From Mustelus asterias (Eukaryota), in NCBI RefSeq assembly GCF_964213995.1, contig NW_027590173.1:682001-746000 (forward strand): a stretch of DNA of 64,000 bases. The letters run 5' to 3'. Each line of letters opens with the position of its first letter. Within the stretch, counting starts at the first letter, position 1. Shown in pieces: positions 1-64,000 of the stretch. Made by a program: the position numbers and the translations under genes. The notes beneath the pieces were generated by a model. It worked only from the letters and a program-made list of their open reading frames with translations, did no database searches and was not told the origin of the DNA.

Positions 1-65
1 TCAATCCATCAATCAAACAGAGCAGGAGAGACAGACATTTTTGTCCATGTGACTCTAAATATCCT

Positions 66-148
66 ACCAGGATGGCCGAGTGGTTAAGCGGTTGGACTTA
101 AGATCCAATGGACTTATGTCCGTGTGCATTTGAACCGCACTCCAATTA
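66..148 (+). pseudogene. tRNA-Leu(TAA) pseudogene
   Basis: ACCAGGATGGCCGAGTGGTTAAG..GGACTTAAGATCCAATGG matches vertebrate Leu-TAA; B box degraded (ATTTGAAC) and 3' acceptor strand mismatched. Confidence 0.85.
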
Positions 149-157
149 AATGGACTT

Positions 158-296
158 TTAACACTACATTCTGCACCCTCTCCTTTTCTTCTGCTCTATG
201 TGCTGTATGAACTGTCTGCTTTGTCTGTATAGCACGCAAGAAAACAATACTTTTCACTGTATACCAATGCATGTGACAATAATAAATCAAATCAAA
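158..296 (+). mobile_element. Rex1/Babar-like LINE 3' end with (AATCA)n tail
   Basis: Same 3' UTR and tail as the RT-bearing copy at 25830-26587. Confidence 0.7.
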
Positions 297-597
297 CCCA
301 GTACCATTGATAGTGGGATCCATAAATCCAAGTCCAAATTGACTCCTGCCATCAGATCATCACAGTGTCAATCCCACAATAGAGCATCCTTAGCTCCAAA
401 TTAAATATATGATAAAACTGACACATGGAATCTCATTAAAAGTTACACAATGAACATTAATAATGTACTCTGAGATTCGACTTAAATACATCACGCAAAT
501 CAGGGGTTTTGAATTGATTGTACTAATGGCCACAGTGAATATTCACAAATACATTTGATACAAATCCAAATCTGAAATACATTCTCAGATTGAGGTA

Positions 598-737
598 TGA
601 TTTGATTTATTATCATCACATGTATTAGTAAATAGTGAAAAGTATTGTTTCTTGCGTGCTATACAGACAAAGCATACCATTCACAGAGAAGGATAGGAGA
701 GAGTGCAGAATGCAGTGTTACAGTCATAGCTAGGGTG
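598..737 (-). mobile_element. Rex1/Babar-like LINE 3' end
   Basis: Reverse complement of the tail at 158-296. Confidence 0.7.
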
Positions 738-769
738 CTGAGGCCATCTCCACCGCCCCATATGGAACA

Positions 770-1014
770 GTGTGAGTGAGAGGAAACAAAGAGTAGTGGT
801 TAATGGTTGTGTTTCAGACTGGAGGAAGGTTTCTAGTGGAGTTCCCCAGGGCTCGGTTTTAGGAGCCCTGCTCTTCCTGATATATATTAATGACACACAC
901 CTTGGTGTACAGGACTCAAGCTCAACATTTCCATACGCCACCAATCTTGGAGGCATTGGCAACTGTGAGGAGGAAAGTGGGAAACTTCAATAAGACACGG
1001 GCAGCTTGGTGGAA
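770..1014 (+). mobile_element. CR1-clade LINE RT fragment
   Basis: ORF 772-993 contains RKQRVVVNG..SGVPQGSVLG..IYIND. Confidence 0.85.
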
Positions 1015-1272
1015 TGGGAGTGGTACAGTGGTTAGCACTGCTGCCTCACTGCGCCAGGGACCCGGGTTCGATTCCTGGCTTAGGTCACTGTCGATGCGAA
1101 GTCTACACAATCTCCCCATGTCTGCATAGGTTTCCTCTGGTCATTGGTCATGCTAAATGCTCTCTCAGTGTACCCAAACAGGCGCCAGAGTGCAGTGACT
1201 AGAGAGTTGTCAGTGTAACTTCATTGCAGTGTTAATGTAAGCCCTACTTGTGACACAAATAAATAAACTTTA
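1015..1272 (+). mobile_element. tRNA-headed V-SINE (HE1-like head, alternative AAACTTTA tail)
   Basis: CAGTGGTTAGCACTGCTGCCTCAC..GGGTTCGATTCC head; tail shared with 20525-20833 and 37173-37307. Confidence 0.75.
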
Positions 1273-1364
1273 CAAGTGGCACTGGGAAATGTTCCAGCAC
1301 AGATTGCCCTGTGCCTGGGCAAGTCAGTGTCCTGGATAGAGCACTTTCCGGGGCACAGAGCATT

Positions 1365-1671
1365 GTTTTTATTAATTCATGTGATGGGGGCATCACTGGC
1401 TTGTTAGGCCATTTCAGAGGGCACTTAAGAGTCAACCACATTGCTGTGTGTCTGGAGTCACATGTAGGCCAGAACAGTAAATTTGGGCAGATTTGCTTGC
1501 CTAAAGGAGCATCAGTAAATGAAGTGGGTTGTCATGACGTGGTCATCATTAGATCTTAATTCCAGATTTTTTTAAGTTCAAATTGCACTCTCTGCTGTGG
1601 TAAAATTTGCTCCCATTGCATTACACTGGATCACTAGTCCAGTGACAATACCACTACACCATTACCTCCCC
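1365..1671 (-). mobile_element. Deu-domain SINE (SacSINE1-like), degenerate
   Basis: Reverse complement of GGCCTACATGTGACTCCAGAC..CAGCAATGTGGTTGACTCTTAA; similar to 8032-8389. Confidence 0.7.
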
Positions 1672-2236
1672 ATGTGGGAACTGCGGCCGCCATGAGTGGA
1701 TATTAGGAAGTGTTTTATCTCATGCTGATTGTCAGTGAGCTGAAACATGAACTCTGTTTCTCTCTTTGCAGATGCTACCTGACCTGTTGTGTATTCCAGA
1801 ATTTTCACCTTGTTTCAAAATTCCAGTGGCCACATGATTTTACCAGTGAATTATTGTAGCTGTTGCTCAGAAAAATGAGGCCAGAAATGGACAAAGAATC
1901 CATTTGAACCAGGGTGGATGTTGGTTGTGAAAATTGGTGTCTCACTTTCTGTGAAGGTATGTTCTTGTTGGCTGGCTTTGAACTGGAGTGTTGATGGAGG
2001 AAAAGCTGATGGGTTTAACCCTGAGTACATTTGAGACCAGTCGGCCCCAAACATTTCTCATCAAGGTGTCCTGTACAGTAACAGAGACTGACAGAGACAT
2101 TGCACACTCATATAAAATTAGTAATGGAAAGGGAATCAGTTCTGCACTCATATGCAGTGTCAAACGTAAGTTAATTCCACACTGAAATACTGAAACAGAG
2201 ACTAAGAGAGTTAGTTCCACATTGACATCAAATCAG

Positions 2237-3160
2237 AACATATGAAGCAGGAGTAGCAGAAGGCAATTTGTTCTTTCGGGTTGCCCCACCATTCAGTAAG
2301 ATCATGGTTGATGTGATTATGGCCTCAACTCCATTTTATTGCCTGCCCTATAACCCTTGTCTCTCTCGTAGATCAAAATTCTTCCTACCTTAGGATGGAA
2401 TCTAATCAATGCCAAAAATTAAGGACACTTTGAGAGGAAAAATTCCTTCTCATCTCCATCTTAAGTGGGGCATACTTTATTTTTAAACTGTGTCCTGTAG
2501 TTCCAATTTTGCCCATAAATGGAAACATTCCTCTCAACATCTACCCTGTCCAGTCTCCTCAGATTCTTCCATGTTTCAATATGATCATCTCTCATTCTTC
2601 TCAACTTCTATGATATTAGCTTAACTTGATTAAACTTTCCTCATAAGATGACTCCTTCATCTTAGCAATCAACCAAGTGAATCTTCATTGCCTACAATAC
2701 AAGTGTTTCCCTCTTTAAATCAGAGAAAGCATATAAACGTGTAGACTCAGCAATGCCATGTATTTGCAGCAACATTTCCCGACTTTTATACTCCACATAT
2801 GTACTTATAATTACAGTTAGATCCTCTGTACTGTAACATTCTGCTGTCTCTTCCTCTAATTAAATAATGTTCTGCCTTCCAATTCTTCCCACTGAAGTGG
2901 AAAGCCTCACTCTTTCCTACATTGTATCCTACTTGCCAGATTTGTGTCCACTCACTTAACCTCTCTATATCCCCTTGCAGACTTTTTGTGTCCTCCTCAC
3001 AACCTGCTTTCCCACTTACCTATATATTGCCTGAAAATTTGGTGTTGATCTGTCCCTTCATCTGGGTCATTAGTATAGATTGTAAATAGCTGAGAACCCA
3101 GCACTGATCCCTGTGGCTCTCTACTAGCAGCAGTTTGCTAAGCTGACAGTGACCCACTTC
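2237..3160 (-). mobile_element. CR1-clade LINE 3' fragment, degenerate
   Basis: Antisense CR1 3' UTR and RT remnants (CCCAGCACTGATCCCTGTGG = PQGSVLG). Confidence 0.75.
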
Positions 3161-3162
3161 CA

Positions 3163-4125
3163 TACAGTAACAGAGACTGACAGTTAATTGCATACATTAT
3201 TAATAGATAGCTAGGGAGTTATTTCCACAATCACACAGTAACAGATTGAGAGAGAGTTAATTCCACATTCACACTCAGTAATAGTTTGAGAGGGAGTTAA
3301 TTACACATACACAGTAATTGGTTGAGAGAGTGTCAATTTCACACTCTCACACTAACATATTGAGAGAGAGTTACATCCACACTCTCACACAGTAATAGAT
3401 TGAGAGAGAATTAATTCCACACTCACACTCAGTAATCGATTGAGAGAGAGTTAATTCCACACACTCTCAGGAATCGATTGAGAGGGAGTTAATTCCACAC
3501 TCGCACCTAGTAATAGATGTGAGTTAATTCCACCCTCTCACACAGTAATAGATTGAGAGAGTATTATTTGCACACTCGCACTCAGTAATAGATTGAGAGA
3601 TAGTTAATTCCACACTCACACTCAGTAATAGATTGTGAGAGAGTTAATTCCACACTGACAGAGCAATAGATTGAGAGAGAGTTAATTCCACACTGGCAGA
3701 GCAATAGATTGAGAGAGAGTTAATTCCAAAATCACACAGTGATAGATTGCGAGAGAGTTAATTCAACACACACGCAGCAATCGATTGAGAGAGCTACTTC
3801 CACAATCACACAGAGGAATAGATTGAGAGAGAGTTAATTCCACACACACGCACACATGCACACACAGTCATAGGATAGAGTTAATTCCACACTCACATAC
3901 AATAATAGATTGAGAGATTTAATTCTGCACAGTAATCGATAAAGTATTAGAAGAGAGTCATTTCCACACTCACACACAGTAATAGAGTGAGAGAGAGTTA
4001 ATTCCACACTCTCACACTAATAGATTGAGAGTTAATTCCACACCCATACAGTAATAGATTGAGAGAGTTGATTCTTCACGCACACTCGCTGATAGATTGA
4101 GAGAGTATTCATTGCACACTTACAC
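3163..4125. repeat. ~36-40 bp minisatellite (CAGTAATAGATTGAGAGAGAGTTAATTCCACACTCACA)n
   Basis: Roughly 25 degenerate tandem units visible. Confidence 0.95.
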
Positions 4126-4475
4126 TGCTTCTAATGTGTTTACATCTTTCTTTCGATAAGGGGACCAGTACTGTATACAATCCTCCAGATGTGGTCTCAC
4201 CTCGTCCTGTTCAAGTGAAGCATCAATTCCCTACAATTCCTCACATTAAGCAATAACATTCTATTTGCATTCCTAATTATTTGCTGTACATCTATATTAG
4301 CCTTTTCTGATTCATGGACGAGGAACCCAGAACCAGAGGGTTTTCACACAGAGTTGTGAGTGTCTGGAACGAGCTGCCAGAGGCAGTCGTAGAGGTGGGT
4401 ACAATTTTGTCTTTTAAAAAGCATTTAGACAGTTACATGGGTAAGATTGGTATAAATTGGAATTGTAGGGAATTG

Positions 4476-4819
4476 GGGCGGCACGGTAGCACAGTGGTTA
4501 GCACTGCTGCTTCACAGCTCCAGGGACCTGGGTTCGATTCCTGGCTTGGGTCACTGTCTGTGTGGAGTTTGCACATTCTCCTCGTGTCTGCATGGGTTTC
4601 CTCTGGGTGCTCCGGTTTCCTCCCACAGTCCAATGATGTGCAGGTTAGGTTGATTGGCCATGCTAAAATTGCCGCTTCGTGTCACGAGATGCGTAGGTTA
4701 GAGGGATTAGCGGGTAAATATGTCGGGATAAGGGGGTAGGGCCGGGATGGGATTGTGGTCGGTGCAGACTCGATGGGCCAAATGGCCTCTTTCTGCACTA
4801 TAGGGCTTCTATGATTCTG
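4476..4819 (+). mobile_element. HE1-type V-SINE, full length
   Basis: GGGCGGCACGGTAGCACAGTGGTTAGC head with A/B boxes, V domain GGGTTTCCTC..CCACAGTCCAA, CR1-like 3' end CTATGATTCT. Confidence 0.9.
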
Positions 4820-4934
4820 AAGGGATACAGGCCGAATGCAGGCAATTGAGACTAGCTTAGTGGTATAAACAGGGCAGCTTGGACAAGTTGGGCCAAAGAG
4901 CTGTTTCCATGCTGTAAACCTCTATGACTCCAAG

Positions 4935-7430
4935 GATCCTATCAGCCTTATTAATAACTGTTTCAACTTGCCTTGCCCGCAACAGAGCATTATACACTTG
5001 AAACCCAAGTTCTCTCTGCTCCTGTACTTCCCCTAAATGCTGCACCATAATGGGCATATTTTCTCCTCATGTTTCTTGTACCAAAATGCATTTCCTCACA
5101 TTTTGCTGCATTGCAATTCATCTGCCAGGTGTCTGCCCATTTGGGCAACTTGTCAATGTCCCTCTAAAGTCACTCAGCATCATTCTCACAATTCACTATT
5201 TTCCCCAGCTTGGTATTGTATGCAAATCTTGCCCTTAACATCGATCTCTAAATGGTTTATATAAATCAGAAAAAGCAAGTGTCCCAACACTGATCCCTGG
5301 GGAACACCACTTTCAACTCGTCTCGAGTCTGAGAAATGCACATCTATACCCAACCTCTGTTTCCTATCTTTCAGCCAACTTCTCATCCATGCTGCCAAGG
5401 ACCCATCAATCACAAACATTTCTAATTCGCTCACCAACCTGCCATGTGGCACCATATCAAATGCTTTCTGAAAGTCCAAATATACAACATCGACAGCACT
5501 ACCCTCATCCAATGTCTGTGTCTCATCTTGCCAAACATGACCTGCCCTTGAGAAAATTATGTCATCTGCCGAGTATGAACTTATATTTCTCTGAGAGTAT
5601 ATATATATCTTATTTCATACTGTGGCCTCCATCTGTTTTCTCACTATTGATGTCCAGCTGAGAGGTCTGTAGTTTCCTGGGGTATCCTTTGCCCCTTTCC
5701 TGAAAAACAGCATTACATTTGCAATCCTCCAATCCCATGGGACTAATTCTGTGTTCAAAGAGGCCAGGAAGTTTCTGTCAATGGCTGCGCAATTTGCTCC
5801 CTCACCTCTCAGCAATCTACGATGCATCCAGTCTGGACCTGGTGACTTCTCTACTGAGAGTGCTGCCAGAGTTTTAGTGCCTCTTCTTTATCTATCACTA
5901 TACTGTTCAGTTACTGAGCACCCATATTTTCAACAAGGCCATTGTCACATTGTTTAATTTTGTAAAGACAGAAGCACCGTACTCATTTAGTATCTCTGCC
6001 ATACCCTCTGCTTCAGTGACCAGTTTACCCTGCTCGTCCCTTATGAGCCCCACTTTATCCTTCACTAACCTTTTCACATGTATATGTTTGAAGAACATTT
6101 TACTATTTGTTTTAGCGCAGCCTGCTATCCTTTCCTCATGCTCCCTCTTAGCCTCCCTTATTAAAGCCTTAGCCTCTCTCCTGCATTTGAACTGTTTTTC
6201 CTGATTTCTATTGCTATTATTATTCCAGCATGCATCATATGTCTCTTTTTTCTTCCTTATTTTCTCATCAATATCCTTAGACTCCAGGATACTCTAGCTT
6301 TGGATGCTGTGTATTTATTTCTGGTGGCTATGTACCTGGCTGGCACCCTATTCATCTCAACTTTGAAAGTCTCAATTTTTCATCCACTGTTTCATCCTCG
6401 CAATTTGCCTCATTTGCCACATTTTGCCAATTCACATAACCTATCTGTTTCCTTTTGTAGCCTCTTTACGTACACTTTGCAATTAATTTCTTGTCAATCT
6501 TTATGCTGTCAGCAAATTTAACAACCGTATCTTCAGTCCCTTCATCAAAGTCATTTTTATAAATTGTAACAAGTTGTGGCCCTGGTACAGATACACCATT
6601 CGACATATCCTGCCACCCAGAAAAAGATGTGGAGATGCTGGCATTGGACTGGGGTAAACACAGTAAGAAGTCTAACAACACGAGGTTAAAGTCCAACAGG
6701 TTTATTTGGTAGCAAAAGCCACCAGCTTTCGGAACAGGCTGCCCCTTCGTCGTCGAATAGCTGTCAGGGTAACAGCCTGTAGTTCCCTGTTTTCTCTCTC
6801 CATCTCTTTTTGAATAAAGGTGTTACACTTTCTATATTTCATTCTAATGGAACATTCTCTGAACAATAAGAAGTCCCACATCACCAGGTTAAAGTCCAAC
6901 AGGTTTATTTGGTAGCACAAGGTTTACTTAGTAGTAAAATAAACCTGTTGGACTTTAACCTGGTGTTGTAAGACTTCTTATTGTGCTTACCCCCCAGTCC
7001 AACCCCAGCATCTCCACATCACATTCTCTGAAGCCAGGGAATTTTGCAAAATTAAAACAAATGCATCAGCTATCTCATTAGCCACTGATTTCATGTCCTG
7101 AGTGTGAAGCCCATCCGGACGCAGGGATTTGTCAGCCTCCAGATCCGACAATTTGCTCAATACCACTTTCCCTGGTGATTGTAATTTTCCTGAGTTCCTC
7201 CCTCCCTTCCATTTGCTGATTTCCAGCTATTTTTGGGATGTTACTTGTGTCCTCTATAGTGAACACAAATGAAAACTACCTGTTCAATTCATTTGTCAAT
7301 ATCCTATTTTCCATTATCAATTCCCCAGATGCACTTTCGATAGAACCAATGCTCACTTTAACTCTTTTATTGTTTAAATACCTACAGAAACTCTGACTAT
7401 CCACCTTCATGTTACTGGCTGCTTGTCATC
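4935..7430 (-). mobile_element. Fragmented old CR1-clade LINE(s), interrupted by Penelope-like termini
   Basis: ORFs 5186-5512 (VDVVYLDFQKAFD..GVPQGSVLG), 5615-5827 (GNYRPLS) and 5907-6098. Confidence 0.85.
6626..7021. mobile_element. Penelope-like terminal repeats (one minus copy plus an inverted pair)
   Basis: AATAAACCTGTTGGACTTTAACCTGGTGTTG..CATCTCCACATCA in both orientations; truncated hammerhead core at ~6724-6752 (-). Confidence 0.65.
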
Positions 7431-8031
7431 TTCAGCTTGTTAATTTCCTGATAAACTCAGCTTTAACAATTGTTTGTGGACAATTCAACATTCCCACCAT
7501 CCTCTATCAAGAAGCTTTCCCTGAAATTAAATAAGGGGATCAGGGATTATGGGGAAAAGGCAGAACAATGGGGATGAGAAAAATATCAGCTATGCTTCAT
7601 TGGCAGAGCAGACTCAAACGGCCGAGTGGCCGAATTCTTATATCTTATATTCTTATGTCTTATGGTCTAAATTATCCCTGAAATGTCTCATCTCATTTTA
7701 CGGTGAGGTTCCCCCATTCAGAGCTAACAGTTTATCTCTCTGCACCCTATCAAATCATTCATTGTAAACATCTCACTCACATCACCACTTAATCTTCCAT
7801 GTTCAGGTTATTACAGGACTAGTCTTTGCAATCTGTCCTCATCATTTGAGTCTGGCATCACTGGTCAAATTCTGCTGCTCCCACTCCAAGGCCAATCTAA
7901 CCTTCCTGGGATGAACACAGTGATCTAAATGGGGTCTGAACAGAGTTTTCTGCAACTGTAACACAAATTCCAATCCTTCAGAGACTATTAGCTTTATTAC
8001 TTTACCTACCAGTTAATGATGTTTGTACACT

Positions 8032-8389
8032 GGAGAGGTGATGGCCGAGTGGTATTATCACTATGCTATTAATCCAGAAACTCAGCTAATGTTCTGGGGA
8101 CCCGGGTTCGAATCCTGCCACAGCAGTTGATGGAATTTAAATTTGATAAAAAATATCTGGAATTAAGAATCTACTGATTACCGTGAGGCAATTGTCGATT
8201 GTCAGAAAATCGTATCTGGTTCACTTTAGGGAGGAAGTCTGCCGTCCTTACCCGGTATGGCCTTCATGTGACTCCAGAGCCACAGCACTGTGGTTGACTC
8301 AACTGTCCTCTGAACAAGGGCAACTCAGGATGTGCATTAAATGCTGGCCAGCCAGCGGTGCCCATGTCCCAAAATGATTTTTTTAAAAA
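8032..8389 (+). mobile_element. Deu-domain SINE (SacSINE1-like), near full length
   Basis: tRNA-like head (TGGCCGAGTGG..GGGTTCGAATCC) plus Deu core GTCTGCCGTCCTTACC..CATGTGACTCCAGA, A-rich end. Confidence 0.8.
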
Positions 8390-9230
8390 CACGGCCCTCT
8401 GTTCGTCTACAGTTTCCTGCATCTCGCCACAAACATAACCACTCTGCTCTATTACATCACAAGGACGTTTCAAACTAAATGTGTTCCCAAGGATAATCTG
8501 TTTCTGTCACTATGAACTTTTCTCGTTGTTCTTTCAGCCGGTGTAAATCCAGAGAATGGAAGGGATGGAGGGAAAAATCTTTCCCGAATCCTATTTGGTC
8601 ATCATTCCAATAACATTTGGGTGAGGAAATCTAATCGTCAGTCTCTGTGAAAAGCTGTATCCGGCACCTTCCTATTCGATGGTTAGAATGCAAAATGGAA
8701 TAACTTCCACTGCTGTTTGTGTCTCCTGTCCTGTAAACCAAACATTAACCCAGAATTCACTCAGCTGCCTTCGCTTTGTGCTGAAAGCTGTTATTATTCT
8801 GTTATTTTCACAGCCCCTAAATGACCTCATTCGCGGCTATTTTTCGCGGTAACGGTCCCTTCTCTCAATTCCTGAAATGTTCGTTGATTCATCATTTTAT
8901 TCACAGTAATTCCCCGCAGGGTAACAGTCCGGAGTGGGATTATTACAGAGCGGAATAAGGACAGTGTGAGGACTCGATCCGGCTCCCTGTTTTCAGTGAA
9001 AGACACTGGGTTCTGATTGAAGACTAAACGGAGTGTTTTCCTTCTGGGAATGCTGTGAACAGGGATTGATTCCCGCCCGGGACAGTTAGAAAGCGACAAG
9101 AGAATGAAGCACATTGATAGAAAATGTTAAAGCCGCGCCTCCGATTGGTGACGGGAAGAGCTGAATAAAAGCAAATCAATAGAAGGGATTTGAAATCTCT
9201 GACTGATGACGACATTGATTTGAATTCGCT

Positions 9231-9851
<621 letters not shown>

Positions 9852-9881
9852 AGCGACCATTCTTTAATCTGATAACCCAAA

Positions 9882-9926
9882 GGCTCTTTTCAGAGCCACT
9901 CACTTTATCTGAAAAAGGGCGAGCTG
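9882..9926 (+). promoter_or_regulatory. Histone 3' stem-loop and downstream element (H2A)
   Basis: GGCTCTTTTCAGAGCC 9882-9897 followed by purine-rich AAAAGGGCGAGCTG. Confidence 0.95.
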
Positions 9927-10543
9927 GTGTCTATCGGTCAGTTTCTGCACTGCTATTCACAGCACAGCTGTTTCCAGCTTTGTTCTATCAATCCGTACGA
10001 TTGACACATACAGTATTTTAATACAAGTTGCTGCTGTTTATCGGGGAAACAATCCCAGTGAACTAAAATGATCCAATTTCCAATATAATTGCTTTAAAAT
10101 GTGATAGTCTGCGAGGACATTCATCTGCAACCCATCGGTTTTCAGAGCCAGTCATTGTATCTGGAAAAGTGTTAATTATTGTCTATGCGAATGTGCAAGC
10201 GTTTCTGCAATGGTTATATCGGTGTGAGTGGGTTACTGTTTGAGATGCTTCCTGACTGTTGAAAATTGCGTCACTCACGCCGCGACTCGAAACATGAGGA
10301 CAAAGTGGATTTGGGGAATTATTCCTCGGAAACTGAAATGATCGCAGGTTTAATAAAACCACTTTAAAATTAAACTGCAGTAGAATTGTTACCGGCATCG
10401 TTTTTAACTCATCAAAGGATTGGAGATATGATTTACCTCAATGCAACGGAGAGTTACTTATAACATTAAGAGGTTTCAGTACTGGAGTCCTGGGAATATT
10501 CTGTCCTGGGAATTGAAACACGGGAATCGTTAACAGGAGATCG

Positions 10544-10584
10544 CAGCTCTTTCATTTGCCGATTTGGTGGCTCTTAAAAGAGCC
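10544..10584 (-). promoter_or_regulatory. Histone 3' stem-loop and HDE (H3)
   Basis: Minus strand GGCTCTTTTAAGAGCC (10569-10584), then GAAAGAGCTG. Confidence 0.95.
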
Positions 10585-10613
10585 GTTGTTGTACTTGGTG
10601 CTGAGGCCGGGGT

Positions 10614-11147
<534 letters not shown>

Positions 11148-12327
11148 TCAAACTGTGACCAGCGAATTAATGTCTGTAACTCAGGTTCTGATTGGTTCAG
11201 TTGTTTTGTTAACGGCGCCTTTCAGAAATTGGGCCGTTTTCGATGCAGGAAATAGCCGTCTGTATAAAAGACTTTATCCCGTCCTTATTAAAATAAACAT
11301 TACTCGAAATATTGAAGATTTGAAGTCTATCTCCCTGCACTTAGCGCTTTAGACCCTTTCCCCGCTCTCTGGGCTGTTCATTCCCAGAATCTCCCGCTGT
11401 TCCACTCGATCCCTGTCCCTTTCCTCTCCAGCCCATTCAGATTTCCCCTCTCCTGTCGTTTGTAACATTCGCTGCCGTTTTCGGGGGCAAGGATCAGAAA
11501 TCAGTCGCTTCTCTGTGTCTCCCTGAAGCCGGTGTGAAAGGGGTTGAGTTTGTTGTTTGTTACAGAGTGACTTCATATTTGTCCCGTTTGACATTTCTGA
11601 ATAGAGCCGTTTGCTTCCCGTGGCGGACAAATGTTCACAAATGAAACCTCTTTGTAAAATAATCTTATAGCAGAATATTAATTGAGAATCTATTTTTAAT
11701 AAGTTAAGAATTTGTCTCAATTCCCTTTCCCGCGCTGAAATTGGCGGCATTTCCCCCCAATTCAAAATATCTGCCGGTTGACAGTTGAAGCCAATGATTG
11801 GTTCAATGTTCACATTCGATGCTCTGCGATTGGTTCAGAGCTGCGAATGTGGAGAGGATGGCCAATCAGAAGCAGGCTGGGGTTGGAGCGGCTCAAACTG
11901 CGGGAATTGCGGGTTTGTGAATGACTGAGCGGAAACTGATCAGTTTCACAAAGCGTCAGTTTCAGTGCAGGAAACAACCGTCTGGGGGCAAATAGCATCA
12001 CAACTGGGACTGGTCCAGTGAACGATTCACCGGCTGCTGCTACTAAACTCCGCTATTCCAGAGAAAGCTTTTATAAACTCTATCCAAACACTGAGTGATT
12101 AAACAGGAGTGATGTGGCGTTTCACTGAGGGCACATGTCAACTGGGGACTGCTCAGACAATCCACTTAAAAATTTCAAAAACAATTCCTATCGCCGCTCC
12201 AAATGAAATGTTAAATTCGGTGATTCCCGCACTGTAACCTAAACAAAACAAACATGCATCTCAAACACTGAACAGCCTGTCCCAGCTGCCGTTCCCAGGT
12301 CACTGCTCTCTCTGTGAAGCGGTGAGT

Positions 12328-12343
12328 GGCTCTGAAAAGAGCC
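12328..12343 (-). promoter_or_regulatory. Histone 3' stem-loop (H4)
   Basis: Minus strand GGCTCTTTTCAGAGCC, followed by AGAGAGAGCAG. Confidence 0.95.
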
Positions 12344-12377
12344 TTTGTTGTGTGTCCGGGAGAAAGGATCGAGTTGT

Positions 12378-12698
<321 letters not shown>

Positions 12699-12766
12699 TC
12701 ACTCAGATCTCTGCACAATATGAGAGAGGAACTCTTTCAGGCTCCTTTTATACAGCCCTTACCGGC

Positions 12767-12951
12767 CTGTGGAGGCCGGGACGTTGAGCGTCTTCAAGAC
12801 AGAAATTGATAAATTCTTGATTTCTCGAGGAATTAAGGGCTGTGGGGAGAGAGCGGGTAAATGGAGTTGAAATCAACCATGATTGAATGGTGGAGTGGAC
12901 TCGATGGGCCGAATGGCCTTACTTCCGCTCCTATGTCTTATGGTCTTATGG
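12767..12951 (+). mobile_element. Young CR1-clade LINE 3' end with (TCTTATGG)n tail, inside the H4 promoter
   Basis: Near-identical to the reverse complement of 33225-33415. Confidence 0.92.
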
Positions 12952-13667
12952 ACTGAGAAAGGCGGAGTGAGAGCGGAGAGGGGAGGAGACAGAGTGAAGA
13001 TTAAACACAGAGCGGGAGGGAGGAGAGAGCCGGACTGACACACACACAGAACGGCCCCTGATCTTTCAGCTCCACCTCCAGTTTCTGCAACCGCCAATTT
13101 CAACCCGTTTAATAACAATGGAAGCGAAACACAGCTCCCCACATAAACCCTTCCAGAGCCACCCTTCACACTCAAGAGTTTCCACAAACCTGGAGCTTTG
13201 AAATATGGAATCAAAACAGAAAATGCTGCAAATAATCAGCAGCTCCGGCAGCTTTTGTGAAGAGGGAGTTAACGAGTCGGTTCGTGACTTTTTGCTTTTG
13301 TGTTTGGCCCCGTTATGATTCCCAGTCAGTAATATTCCGACTTAAACACAGCAAGAATCGAGGAAGAATCTCCCTCAGGAACATCCTCACCCACATCCGC
13401 TTCCAGCTGTTTACAAATACCTTATTGCAGCTGTTTGGGGAAATCTCCTGAGTTAAAATTGAAGTTGGAAAGCGGTATTTAGCCGCCAGTGTTACTGTCT
13501 CACACTGAATCTACCAGACATCTTTATTATGAGAGAAAGTGGCGATTGAACAAATGTGAAATTCAAATGAAATTCAGCCTCTGCTGTGTTTTGCTTTAGT
13601 CTGAATTTGAAATGATCTCTATTGAGAATGAGCCGGGCCGCGGGACAGGAATCATTTTCTTGCGGGA

Positions 13668-13709
13668 TCAGCTCTTTCCTGAGAGATGTGGGTGGCTCTG
13701 AGAAGAGCC
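13668..13709 (-). promoter_or_regulatory. Histone 3' stem-loop and HDE (H1)
   Basis: Minus strand GGCTCTTCTCAGAGCC (13694-13709), then AGGAAAGAGCTGA. Confidence 0.93.
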
Positions 13710-13745
13710 TTTGGGTTCAGAGGTTTACAATTTGCTCGGGTTCTT

Positions 13746-14426
13746 TCACTTCTTTCCTGGCGCTTTCTTCGCTTTTGCTGCTTTCACTTTGGGTTTGGCC
13801 TTGGATTTAGTCACTTTTTTGACAGACTTTCCGCCCGTCACCTTCTTCACAGGAGACTTTTTCTTCAGGGCTGCTTTCTTCACCGCCTTTTTTGGAGTTG
13901 CCGCCTTCTTGCTGCTTGTTTTCTTCGCTGTTGATTTCTTCACTGGAGTTTTCTTTGCTGCGAGTTTCTTTGCTGCGGGTTTCTTTGCTGCGGGTTTCTT
14001 GGCTGCGGGTTTCTTTGTTGTCACCTTCTTGGCCGCTGTTTTCTTTACTAAAGATTTCTTGGCTGTTGGTTTCTTCACCTTCTTTCCCATTTTCCCCGGG
14101 CTTTCCTTCTTAGCGAGTTTGAAGGAGCCGGAGGCGCCCTGTCCCTTTATCTGCACCAGAGAGCCTTTCTCCACCTTCCTCTTGATCGTTAACCTGATCT
14201 GGGAGCCGCGCTTCCCCACATCCACTCCGCTGCCAGCCAAAGCTTTCTTTATCGCGGCCAGGGACATCCCCTTGCGATCGCTGCAACCCGCCACAACATT
14301 GAGGATCTGCTCGCCTAACTTGGGACCGGCTGCCGCAGGTCGGGGAGCCGCCTTCTTCTTCCTGGGAGACTTCACTTGAGCGGGAGCGGCTGGAGGAGCC
14401 GTTTCGGCGGCTGCACTTTCAGTCAT
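13746..14426 (-). CDS. H1: Linker histone H1, 226 aa
   Basis: Globular domain (SLAAIKKAL..GASGSFKL), K/A/P-rich tail with S/TPxK motifs and KKPAA repeats, 3' stem-loop. Confidence 0.96.
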   Translation of the reverse strand: MTESAAAETAPPAAPAQVKSPRKKKAAPRPAAAGPKLGEQILNVVAGCSDRKGMSLAAIKKALAGSGVDVGKRGSQIRLTIKRKVEKGSLVQIKGQGASGSFKLAKKESPGKMGKKVKKPTAKKSLVKKTAAKKVTTKKPAAKKPAAKKPAAKKLAAKKTPVKKSTAKKTSSKKAATPKKAVKKAALKKKSPVKKVTGGKSVKKVTKSKAKPKVKAAKAKKAPGKK

Positions 14427-14489
14427 ATCCGAGAGTGTGTGGAAAATCTGTGTGAGTCAGAACTGGATCCGAAATGAACCCAGTGGTGG

Positions 14490-14580
14490 CGGCACAGAGC
14501 AACTTAAAGGCAGAGAGCGGACGGAGCAGAGACAAGCTGCTGTCAGCTCCTGGCTCCTCCAGCCTCTCTGTGTTTCTCTC
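14490..14580 (-). promoter_or_regulatory. H1 promoter with H1 (AC) box
   Basis: AAACACA on the minus strand at 14569-14575; TTTAAG TATA-like motif near 14503-14508. Confidence 0.7.
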
Positions 14581-15609
14581 TCCTCACAAACCTTGCAATG
14601 AAATTCCGCCTCTCCAGAGATCCAGCTCACATCCTTCATGTCTCTGACACACGAATGTTTGCTGTTGAAAAGGTTTCACTCGAACTGAGGACTCCATTTT
14701 CCACTGAAACCCGTTTTACTGCTGCACTGATCGCGCTCTCACACGCGATAGCTGACATGTTCTCTACTTTTCCACTGAAATCTTGAATTTAGCGAAACAA
14801 TTGCCTTGAAATCTCACTTTGGGGCTCAGCAGGGGGATTGGGGGGAATCATTGATTGAAAATCGTTTTATTTAACACAAGAGAGACTCGGAGATCTCATG
14901 ATCAGAACAGACACACAAACACAGCTGGATTAGTCTGACCCGCCCGCTCCTTTCATTCACCCTCTCTTACACAATATTCACACCTACACATTCACAGGAC
15001 AAAACATTTACCAACTGTAAGGTCCCAGGACGGAATTTCTCCTCCTTCCGGCCTTTGCTTCGGATTCCAGGGAGTTAGTTATAGTTTTTCACCTCAGTAA
15101 CTGTTAAACACTCTGAAGCCCGCTCCCTGCAGATTGCCTTTGAATTCATTCATGGAATGTGGGTGTCGCTGTCTGGGTCAGTATTTATTGCCCATCCCTA
15201 ATTGCCCTTGGGAAGGTGGTGATGAGCTGCCTTCTGGAACCGCTGCAGTCCATGTGGTGCAGGACCACATCTGTTAACCAGATTCCGTGGCCAGAGCTAA
15301 TCATAGCTGGGGGGTTTTCAGTTATTATAGTGATTGCAGACATCGTGTCTTTCGGGTGAAAATACAAATTATCTGCTCTCGGAGTCTCTAGATTTCCTGT
15401 TTTATTTGTTTCTTCTGCACTGACAGGTAACAGTAAATCACAACCTCAACAACCAGTGACAGCCAGTTAAATAATCATCCCCCACTCGCTGAAAGTGAAG
15501 TTTCTGATAGTGATGGACAGTTTCCGACCATCCTCCGATTGGGCCTGAGGAAACCAGATTCACTGTCAAAGCTGAACTTTGTTACAGAAGGGGTGGAAGA
15601 GCCAGGTGA

Positions 15610-15672
15610 GCGATGGTGGTGGAGTGGTGACTGTGCGAGCATTTGACCAAGAGTCAGTTCCTGACCATCACA
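15610..15672 (+). pseudogene. Highly degenerate tRNA-Gly(TCC) relic lacking the anticodon arm
   Basis: GCGATGGTGG..AGTGGTGA..GCATTTGACC..TTCCTGACCATCACA aligns with the Gly gene at 57234. Confidence 0.5.
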
Positions 15673-15959
15673 GTGGTGATTTATTTAATTAACTATCGCA
15701 GGTCACAACAGCAGGTGGGCATTCCTAAAATAAAATTCACTAAAGATTCTCACCATCACTGTGGTTCTAATGGAAAATCCAGCTTCAATTTACTTTGTGG
15801 AAACTTTGTTAAAATGAAAGAACAGGCCTCAAAACTAATCAATGAGTTCTCAGTCAGAAACAATAGTGAAAAGGTGGCTGAAACTGTCCAGAAAAACGAG
15901 AAAAGCCAAGTTCAGTTTACAAACTGTGCCATGGACACACCAAAAGACACTAATAATTG

Positions 15960-16475
15960 CTGTTTGAGTGGCAGGTTGAGAGCATGGTTAATAAAGTATT
16001 TGGTTTTGTGAGCTTTATACGTAGGGACATAGAGTACAAGAGCAAGCAGGTTATGGGAAACCTGTATAAAACACTGGTTTGGCCTCAGTTGGAGTATTTG
16101 ACTCTGATCTGGACAGCAGCCTTTGGAAAGGATGTGAAGGCATTGGAGAGGGTGCAATAAATCTCTGGGCATGGGTCCAGGGATGAGGAAGTTCAGTTAC
16201 ATCGGTAGATTGAGAATTTGGGTCTGTTCTCTTTGACGAAGAGAAGGTTGAGAGGAGATTTGATAGAAGTGTTCAGAATTGTGAAAGGAGTAAAAGATTC
16301 TGTGCTGGGACCTTACAGTTGGTAAAAGTTTTGTCCTGTGAATGTGTAGGTGTGAATATTGTGGAAGAGAGAGTGTATGAAAGGAGCAGGCGGGTCAGAC
16401 TAATCCAACTGTGTTTGTGTGTCTGTTCTGATCATGTGGAGGGAATTGGAAGGAGCTGATAGGGAGAAGCTGTCA
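15960..16475 (+). mobile_element. Degenerate CR1 RT C-terminal fragment
   Basis: ORF 15957-16160 YKTLVWPQLEY..KDVKALERVQ. Confidence 0.8.
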
Positions 16476-17235
16476 TGTCCCAATCTTCCTCTGTCAGGAA
16501 GTGTTCCCCAAACTGAATGGACAGGGCACTTTCCCGGTTACACTTCTCCGGCAATGCTAAATATTCTGAGTATTTGTTTTAATGTGAAACATTTAAGATA
16601 ATTATACAAACACAATAAATTGTTGAGAGTAAAGAAGAAACATTAAAAATGAAAATTCATGTTGACGTCTCTCTGCTGAACTTTTAGTCTTTCCAGTCTG
16701 GGCCAGTGGTCTGATTAATCCGATGGTGCTTTTCCCAGTCGCCTGTGTAACGTGGCTTGAATCCCGGCCTTCCAGGTTTTGAACTGCATAGCGGAGCATT
16801 TGAGAAAGTATTGGGGCTGAATGGCCTCATCTAGCTCTAGTCTTCCTTCCGTCTGGTGAGCTGATCTGACATCCAACCCAGAGTGGAAATGCTGCATAGA
16901 TTATCTTAAAAATGGTCTCTAAGCTGAGGGAGTGACTGTAAATCTCGTCAACACTTCCATCCTGACTAATTTCCTCCACTTCAAACCGTCCATCAATGTC
17001 AGAAGGAGTCAGAACTGGAGTAGGAGACTCCACCAATGATTGAGGTCCCATCTTTGACCACTCGAGCATCCTGCCTTGCCTCACACCTTCTCTGTTCTCC
17101 AGCAGCGGTGATGTTCCAGGGTCTTGGCTGCTCTGAATGGCCTGTTTGAGGGTCTCCTTGCTCCAAAGCAGATGACTTTTGATGTCTGCCAGCAAGTTGT
17201 AGAGATTTGGCTCCTCCTCATCTCCATCTCCAACT

Positions 17236-17571
17236 AGGACAGCACGGTAGCACAGTGGTTAGCACTGCTGCTTCACAGCTCCAGGGTCCCGGGTTCGATG
17301 CTCGGGTCACTGTCTGTGTGGAGTTTGCACATTCTCCACGTGTCTGCGTGGGTTTCCTCCGGGTGCTCCGCTTTCCTCCCACAGTCCAAAGATGTGCAGG
17401 TTAGGTTGATTGGCCAGGTTAAACATTGCCCCTTAGTGTCCTGAGATGCGTAGGTTAGAGGGATTAGTGGGTAAATATGTGGGGGTAGGGCCTGGGTGGG
17501 ATTGTGGTCGGTGCAGACTCGATGGGCCGAATGGCCTCCTTCTGCACTGTAGGGTTTCTATGGTTTCTATG
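17236..17571 (+). mobile_element. HE1-type V-SINE with AACT target duplication
   Basis: Full head-to-tail match to 4476-4819; AACT at 17232-17235 and 17572-17575. Confidence 0.9.
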
Positions 17572-17779
17572 AACTTCAGACCAGTCGGGAACTTCCATCT
17601 TCCAAGCTTCTCGGGGCTGGTTGAACAGAAACAACAATAATTAAGGATTTTGCGGAGTTGTTACATTCGAGCAGATTTCCCCCTGGGGCATTTCATTAAA
17701 CACCGGCTTTTTCACTTCATTATCAACTGCAGGAATGGCAATGGAATGTATTGGTCCATTTATCCTCACATAGGAGTTG

Positions 17780-18377
17780 GTTCGTCATGTTGAAGTTGTA
17801 CAAGACATTGGTAAGGCCCCACTAGGAATACTGTGTACAGTTCTGGTCACACTGTTATAGAAAGGATATTATTAAATGAGAAAGACTGCAGAAAAGATTT
17901 ACTATGATGCTACCGGGACTTGATGGTTTGAGTTATAAGGAGAGGATGAATAGTCTGGGACTTTTTGTCTGGAGCGTAGGAGTCTTAGGGATGATCTTAT
18001 AGAGGTTATAAAATAATGAGGACCACAGATGAGGAAGATAGTCAACATCTTTTCCCAAAGTTAGGGGAGTCTAAAAGTGGGGGACACAGGTTTAAGGTGA
18101 GAGGGGAGAAACACAAAAGGGGCCAGAGGGGCAATTTTTTCACACAGAGGGTGGTGAGTGTCTGTAACGAGCTGCCAGAGGTAGTAGTAGAAGCGGTTAC
18201 AATTTTGTCTTTTAAAAAGCATTTCGATAGTTGCATGGGTAAGATTGGTATAGAGGGATATGGGCCAAACGCAGGCAATTGGGAATAGCTTATTGGTAAA
18301 AACTGGACGACACGGATTAGTTGGGCTGAAGGGCCTGTTTCCAGCTGTGAATGTCTGTGACTGTATGACTATGACTC
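17780..18377 (+). mobile_element. CR1-clade LINE 3' fragment
   Basis: GHRFKVRG..NFFTQRVV; (TATGAC)n tail. Confidence 0.85.
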
Positions 18378-18864
18378 TAGCCCTAACTGGAAATGATGCA
18401 GGTTGTCACTGTCATTGCTGTAAGTGGGATGGGGACAATGCTCACTCACAGCATCTGTATTCCATCTGAACAGCTGGCAGGTAGAACACAAAATCAATGG
18501 TAAACATTCTGTCAGCATCCAGTGAAACTGGGTAACTATGGTAACGGGTCAGTACATTGACAACACAGGACTCTGTGACAATACCTTCATCCCCAACAGG
18601 GTGATGTCACCAGGATCCACAATTCCCCCAGTTTGGAGATTCCAGTCAGGAAGCAAGGAGCAAAGTGTAAGACACCAGAGAAAAGACAAAAGATTTTCAT
18701 TTCTATCGAACCAATCATCATCTCTGGAGTTCCCAAAGGACAGTCAATGAATGACTTCTTTAAGCAGTCATAGAGTCAGAGAATTTTACAGCACAGAAAG
18801 AGGCCATTCGGCCCCTCGTGTATGCACCGGCCATCAGCACCGATCTATTCTAATCCCATCCCGA

Positions 18865-19452
18865 TCTGGATGAGGGAACCAAACGTAACATTTCCACGTT
18901 TGCTGACAACACAAAACTGGGCGGAATTGTGAGTAGGATGTAAGGAGGCTTCAAGGTGATTTAGACAAGTTGAGTGAGTCAACAAACACATGGTAGATGC
19001 AGCACAACGCGGCTAAATATGAAGTTATACACTTTGGTGTGAAAAACAGAAAGGACAGGATGAGAGGAGATCTGATTGAAAAATATACAATTCTAACAGG
19101 GCTGGACAGACTAGCTGCAGGAAGGATGTTTTCCTTGGTTGGGGAATGTAGAACAAGGGGACACAGTCTTAGGATATGGAGTACACCATTTAGAAATGAG
19201 ATGAGGAGAGATTTCTTCACTTAGAGGGTGGTGAACCTGTGGAATTCTCTACCTCAGAAGCTGTGGCGACCAAGTCACTGCATATATTCAAGAAGGAGAG
19301 AGATAAATTTTTAGATTTTAATGGCATCAAGGGGTATTGGGAAAAGCTGAGAATATGGAATTGAGATATAGGATCAGACATGATCACATTGAATGATGGA
19401 ACAGGCTCGAAGGGCTGAATGGCCGACTCCTGTTCCAAGTTTCTATGTTTCC
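18865..19452 (+). mobile_element. CR1-clade LINE 3' fragment
   Basis: FADNTKLGG and RTRGHSL..RRDFF remnants, 3' UTR with TTCTATG tail. Confidence 0.85.
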
Positions 19453-19453
19453 A

Positions 19454-19566
19454 AGTTCTGATGAAAGGTCACAGACCTGAAAAACTAACTCTGTTTCTCT
19501 CTGTAAACAGATGCTGCACAATCTGCTGAGCTTTCTTTTCTGTTTCATTTCAGATTTCCAGCGTCT
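19454..19566 (+). mobile_element. Short hammerhead-motif repeat (Penelope-like terminus, family 2)
   Basis: CTGATGA-AAGGTC-ACA-GACCT-GAAA then CTCTGTTTCTCT..CAGATGCTG..TTTCAGATTTCCAGC; many related copies in the window. Confidence 0.6.
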
Positions 19567-20114
19567 GAACTGAACCCAGCCAGAGTCAGCACCTTCAGGA
19601 GAGAGAGAGAGGGGAACCAGTGAGTGTAGAACTGAACCAGGCCAGAGTCAGCACCTTCAGGGGATAGAGAGGAATCAGTGAGTGTGGAACTGAACCCAGC
19701 CAGAATCAGCACCTTCAGGAGAGAGAGAGAGAGAGGAATCAGTGAGTGTGGAACTGAACCCAGCCAGAGTCAGCACCTTCAGGAGAGAGAGAGAGAGAGA
19801 GAGAGAGGAACCAGTGAGTATAGAACTGAACCCAGCCAGAGTCAGCACCTTCAGGAGAGAGAGAGAGAAACCAGTGAGTGTAGAACTGAACCCAGCCAGA
19901 GTCAGCACTTTCAGGAGAGAGAGAGAGAGAGAGAGAGAGGAACCAGTGAGTATAGAACTGAACCCAGCCAGAGTCAGCACCTTCAGGAGAGAGCGAGGAA
20001 CCAGTGAGTGTGGAACTGAACACAGCCAGAGTCAGCACCTTCAGGAGAGAGCGAGGAACCAGTGAGTGTGGAACTGAACCCAGCCAGAGTCAGCACCTTC
20101 AGGGGATAGAGAGG
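19567..20114. repeat. Nine-unit minisatellite: ~48-bp constant core plus variable (GA)n
   Basis: GAACTGAACCCAGCCAGAGTCAGCACCTTCAGG(AG)nGAACCAGTGAGTGT repeated 9 times. Confidence 0.97.
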
Positions 20115-20155
20115 TAATTAATTTAAGCCCTGTATTCAAAATCAGAGGTAGAGAG

Positions 20156-20271
20156 GATTTGATTTGATTTATTATTGTCACATGTATGAACATATTGTTT
20201 CTGCCCCCTATCCAGACAAAACATACCGTTCATAGAGAAGGAAATGAGAGAGTGTAGAATGTAGTGTTACA
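20156..20271 (-). mobile_element. Rex1/Babar-like LINE 3' end
   Basis: GATTTGATTTGATTTATTATTGTCACATG tail. Confidence 0.7.
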
Positions 20272-20299
20272 GGAAAGAGGGAACCAATGACCAGTGAGC

Positions 20300-21345
20300 C
20301 GAACGTCGGTCGTAGGGCAGTTGCTGGAGTCCATTATCAAGCGTTTGAAAAGCAGTGTTCTAATCAGATAAAGTCAGCATGGATTTACAAAAGGGAAATC
20401 ATGCTTGACAAAACTACTGGAATTCTTTGAGGATGTAACTAGTAGAGTTGACCAGGGAGAACCGGTGGATGTGATTTATTTAGACTTTCAGAAGGCTTTG
20501 GACAAGGTCTTACATAACGTTTTTAAGTTATAAAGTTTAAAGTTTGTTTATTAGTGTCACAAGTAGGTTTACATTAACACTGCAATTAAGTTGTGAAAAT
20601 CCCCCAGTCGCCATACTCTGCCACCTGTTCGGGTAGACCGAGAGAGAATTTAGCATGGCCAATGCAACTAACCAACATGTCTTTCAGACTGTGGGAGGAA
20701 ACCAGAGCACCCAGAGGAAACCCACGCAGACATGGAGGGAACATGCAAACTCCACACAGACAGTGACCCAAGCCAGGAATCGAACCCGGCTCCCTGGTGC
20801 TGTGAGACAGCAGTGCCAACCACTGTGCCGCCCTGCTACTATGTAAAGTTAAAGTATATTGGATTGTGGGTTGCGTCTTGAGATGGATAGAAAGCTGGTT
20901 CACAGACAGGAAGCAAAGAGATGGCATAAATGGGTCTTTTTCCAATTGGAAGGCAGTGATTAGTGGGGTACCGCAGGGATCTGTGCTGGGACCCAAACTG
21001 TTCATATTATATATTAATGATTTGGACACAGGAACTAAATGTATTATCTCCAAATATGTAGATGATACAATATTGGGTGGGAGGGTGAGCTGTGAGCAGC
21101 ATGCAGAGATCTTCCAGTGTGATTTGGACAGGCTGAGTGTGTGGGCATCTGCATGGCAGATGTAGTATAATGTGGATAAAATGCAGTGACCACTTCATTA
21201 TCCACTTCAGTAGCAAAAATAGGAAGGCAGATTATTATTTGAAGGGGTGTAAATTAAGAGAGGTGGATACTCAGCGAGACCTCGGTGTCCTTGTGCATCA
21301 GTCAGTAAAATCATGTTGAAGCTGTACAGGACTTTGGTTTGGCCA

Positions 21346-21377
<32 letters not shown>

Positions 21378-21790
21378 ACACTTCCGGAAGGATGTTGATG
21401 CATTGGAAAGGGCGCAGAAGAGATTTTCCAGGATGTTGCCTGGTTTGGAGGAACCTTTTTGAAGAAAGGTTGAACAAACTTGGATTGTTTTCTTTGGAGC
21501 ATCTGAGGATGAGGGGGGACCTGAGAGAGGTTTACAAGATTATAACAGGCTTGGATAGAGTGGATTGTCAGAGTCTTTTTCCCAGGTTACTCAGGACAAA
21601 GGTGAGAGTGAGAGAGGGAAAGTTTAAGAGATGTAAGGGGCACGGTTTTCAGACAGAGAGTGGTGAATGCCTGGAATGTGCTGCCAGAGGAAGTAGTAGA
21701 AACAGATTCTGTAACAACATTCAAAGGGCATCTGGATAGATACATGAATCAGCCGGGAACAGAGGGATATGGACCACGTCAAGGCAAGGA
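20300..21790 (+). mobile_element. CR1-clade RT fragments interrupted by a V-SINE (20525-20833, minus)
   Basis: QHGF..SCLT..DFQKA, GVPQGSVLGP (ORF 20866-21165) and 3' remnants. Confidence 0.85.
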
Positions 21791-21995
21791 AATATTAGAT
21801 TAGAGAAGTGTAATAAGTCTGTGGAGGCAGAAGTTCCTTCACCAAAATCCCTTTATTTACAACTCTAACAGCAGTACACAAAGTGCTAACAGTTAGCAGT
21901 CTACCTCCGGGGGTGTCAGAGGAACTGACACTCCCGGTTAAGTACAAGGCAAAGTTTCCCTGATTGGCCCATCAATTGGATCCTTAATCAGGGAA

Positions 21996-22724
21996 CTCTT
22001 TTTTTCCCCAACCAAATCACAGAATCACAGAAACCCTACAGTGCAGAAGGAGGCCATTCGGCCCATCGAGTCTGCACCGACCACAATCCCACCCAGGCCC
22101 TACCCCCACATATTTACCCACTAATCCCTTTAACCTACGCATCTCAGGAGCAATTTTTAGCCTGGCCAATCAACCTAACCCGCACATCTTTGGACAAAAT
22201 CAGATTAACTTAGGGGCAACCCAAAAGGGGCAGCTCCCTAAAAGGAGGGGAACCACCCGAACCAAGAAACAAAGCGGAAAGGAAACTTAAAACATCAAAT
22301 TAAAATGTGATCAAAAGGGTCAATAATACACCCCCATTCCTGCGGTGCCCAGCAGGCATGGAAGGCATCAACACTGCCCTCGGACACCGCACACTCCCTT
22401 TCCAGGGACTCCCAGCCGCAAATGTAGCCGCAGTAGAGAGGCAGACAGTCAGGTTGGGCGACCCTGTTGATCGCTCGTTGGATAGATCTGTAGATGGCAC
22501 GCTTTGCCAAGCCCAGGAGCAGGTTCACGAGGAGGTGCTCCTCCTTCCCCTCCGCACCAGGTGCCCGTAGATCAAGAGTGTGGGACTGAAGTGTAAACAA
22601 AACTTCAATAAAAGATTTTTGAGGGAACTGAAAAGTTTGTGCAGCCTAGAACATGAAACATAGACATGGTCCACAGACTCCACAGGATTGCAAAAAGGCA
22701 CGCTTGGGAGCCTGTGAACCGTAA
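21996..22724 (-). mobile_element. Tx1/L1-clade LINE 3' fragment interrupted by an HE1 SINE tail (22019-22195)
   Basis: CxxC..ESVDHVY..C zinc-binding region, LLVNLLLGLAKRAIY, C-terminal HILI*; same family as 36537 and 50113. Confidence 0.8.
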
Positions 22725-23424
22725 GGGTGGGAGGGTGAGCTGTGAGGAGGATGCAGAGATCCTCCAGCGTGATTTGGACAGGCTGAGTGTGTGGGCATCT
22801 GCACGGCAGATGTAGTATAATGTGGATAATATATACGGTGACCACTTCATTATCCACTACAGTAGCAAAAATAGGACGGCAGATTATTATTTGAAGGGGT
22901 GTAAATTGAGAGAGGTGGATACTCAGCGAGACCTCGGTGTCCTTGTGCATCAGTCAGTAAAATCATGTTGAAGCTGTATAAGACTTTGGTTAGGCCACAT
23001 TTGGAGTATTGTGTACCATTCTGGTCGCCACACTTCCGCAAGGATGTTGATGCGTTGGAAAGGGTGCAGAAGAGATTTTCCAGGATGTTGCCTAGTTTGG
23101 AGAAAACAGCTCTGAAGAAAGGTTGAACAAACTTGGATTGTTTTTCTTTGGAGCATCGGAGGATGAGGGGGGACCCGAGAGAGGTTTACAAGATTATGAC
23201 AGGCTTGGATAGAGTGGATTGTCAGAGTCTTTTCCCCAGGGTCAAAGGGTCAATTACTCGGGACAAAGGTGAGAGTGAGAGAGGGAAAGTTTAAAAGAGA
23301 TGTAAGGGTCAAGTTTTTCAGATAGAGGGTAGTGAATGCCTGGAACGAGCTGCCGGAAGAGGTGGTGGAAGCAGATTCTATAACAACGTTCAAGAGGCAT
23401 CTGGATAGGTACATGAATAGAGGG

Positions 23425-24700
23425 ATGCAGCTTAATCCGTGACAGTCAGCACGGATTCGTGAAGGGTAAGTCTTGCCTCACAAATTTGATTGAATTCTTT
23501 GAGGAGGTAAGTAAGTGTGCAGATGAAGGTAGAGCAGTTGATGTCATATACATGGATTTTAGTAAGGCGTTTGATAAGGTTCCCCATGGTAGGCTCATGA
23601 AGAAAGTGAGGAGGTGTGGGATAGAGGGAAATTTGGCCGATTGGATAAGTAACTGGCTATCTCATAGAAGACAGAGGGTGGTGGTGGATGGAAAATTTTC
23701 AGACTGGAGACCTACCAGTGGTGTACCACAGGCATCAGTGCTGGGTCCTCTGCTTTTTGTGACTCTTATCAATGACTTAGAGGAGGGGACTGAAGGGTGG
23801 GTCAGTAAATTTGCTGATGACACCAAGATTGGTGGAGTAGTGGATGAGGTGGAGGGCTGTTGCAGGCTGCAGAGACATTGATAGGATGCAGAGCTGGGCT
23901 GAAAAATGGCAGATGGAGTTTAACACTGATAAGTGCGAGGTGATTCATTTTGGTAGAACAAATTTGAATGCGGATTACAGGGTCAACGGCAGGGTTCTGA
24001 GGAATGTGGAGGAACAGAGAGACCTTGGGTTTCATATCCACAGATCTCTAAAGGTTGCCACTCAAGTGGATAGAGCCATGAAGAAGGCCTATAGTGTGTT
24101 CGTGTTTATTAACAGGGGGTTTGAGTTTAAGAGCCGTTGGGTTATGCTGCAACTGTAGAGGACCTTGGTGAGACCATATTTGCAATATTGTGTGCAGTTC
24201 TGGTCACCTCACTATAAGAAGGATGTGGAAGCATTGGAGAGAGTGCAGAGGAGATTTACCGGGATGCTGCCTGGTTTGGAGGGTAGGTCTTATGAGGAAA
24301 GGTTGACGGAGCGAGGGCTTTTCTCTTTGGAGCGAAGGAGGATGAGAGGCGACTTAATACAGGTTTGTAAGATGATGATGGGGATAGATAGAGTGGACGT
24401 TCAGAGACTATTTCCTCGGGTGAATGTAGCTGTTACTAGGGGCATAACTATAAGGTTCATGGTGGGAGATATAGGAGGGATGTCCGAGGTAGGTTCTTTA
24501 CTCAGAGAGTGGTTGGGGTCTGGAATGGACTGCCTGCTGTGATAGTGGAGTCGGACACTTTGGGAACTTTCAAGCGGTTATTGGATAGGCACATGGAGCA
24601 CACCAGGATGATCGGGAGTGGGATTGCTTTATCTCGGTTTCAGACAAAGCTCGGCACAACATCAAGGGCTGAAGGGCCTGTACTGTGCTGTACTGTTCCA
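23425..24700 (+). mobile_element. CR1-clade LINE, 5'-truncated RT (frameshifted)
   Basis: ORFs 23459-23881, 23844-24158 and 24165-24542 with DFSKAFD and FADDTK. Confidence 0.92.
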
Positions 24701-24745
24701 TGGATTTGGACCACATCAAGGCAAGAAAATATTAGATAATAGAAG

Positions 24746-24980
24746 TGTAATAGGTCTGCGGAGGCAGAAGTCCCTTCACCAAAACCCCTTTTCTTACAAC
24801 TCTAACAGCAGTACACCGAGTGCTAACAGTTCGCAGTCTACCTCCGGGGGTGTCAGAGGAACTGACACTCTCGGTTAAGTACAAGGCAAAGACTCCCTGA
24901 TTGGCCCATCAATTGGATCCTGAATCAGGAAGTTCATGCTCCTATAGGCCAACCTCAATGGCCCAATTGAAGTCATCACA
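24746..24980 (-). mobile_element. Putative solo LTR (235 bp); truncated duplicate at 21809-21995
   Basis: TGTAATA...CATCACA termini, flanks AGAAG/AGAGG; AATAAA on the minus strand of the duplicate. Confidence 0.5.
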
Positions 24981-25054
24981 AGAGGCATCTGCATCGGCAC
25001 AGACTTGGTGGGCACTTCCTGTGCTGCACTGTACTGTTCTTTGTTCAGTCTCTG

Positions 25055-25700
25055 AAAGTAAGCGCATAGGTACAGCAGACAACAAGACAGCAAATGGTAT
25101 GTTGGCCTTGAGAGCAAGAGGATTTGTGTATAGGAATAGTGATGTTTTACTGCAATTGTATAGGACAACAATGAGGCCACACCTGGAGTATTGTGTGCAG
25201 TTTTGGTGTCCTTATCTGAGGAAGGATGTACTTGTTACAGGGGGAGTGCAGCAAAAGTTCACAGGCTGATTCCTGGGATGGCCAGTGTGTCGTATGAGGG
25301 AAAATGAAGTCAGTTCGGATTATGTTCACTGGAGTTGAGAAGATTGACAGGGGTCTCATAGGAACTTATAAAATTCTAACAGGACTAGAAAGGGTAGATT
25401 CAGGAAGAATGTTACCGATGTCCTTCGTGTAAGGATAAGGGGTAAACCTTTAGGACTGAGGTGAGGAGAAATTTCTCCACCAGAGAGTGGTGAATCTGTG
25501 GAAATCGCTAATGCAGAAAATAGCTGAGGCCAAAATGTGTGATGTCAAGAAGGAATTAAATGTAGCTCTTGGGGCGAAAGTGATCAAGGGATATGGGTGG
25601 AAGGTGGGATCAGGAAAGAGAATTTGATCAGCGATGATCATAATGAATGGTAGAGCAGGCTCAATGGGCCGAATGGCCTCCTCTTGCTTCTATTCGCTGT
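25055..25700 (+). mobile_element. CR1-clade LINE 3' fragment
   Basis: ANGMLA..LLQLY..RPHLEYCVQFW. Confidence 0.85.
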
Positions 25701-25829
25701 TTAAAGAAAACAAAGAAAAGTGCAGCACAAGAACAGGCCCTTCGGCCCTCCCAGCCTGTACCGAACATGATGCCCTTAAAAAAAAACCTCCTGCCATGAC
25801 TCGGTCCGTATCTCTCTATTCCTTTGATA

Positions 25830-26587
25830 TGATTTGATTTGATTTATTATTGTCACATTTATTAACATACCGTGAAAAGTATTGTTTCTTGTGCGCTATA
25901 CAGACAAAACATACCGCTCATAGAGACGGAAACGAGAGAGTGCAGAATGTAGTGTTACAGTCATAGCTAGGGTGTAGAGAAAGATCAACTTAATGCAAGG
26001 TAGGGCAATTCAAAAGTCTGACAGCAACAGGGAAGAAGCTGTTCTTGAGTCAGTTAGTATGTGACCACAGACTTTTGTATCTTTTTCCCGAAAGAAGAAG
26101 GTGGAAGAGAGAATGTCCAGGGTGTGTGAGGTCCTTAATTATAATGACTGCTTTGCCAAGGCAGTGGGGAGTGTAGACAGACTCAATGGATGGGAGGCTG
26201 ATTTGCGTGATGGATTGAGCAACATTCATGACCTTTTGTAGTTCCTTGCGGTCTTGGGCAGAGCAGGAGCCATACCAAGCTGTGATACAGCCAGAAAGAA
26301 TACTTTCTATGGTGCATCTGTAAAAGCTGGTGAGAGTCGTAGCTGACATGCCAAATTTCCTTAGTGTTCTGAAAAAGTAGAGGCGTTGGTGGGCTTTCTT
26401 AACTATAGTGTTGACATGGGGGGACAAGGACAGGTTGTTGGTGATCTGGACACCTAAAAACTTGAAGCTCTCGACCCTACCTACTTGGTCCCCATTGATG
26501 TAGACTGGGGCATGTTCTCCTTTACACTTCCTTAAGTCGATGACGACCTCCTTTGTTTTGTTGACATTGAGGGAGAGATTATTGTTG
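25830..26587 (-). mobile_element. Rex1/Babar-clade LINE 3' portion
   Basis: ORF 26050-26427 KKAHQRLYF..FYRCTIESILSGCITAWYG is typical of the Rex1/Babar RT C-terminus; (AATCA)n tail. Confidence 0.85.
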
Positions 26588-26736
26588 CCTCCCTATTCAT
26601 GTATCCATCCAGGTGTCTTTTACATGTTGCCAATGTGCCTGCTTCCACCACCTCCTGTGGCAGCCTGTTCCAGGCACCCACCACTCTCTGCGTGAAAAAC
26701 CTCCCCCGAACATCTCCCTTAGATTTTTCCCCTCTC

Positions 26737-29237
26737 ACCATAGAACCATAGAAAATTACAGCTCAGAAACAGGCCTTCTGGCCCTTCGTGTCTGTGCCGA
26801 ACCATTTTTTGCCTAGTCCCACTGACCTGCACTTGGACCATATCCCTCCACACCCCTCTCATCCATGAACCCGTCCAAGTTTTTCTTAAATGTTAAAAGT
26901 GACCCCGCATTTACCACTTTATCCGGCAGCTCATTCCACACTCCCACCACTCTCTGCATGAAGAAGCCCCTCCCTAATATTCCCTTTAAACTTTTCTCCT
27001 TTCACCCTTAACCCATGCCCTCTGGTTTTTTTCTCCCCTAGCCTCAGCGGAAAAAGCCTGCTTGCATTCACTCTATCTATACCCATCAAAATCTTATACA
27101 CCTCTATCAAATTTCCCCACAATCTTCTACGCTCCAGGGAATAAAGTCCCAACCTATTCAATCTCTCTCTGTAACTCAGCTTCTCAAGTCCCGGCAACAT
27201 CCTTGTGAACCTTCTCTGCACTCTTTCAACCTTATTTACATCCTTCCTGGAACTAGGTGACCAAAACCGTACACAATTCTCCAAATTCGGCCTCACCAAT
27301 GCCTTATATAAGCTTATCATTACACTCCAACTTTTATACTCGATACTCCGATTTATAAAGGCCAATGAACCAAAGGCACTCTTTACGACCCTATTCACCT
27401 GTGACGTCACTTTTAGGGAATTATGTACCTGTATTCCCAGATCCCTCTGTTCAACTGCACTCTTCAGAGTCCTACCATTTACCCTGTCCGTTCTACTTTG
27501 GTTTGTCCTTCCAATGTGCAATATCTCACACTTGTCTGCGTTAAATTCCATTTGCCATTTCTCAGCCCATTTTTCTAGTTGGTCCAAATCTCTCTGCAAG
27601 CTTTGAAAACCTTCCTCACTGTCCACTACACCTCCAATCTTTGTATCATCAGCAAACTTGCTGATCCAATTTACCACATTATCATCCAGATCATTGATAT
27701 AGATGACAAACAACAATGGACCCAACACCGATCCCTGCGGCACACCACTAGTCACAGGCCTCCACTCGGAGAAGCAATCCTCCACAACCACTCTCTGGCT
27801 TCTTCCATTGAGCCAGTGTCTAATCCAATTTACTACCTCCCCATGTATACCTAGCAACTGAACCTTCCTAACTAACCTCCCATGAGGGACCTTGTCAAAG
27901 GCCTTGCTGAAATCCAGGTCGACAACATCCACCGCCTTCCCTTCATCCACTTTCCTGGTAACCTCCTCGAAAAACTCTAATAGATTGGTCAAACATGACT
28001 TACCACGCACAAAGCCATGTTGACTCTCCCTAATAAGTCCCTGTCTATCCAAATATTTGTCGATCCTATCCCTTATCACACCTTCCAATAACTTGCCCAC
28101 CACCGACGTCAAACTTACTGGCCTATAATTTCCCAGATTTCTTTTGGAACCTTTTTTAAACAACGGAACAACATGAGCCACCCTCCAATCATCCGGCACC
28201 TCCCCCGTGAATACTGACATTTTAAATATGTCTGCCAGGGCCCCTGCAAGTTCAACACTAGCTTTCCTCAAGGTCCGTGGGAATACCCTGTCCGGTCCTG
28301 GGGATTTATCCACTCTGATTTGCCTCAAGACAGCAAGCACCTCCTCCCCGGTAATCTGTAAAGATTCCATGACCTCCCTACCTGTTTGCCCTATTTCCGT
28401 AGACTCCATGCCCGTTTCCTCAGTAAATACGGATGCAAAAAAACCATTTAGTATCTCCCCCATCACTTTTGGTTCCATACACAGTCTACCACTCTGGTCT
28501 TCAAGAGGACCAATTTTATCCCTCACTATCCTTTTGCTCCTAACATACCTATAGAAGCTCTTTGGATTTTCCTTCACTCTGTCTGCCAAAGCAACCTCAT
28601 GTCTTCTTTTAGCCCTCCTGATTTCCCTCTTAAGGAGCTTCTTGCACTTTTTATACTCCTCGAGCATCTGATGTGTTCCTTGCTGCCTGTACATTTCATA
28701 CTACTCTCTCTTCCTCTTAATCAGTGTTACAATCTCCCTCAAGAACCAAGGTTCCTTATTCCTATTTACTTTGCCTTTAATCCTGACAGGAACATACAAA
28801 CTCTGAACTCTCAAAATGTATCCTTTGAAGGCCTCCCACTTTCCATTTACATTCTTACCAGAGAACAGCCTGTGCCAATCCACACTTCCCAGATCCCGTC
28901 TCATTTCATCAAATTTGGCCTTTTTCCAGTTCAGAACTTCAACCCAAGGACCAGATCTATCCTTATCCATGATCAGGTTGAAACTAATGGCATTATGATC
29001 ACTGGATCCAAAGTGTTCCCTCACACTCACATCCATCACCTGCCCTAACTCATTTCCCAATAGGAGATCCAATATCGCAGCCTCTCTAGTTGGCACCTCT
29101 ATATACTGATGTAGAAAATTCTCCTGAACGCATTTTACAAACTCTACCCCGTCAAAACATTTAACAGTATGCGAGTCCCAATCTATATGTGGAAAATTAA
29201 AATCCTCTACTATCACAACTTTGTGTTTCTTGCAGTT
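26737..29237 (-). mobile_element. Young CR1-clade LINE, 2.5 kb (APE C-terminus plus RT)
   Basis: ORFs 28701-29216 (DFNFPHIDW, SDH) and 26931-28694 (587 aa, RT motifs); (TCTATGGT)n tail. Confidence 0.95.
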
Positions 29238-29574
29238 TCTTGCACCTTGAACATGTGGCCCATTGTAATTGACACTTCCACCCTGGGAGAAAGTCTCTGA
29301 CTATCCACCCTGTCTATGCCTCTCACAATTTTGTAGACCTCTATCAGGTCTCCCCTCAGCCTCTGTGTTTTCAGTGAAAATAAGCCTCATTTGTCAAACC
29401 TCTCCTCATAGTCAACACACTCAAGACCAGGGAACATCTTTCTATATATGAGATAAAGGAACCAGAATGTGCAGGACTGAATGCACCCAGAGACATCACT
29501 TTCAGGGGAAGAGTAAGAAGAAGCAGTGGGTGTAGAACTGAACTCACACAGAGTCAGCACCTTCAGGGGAGATG

Positions 29575-30880
29575 CATTAATGAGTATAGGTACAGCAGAT
29601 GACAGCATGGCTGGAGAGATGGTACAGGAGGGAGGGCTTTAGATTCCTGGGGCATTGGGACCATTTCTGGCTGAACTGGGACCTGTACAAGTTGGATAAA
29701 TTACATCTGAACAGGAATGGCACCAACATCCTCACGGGGAGCTTTGCTAAGTGCTGTTGGGATGGATTTAAACTAAATCGGCAAGGGGATGGGATCCTGA
29801 CAGGTAGTGATAGAATCTTCAGGTTTGCAAAGTGGTCAGGGACAGGAGGGAGTGACTGCAGCTGAGGCAGTCACTAATCTAAAAGGGGCAAAGGGAAATG
29901 GGTGGTAGTTCTGGGGAGGGGATAATGTAATAGCTTTGTTAATATGAGATGGAATAAAGACAACAACAAGAAATGATCTTGGATCAGAAAATGTAGAATC
30001 GATATGGGTGAAGGGAAAAAATAACAAGGGGAAGAAGACACTGGTGGGAGTAGTCTATCAGCCCCCTGACAGTAGCTATACTGTAGGGTGGGGAATGAAT
30101 CAGGAGATAATGAGGATATGAAACAAGGCAGTACATTAATCATGGCTGACTTTAATCGTCATGTGGATTCGGACAAGTTGGCAGAGGTAGCCATGAGGAA
30201 GAATTCAGAGTGTATTAGACACAGTTTCCAAGAAGAATACTTTATGGATCCAAGCAGAAACCAGGCCAGTTTGGATATTGTAATGTTAATGATACAGCTT
30301 TCATAAACAATCAGAGTAAAAGCTCCGCTCGGAAACAGTGACATTAACATGGTGGAATTTAGCATTCAGTTTTGAGTGCAAACTTGAGTCAGAGGAAACT
30401 GTGCTCAACTTAAATAAGGGTAATTGGAAAAGAATGAGAGCAGAGTTGGCTAGACTGGACTGCAAAAGATGTTTAGCAGAAAAGACGATCGCTCAGCAAT
30501 GACATACGTTATGAAAATAGTTTATGACTCACAACAAAGATATATACCAGTGACAAACAAGGATTCTGGAAGGGAATAAATCAACCATGGTTAACCGAGG
30601 AAGTTAAAGATTGCATCAAACTGAAAGAAGAACATAGGATGTTTCATATATTAGTGGTAAGACAGAGCATTGGGGAAGTTTCAAAAACCAACGAATGATG
30701 ACCAAAAAAATACTAACGTGGGCGAAGATGAACTACAAACGTAAATTAACAAGTAATTTAAAAAGAGACAGGAAGAGCTTCTTTAAATATATAAAAACGA
30801 AGAGAGAGGCTAAAGTGAACATAAGCTGCTGAGAGATTGAGACTGGGAAATAAAAGGAAATGGCAGAGGAGTGAAATACA
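29575..30880 (+). mobile_element. Old CR1 fragments (ORF1 esterase end, APE and linker)
   Basis: GFRFLGHW..LHLNRNGTNIL and IMADFN remnants. Confidence 0.8.
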
Positions 30881-30888
30881 TAATCTGC

Positions 30889-30971
30889 GTCAGGATGGCC
30901 GAGTCGTCTAAGGTGCTTCGTTCAGGTCACTGTCTCATCTCGAGGCATGAATTCAAATTCCAGTCCTGACA
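30889..30971 (+). pseudogene. tRNA-Leu(CAG) pseudogene
   Basis: GTCAGGATGGCCGAG..TTCAGGTC..TCCTGACA; T arm degraded. Confidence 0.85.
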
Positions 30972-30977
30972 TTGTTT

Positions 30978-31167
30978 AGGGGAGGCAGTGGTGTCATGGG
31001 CCAGTGATCCACAGACTCTGGGTAATGCCCTAGGGACCCGCGTTCAAAATCCAACACAGCAGATGGTGAAATTTGAATTCAATATGAATCTGCAATTAAA
31101 AACCTAATTATCGCTCGTCATAAAACCCTATCTGGTTTACTAATGTCCATTAGGGAAGGAAATCTGC
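30978..31167 (+). mobile_element. Deu-domain SINE 5' portion
   Basis: GGGGAGGCAGTGG..CAGCAGATGGTGAAATTTGAATTC..GGAAGGAAATCTGC. Confidence 0.65.
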
Positions 31168-31179
31168 TGGGCAGGCGTG

Positions 31180-31770
31180 TGTTTGAATTGTCAAGTCTTG
31201 AGGTAACAAAAGCATGGATGAGGGTTTCAGGTACGGGTGAGTTGAGGTATTATCAACAATGTGTGACGTTACACAGCTGGTAAGAGGTGATCTTGGTGAA
31301 GGAACAGATATGTGGTCAGAATCTCATTTCCGAGTCTAATGAGGTGCCAAGATTATGAGGGTTTGTTTCAGCCTCGAACACTGACCAGTAGGAGAGATGG
31401 AGTCAGTGATTGGGAACAGAATTTGTGGTGGGAATATTGGTCTTCCAAATATTTAATTGGGGGAATTCTCTGCTTAGTCAGTAGCAGAGGTCGGAGAAGG
31501 TGTCTCATAATTTAATAACAGAGGATTGGTTGTGAGAGGTGATGGTGAGGTAGAGCTGGGTGTTATCAGCATACATGTGAAAGCTGTGTTTTTAGATAAT
31601 GTCACTGAGGGGTCAGGTGTAGATGAAAAATAGGAGAGAGTCAAGGAAAGATCCTTGGGGGATTTGGGTGGTAACAGAATAGAAGTGGGAAGATAAACCA
31701 TTGCAGGTGATATTCTGCATATGGCCAGAAAGATAAGATCGGAAGTGCAGTCTTACCCAGCTGAACAATC
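31180..31770 (-). mobile_element. Degenerate L2-clade LINE RT fragment
   Basis: Antisense of HMYADNTQLYL and PQGS remnants. Confidence 0.6.
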
Positions 31771-32279
31771 CCTGCTCATCCTTCACAACCTATCCACACC
31801 TTTGACATGGTTGACTGCACTATCCTGCTCCAATACCTTCCCACTGTCAGATCAGTGTTCACAGCAGATGAAGATGTTAATGTACCTGACATCCTGGGGA
31901 AACTAATGATGAATGAAGGGCTGGGCCTCAGTAAACGAGTGTAGAGAAGGCTGGAGTTCTCAATCATCTTCGTCTCGGGTGGCAACTCCTCCATCTCAAT
32001 GTGTGTGGTGAGATCAGGCCATTCTGCTCAGTCAGGAACACCCAGACTGACTGCAAGAGAGGCTGAAATTAGAACCAAACAATGAGGGATATTCAATCAG
32101 AGTAACCAAGCCCCACCCCCAAAACAGAGCACAGGAAGATCCCAGTATCTCTCCCTGACCTATGCAGTGTGAGGTCCTCTAACCCGGTGTGGCACTGAGC
32201 CCCACACACAGGGTATAGGAAGATCCCAGTCTCTGTGCTGATTGGTCTGACTCCAGGGGGTTTGCAGCGCTACCACTGC

Positions 32280-32810
32280 TGAGCCCGGGGATCTGCAGCG
32301 TGACATGTTTACACAGGAAGCCGCCATTGGAAACCCTGAGCTCAGGATTCACAGCCGGGCGGGACGGGATTCCCGCTGCCAAAACCCTTCCCCCATCCGG
32401 AGCCCCGCCGCGGGCTCAGGATCCGGGCCCGGGGACTGAAGCCACTGGCGGGACATTTGCTGCCGCTCCGCGCGGTGTCTGATGGGCCTGTGACCGGCAG
32501 CTGGGAAAACCAATCGGAAATTGACGCATCGCGGTTATCCAATGGCCGCTCTGCGCCCACTGAGTGACAGCGACTTTATCCAATCAGTGAGCTCCATCTG
32601 GCCGAACAGCGGGAACACTGAAAATGACGCTAACAATTGTAACCAATCACAGTCCGCGCTGATGGAAACACACGCCCCTCAATGCGATTGATATCTTCTT
32701 TAGCCAATCGCAATGCATTGACCAACTGGAATGTTGGCCTGCGCCTTTCGCGCAGCGTCACTCCCAGCCCAGCGTCATTGCGTCATTCAATTTGATGAAA
32801 CCAATGAGTG
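32280..32810. promoter_or_regulatory. CpG-rich promoter-like island with six CCAAT boxes
   Basis: CpG-dense; CCAAT at 32510, 32539, 32580, 32643, 32704 and 32801; CAGGAAG-CCGCCATT at 32314-32328. Confidence 0.65.
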
Positions 32811-33224
32811 ATGAGAGAGGTGGAGGCGGAAGAATCCTTAAAGTTGAACTGTTCAGATAATTATAGTTGTACAATTATAATTCGTTGATGGCAGTTAAAG
32901 CGGCAAAAGGACTGCGGAAAGTCAGAGGGTGCAAAAAGTGAAACCCACGGGAAAGATAGGAGGAAATAAATGAAGAGAACAGGCAACAAAAATGAACGGG
33001 GAGGAAAGCAAGCAAGAAGCAGGTGCATTTAGAGAGGGAATACCAGAGCTGAGACATCGAGAGCTGAAAGTACGATCATCAGTGGTGGAGTGAATCAAAT
33101 CAGGGATGCTCACGAGGGCAGATTCAGAGGAGCTCAGAAATCTCAGAGGATTGTTGGGCTGAAGGTGATAAAAGGGAGGAAGAGCTGAGGACATGGAGCG
33201 ATTTGGAAACACGGATAAGAATAT

Positions 33225-34470
33225 TAAGACCATAAGACCATAAGACATAGGAGCGGAAGTAAGGCCATTCGGCCCATCGAGTCCACTCCACCATTCAATC
33301 ATGGTTGATTTCAACTCCATTTACCCGCTCTCTCCCCATAGCCCTTAATTCCTCGAGAAATCAAGAATTTATCAATTTCTGTCTTGAAGATGCTCAACGT
33401 CTCGGCCTCCACAGCCCTCTGTGGCAATGAATTCCACAGACCTACCACTCTCTGGCTGAAGAAATTTCTCCTCATCTCTGTTCTAAAGTGACTCCCTTTT
33501 ATTCTCAGGCTGTGCCCCCGCGTCCTAGTCTCCCCTGCTAATGGAAACAACTTCCCTACGTCCATCCTATCTAAGCCGTTCATTATCTTGTAAGTCTCTA
33601 TCAGATCTCCCCTCAACCTCCTAAACTCCAATGAATATAATCCCACGATCCTCAGACGTTCATCGTATGTCAGGCCTACCATTCCTGGGATCATCCGTGT
33701 GAATCTCCGCTGGACCCGCTCCAGTGCCAGTATGTCCTTCCTGAGGTGTGGGGCCCAAAATTGCTCACAGTACTCCAAATGGGGCCTAACCAGTGCTTTA
33801 TAAAGCCTCAGAAGTACATCCCTGCTTTTGTATTCCAAGCCTCTTGAGATAAATGACAACATTACATTTGCTTTCTTAATTACGGACTCAACCTGCAAGT
33901 TTACCTTTAGAGAATCCTGGACTAGGACTCCCAAGTCCCTTTGCACTTTAGCATTATGAATTTTGTCACCGTTTAGAAAATAGTCCATGCCTCTATTCTT
34001 TTTTCCAAAGTGCACGACCTCGCACTTGCCCACGTTGAATTTCATCAGCCACTTCTTGGACCACTCTCCTAAACTGTCTAAATCTTTCTGCAGCCTCCCC
34101 ACCTCCTCAATACTACCTGCCCCTCCACCTATCTTTGTATCATCGGCAAACTTGGCCAGGATGCCCCCAGTCCCGTCATCTAGATCGTTAATATATAAAG
34201 AGAACAGCTGTGGCCCCAACACTGAACCCTGCGGGACACCACTTGTCACCGGTTGCCATTCTGAGAAAGAACCTTTTATCCCAACTCTCTGCCTTCTGTC
34301 TGACAGCCAATCGTCAATCCATGTTAGTACCTTGCCTCGAATACCATGGGCCCTTATTTTACTCAGCAGTCTCCCGTGAGGCACCTTGTCAAAGGCCTTT
34401 TGGAAGTCAAGATAGATAACATCCATTGGCTCTCCTTGGTCTAACCTATTTGTTATCTCTTCAAAGAACT
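33225..34470 (-). mobile_element. Young CR1-clade LINE, 5'-truncated, uninterrupted RT ORF (371 aa)
   Basis: ORF 33311-34426; (TCTTATGG)n tail; TATTAA at both junctions. Confidence 0.95.
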
Positions 34471-35024
34471 ATTAAAATTGAGACATTGCTTAACCAAGAG
34501 TCAGTGTTTGTCACTGAGCACAGGGTTGATGCATTAATGGTATTTGGAGTAAATTCTGATATGAGAAATCAATTAGCAGCTTTCTGGTACACAGCAGCAC
34601 AATACATCAGAACAGAAGTGGACCACATGGCCCCTCAAGCCTGCTCCGCCATTAAATATGACCATGTTTTAGATTCTCAAACCACAGAACCTTTACAATG
34701 CACTACAGCCCATTTGGCCCATCATGTCTACACTGCGTTATTGAAACAGCGTTCCATCTAATTCCACTCCCTCGCCTCACAGCCCCAGAGACCTGGGCTT
34801 GCTTCTGCCCTTTGGTGACTGTACAAATTTTGTACATTCTCCCCGTGGGTTTCCTCTGGGTGCTCTGGTTCAAAGATGTGCAGGTTAGGTGGATTGACCA
34901 TGTCAAATGTTCCTTTAGTTTCCAAAGATGTGTACATTAGGCACTGAATCGGTGCTGTTTTAACACTTATTTTGAATTTTTTCCCCTGCTTCTTGATAAA
35001 CTCTTGAATCGAACATGAAAAACT

Positions 35025-35342
35025 CTATTATAGAATCCCTACAGTGCAGAAGGTGGCCATTCGGCCCATTGAGTCTGCACTGATTCTCTGACCTATCCAC
35101 ACAACCTCACATATTTACCCTGTTAATCCTCCTAATCTAAACATACTGGGGCACATAAGGGGAAATTTAGCATGGTAAATCCACTTACCCTATCAATGGA
35201 GTGTGAGGGGAAACCAGAGCACCCAGAGGAAAGCCACGTGGACATAGAGAAAATGTGGAAAATACGTACAGTCACCCAAGGCCTGAATTGAACCTGAGTC
35301 CCTGTCATTCCGCAGCAGCAGTGCGAACCATTGTGCCACCCT
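35025..35342 (-). mobile_element. Degenerate HE1-type V-SINE
   Basis: Reverse complement of the HE1 head, V domain and tail. Confidence 0.7.
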
Positions 35343-35353
35343 TCTTTATCTTC

Positions 35354-36240
35354 CATCAGACCATAAGACACAGGAGCAGTATTAGGCCACTTGGCCCATC
35401 TGCTCCACCATTCAAACATATATTTTTCTCATCCCATTCTCCTGTCTTTTCCCCATAACACCTGATCCCCTTATTAATCAAGAATCTATCTCTGTATTAA
35501 AAACATTCAATGACCTAGCCTCCACAGCCTTCTGCGGCATAGATTCACCACTCTCTGGCTGAAGAAATTTCTCCTCATCTCTGTTTTAAAGGATCGTCCC
35601 TTTAGTCTGAGGTTGTGCCCTCTGGTACTAGTTATTCCTACCAGTATATATTTTGTCACCAGCTTCCTACTAGTGGAAACATCCTCTCCATGTCCACGTC
35701 CATTCTAGCCAGGCTTCACAGTATCCTGTAAGTTTCAATAAGATCATCCTTCTAAACTCCAACGTGAACACTCCCAGAGTCCTCAACCATTCTTCATACA
35801 ACATGCTCTTCATTCCATGGATCATTCTTGTGAACCTCCTCTGGACCCTTTCCATGGCCAGCACATCTTTCCTTAGATATGGGGCCCAAACTGCTCATAA
35901 TACTCCAAATGAGATCTGATCAGAGCCTTTGCCAGCCTCAGAAGTACATCTGTGCTCTTGTATTCTAGCCTTCTCGACACTGCATTTGCCTTCCTAACTG
36001 CCGACTGAACTTGTACGTTAACCTGAAGAGACTCTTGAACAATGACTCCCAAGTCCCTTTGTTCTTCTGATTTTCTAAGCATTTCACAATTTAGAAAGTA
36101 GTCTATATCTCCATTCCTCCTTCCAAAGTGCATAAGTTCACAGTTTTCCACATTGTATTCCATCTGCCACTTCTCTGCCCACTCTCCAGACCTGTGCAAG
36201 CCCTTCTGCAGCACACCTCCTTCCTCAATGCTATCTGCCC
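35354..36240 (-). mobile_element. CR1-clade LINE 3' fragment
   Basis: ORFs 35670-35864 and 35873-36214. Confidence 0.88.
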
Positions 36241-36536
36241 CACTTCAGGTCCGCTCAGACTCCTTTCCCAAAAGAAAAATACCCAAGCTCTCAATTCTAT
36301 CTTCATAGCTACAAATCTTTATCAATAGAATCATTCATGTGAATATCCTTTGCACTGTCTCCAATGCCTTCGCAACCTTCTTCAAGTATGGTGTCCAGAA
36401 CTGGATGCAGTGCTCCAGGTGAGGCCTATCTCGTGTATTTAAAAGCGCAACATGACCTTCTTACTCATGTATTCAATCCTCCAATAAAACATAGGATGCC
36501 ATTTGCTTTATTACTTGCTCTCTCAACATGCCCAAC

Positions 36537-37028
36537 AGGCTGCACTCCCTTTATGTTTTCCTAAAGAACCTTTTGTTGATGTTTTGTCTGCACTTCAGTC
36601 CCACACTCCTGATCTACGGACACCCGGTGTGGAGAGGGGAGGGTCGGGATGGCGACCTCCTCGTGAACCTGCTCCTGGGCCTGGCGAAATGCGCCATTTA
36701 CCGGTCCAGGCTGCGAGCGATCGAGGGGGCCGTCCATCCTGACTGTCTTCCCCTCTACCGCGGCTATGTTCACGGCCAGGTGTCCCTGGAGAGGGAGCAT
36801 GCGGTGTCCACGGGCGAGGTTGACGCTTTCCGCGCCCGCTGGGCACCGCAGGGGTTGGGGTGCATTATCGACCCTAATAATCACATTTTAATTTGATGTT
36901 TTTAAGTTTCCTTTGTACTTTGATTTCTGTTCGGGCTGTTCCCCCTCCTTTTTGGGGAGCTGCCCCTTTTACTTTGTCCTGACTTAATCTGAGTTTGTTT
37001 ACTTGGTTTGGTTTGACCTAAAAAGAGG
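36537..37028 (+). mobile_element. Tx1/L1-clade LINE 3' end with 14-bp TSD
   Basis: ORF ends ..DPNNHILI*; TSD TCAACATGCCCAAC at 36523-36536 and 37029-37042. Confidence 0.85.
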
Positions 37029-38087
37029 TCAACATGCCCAACCAACTTCAATGACCTTTGTACTTAGAAACTGAGATCCCTCTGTTCCTGACTTTCCTTA
37101 AGAGTTTCTCCCTTTATTTCTCCACACTCTCAAAATGAATCAACTCACACTTCTCTGCATTGAACTTCATCTAGTTAGGTGCATTGACCTGAACAGGCGC
37201 CGGAGTGTGGCGACTAGGGGAATTTCACAGTAACTTCATTACAGTGTTAATGTAAGCCTTACTTGTGACCAATAAACTTTACTTTAACTTTACTTTACTT
37301 TTACTTTATCTGCCACTCGTCTGCCCAGAGGACAGCAATGGAAGCATTCACTCAGCGTCTATACATTCTTCTGAACTCCAGGGTCTCTCAGCCTAATTCA
37401 CTCAGCCTCTCATCATAGAACAACTTCCTCATTCTGGGGGGCAATCTAGTGAACCTGGTCTGTACTGCCTCCAACGCAAGTTCTATTCTTTCTCAAATGT
37501 TGAGACAATAGCTGTACACAGTATTGCAGATGTGGTCTCAATAAAATCCTGTACAATTGCAGCAAGACATCTTTCTTCATCTACTCCAATCCCCTTGCAA
37601 TAAAAACAAACATACCATTTGCTTTTCTAATTGCTTTAATGGATAATCCCGATTGTGCTCCGAATTCTCTTCAGCATTTTAAAATCCGTCACACTTCACC
37701 CTCTCTTCAGCTCTGAAGAAGAGTCCTGCAGACTCGAATTATTAACTCTGTTTCTCTCTCGATAGATGTTGCCAGACCTGCTGAAGTTTCTAGCATTTTC
37801 TGTTTTTATTTCAGATTTCGTCCCTCTGCCATCCTCACATCCTTTTAGACACATATTTGTTTGTTTTTAACTCGCTCGTTAGACTTCTGATTCCCCACCA
37901 ACTCTCTTGCCATTTAATCATTGCTGCACTTCTCCTTGTTTAGAAATGACAAGAGAACAGTTCACACTCGATTCAGTGATGAGTGATGAATGAGAAGTTG
38001 TGACAGAAAATGAACATCTCCGCCTTCTCCCTGTAACCCTGCACATTCTTCCTTTTCAGATAACAGTCTAATTCCTTTGGAACGTTT

Positions 38088-38177
38088 CCATAAGACCATA
38101 AGACATAGGAGCGGAAGTAAGGCCATTCGGCCCATCGAGTCCACTCCACCATTCAATCATGGTTGATTTCAACTCCA
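38088..38177 (-). mobile_element. Young CR1 3' tail, 90 bp
   Basis: Identical to 33230-33319. Confidence 0.9.
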
Positions 38178-38849
38178 AATTTTGTGAACTGTGAGGAGGG
38201 TAGTGTAAAACTTCAAAAAAGGATCTAGACAAGTTGACGGAATGAGTGGACAAGTTGTGTGCATAGCAAACTGGTTTGAGGCTTATAACAGAGAAGAGGA
38301 GCCGATGTAAATACCTGCCTGCATATTCCACGTAAATGTTTCAATTGAATCTGCCTCCGCCACACTCTCCGGCAGTGAATTCCACACATTAAGCACTCAC
38401 TGTGTGAAAAGTGTTTTCCTCGTGTTCCTATTCCTCCCTTTGCTCATGATGTTCAATCTGTTCTCTCTCATTCTTCATCATTCCATGAGTGGGAACAGTT
38501 TGTCCCTATTCACGCTGTCCAGACGTCTCATGACATTTAATACCTATAAGTGGAACCCCTGATGGGGTGGTAAGATTGTTAAACCAGTGGACATTAAGGC
38601 ACTGATAAAACTCGCATTCACTTAAATGACTTTTAAATACGTTTATGAACAAGAAGCAATGTGAGATGCAGTAATTGATTCAAATGAGTAATTATGATTG
38701 TAAAACACATATGCTGATATTTTGAATGGATTATTATTGACTTTGAGGAAGTTACCAGTTGGCAATAAACCAGTCCAGATGACACTTTGTCAAAGGGTCA
38801 TCTGGACTCGAAACATCAGCTCATTTCACTCCTTAAACTTTACCAGACC

Positions 38850-39310
38850 TGCCCAACCACCTTCAATGACCTTTGTACTTAGAAACTGAGATCCCTCTGT
38901 TCCTGACTTTCCTTAAGAGTTTCTCCCTTTATTTCTCCACACTCTCAAAATGAATCAACTCACACTTCTCTGCATTGAACTTCATCTAGTTAGGTGCATT
39001 GACCTGAACAGGCGCCGGAGTGTGGCGACTAGGGGAATTTCACAGTAACTTCATTACAGTGTTAATGTAAGCCTTACTTGTGACCAATAAACTTTACTTT
39101 AACTTTACTTTACTTTTACTTTATCTGCCACTCGTCTGCCCAGAGGACAGCAATGGAAGCATTCACTCAGCGTCTATACATTCTTCTGAACTCCAGGGTC
39201 TCTCAGCCTAATTCACTCAGCCTCTCATCATAGAACAACTTCCTCATTCTGGGGGGCAATCTAGTGAACCTGGTCTGTACCGCCTCCAACGCAAGTTCTA
39301 TTCTTTCTCA
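38850..39310 (+). repeat. Near-perfect direct duplicate of 37035-37495
   Basis: ~460 bp match with only a couple of substitutions. Confidence 0.95.
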
Positions 39311-39858
39311 GACCTGCAGAGATTTTCCAGCATTTTCTCTTTTGGTTTCAGATGACAGCATCCGCAGTAATTTGGTGTTATTTTAGAGTTGTACTATTGC
39401 ACCTCATTTAGAGTTGTAGGACTGAGAAACCTCGCTAATGAAATGGATTAGATACTTTGGAACTGTTTCCCTTTTACTTTTCATTGTCTCTCTATAATCT
39501 TCCTACCAGAATGGATCACTTCACAATTCTCAGCTTTGAATTTCATCTGGAACTTGTCCACTCATTCCGTCAACTTGTCTAGATCCTTTTTTGAAGTTTT
39601 ACACTACCCTCCTCACAGTTCACAATGCTTCCAAGTTTCACATTATCCACAAATTCTGAAATTGTGCCCTGTGCACCATTATCTCGGCCAGTAATATATC
39701 CTGGTGCATGTTCACAGTATCTACAGCTTGTGTGCATAGCAAACTGGTTTGAGGCTTATAACAGAGAAGAGGAGCCGATGCAAATACCTGCCTGCATATT
39801 CCACGTAAATGTTGCAGAATTGTAGTTAAGTGAGTTTGTTATCATTGTTGATAGGAAG

Positions 39859-39930
39859 TAGCAGAGAATGGTTTCAACCCATCGACCTCTGAGCTGTCGG
39901 CCCAGCACACTTCCGCTGCGCTACTCTGCT
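39859..39930 (-). pseudogene. Initiator tRNA-Met pseudogene (anticodon now GAC)
   Basis: AGCAGAGTAGCGCAGCGGAAG..GAGGTCGATGG..AAACCATTCTCTGCTA matches the iMet body; anticodon loop mutated. Confidence 0.85.
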
Positions 39931-41384
39931 ACAGCAAGCCAGCACTCATTGCCAACCCCTAGCGGAACTTAAGAAGATGGTAGTTCGCTGCTTTCATGAA
40001 CTGCTGCAGTCCCTTGGTGTCGGCACAGCCAGTGCTGTTAGTCTTTCAGGATTTTGCCAATGCGACAGTGAAGAAGCTATGATGTATTTCCAAGTCAGGA
40101 CGTTGAGTGGCTTGGAGAGGGGTGGGAGGGAAGAGGGGTGTTTGCAATGCTGGTACTCCCATGTATCTGCTGCCGCTATCCTTCGAGACGGTAGAGCTGG
40201 TGGCTTTGTGGGTGCAGCCTAAGAAGAGTAGATGAAGAAATATTGCTCCCATTGCCAGAGGAAATAAGGACGGTTTTTAATGCGTTGAGTGTTTAGGACC
40301 TGGAATGCGCTGCCTGAGAGGGTGGCAGAGGCAGCATCAAATCAGGGCTGTCAAAGGGGAATGGGATCAGCACCTGAAGTGAAAGGATTTACAGGGTTCT
40401 GAGACAAGGACTGGGAAAGGCATGAGCTGAGTTGTTCTTGCACAGACCAGCACACAGACAATGGGCCGAATGGTCTCCCTCTCTCTGTTGTATCCATTCT
40501 AAGATTCTTTGTATAGGAGTGTTGGACTCTTTCTGTATTGCTCTGTATCTGGTGTGACAAATGTGTGTGATATTCATTATAAATCTATTTGAGAGACTTC
40601 GAAAATCTGTACACATTCTACATGGAAGATACCTATTGAAACCGGGCCTTTTGTAGTAATTAGTACATGATTTCACACGATCCTCTACTCAAAATCTTCA
40701 ATGTAACATCATCTGCTTATCTCTGAAATTCATTCTCCATCGTCTCATTTCCGAGATTTCCCTTTAGTACATCGATGTTAGTCGACTCAACTGCTCCAGG
40801 TAATAGAAAACTCCAAGTTATACTGACTACATGGGAAAGTACATTAATATTGATTTCTCTCTGGGATTTAATACTGACATCCAATCATTAATTCCTGTTT
40901 GATCTGTCTCTGCAACAGCGACAGTTAATGTGCATTTTTCCGCTGTCCTGCGATTCTGTATTGCGGCCAGTGGATGTCAGCACACTCTGGTAGACTGAAG
41001 TTTTGACATCAGAGAGAGATACAACAGACAAGAATCGTTCACGTTATATTGAACCTGGACGGAGGAATTTAGAAATACTAAATCTGTTGGCCATATCATT
41101 TTGAAATCTACCAGTACGCTGCTTTCCTCTGTATTCGTCATTTAAATCCTGATACATCAGCAAGGCGAGGCTTTTTAAGTGAAAGTATTAGTGCCGGGAG
41201 GCAATTTATTTTGAACCAAGTGGCATTTTGAATCATTGTTGTTCAGCATAGTTAGAATTTCATTAAGCAACAGTTTAACTATTACTACAAATCTATTAAA
41301 GCATATATTACACAAAGTTTTACCTATTTCTGATTGGGGACGGTATATAGAGAGAAACTTGCTTTCCTTGATATATATTCCTGA

Positions 41385-41702
41385 CCTATCACTGGCTGTC
41401 TTGTCTGGAGACAATACACATCTTTTTAGCCTGTCTTGATGCTCTCTCCATTCACATTGTTTTGTTTCTTAAAGACTTGATTAGTTGTAAGTATTCGCAT
41501 TCCAACCATTATTCATGTAAATTGAGTCTGTGTCTTTATAAGCTCTGTTTGTGGACAGAGTTCCCACTCACCTGAAGAAGGGGCTTAGAGCTCCGAAAGC
41601 TTGTGTGGCTTTTGCTACCAAATAAACCTGTTGGACTTTAACCTGGTGTTGTTAAACTTCTTACTGTGTTTACCCCAGTCCAACGCCGGCATCTCCACAT
41701 CA
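41385..41702 (+). mobile_element. Penelope-like 3' terminal repeat with hammerhead motif
   Basis: CTGAAGA-AGGGGC-TTAGA-GCTCC-GAAAGCTT at 41572-41602, then AATAAACCTGTTGGAC..CATCTCCACATCA. Confidence 0.7.
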
Positions 41703-42179
41703 TGACTATATCTGGGTGGACAGGTTTCAATCTCAAAATTTGCCAGTGGTGCAAAACTTGAAAATATTATGAACTTTAGTGAGGAGGATATTGATAATCT
41801 TCAAGAATATATAGACAAGCTGGTGGAATGAGTAGACACGTGACAGATGCATTTTAATTAATGTAAGGAAGTGTGAAGTGATACATTTTGGTCCGAAGAT
41901 CGAGGAGAGCTGAAATAAAATAAAGGGTTCACCTTTACCCTTCCTAATCCCTGTTGCACCTTTACCCTGCGAAGATTCCAGTCTATTCACCCATCCCAGA
42001 ACCCATTCAATATCCAGCCTGCAGTCTGCATTGCACCTTCTACTTGTACAGTGATCATTAAACATTTAGCACTCCCACTTTCTTATGTACCTTCACCTTG
42101 CAATGTCTCCCTGCTCCGTCTCACAAGCCAGTCAACGTCTCACCTCCACTTTGTCCATTGCCCATGGTAGGCTTATCCT

Positions 42180-42333
42180 GATGTCGAGATGTCGGCGTTG
42201 GACTAGGATAAACACAGTAAGAAGTCTCACAACACCAGGTTAAAGTCCAACAGGTTTATTTGGTAGCACAAGCCACCAGCTTTCGGAGCGCTGCCCCTTC
42301 ATCAGTTAAGTGGGAGTTCTGTTCACAAACAGG
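42180..42333 (-). mobile_element. Penelope-like terminal repeat with hammerhead motif
   Basis: Minus strand CTGATGA-AGGGGC-AGC-GCTCC-GAAAGCT at 42277-42305. Confidence 0.7.
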
Positions 42334-43276
42334 GTTATCTTGCCCAGTCCCCATTGTGTTTCACTTTGTTCAGTTGTATTGCCCAGATTGCAGACTGTTC
42401 CAACTTTTCTATTCTCCATTAATAATACATGAATAAATAGAACGATCCCTTGATTAAACACTGTCACCTTTCAATGTTTAGCGGGTGAGTTTCATGACGT
42501 GCTGTGTGTGATTTCCGCCTTCATGCTCCGGTACAAATTTAGTCAAAGGAAAGTTATCCAAATGTATCTTCAATTCCCCTTCTCATTCACAAAGAACTGA
42601 GCGGGTGATGGATATAGTTTCAATAGTCGCTTTAAAAGATAGAGAATGGATTTACAAATTTAAAATCCAAGGGTGACGTCAATGCCTGAAGTGGTTTTCA
42701 GGCTGTGGCGACTAGAATAACAATGCAGATGATCAATCTGAATTGTTCAAAATCATAGAATGGAGCATCCATTGTGGATGAAAGGAAACTTTAAACTGTG
42801 CAGCTGTGCTGTGCTTCAGAATCTTGTTTTACAGAAATCTCCATTAATCAAAAGTTGTGCCTCAGCTACTGAGCATTTCCAGCATTTTCTGTTTGTGTTT
42901 CAGATTTCCAGATTCCAGCTTTGTGTTGTGTTCTGTGCAGGTGTTTAACTGGAGCAGGGAACGGGTTCTGATCAGCCCTGTGACAGATAGAGTAGAATGT
43001 GTCTCCCGACTATCAAGCCTGCGAGATTTGACTCCAAGCTGTACAGGAGAATAAGAAAGGGAGAGAGGGAGGATCATTCTGTGATGGACAGATTTCCTGT
43101 ATAGAGGACAAAAGCAGCTGCTTCAACAGACACAACATATCTCAACATGACTTGCAATCAATAAAGTCGCTCTTAACAGTCCTTGACATTTGAACTATGA
43201 GATTGTTGAACTTACCAATAGTTTCCACATTGTCAAAAATCCATATATGGACAAGTAAAGTGAACTTCCAGCACAC

Positions 43277-43367
43277 GGCTCTGTGACTCAATGGATAGCA
43301 CTTTGGACCTCGAAATAATGGCAAGTCAGCCATTCAAAGGTTGTGGGATTGAGAGCCAACAGAGTCG
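43277..43367 (+). pseudogene. Intron-type tRNA-Arg(TCT)-family pseudogene
   Basis: GGCTCTGTG..CAATGGATAGC..TTGGAC[..]ATTCAAAGGTTGTGGG..CAGAGTCG; T loop degraded, ~18-nt intron. Confidence 0.8.
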
Positions 43368-44345
43368 GATTTTGGATCAGGTTAGTCGCAAACAGTTTGC
43401 TGCTTCATTGATGTGATTCAGCTTCGGCACCGACATTTCCTGCTCTGTCATCTCTCCATGCTGCTTCTGTTTACTCGGCTCCCAGGGAAACCACTGACTC
43501 GAAAATAAATCGCAAGTCCCAAGGCCTTTCTTAAAGCTCGACACAACATTCGCTGGTTGGGTTAGAAATAGTAACATGTTTTTCAATTAGATATTTCGCT
43601 TCTTTTGGAAGATAAAGTTTTTAAAGTACCCACAGACACAACAACAACTTATAAATAACTACAATCAATAAATAAATATCAGTGCCCTGCAACCTGGTGG
43701 TGTTATTCTGATGTGTCTGCTGCGCTTGTCCTTCTAGGCTGTAGTGGTCGTGGGTTTGGAAGGTGTTGGCAAATGAGTCTTGCTGTGTTGCTGCAGTGCA
43801 TCTTGCCTATGGTGCACACTGCTGCCATTGTGTGTCGGTTGTGGAGGGAGTGAATTTTTATGCATGGGAAGCGAATGAAGTGGGATGCTTTGTCCTGGAT
43901 GGTGCCAAGCTTTTGCAGTGCTGTTCAACCTGCAGTCACCCAGGCAAGTAATCTCAGCAAACCAGATGCTCCGGTTTCCTCCCACAGTCCAAAGGTGAGC
44001 AGGTTGGGTGGATTGGTCATGCTAGATTGCCCCTTGGTCCCCAAGGTGTTCGTATTCGCAGAGTGGGTGTGTGGTGCAGCAGGGATAGGTCCTGTGTGCG
44101 ATTCTCTGTCGGAGAGTCGGGACAGACTCGATGGGCAGAATGGTCTCCTTCAGCACTGTCGGAATTGTACGATTCTAAGGCCATTTGACTGTGTTAGAAA
44201 TTCCGTGAGAAAAAAATGGAAAACTGTGTTTGTAGAATTTACAGCATTGGGTTTATTGCAGATTAAATGTTTTTTGCTGCAAGATGATAAAAATACTTCG
44301 ATATTGTAACTTGCGCTGTTGCAAACATCACTGGAAAGGTATACA

Positions 44346-44422
44346 AGGCTCTGCTGGGATTTGAACCAAGGATCTACTCTTTTTAAGAGGCAGGCACTTT
44401 TAACCAACTAAGTCACAGAGCC
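44346..44422 (-). pseudogene. tRNA-Thr pseudogene
   Basis: GGCTCTGTGACTTAGTTGGTTAAA..AGATCC..GGTTCAAATCCCAGCAGAGCCT; anticodon arm disrupted. Confidence 0.8.
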
Positions 44423-45272
44423 TGATACTGCTGCTCCTGCCACAGCGGAATACTGCAAATACGTGCCAGACCTGGTGGTATTTGTGAAAAAAGAGATATT
44501 ACCAGATCTGGAACGTATCTGTGAAAATAGAGATAGTTCACACTTCAGATGCAGACCTTTCACGGGAATGACCGGTTCTCTCTCCACAGATGCTGTGAGA
44601 TCTCTGATAGACTCATGAAAGAAAAATAATTGAATTCCACAGTGGCCCATCGAGACTGCACCGATTTCCCCGGAAACCTTTCAAATCCGCCTTTCCCCGA
44701 CACCCGCCCACCAGGGTCTCAGGGGAAGTGTTCCTCAGAAATTCACAAAAGCAAGCACATCAGAGGGAATCACACACATCACTCTTCCACTCAACATTGA
44801 GCGGTTTATCGTGAGCTGGTTCCACTGACTGTTTTCAGGCGCGCATCTGGTATAAAATTAGCCGTGTTCAGGATGTGATTCACACACACAGTTTTCTGCT
44901 CTGAAGGCAGATGTGCTCCTTCTGTGGCACGAGGTGATTTTTAAAAAAATACTTCATTCATACGGGATATGTGTGCTGCTGGCCCGGGAAGCATTTATTC
45001 TCAAAATTAATTATCTTTGAGCAATTGGTGATGAATTCAGTCTTGAGCCACTGCGGTCCATGTGTTGTATGTGCACATACACTCCTGTTAGGGAGGGAGT
45101 TCCAGGATTGTGAGCCAGCCATGGGAACGGCGATATGTTTCCAAGCCAGGATGATGTGCGTCTCGGAGTGGAACTTCCAGGTGGTTGTTGTTTCTCAGCA
45201 TCTGCTGCTCTTGTGCTGCCAGGTGAGAGATTTCTTGGGTTTGGATGGTGCCTCGTGAAGGAAAGAAATCAC

Positions 45273-45355
45273 TGTTAGAAGTGGGATTAGAGCTCACACC
45301 ACCAGGGAAGACTGTAACCTATACGCAGCACCTTCGATCGATCGACCAACCTGAC
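45273..45355 (-). pseudogene. tRNA-Leu(CAG) pseudogene
   Basis: GTCAGG..AAGGTGCTGCGT..CAGTCTTCCCTGG..AATCCCACTTCTAACA, heavily substituted. Confidence 0.75.
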
Positions 45356-46215
45356 TACATTGGCAAAAGTGTAAAATCTCTGCACAAATTGAAAACTCGA
45401 TGTGTTTTTTCCATTTTTGAACCCCAGCCAGAGGCCTGTAACTGAGTCCCATCCTTCCCCAGGCCGCCGGGGGGTGAGGAGCTTCTCATTGCTGCATTGC
45501 TCTGTTTGCTCAAATCAACAAAGACCCAATCCCCGCCCCACCTGTTCCTTACACTGAGCTGTTGAGATTGTAAGATCTGAACAACGTGAAGTATCCAATT
45601 GTAGAGTTACATCCTGGTGACAGGAATATCTCTCCACGGCTGTTTTCGGAGCCGCTGAATATTTCCAGCATTTCCTCTTTCTGATTTTGTGCCATTATTA
45701 CAGGAGTTCATTTACTGACAACCCAAAACTTGTCTCTTGGACGCAGCACATAACACAGGTTTTCTGTGATCTTCACACAGACAAGTTCACTCTTCACTTT
45801 CCAACACACATGCTTTAAAATCGGCTGTTTCACACTCAGCATCTTTTGGCATTGCCTTCAAATCTCACCCCACCCTCCACCCGCCCACCAGAGTGTCAGA
45901 GGTACAAGTGCTTCTTAGGAATTCACAAACGTAAGGGAATCACAGTGTTTATAAGGGAATATAAAGGGTTAATCCACACTCACAAACAGACTGATTATGT
46001 GAGAACCTCTCTCTCACATAGACACACACACAGACACGCACAAATTGAAAACTCGATGTGTTTTTTCCATTTTTGAACCCCAGCCAGAGGCCTGTATCTG
46101 AGTCCCATCCTTCCCCAGGCCGCCGGGGGGTGAGGAGCTTCTCATTGCTGCATTGCTCTGTTTGCTCAAATCAACAAAGACCCAATCCCCGCCCTATCTG
46201 TTCTTTACACATCAC

Positions 46216-46435
46216 CACCACCACGGCAAATGGTGAAATTTAATAAAAATAAAATTCAATAAAAACATCTTACCTGGTCTGGACCTAAATGTGTCCCCCG
46301 ACCCACAGCAACTTTGGTGACTCTAAGCTGCCCTCGGCGGTGACTTATCAAGCCGCTCAGTTCAAGGGCAATTTGGCATGGGCAATAATTGCGGGCCCAG
46401 CCAGCGACACCCACATCCCAGGAATGAATAAACAA
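46216..46435 (+). mobile_element. Deu-domain SINE fragment
   Basis: CCACGGCAAATGGTGAAATT..CTTACCTGGTCTGG..CACCCACATCCC..GAATAAA. Confidence 0.65.
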
Positions 46436-46646
46436 AATAAATCGGTGATTCAAAATGAGGGGATACAGAAAGTTAGTTGCAGTACCAAAGGTTGACAGAT
46501 ACAGAATTAATTTACAAACTATGTTTCAGTTCCGGAAGCTGACATCAGAACAAGTCACTTGTACTCGCACAGTTTAACTGATAAAATCAGAAAGATCCCA
46601 ATGCTCACTGAGCAGCAGATAATGCAAAACACAGTCTGAATACAGA

Positions 46647-47123
46647 CAGATGCACCAGAAAAAGCATTCCTTCTGGTTGCCTCACAGCTTGGTCTGGCTC
46701 CTGCTCTGTCCAAGACCGCAAAAAATCTACAAAGTGTCGTAAACAAAGCCAGTTCATCACGCAAGCCAGCCTCCCATCCATTGACACTTCCCACTGCCTT
46801 GGAAAAGCAGCCAGTTTAATCAAGCAGCGACACATGCTGGACATATTCTCTTCCACCGGCTTCCGTCGAGAAAAAGGTACAAAAGTCTGAGGACAGGCAC
46901 TAACCAACTAAAGAACAGCTTCTTCCCTGCTGCCATCAGAATTTTGATTGGACATATCTCGTATTAATTTGATTTTTCTCTACAAGTTGCTATGACTGTA
47001 ACACTACATTGTGCACTCTCTCCTTTCCTTCTCTATGTGTGGTATGCTTCGTCTGCATAGCATGTAAGAAACAATACTTTTCACTGTGTACTAATGCAGG
47101 TGACAATAATAAATCAAATCAAA
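46647..47123 (+). mobile_element. Rex1/Babar-like LINE 3' portion
   Basis: Homologous to the reverse complement of 25830-26320; AATAATAAATCAAATCAAAT tail. Confidence 0.8.
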
Positions 47124-47445
47124 TGTAATCAAAGAATATAACACAGATATAAAGGTAAAGTCGCTGTAGTCGCAAATGACCAGAGGCTGCTCATCCTCTC
47201 AAAGGGGAGAGCTTACTGGTGGTGATTTAACCTAAGGATTACCACACCTCAGGCGAGGGGCAAGATTGAGAATATCTAATGTGCTATCTAATAGCACATC
47301 TGCATTTTCTTTGCAATAAATTTGCATCAACGTCTTGATTTAGTTTTTAAATCCGAGGATGCTGTGCGGTTCTCACAGGCTGTCGTCATCTTCAATGATT
47401 TAAACACATGTTCACACATTTCCCGCTGTTCCTGCACCCACTTTT

Positions 47446-47794
47446 CATAGAAATCATAGAAATCATAGAAACCCTACAGTGCAGAAGGAGGCCATTCGGC
47501 CCATCGAGTCTGCACCGACCACAATCCCACCCAGGTCCTCCCCCCACATATTTACCCACTAATCCCTCTAACCTACGCATCTCAGGACTCTAAGGGGCAA
47601 TTTTTAACCTGGCCAATGAACCTAACCCGCACATCTTTGGACTGTGGGAGGAAAGCGGAGCACCCGGAGGAAACCCACGCAGACACGAGGAGAATGTGCA
47701 AACTCCACACAGACAGTGACCCGAGCCGGGAATCGAACCCGGGACCCTGGAGCTGTGAAGCAGCAGTGCTAACCACTGTGCTACCGTGCCGCCC
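47446..47794 (-). mobile_element. HE1-type V-SINE, full length and young
   Basis: Complete head, V domain and (CTATGATTT)n tail. Confidence 0.92.
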
Positions 47795-48132
47795 CTTTTA
47801 TTTATTTATTTTTTTAAAAAAAATTTATTTTTTTAAAAGACAGCGTTTTGGCATTATACGCTGTATTTTATATTGACACGACGGTCTTCCCACCAAAACG
47901 AGTCACCTCATTCTCCATCTGCCACATGCCATCCCATTCCACCAAGCTGTCTGTGTCCTTTTGAAGTTTTTTTCTGTAACTCTTTTCACAACCACAGGAC
48001 GCCCCAAAATATTTCACTGACAACAAAGTATTTTTGAAATATAATCACTGTCCCAATGCTGAACTTTTGATGTGTCTGTTCGACAACGTCAGAAATTCCC
48101 ATATGGAGATGGGAAATAACTGATGTAGATGT

Positions 48133-48185
48133 GGCTCTGTGACCCAACGGATAGCGTGTTATTGTCTGGTGAGACATTCAACGGT
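48133..48185 (+). pseudogene. tRNA-Arg(TCT)-family fragment
   Basis: GGCTCTGTGACCCAACGGATAGCG..CATTCAACGGT resembles 43277. Confidence 0.5.
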
Positions 48186-48230
48186 AAAGCTTGAAGGAAT
48201 CAGCTATTAATAAGCTGGTAAGTGGCTACA

Positions 48231-48313
48231 GCTGCGATGGCCGAGTGGTTAAGGCGTTGGACTTGAAATCCAATGGGGGTTTTCCCGCGCAGGTTCGAAC
48301 CCTGCTCGCAGCG
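48231..48313 (+). tRNA. tRNA-Ser(TGA), intact
   Basis: Paired acceptor GCTGCGA/TCGCAGC, anticodon arm TTGGA-CTTGAAA-TCCAA, GGTTCGAACCC. Confidence 0.93.
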
Positions 48314-48339
48314 CGTGTGTTTATTCTCTTTCGTCATTT

Positions 48340-48965
48340 CTTGAAAACTGGTTGCCATTCTGATTGGATTTCGTGAAGGTATCGACAAAATATTGGGTGA
48401 AGTGATGGTAAAGAAGACAATAAGAATATCTGTTTGATTTTTGAACTTTGGGAGCGGATCGTGGCTCTGGGAGGTGTAGGGGGTGAGGACATAGGTGCGG
48501 GAGATGAATAGGACACGGTTGACCGCCCAGTCAAACACCGAGGGAGCGGGTGGAGGCATCCTGGATTCAGGAAGTTGGAGTCCATGTCAGAAGCGCCGTT
48601 TTGGAAAGAGGCATCAGGGAAACAGTTGCGACTGAGGTGAAGAAACTAGGAGAATGGGAATGGGGATGGGGTCCTTACAGGGAGCGGGGTTTCAGGATCT
48701 GTACTCGACGTGTGAGTCGGTGGGGTTTTAATTACTGGCGGTCAGTCTATCTAGAATTGGAGACAGAGAGGTCAAGGAAGGTTAGAGAAGTGTCGGAGAT
48801 GGACCTTGTGAAGGAGCGAGATTGGAAATTGGAACCAAATAGTTATTTTTGTTCCAGCTGTAGACGAGGGCAGGAAGCGGCACCGATACAGTCGAAGATG
48901 TAACAGAAAAATAGGGGCGGGAAAGGGTCCTGAACAGGACTGGAACAACGGAGATTCCATATACT
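48340..48965 (-). mobile_element. Degenerate Penelope-like RT C-terminal fragment
   Basis: Antisense remnants resembling YIDD..KPTD..IPFS..LR; frameshifted. Confidence 0.5.
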
Positions 48966-48973
48966 CCATCAAA

Positions 48974-49057
48974 GTGCCTGTAGCCGAACGGATGAGGTGT
49001 CTAATTTCTAGTGCTTTCAGTGCTGCTACCTGAAAATTACAGGTTCCAGCCCGGTCG
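48974..49057 (+). pseudogene. Degenerate paralog of the intron-containing tRNA-Arg at 60938
   Basis: Collinear with 60938-61026 including the insert, and shares the 3' flank CGGTCGCTT..CAGAAATCTGG. Confidence 0.65.
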
Positions 49058-49584
49058 CTTTATACAGAAATCTGGTGGAACCTCCTGAAAACCGAGCTCT
49101 CGCCCGTTAACTGCAATCCACCGTTCCTTCCAAACATTGCAAGGAGCTTTCTCAGATTACTTTCCTTGTAACTTTGTTCATTTAATTCTCACTCATTTTA
49201 GTATTTTTAAATTCGAACTGTTCCACAATATCTGTTTGATCTGGACAAATTATTGATGTTCCCAACGAGAACAAAATGCTTTGTATCAATCGGCTGATTG
49301 AAATTCTGTGGAGGGAATTTTAATCTCCTCAGGAAGAGGTTTAATAATGAGCTGAATGAACTGTTTCCGTTAACAGGCGTGAAAGGTTATGTCATTGGGC
49401 ACTAATATTTGGGGATAGGGAGTAAATCCCACCACGGCAGCTGGTGAAATTAAATTCACTGATTTAATGCATAGAAATATGGATAGAAAACAGAAACAGG
49501 AGTGGACCATTCAGTCTAAATATATCTGGAATTGAAAGCAAGTCTCTGTAATGGCGGCCTTGAAATTCCCGTCGATTGCTTTCC

Positions 49585-49822
49585 CACAGAAAACATCTTC
49601 ACAAAACAACAGAGAACATTTCACACAACAGGAAACACCTTTACAGAACAGAGAAAACTTCTGCTTAAGACTGATCATATTTACACAACTGGGAACACAT
49701 TTACACAACAGGGAAGAATTTGACAAGAACCACAGTGAAGATCTGTCAACGGCAGAGTCCCAGTTCCACAACAGAGAGAACAGTTCCACAGCAGAGAGAA
49801 CAGTCACAGGAAATACATTTCA
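49585..49822. repeat. Degenerate ~20-bp minisatellite (ACAACAGGGAACACATTTAC-like)
   Basis: Recurring ACAACAG/AGAAC..TTTAC units. Confidence 0.65.
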
Positions 49823-49824
49823 AA

Positions 49825-50110
49825 TGGGCGGCACGGTAGCACAGTGGTTAGCACTGCTGCTTCACAGCTCCAGGGTCCCGGGTTCGATTCCCGGCTCGGG
49901 TCACTGTCTGTGTGCAGTTTGCACATTCTCCTCGTGTCTGCGTGGGTTTCTTCCGGGTGCTCCGGTTTCCTCCCACAGTCAAAAAGATTAGTTTGATTGG
50001 CCAGGTTAAAAATTGCCCCTTATTGTCCTGAAGTGTAGATTAGCGGGTAAATATGTGGGACTGTGGTCGGTGTAGACGTGATGGGCCGAATGGCTTCCTT
50101 CTGCCCTCTA
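49825..50110 (+). mobile_element. HE1-type V-SINE
   Basis: GGGCGGCACGGTAGCACAGTGG head through a near-complete tail. Confidence 0.88.
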
Positions 50111-50112
50111 TA

Positions 50113-50909
50113 ATCCCCCCTCCCTGGGTGAGGTGCCCCTGAGCCGCCTTGCGGAAATGTCCTCTGTGTCTTTTTCTACCGCGCGGAGGCGTTTCCTGTG
50201 CGGGCTGCTGCACACCTTCCACTACCGCCTCCTCGCCTGTCGCCCAGATACACCTTGGCGGGCCTTGTTGGCGGAGGTCCCTCTACGGAGGGATCTCCCA
50301 CAATTACGTCGGGGACCTGGGGTGGAGGGTGATGCATGCGGCAGTTCCGCACAACCCACTGGTTCACGGGCTCCGAAGACTGGCCTTGTGGAGTCCGTGG
50401 ACCATGTCTATGTTTTGTGTCTTAGGCTGCACTTTCTTTATGTTTTCCTAAAGAACCTTTTATTGATGTTTTGTTTGCACTTCAGTCCCACGCTCCTGAT
50501 CTGCGGACACCCGGTGCGGAGAGGGGAGGGTCAGGATGGCGACCTCCTCGTGAACCTGCTACTGGGCCTGGCGAAACGCGCCATTTACTGGTCCAGGCAG
50601 CGGGCGATCGAGGGGGCCGTCCATCCTGACTGTCTTCCCCTCTACCGCGGCTACATTCGCGGCCGGGTGTCCCTGGAGAGGGAGCATGCGGTGTCCACTG
50701 GCGCGGTTGACGCCTTCCGCGTCCGCTGGGCACCGCAGGGGTTGAGGTGCATTATTGACCCTAATAATCACATTTTAATTTGATGTTTTTAAGTTTCCTT
50801 TGTACTTTGATTTCTGTTCGGGCTGTTCCCCCTCTTTTTTGGAGAGCTGCCCCTTTTACTTTGTCCTGACTTAATCTGAGTTTGTTTATTTGGTTTGACC
50901 TAAAAAGAG
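50113..50909 (+). mobile_element. Tx1/L1-clade LINE 3' portion
   Basis: ORF 50133-50783 (DTPWR..ESVDHVYVLC..HILI*); 3' UTR near-identical to 36897-37028. Confidence 0.85.
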
Positions 50910-50973
50910 GGCACAACGGAAGCGTGCTGGGCTTGTAACTGAGAAGTTGCTGCATCAAAACCATCCTTTGCTA
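50910..50973 (+). pseudogene. 5'-truncated initiator tRNA-Met pseudogene
   Basis: CGGAAGCGTGCTGGGC..ATCAAAACCATCCTTTGCTA. Confidence 0.75.
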
Positions 50974-51254
50974 TTCGATTCTCACTCATAGCAAAAGGAC
51001 ATAGTCGGCTGCTGTCCAATTGCATATCAGGGTTTCCTTGACAGTAAATTTGCTTCGTCATCTTGATTTGTCTTACCGTGGGTGATACAGCGCATTTGTC
51101 CCAGGTTGAGCTCAATTGGCTGGATAAGTTCCTGTATCGGTTGAGATTATTGATAAAGGCCCCGCCTTCCCAGCCTTGCTTCCCGCCTGAGGTGTGAATC
51201 CTCCGGTTAAATCATCACCATTTCGCTCTCTGCTGTGTGTCCTCTCATAGCAGC

Positions 51255-54200
51255 CATTTCAGCCCTTGGAAAAAGCCTCCGAGAATCCACCCGATCTATA
51301 CCTCTCAACATATTGTACACCTCTATCAGGTCACCTCTCATCCTTCGTCACTCCAAGGAGAAAAGGCCGAGCTCCCTCAACCTATCCTCATAAGGCATGC
51401 CAACCAATCCAGGTAACATCCTTGTAAATCTTCTCTGCACGCTTTCAATCATTTCCACATCCGCCCTGTAATGAGGCGACCAGAACTGAGCTCAGTACTC
51501 CAAGTGGGGTCTGACGAGGGTCTTGTAAAGCTGCATCATTATCTCCCGACTCCTAAACAATCCCTCGATTGATGAAGGCCAGCACACCATATGCCTTCTT
51601 AACCACCCCCTCTACCTGCGAGGCCCATTTAAGAGTCCTATGGACCCGGACCCCAAGGTCCTTCTGATCCCCTACACTGCTAAGTGTCTTACCCTTGATA
51701 TTATACTCCTTCATCCCATTTGACCTGCCAAAATGGACCATTACACATTTACCTGGGTTGCAATCCATCTGCCACTTCTCTGCCCAGTCTTGCATCCTAT
51801 CTATGTCACGCTGCAGCTCCTGACATCCCTCCAACCTATCCACAACACCACCAACCTTCGTGTCGTCGGCAAACTTACCAACCCATCCCTCCACTTCCTC
51901 ATCCAGGTCATTTATGAAAATGACAAACAGCAAGGGTCCCAGAACAGATCCCTGGGGCACACCCACCACTGGTGACCGACCTCCATTCAGAAAAAGACCC
52001 ATCTACAACCACTCTCTGCCTTCTGCAGGCAAGCCAGTTCTGGATCCACAAGGCAACAGCCCCTTGGATCCCATGCCCTCTCATTTTCTCGAGAAGTCTT
52101 GCATGGGGGACCTTATCAAACGCCTTGCTGAAGTCCATGTAAACCACATCTACCGCTTTTCCTTCGTCAATGTGTTTAGTCACATTTTCGAAGAACTCCA
52201 CCAGGCTCGTAAGGCACGATTTGCCTTTGACAAAGCCGTGCTGACTACTTTTGAGCATACTAAACTTCTCTAAATTTTCATAAATCCTGTTCCTCAGGAT
52301 CTTCTCCATCAAATTACCAACCACTGAGGTTAGACTCACCGGTCGGTAATTTCCTGGGCTATCCCTATTCCCTTTCTTGAATATAGGAACCACATTCACA
52401 ATCCTCCAATCCTCCGGAACTTCTCCCGTCTCCATCGACAACGCAATGATCATCGCCAGAGGCTCTGCAATCTCTTCCCTCGCCTCCCACAGTAACCTGG
52501 GATACATCCCATCCGGTCCCGGCGACTTATCTATCTTGATGAGATTCAAAATTTCCAACACATCCTCTTACTTAATGTCCACATACTCAATCTTTTCAGT
52601 CCGCCTCAATCCTGTAGTACAACCACCCAGGTCTTTTCCCACCGTGAATACCGAGGTAAAATATTCATTCAGCACCTCTGCTATTTCTTCCGCTTCTGTA
52701 CAGACTTTCTCACCTTCACATTTTATAGGTCCTATTCCTTCACATCTCATCCTTTTACTCTTCACATATTCATAGAACACCTTAGGGTTCTCCTTAATCT
52801 TACCTGCCAAGTCCTTCTCGTGATCCCTTCTGGCTCTCCTAATTTTTTTCTTAAGTCCCTTCCTTCAAGCCGTATACTCATCTAGATCCCTATCATCGCC
52901 TAGCTCTCTGAACCTTTTGTATGCTTTCTTTTCTTTTTGACTAGGTTCAGCGCAGCTTTCGTGCACCACAGTTCCCGTGACCAACCAAAACCTCCCTGTC
53001 TCATCGGAACGTTGTCATTCAGAACTCCAGACAAACATTCCTTGAAAATCTGCCACCTTACTTCGGTACTTTTCCTCGAGAATGCCTCCTTCCAATTTAC
53101 GCCTCTAATCTCCTGCCTGATGGCTTCATATTTCCCCTTACTCCAGATAAACACTTTCCTAGCTTGCGTGATCCTATCTCTTTCGAATGCTAGCGTAAAG
53201 GAGATAGAGCTATGATCACTATCCCCAAGATACTCCCCACTGAGAGATCCGACACCTGAAAAGGCTCATTAGCCAATACCAGATCGAGTACAGCCTCTCC
53301 TCGTGTAGGCTTATCCACATGCTGTGTCAAGAAACCCTCCTGAACACACCTAACAACCTCCTCCCCATCCAAACCCCTTACCCTAGGGACATTCCAATCG
53401 ATATTTGGGAAATTAAAGTCTCCCATCACGACAACCCTGTTATTACTACATCTCTCCAGGATCTGTTTCCCTATCTGCTCCTCAACATCCCTGTTACTAT
53501 TGGGCGGCCTGTAGAAAACACCCAGCAAAGTTATCGACCCCTTCCCGCTCCGAACTTCCCCCCACAGAGAATCCGTAGACAATCCCTCCACGGATTCCAT
53601 CTTCTCTACAGCTGTGACACTATCCCTGATCAGCAGTGCCACCCCCCACCTCCCCCCCCGCCCCCGCCCCCGCCACCCCCCCTCTTTTGCCTCCCTCTCT
53701 GTATTTTCTGAAACATCTGAAACCCAGCACCTGAAGTATCCAGGCCTGTCCCTGTCCCCAAGTCTCCATAATGGCCACCACATCACACTTCCAAGCATCG
53801 ATCCACACTCTAAGCTCATGCACTTTATTCTCTACACTCCTGGCATTAAAATAGAAACATCTCAAACCTTTGGTCTGAGCTCTCCCCTTCTCCATCACCC
53901 GTCTATTCTCCCTCTTACATTGTCTACAATCCTTCTCTATTTGCAGGCTAACCTCCTCGCTCTCAGTCACCTCATCTCGATTCGCTCCCCCCAACCTTTC
54001 TAGTTTAAAGTCTCCCCAGTCGCCTCAGCCAACCTTCCTGCCAGGATGTTGGTCCCCCTGGGATTCAAGTGCCACCCGTCTTTTTTGTACAGGTTACAAC
54101 TGCCCCTAAAGAGGTCCCAATGATCCAGGAACCTGAATCCCTGCCCCCTGCTCCAGTCCCTCAGCCACACATTCATCCTCCACCTCACTCCGTTCCTGCT

Positions 54201-55180
54201 CTCACTTTCCCGTGGCACAGGCAACAATCCTGAGTTTACTACCTTTGCGTTCCTCCTTCCCAACTGTCTACCTAACTCCCGATATTCTCTTTTCATGACC
54301 CCTTCCCTCTTCCTACCTATGTCAGCGGTACCAATATGTACCACGACCTCTGGCTCCTCTCCCTCCCACCTCAGGACATCTGGGACGCGATCAGAGACAT
54401 CCCGGATCCTGACACCAGGGAGGCAGACCACCACCCGAGACTCCCGTCTGTCTCCGCAAAAACGCCTGTCCGACCCCCTTACTAATGAGTCCCCAATTAA
54501 TACTGCCTTCCTCCACCTTTCCTTAGCCCTCTGAGTTACAGGGCCAGACTCTGCTCCAGACTCCACTGCTGCTTCCCCCAGGTGGGCTGTTCCCCCCAGC
54601 AGTACTCAGACAGGAGTACTTATTGTGAAGGGGCACATACACCGGGGTGCTCTCTATCACCCGAGCTTTCCCCTTCCTGGACGTTACCCACTTGTCGGCC
54701 TTTTGGCTAAGATCAAGTGTAGTATGGTCGGCAGCCCATGGTCGGCCGCACTTGGTCGAGGTCATTAGGTTACACTGAAGCTTCATATGTTTCATATGAA
54801 GCAATTTTTTAAAGCGGCATCTCGGCCTTTTGGCTAAGATGCAAATGAGCTCAGGTCTCAGGTCTCCAATCAGCTTGGCTCATGTAGATCAGGCCCAGGA
54901 CAGGGTGGTTTGGTCGCTCGCCCTGTCTTGTCAGCCTGGATCTGAAATGTCTCAACTTGTTGAGACTCTGAATTGGATTTGATTTGATTGAATTGGAAAA
55001 GTATAAAAAAAAAACTTGTCTGCCTCCCGTGGCCCCGGTGTGACCACCTGCTGACAGCTCCTGTCTATCACCTCCTCATTTTCCCTAACCAAACGAAGAT
55101 CATCGAGTTGCAGCTCCAGTTCTCTAACATGGTCTCTTCGGAACCGCAGCTCGACACACCCATCACAGATATGGACGTCC
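51255..55180 (-). mobile_element. Near full-length CR1-clade LINE (ORF1 Zn-finger/SGNH esterase; ORF2 APE and RT), frameshifted
   Basis: ORF 54000-54566 IGDS..HIGT..DGWHL; 53190-53819 GDFNFP; 51908-52561 and 51553-52002 RT motifs. Confidence 0.93.
54697..55013 (+). mobile_element. U2 snRNA-derived short retroposon (candidate SINE) inserted in CR1 ORF1
   Basis: U2 nt 9-39 at 54695-54725, U2 nt 4-27 at 54817-54840, A10 tail, TSD ACTTGTC at 54690-54696 and 55014-55020. Confidence 0.8.
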
Positions 55181-55338
55181 AAGTTTGCAAAATGCTAAAA
55201 TATGATCTGCGCGTGGAAGCCGGAAGTATCCCTAAAAAATCATTGTATCATAATTTGAAATTTATAACTTCGGAAACAATTGCAAACAATCAATTTACCC
55301 AGAGACAAAATCCAAAGACCGAATACAGTAAAGCGCCG

Positions 55339-55410
55339 TGAGTCTGACGTGATTTGAACGCGCAACCATCGGATCTGGAGTTAGAAGCGCTATCGTTGTA
55401 CCACAAACTC
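55339..55410 (-). pseudogene. tRNA-Trp(CCA), probable pseudogene
   Basis: CTCCAGA loop, GTTCAAATC; acceptor stem paired but two anticodon-stem mismatches and a D-loop change. Confidence 0.8.
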
Positions 55411-55637
55411 ACGCTAACAGCATCTTTCGACATCTGGCTTATTTTCTGTGAATTGAAAATCAGACAGGGACCAGAGAGGATAACTGTCTCTCTCTTTACT
55501 TTCTGTTGATTTGAATCGAATGGAAGAGTAACAGCGAACCGAAATTAACGAGAGAGCAGAAACACAACATTATCCTGCGGGAGAAATGCGTTTCTTTCTA
55601 AGAACACAAGAGCTGGTTGGGGGCATAGTGACTGCAT

Positions 55638-55719
55638 GACGAGGTGGCCCAGTGGTTAAGGCGATGGACTGCTAATCCATTGTGCTCTGCACGCGTGGGT
55701 TCGAATCCCATCCCCGTCG
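55638..55719 (+). tRNA. tRNA-Ser(GCT), near-intact
   Basis: Matches vertebrate Ser-GCT except one D-arm change and one acceptor-stem mismatch. Confidence 0.85.
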
Positions 55720-56344
55720 GAAATATATTGACATTGATCCACTTATTGAGGGTCAACTTATGTTGAAGTTCACGAACCAAGGTGAAGTTGAGGTTCAGAG
55801 TTCCACAGGTTTGAGGGTGAATAATCCAGCACCATTCCATATCCCTCATCCAAATGAAAAACCAAAAGAGAACTCGAGCTTGAAATCAGGACACCAGCTT
55901 TGGACAGGAGTTTGCCACCATGAAAACATGTGGTTTCAGAAGCTCCAAACACCAGCTTCATTTGCGGCACCAGTGACAGATTTTGTTTTTAGAGAATCGG
56001 CCGTTCCGCCATGAAAATTAGTGCCGGGTTAGGTGCAATGGTCATGGTAAGTTGCCCCTTAGTGGTCAGGAGCGTTAGCTCGTGAAATACGTGATTGTTC
56101 ACGATTGTTGTTGGCGCAGATTCTTCTGTCCTGCAGGGATTCTACAACGTTCGGGGCGGCAGTTTCACTCCTCTGAGAATATTCACAACTGTTCTCTGAT
56201 AACATTAAAACTTCTACCCAGTCAATGCCTGTTTGAGAAATGGCCATGAATAGGGCTGACATTGAAACGGTTCATATTGAATTAGTTACAGCAAATTGAT
56301 TCTTGAAGAGGTGTTAATATAATGCTTTCAGAGAGACTGTCATA

Positions 56345-56545
56345 ACATCTTAAAAGATCAGTTGCCCTTGTTTTTCCTTTGTTCGGTAATTTTGTGAATC
56401 TATTGGGAGCGGGTGCATTTGGTCAATATTTGTGCCTCTTGCTTGGCCAGCTCCGCGGCAACAGCAGCTCCATTCCTGTCCAGATGCGTGGACACAAACA
56501 GCAAATCCGAATTATTGTTCACTGCTGCCATCCCCTGGCTGAACG
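56345..56545 (-). pseudogene. Decayed histone H2B 3' portion with eroded stem-loop
   Basis: Minus strand CTGCTGTTGCC-GCGGAGCTGGCCAAGCA..GGCACAAA..TGACCAAATGCACCCGCTCCCAATAG resembles [37 protein letters not shown] downstream. Confidence 0.65.
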
Positions 56546-56845
56546 CGAGTTGTGCAACATGGTTACCATTCGTTCAGAACCTTTTTGGATTGGAGTGAAA
56601 TAACATGAACATGGTTCTCACCGATTAAAATGAGTGCAAAACATGATATTAATCAAGTTCCATGTCTCAGAGATCTGCTTTCTGACTGGGCGATCCTGCT
56701 CACCCCGATCTACCGGAAAATGTAAAACGTAAAACTCCCAGACCTGAAATATCTGTTACAAGATTCTCTAATCTCTGATTTCTCTGCCACTTCATTGCTC
56801 CTGTGTTCGTTCTATAAATACAGAGGGGACGGCAGAGGCAGGTGA

Positions 56846-56910
56846 GCGGGTTGGTGGTGTAGTTGTGACTGTGCGAGCAGTTGACCAAGGGCCAGTTCCT
56901 GACCATCACA
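56846..56910 (+). pseudogene. Degenerate tRNA-Gly relic
   Basis: Paralog of 15610-15672; lies 388 bp upstream of the Gly gene. Confidence 0.5.
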
Positions 56911-57233
56911 ATGGTGACTTACTTAATTAGCTATCGCAGGTCAGTCCCTCCTAAAATGAAATTCACTGAATATTCTCATTATTAATGAGTTACTGACGGA
57001 AAATCCAACTCCAATTTGTTTTCAGTGTAAAATTTCAATGGAAGAACAGGCCTCAAAATTAATCCATGAGTTCTCAGTCAGAAACAACAGTAAAAAGATC
57101 AAATAATCTGTCCAGAAAAACGAGACAAGCCAAGTTCAGTTTACAAACTGTGCTCTGGACACACCTGTGAAATCAGCAACTAAGCTAGTTCCGTAATTAT
57201 AACTAATGAAAATAACAGGTACTGAAACAGTGA

Positions 57234-57305
57234 GCGATGGTGGCATAGTGGTGAGTATAGCTACCTTCCAAGCAATTGACCCGGGTTCGATTTCTGGCCA
57301 CCGTA
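57234..57305 (+). tRNA. tRNA-Gly(TCC), diverged or possible pseudogene
   Basis: GCGATGGTGGCATAGTGGTGAG..CTTCCAA..GGGTTCGATT; several stem mismatches. Confidence 0.7.
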
Positions 57306-58426
57306 TATGTTGAACCTTATCCATGGCCTCTTGCGTTTCAAAGCATGTGGACAAAAACAGTTCGAACGCAACAATAAAATAAAATGGATTTTCCGCTTGA
57401 GTTTTTTTTCGGACGGAAAATTCGGCTTCAATTTCTTTATACTGCAAAATATATTGAAATAGAAGAAAAGTCTCTGAACTAATAAATGAGTTCTCAGTCA
57501 AAGATAAAGATATCAACAAAAAAATCAGATGAACAAATTTCAGCTCACACACTGTGCTCTGCACAATCCTGGTGCCTGATGAATTTAATATGAACGTTGC
57601 TGAGGTGGTTATATCATTCTTACAACCTTCGAAACCTGCTCGCAGAGGCTGTCATTGGAAATGCTTCATTGGTTTCTCCAGGGCAGTTCACAAGAATGAT
57701 TCCTAATTCTCAGTGGTTTTTTTCTATGAAGACCTGGATCTGTGCTGTGGGCCGGGTGCAGGATGTTGGTATTGGAATGAGCATCACGGTGTTCTCACAA
57801 GGCATGGCCAAGATGGGCCGAATGGATTCTGTGCTCTAACTTCCATGAGAAAAACAATGACGTGAGAAGAAAGAAAAATAGCAGCATAGGAACAAAACAA
57901 GGTCTCATGTCAGAGGAAGATTCTTGTGTAATGACACACAGAACATAAGAAATACATTTCACCAGAATACATTGAAAAAATGAGAATTTCAAAATGCTGC
58001 TTAGATGATATGACATCGTGTTCATTCAAACACATTGTAACAAGCTGGGCGTTGGGTATTCCTGGTGACAACAGTTTGGGAATGAAAGGAGCAGGTGAAA
58101 AATAGGGAGGAATAGCATATCGGAACTTTATCGAAAGAGGATTCTTGAGAATAATAAGACATCAGTTGAAATTCCATGTTAGAATTGATTTCAAAATGTC
58201 TATGGATTAAGTGATCACTTTGCTCAGGACTCCAAACACAAGCGATAAAGTGGTGGAATATATTCAGAGATTAGAGAATTTTGGTCGAAATCGATGTTGC
58301 TTTAAAAGACCTCTAATCATTTCTGACAGATTGAACCCAGCTGGGCAGCTCATTCAGAAAGCAGTTGTTGTCTTGTTTACGCACAAGATATATTTCTGGT
58401 ACAATATGTCCCAGGCCAACAAGATG

Positions 58427-59133
58427 ATATCCGAGAGTGTGTGGAAAATCTGTGTGAGAGTCAGAACTGGATCCGAAATGAAACCAGTGGTGGCGGCACA
58501 GAGCAACTTAAAGGCAGAGAGCCGACGGAGCAGAGACAAGCTGCTGTCAGCTCCCGGATCCTCCAGCCTCTCTGTGTTTCTCTCTCCTCACAAACTCTTC
58601 CATTGCAATTAAAATTGGACACTCCAGATTCTCAGACTGACTTATTTCTGTTACTGAAACCCGACTATTTCCTGTTGAGAAAGTTCCATCCGAATTCAAG
58701 GCGGCAATTTCCATTTCAACCCCCTCTTTGCTGCATTGATCGCGCTCTCTCAGTCAAACGCTGACTTATTCGCCGTTTGTCAACTGAAATCTTGAAATGG
58801 ACTAACATTTTCCATTATATTCTCTCTTCAGGTCTGAGCAGTGGAGCAGCGCGATCCTATGACAGGGAAATCTTGTGATTTGACACAAGAAGGACTGGGA
58901 AATCCGGCGCTGAGAGCGGACACACAAACACAGTAACATTAGTCTAACCCAGTCGCCCCTTCAACACACTCTCGCTGACACAATGTTCACATCTGTACAT
59001 TGACAGGTCAAACTGTGCCTCAGATTGACAGCTCCAAGTCCAGGCTTTCCTCTCCTCTCGCTCTGTGTTGTGGATTCTCGGGGATTAGTTCGAGTTTCCC
59101 AGCTCAGTAACTGTTAAAGCCTCTGAGGCCCGC
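58427..59133 (-). pseudogene. Orphan copy of the H1 5'UTR and promoter with no CDS
   Basis: Collinear with 14425-15123; homology stops inside the start codon. Confidence 0.85.
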
Positions 59134-59504
59134 GATGCTCACAGTGGCTGTTCCCCAGATTCAGGGGGCTGCAGCCAATCAGAGCTGGGTTAACCCAGAA
59201 CTGGTTGAAATTATGACCTTGTTCACAAACTGAATTCTATTTAGTCAGATGAAGATACCGATTGTGTGCATTCAGACACTAAACAATATTCAGCCTTCAT
59301 ACAGACTTGATGAGAGGGGGTGGAGGGATAGACAGCTCGGCTAGATTATGTAACAGTGCCAAAAATCCTTGTAAATTCCGGCTTGGACAAACAGAAGCTG
59401 CAGTCTGAGCTCTCACTGATATTGTAGCAGAGACACATTATTCATCCCACATTCAGGAACAGTGCTGCGTTCTGACAGAAACTATTGGAAAGGCAACAGA
59501 ACAA

Positions 59505-59815
59505 AGGATCCTGACAGTATGAAGTAGGCAATTTGGCCCATCGAGTCTGTGTTGACCACAATCCCACCCAGGCCCTATTCCCATAGCCCCACACATTTAC
59601 CCGGCTAATCCCCCTGACAATATGCATTCAATCCCATTGACATTTAGCATGGTCAATCAACCTCACCCGCACATCTTTGGACTGTGGGAGGAAACAAGAG
59701 AACCCGAAGGAAACCCACGCAACACGGGGAGAAAATGCAAACTCCACACAGACAGTGACCCAAGGTCGGTAATAGAACCCGGGACCCTGGTATTGTGAGG
59801 TAGTAGTCTGAGTCA
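59505..59815 (-). mobile_element. HE1-type V-SINE, degenerate
   Basis: Reverse complement of the V domain and tail. Confidence 0.75.
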
Positions 59816-60411
59816 CACCTCAGCAACCTCAGCACACCTCACCACCTCAGCAACGTTCATATTAAATTCATCAGACAGTCACAACGACTGTCCCGATGAC
59901 TGTGCCACCGTGACACTCTGAGTGGTCCAGTTCTCAACAGTGTGCAGGATCAGAGGGACCTGAGGTTCAGAGAGATTTTTGAAGGTGAGAGGAGATTTTG
60001 AGAGAGTCGTTTGGGAAGTGGATTGGATCCTTGGGTTCAGTAGTGGAGACTTGGAGTATAAAAACAGGGAAGTTATGATCAATCTTTATAAAGCTCTGTT
60101 TAACTGCGGCTGCTTCAGGATTGCATCCAGATCTGGGAACCAGGCTTTAGAAAGTGTGTGAGGGTTCTTAGGAGGGAGAAAAGGAGATTTACTGGTTTGG
60201 ATCCAGCGATGAGGGACTTTGGCTATAAAGTTTGGTCGGATAATTCGGAGTTTCTCCCTTTGCAGCAAACGAGATTGAGTGATGCTGTAAGAGACGTGCA
60301 AAAGAGTGCAACATATTGAATTAAGGTACACAGGGGAAGTTGCTGCATTAGCTGCGAGCAGAAGGATTCGGGGACAGATATTGAATATTGAAGACGGGAT
60401 GTATAGGAGGC

Positions 60412-60770
60412 ATAGGATCCCGACAGTGCGATATGAGGCCATTCGGCCCTGTGATTCTGCACCGCCTCTCCAACAGAGACTCCCTCCCTATCCCTGTGAC
60501 CCCGTAATTACCCTGCTAATCCCCCTGACACTAAGGGTCAATTTGGCCTGGTCAATCCACCTAATCTGCACATCGTTGAAGATGAGAGGAAACCGGAGCA
60601 CCCGAAGGAAACCAAGGCAGACACGGGGAGAACGTGCAAACTCCACACAAAGGGTGATCTGGACTCGAAACGTCAGCTCCTTCTCTCCTTATAGATGCTA
60701 CCAGACCTGCTGAGATTTTCCAGCATTTTCTCTTTCGGTTTCAAACTCCACACAGACAGGCACCCAAGAA
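60412..60770 (-). mobile_element. HE1-type SINE interrupted by a 92-bp hammerhead-family insert (60650-60741)
   Basis: CAAACTCCACACA duplicated at 60637-60649 and 60742-60754. Confidence 0.75.
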
Positions 60771-60937
60771 TGTTAGAACTGGACTGTAGTTTTCCGCACG
60801 TTACAGCAGCTGGAGTTTTCCCTTCAATTTTCTGGTATCTGGAAATCAGCGGAATATCCAAAAATAGAACTGACAATGAGTATAACCGCCGTAGTTATTC
60901 ACATGGCACTAACACCCGGCGCAGTGCTGCATGTGTT

Positions 60938-61026
60938 GACTGCGTGGCCTAATGGATAAGGCGTCTGACTTCGGTGATCATGACGATGATATCAGAAGAT
61001 TGCTGGTTCGAGTCCTGTCGCGGTCG
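60938..61026 (+). tRNA. tRNA-Arg(TCG) with a 16-nt intron (60975-60990)
   Basis: Body matches vertebrate Arg-TCG; insert TGATCATGACGATGAT exactly between positions 37 and 38; one T-stem mismatch. Confidence 0.85.
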
Positions 61027-61224
61027 CTTGATGCAGAAATCTGGCGGTGTTTCTGGAAAACCATGTTGGCTGTCGTCAGCTGAAAGTTCTGCATCTTTTT
61101 TGGAAACATTGCAGGGCGCCTTGTCAGAAAGTATTTCCTTGTTGTTTTGTTCATTCAATTTTCTCATATTAATTTATTGAGCTCCTAAGAAATCAATCTC
61201 ATCTGTGAAATCTTATTAAAACTT

Positions 61225-62686
61225 AAAAAAACAGCTAATGTGACGCCACTGTTTAAAAAAGGTCGACAAAAGGCAGGTAACTACAGGCCGGTTAGCTTTA
61301 CGTCCGTCGTTGGGAAATTGCTGGAATCCATCATTAAAAAAGAAATAGCAGGGCACCTGGAAAAAAATGGTTTGATCAAGCAGATGCAGCATGGATTCAT
61401 GAAGGGAAAGTCGTGTTTGACGAATTTACTGGATTTTTTTGAAGATGTAATGAGTGCGGTTGACAGAGGGGAACCGGTGGATGTGGTGTTTTTGGATTTC
61501 CAGAAGGTGTTCGATAAGGTGCCTCACAAAAGGTTGCTGCAGAAGATTAAGGTACATGGAGTTGGGGGTAAAGTGTTAGCGTGGATTGAGGCTTGGCCAT
61601 CGAACAGGAAGCAGAGAGTTGGAATAAATGGGTGCTGTTCTGGTTGGCAGTTGGTGACTAATGGCGTGCCGCAGGAATTGGTGCTGGGGCCTCAACTGTT
61701 TATCATATACAAAGATGATCTGGAGGAGGGGACCAAGTGTAGGGTAACAAAGTTTGCGGACGACACAAAGATGAGTGGGAAAACGAATTGCGTGGAGGAT
61801 GCAGAAAGTCTGCAGAGAGATTTGGATAGGCTAAGTGATTGGGTGAGGATCTGGCAGATGGAGTATAACGTTGACAAGTGCAAGGTTATCCACTTTGGAA
61901 GGAATGATAGTAAAATGGACTATTATTTAAATGGTGAAAAATTACAACATGCTACTGTGCAGAGGGACCTGGGGGTCCTTGTGCATGAATCGCAAAAACT
62001 CAGTTTGCAGGTGCAGCAGGTGATCAAGAAGGCAAATGGAATGTTGGTCTTTATCATGAAGGGGATGGAGTATAAAAGCAGGGAGGTCTTGCTGCAATTG
62101 TACAAGGTACTGGTGAGATCACAACTAGAGTACTGTGGGCAATTCTGGTCCCCTTATTTGCGGGAGGATATATTGGCCTTGGAGGGAGTACAGAGAAGGT
62201 TCACCAGGTTGATACCGGAGATGAGGGGGTTAGCTTATGAGGAGAGATTGAGTAGATTGGGCCTGTACACGTGGGAGTTTAGAAGGCTGAGGGGAGATCT
62301 TATGCAGACATATAAGATAATGAAGGGGCTAGACAGGGTAGAGGCAGAGAGATTCTTTCCACTTAGAAAGGAAACAAGAACTAGAGGACACAGCCTCAAA
62401 ATGAGGGGGAGTCAATTTAGAACAGAGTTGAGGAGGAACTTCTTCTCTCAGAGGGTCGTGAATCTCTGGAATTCTCTGCCCATTGAAGCAGTGGAGGCTA
62501 CCTTGTTAAATATGTTTAAGTCACAAATAGATAGATTTCTGATCAATAAGGGAATTAAGGGGTTTGGGAAGTGGGCGGGTAAGTGGAACGAAACCACTGT
62601 CAGATCAGCCATGATCTTATTGAATGGCGGGGCAGGCTCAAGGGGCTAGATGGCCGACTCCTGCTCCCATTTTTATGTTCTTATGG
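61225..62686 (+). mobile_element. CR1-clade LINE, 5'-truncated, 469-aa RT ORF
   Basis: ORF 61240-62649 NYRPVS..QHGF..DFQK.FD..FADDTK; TTATGTTCTTATG tail. Confidence 0.95.
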
Positions 62687-62819
62687 ATGCTCCCGAATGG
62701 AGCAACAGCTTTGCAGCAATAGGTTTAATAGAGTTTTGTGGGGGGAATTCTCATCTCCACAGGAAGAGGTTTAATAATGAACTGAACGAACTGTTTCTGT
62801 TTACAGGGATGAACGTCAA

Positions 62820-63190
62820 TGTCATTGGGCTGGTAATCCAGAGGCCCGCACTAATCTTTGCGGACACGGAGAGAATCCCACCATGGCAGCTGGTGAAATG
62901 TAAATTCACTGATTTGATCAATCTGGAATTGAAAAACTAATCTCAGTGATGGCCGCCTTGAAACTACTGTCAATTGTTGTAAAACCTTGTCTCGTTCACC
63001 AGTGCATTTTAGATAAAGAAGTCTGCCCTCCTTACCTGGTCTGGCCACATGTGCCTCCAGACACAGAGCAATGTAGGTGACTCTTACCTGCCCTCTGAAA
63101 TTGCCGAACAAGCCATTCTCACTTGAAGGGCAATTAGGGAAGGGCAACAAATGTTGTTCCTGCGGGTGACACCCATAGCCCATAAAAAGA
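62820..63190 (+). mobile_element. Deu-domain SINE, degenerate
   Basis: CCATGGCAGCTGGTGAAAT..CCTTACCTGGTCTGGCC..CAGCAATGT-like core. Confidence 0.7.
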
Positions 63191-63454
63191 AGTATCCTCA
63201 AGAACAAAGGAAAGGCCTGGTAAAGTTTTGACTGTTTGCATCTTTCTTTTCTTGTAATAACAAGGCTGAGGGGTGGCCTGATGCTGGGCTTTAAATCAGT
63301 GAAAGGTTTTGAAAAAATTCATTTCGATAAAATAGGCCAGAGAAGGGAAGATAAGAATGTATCTCACTCTCATACATGTCGTTGACAGTTGGTGATATTA
63401 GCACAATGATGTAACTGCTCCAGTGTATCAGCGAATCCTAAGAGTGTGAGAGAA

Positions 63455-63790
63455 ATTCCATCAGCAATGCTTCACCGACGTCCTCCAGATTGAAGCGAGG
63501 CAGCATTCATGCTGATGACTGGGAGTTTGTTACTCATCCTTCAAAATGGCCAAAACCAGTCCCCCAAGCTGCAGCACGCTTTGAGTCACAAGATCTTAAT
63601 GATGAGGCAGAATGGCGGCAGAGAAGAAAGAAACAGGAAGCAAATCCTGCACTCCGGATCCCACCGTCTCGTCGGACATCCTGTCCCATGTGTCCAAAGA
63701 TCTGTGGGCCGAGAATCGCCCTGTTCACTCATAGGAGAAACTCACGGCCCTGAGTGGATGCCATCCTCGAATCAAACGACAGACAGCGAT
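63455..63790 (+). mobile_element. RTE-clade LINE C-terminal fragment
   Basis: ORF 63490-63753 ends CPMCPKICGPRIALFTHRR, the CxxC..RIGL.SH motif of RTE ORF ends. Confidence 0.65.
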
Positions 63791-64000
63791 AACAACTGTT
63801 TGCTACAAAATAACTGTCATTAAAAGCCACGTCAAACATTAGTATTGTTAAAACTTCCCACCGCCAACAGAATGTGAACAATTCTTGCCTGTTGTGTCCC
63901 TCTCTAATCTGTGAGCTTTGCTCTACCCGAGTGTGCTGACATCTACTGGCCGGAAAACAGACCTTCAACAGAGGGAAGATATTCACATCAATTTTCGGTG

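Follow-up and report, generated by a model that had tools for sequence, protein, structure and literature searches.

According to the excerpted text of Kojima (2015; PMC4494074), the small nuclear RNA-headed SINEs termed SINEU were found only in crocodilians and were tied to the LINE Tx1-Mar via common Mariner-N4 targets, and no LINE with the ends of SINEU could be named. Their transcription is left there as an open question, with flanking promoters being suggested and the co-transcription of R2 being cited. Keno, a LINE of the Tx1 clade, is specific for U2 genes (Kojima and Fujiwara 2004, as cited in the available parts of PMC6136364 and PMC4640811). Neither a shark SINE with an snRNA head nor a Keno-dependent SINE was found to be reported in the literature searched, most subscription papers and Repbase Reports being outside its scope, and none is named in the excerpts of PMC7245038, PMC5499810 and PMC13034634. 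Here, we describe from the shark Mustelus asterias a U2-headed retroposon family of more than 6,000 copies, which we consider likely to be inserted by a Keno-type Tx1 LINE and to be transcribed from copies residing in U2 genes.

The window, i.e. the whole stretch of 64,000 nucleotides that was analysed, contains on its minus strand a CR1-type LINE (51908-55180) with fragments of the GDSL-esterase part of ORF1, of the endonuclease and of the reverse transcriptase (RT). Upstream of these domains ORF1 is interrupted by an insert of about 320 bases, which is bracketed by the 7-mer ACTTGTC at 54690-54696 and again at 55014-55020 (the left and right target site duplications, TSDs) and whose flanks read ...GPREADK / WVTSRKG... 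in minus-strand translation. With the left flank of the insert 15 loci were retrieved, of which 11 are other CR1 copies carrying a single ACTTGTC, i.e. the empty site, while the insert is present in the remaining four, namely in the window and in three segmental duplicates. The repeats, the flank translation and the 11 empty sites therefore agree with the earlier sequence-only reading that an element had been inserted between ACTTGTC repeats within the codons of a CR1 ORF1. The duplicated segment spans 53031-56196 of the window and has one further copy on C3876 (99.7%) and two on C85 (about 97%).

All parts of the insert lie on the plus strand. Its first head (54695-54725) matches nt 9-39 of the genome's own U2 genes perfectly, as had been claimed, and ends at the Keno insertion site of U2; the first two bases of the match are common to the SINE head and the last bases of the left, 7-bp TSD, an overlap by microhomology. 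The window copy is thus truncated at U2 nt 9-11, and full copies begin at nt 1. There follow a segment diagnostic of the youngest subtype (GGTCGGCAGCCC type; 54726-54775), which forms a strand predicted to pair back on the first head, and a hairpin with a conserved A2T5-6A3-4 stretch behind it (54780-54816). The second head (54817-54840), which the sequence-only reading had placed about 120 bp further on, corresponds to U2 nt 4-27 with 23 of 24 bases identical, lies 127 bp after the first piece and is predicted to fold as a hairpin of its own. The body (54841-54969) comprises three predicted hairpins and has suffered a net internal loss of 16 bp, 20 bases being replaced by 54859-54862; this loss is absent from two of the segmental duplicates of the insert. 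A conserved 3' end with the A tail (54966-55014) terminates in the ten A residues that had been noted (55005-55014), ahead of the right TSD. Elsewhere, the window harbours a histone cluster (9462-14426) with H2A (+), H3 (-), H1 (-) and three histone stem-loops, as well as several tRNA genes or tRNA-like sequences. The H1 protein clusters at 90% with two H1 proteins of Mustelus asterias, which places the host among the sharks.

With respect to copy number, the first search of the genome itself gave 2,291 candidates, with 40 scored and 43 matches. The exact 36-nt SINE tail occurs 2,340 times in the genome and the second head, which is specific to the SINE, 6,297 times when up to one mismatch is allowed; an exact 24-nt U2 head occurs 3,696 times, true U2 genes and LINE heads included, and the controls for all three gave 0. 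By this genome-wide check a single-copy outcome is excluded. A position-ordered sample of tails was drawn from the first 61 of 100 places listed on contig C1, of which one near a locus edge was dropped (n = 60). All 60 tails have the SINE body upstream and none a longer LINE; about 18 copies begin at U2 nt 1-2, 38 begin at nt 12 or earlier, in 11 the 5' truncation reaches nt 64 or beyond, and a TSD score of at least 7 was obtained for 32. Among 135 SINE copies eight head subtypes can be distinguished, the majorities of which differ by up to 11.6%; the subtype of the window copy is the youngest, with a median distance of 1.5% from its majority as compared to 2.2-4.8% in the other subtypes. SINE contigs are also abundant in the runs of the organisms coded B, E and G (617, 1,827 and 135, respectively), so that the family spans more than one species, whereas run X7, with only 3 SINE contigs, was excluded as a host and further runs with small shares were left out of account. 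Thousands of copies with common ends, A tails and TSDs of their own therefore uphold the proposal that a shark harbours a non-autonomous family of U2-headed retroposons, and it is practically certain that the insert is a copy of a genuine, young, multi-thousand-copy U2-headed SINE of sharks. Of the individual copies, one at L108:1490-2036 (minus strand) contains the first monomer three times over, for which an unequal exchange involving its two U2 heads is the likely cause.

The fold predicted for a full copy is much more stable than those of its shuffles (z = -6.9). In the predicted fold the segment following the head pairs back on the head, and four or five more hairpins come after; across 36 copies the predicted pairs are kept in 98.7% of cells, and length variation sits at the hairpin tips. 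As only one pair of 71 covaries, this fold is a prediction and not proven. In Rfam, at E values up to 10, nothing except U2 was found in the window copy and three old copies, the SINE body having no match to U1, U4, tRNA, 5S or 7SL, and the Sm-site column of U2 was put on the conserved A2T5 stretch. To see whether the body retains the middle of U2, in the manner of an internally deleted U2 as in SINEU-3, it was aligned with U2 nt 40-191, and p was below 0.05 in one of 32 alignments; no significant match was obtained between the body and antisense U2 or between monomer 1 and monomer 2. Since these comparisons of the body gave no clear match, the dimeric nature of the element refers to the two U2 heads alone. 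The A2T5-6A3-4 stretch might possibly represent the relic tail of the first monomer or an Sm-site-like stretch.

In turn, U2 genes are found in arrays on C24, and the 8,035-bp unit of one array contains a LINE. Pfam assigns to its frames (locus L051) a zinc-knuckle ORF1, an APE-type endonuclease and an RT, and its A tail joins U2 at nt 38/39, the same junction as the published 3' target of Keno in the available parts of PMC6136364 and PMC4640811. Its assignment to the Keno type is based on the Tx1-type ORF1, the APE endonuclease and the RT together with the insertion 37-38 nt into U2. The 128 scored copies of this LINE are 94-100% identical and, judged by sequence, the family is young; an intact copy in L142 has an intact ORF1 and an ORF2 frame of 1144 aa, and full-length copies have U2 heads of their own.

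A genome-wide search for junctions of five A with U2 nt 39-54 found 30, half of which (15) are accounted for by one amplified Keno unit. The other 15 comprise 7 Keno copies, 6 SINE copies, 1 degenerate SINE-like tail and 1 other sequence, and in one U2 gene a SINE, a Keno and again a SINE follow each other serially, each ending at the same base. A link with Keno had been guessed from U2 nt 37-38, and indeed the Keno-type LINE and the SINE both insert at U2 nt 38/39. The 3' end of the SINE aligned to that of Keno gave no significant likeness (p = 0.25 against shuffles). A cut-down Keno arisen by internal deletion was also considered as the origin of the SINE, and was rejected for want of a significant match to either Keno UTR.

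The genomic distribution of the SINE bears on the enzyme as well. In 35 dispersed copies with clear TSDs (median about 16 bp) a pyrimidine is found at position -1 of the nick in 33, and 13 have an AG(C/T)|A nick, as in the U2 site, against a background of 3.8% (p = 2.5e-10). Similarly, TGT is found within 7 bases after the tail in 29% of 77 SINE copies and in 26% of 23 Keno copies, as compared to 9.5% in the background. Three antisense nested insertions, for which the upstream flank was read at L099, are located at a spot of older copies which resembles the Keno site on its reverse strand. Directly behind 11 of the 60 sampled SINE tails there is another SINE copy, a frequency of tail-to-head tandems that is a sampled estimate, and among 28 Keno 3' ends not selected by flank, 9 are immediately followed by a SINE or the U2 site. 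In the corresponding control, the Tx1-like LINE family of the window, 2 of 30 3' ends had a SINE nearby (one by BLAST, one by eye), and the excess at Keno ends has a Fisher p of 0.02, or of 0.08 with duplicates collapsed. The youngest subtype is the upstream member in all 6 tandem pairs containing it, and in 10 of 13 pairs the upstream copy is nearer to the youngest subtype, the reverse being the case in 3; the tandems thus fit reuse of one nick site before the resident copy rather than insertion into its tail. It is the Keno-type Tx1 LINE that very probably moves the SINE. At L053:3683-5065 an older Keno-like fragment stops 13 nt upstream of position +1 of a lone U2 gene copy, i.e. in front of the head, as is the position of nested SINEs.

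Two U2 arrays were compared. Array A is located on C24, where the 8,035-bp U2 unit (L051, L111-L125; 44.81-44.94 Mb) has been amplified about 15 times, with one intact U2 gene per unit and a broken Keno-type LINE whose own ORF2 is interrupted by a 350-bp repeat. Array B (L143, L193-L195; C21:28.05-28.08 Mb) is compact, with a unit of 448 bp, is riddled with Keno copies, and its U2 is a variant about 90% identical to that of array A. Having just eight starts in this assembly, array B may be collapsed there. In each of the two arrays a whole SINE is found directly behind U2 upstream DNA, namely at L153 in array A and at L220 in array B, in the order U2 upstream DNA, nt 1-39, SINE body, A tail and U2 from nt 38/39.

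Matches to the start of array B number 19, of which 8 belong to the array itself (four with intact U2, one in which a U2 piece precedes Keno, two Keno-headed and one with a SINE) and 11 are dispersed. Of the latter, 9 continue into a SINE (at 7 loci) and 2 into Keno, and none continues into an intact U2. At six of these seven SINE loci a TSD of 9-18 bp is situated outside the array DNA, which must therefore have travelled along on the 5' side of the SINE; at L215 and L217 U2 sequence was carried along on the 3' side within the TSDs. Matches to the array-A start, 59 in number, lie in arrays in 57 cases and at dispersed SINEs in two, one being a chance TSD match and the other L318, where 7 nt of array-A flank are present and the tail shows a variant otherwise seen only in L153 (2 of 178 tails). 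Array B is thus far richer in dispersed transductions than the larger array A, and this excess suggests leaky 3' end formation.

For the 18 copies starting at nt 1-2 no upstream flank in common with the arrays, or evidently with each other, was found, as would be expected if the RNA starts at U2 +1; a jump of the RT onto U2 snRNA could be an alternative origin of such starts. Copies behind U2 upstream DNA differ by 1.8-9% from their subtype majority and are no closer to it than other copies, for which reason none was identified as the master. No copy of the youngest subtype, which is the window's own and the largest, was found behind either U2 array flank.

Of the other rearrangements at the U2 site, tandem repeats of U2 nt 19-37 stand in place of the Keno site in four units of array A (L187-L190 on C24), and four further matches end at the same query position. 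These may be scars of repair, or else alleles that escape targeting and have been spread through homogenisation of the array. In addition, L217:1450-1560 (minus strand) contains a short, 5'-truncated element whose diverged tail resembles that of the SINE and is joined to nt 38-94 of the array-B U2, all within a 13-bp TSD, perhaps from an older sister family using the same U2 site.

As the main route of expression, transcription of the SINE from copies inside the U2 arrays appears fairly likely from the arrangements described. The ORF2 protein of Keno would nick the U2 site and prime on the A tail of the SINE, and the 5' join would be resolved on the matching U2 nt 1-39. Since the SINE head equals the part of U2 that precedes the Keno cut, the whole element would be rebuilt behind the U2 promoter by insertion into U2, and the interrupted gene would then read promoter, head and body, with polymerase II starting at U2 +1 to give the SINE RNA. 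Most daughter copies would land at degenerate AG(C/T)|A sites throughout the genome and would probably be silent, while the few landing in U2 would renew the source. With somewhat less assurance, we favour the view that the SINE head represents the upstream half of its partner's target and that homing via the Keno enzyme makes the U2 arrays renewable source genes. That the SINE RNA might also enter the snRNP pathway, via the U2 5' end and the conserved Sm-like stretch, is rather improbable.

The closest competitor likewise has Keno moving the SINE, but assumes that most copies stem from dispersed masters transcribed by read-through from unrelated promoters ahead of them, that the head is renewed by a jump of the RT onto U2 snRNA, and that the presence of copies in U2 genes is for the most part a by-product of Keno's choice of target. 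Template switching onto U1 or U2 is the route proposed for the crocodilian SINEU in the excerpts of PMC4494074; several copies (L207, L242, L253, L258) do have extra U2 5' pieces ahead of them, and the youngest subtype was not found linked to U2. However, the seven dispersed loci at which array-B upstream DNA is joined to the SINE, six of them inside their own TSD, imply that, in several subtypes, array copies acted as templates on several occasions at least. Moreover, read-through should leave common 5' extensions, and a common upstream flank is seen in 0 of the 18 copies starting at nt 1-2, so that we regard dispersed masters as an unlikely main source, if one still to be reckoned with. A different partner, i.e. 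another Tx1 or L1-type LINE such as the Tx1-like LINE of the window, with the insertions at the U2 site merely reusing Keno nicks, is clearly less probable still. This family, represented in the window by 3' fragments at 36495-37030, 50082-50912 and 22190-22953, is young as well (3,666 first-look candidates; scored copies 96-100% identical), and it had earlier been proposed as the mobilising partner. The tails are loosely alike by eye, the SINE is found near 2 of 30 of its 3' ends, as given above, and the SINE tail has no significant homology to Keno. Against this, the 3' end of the window family is a fixed motif without poly(A), 0 of its 30 loci are at the U2 site, and the supposed likeness of its 3' ends to the SINE tail is no better than that of shuffles (p = 0.26-0.29), by which the earlier proposal loses its ground. 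The nick motif of L1 is TT|AAAA, whereas that of the SINE genome-wide equals the U2 site, and the SINE makes up 6 of the 15 independent U2-site junctions. Because its tail matches the 3' end of neither LINE beyond shuffles, the call of Keno as the partner is made on common targets.

Two more conventional explanations can be set against the size of the family and its internal design. A classical SINE with an internal polymerase III promoter which merely carries U2 sequence would be in keeping with the size, copy number and subtype structure, all of which are SINE-like, and a loose B-box pattern occurs in 9 of 36 copies. An A box is, however, absent from all 36 (both patterns being consensus motifs), each copy has 3-4 runs of at least four T, the first one inside the head, and tRNA, 5S or 7SL gave no match in Rfam; a polymerase III SINE with a tRNA, 5S or 7SL head and A and B boxes was accordingly rejected, and we hold this origin to be highly improbable. 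Still less credence can be given to a one-off chimeric U2 retropseudogene or to a sum of independent ones. Chimeras of this kind are known in mammals (PMC4494074, in excerpt), but here thousands of copies have one internal design and nested subtypes, and all 60 sampled tails belong to the SINE and none to a longer LINE, so that the one-off retropseudogene is refuted by the copy counts together with these tails.

If transcription from sources within U2 genes is the true route, it would account for the transcription of snRNA-headed SINEs in the absence of an internal promoter, and it may be how such SINEs arise independently in sharks and crocodilians. In the shark, a young family, an intact candidate partner and the fossils of source copies in U2 arrays are present in the same genome, and since loci can be named, variants are private to them and the target site is defined, the question of SINEU transcription becomes directly testable. 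In addition, U2 gene arrays are seen here to be attacked at a single position by both a LINE and a SINE, and thousands of recent insertions are potential phylogenetic markers for sharks.

Compared by description and not by sequence, the shark SINE works like SINEU as described in the excerpts of PMC4494074 and has the general SINEU features that were tested. Its head consists of U2 nt 1-39 plus an inner copy of nt 4-27, both as compared with the genome's own U2; its copies are short, non-coding, A-tailed and dispersed, with TSDs and 5' truncations; internal oligo-T occurs without an internal polymerase III promoter in the 36 copies; it forms a family from master copies, as seen from eight subtypes in 135 copies and 60 of 60 tails with the SINE body; and a putative Tx1-clade partner is indicated by the U2 site and nick motif in common with the Keno-type LINE. 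SINEU-1, -2 and -3 are alike in their U2-derived 5' head, repeated U2 pieces, length below 500 bp, A tail and TSDs, in T runs ruling out polymerase III, in tandem insertion, and in a Tx1-clade partner deduced from common targets with no clear LINE-derived tail. The host, though, is a crocodilian there and a shark here, and while Tx1-Mar as the partner of SINEU targets Mariner-N4, the shark partner is of the Keno type and still targets U2. Unlike what the same excerpts describe for SINEU, shark copies occur within U2 genes, following the U2 upstream region, and have taken array DNA along, and a U1 part was not found in the shark SINE by Rfam (window copy and three old copies).

Utopia, as far as the available text of PMC4640811 goes, uses the same U2 site with a 3' flank from nt 39, inserts in tandem in U2 genes and has TSDs of about 20 bp in reptiles, but it is autonomous and has a restriction-like endonuclease, whereas the shark partner LINE is of the APE type. 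The latter LINE (L051, L142 and others) agrees with Keno, as portrayed in the excerpts, in its APE-type endonuclease, its RT and the 3' junction in U2, a junction which the SINE uses too; unlike Keno as portrayed there, the shark Keno-type LINE and the SINE are mostly dispersed and have a relaxed specificity. Also unlike Keno, the SINE is devoid of coding capacity, and no significant Keno match was obtained for its body. R2 has short non-autonomous derivatives in 28S rDNA. From R2 the shark system differs in its target, which is U2 under polymerase II, and in that the SINE is not an internal deletion of its LINE, and from the R2 derivatives in that the SINE has spread to thousands of off-target sites. 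It resembles R2 in that the 5' joining takes place on target-derived sequence and, in line with the expression of R2 in 28S rDNA as cited in the excerpts of PMC4494074, in expression by co-transcription with a multicopy target gene, as proposed here for the copies in U2.
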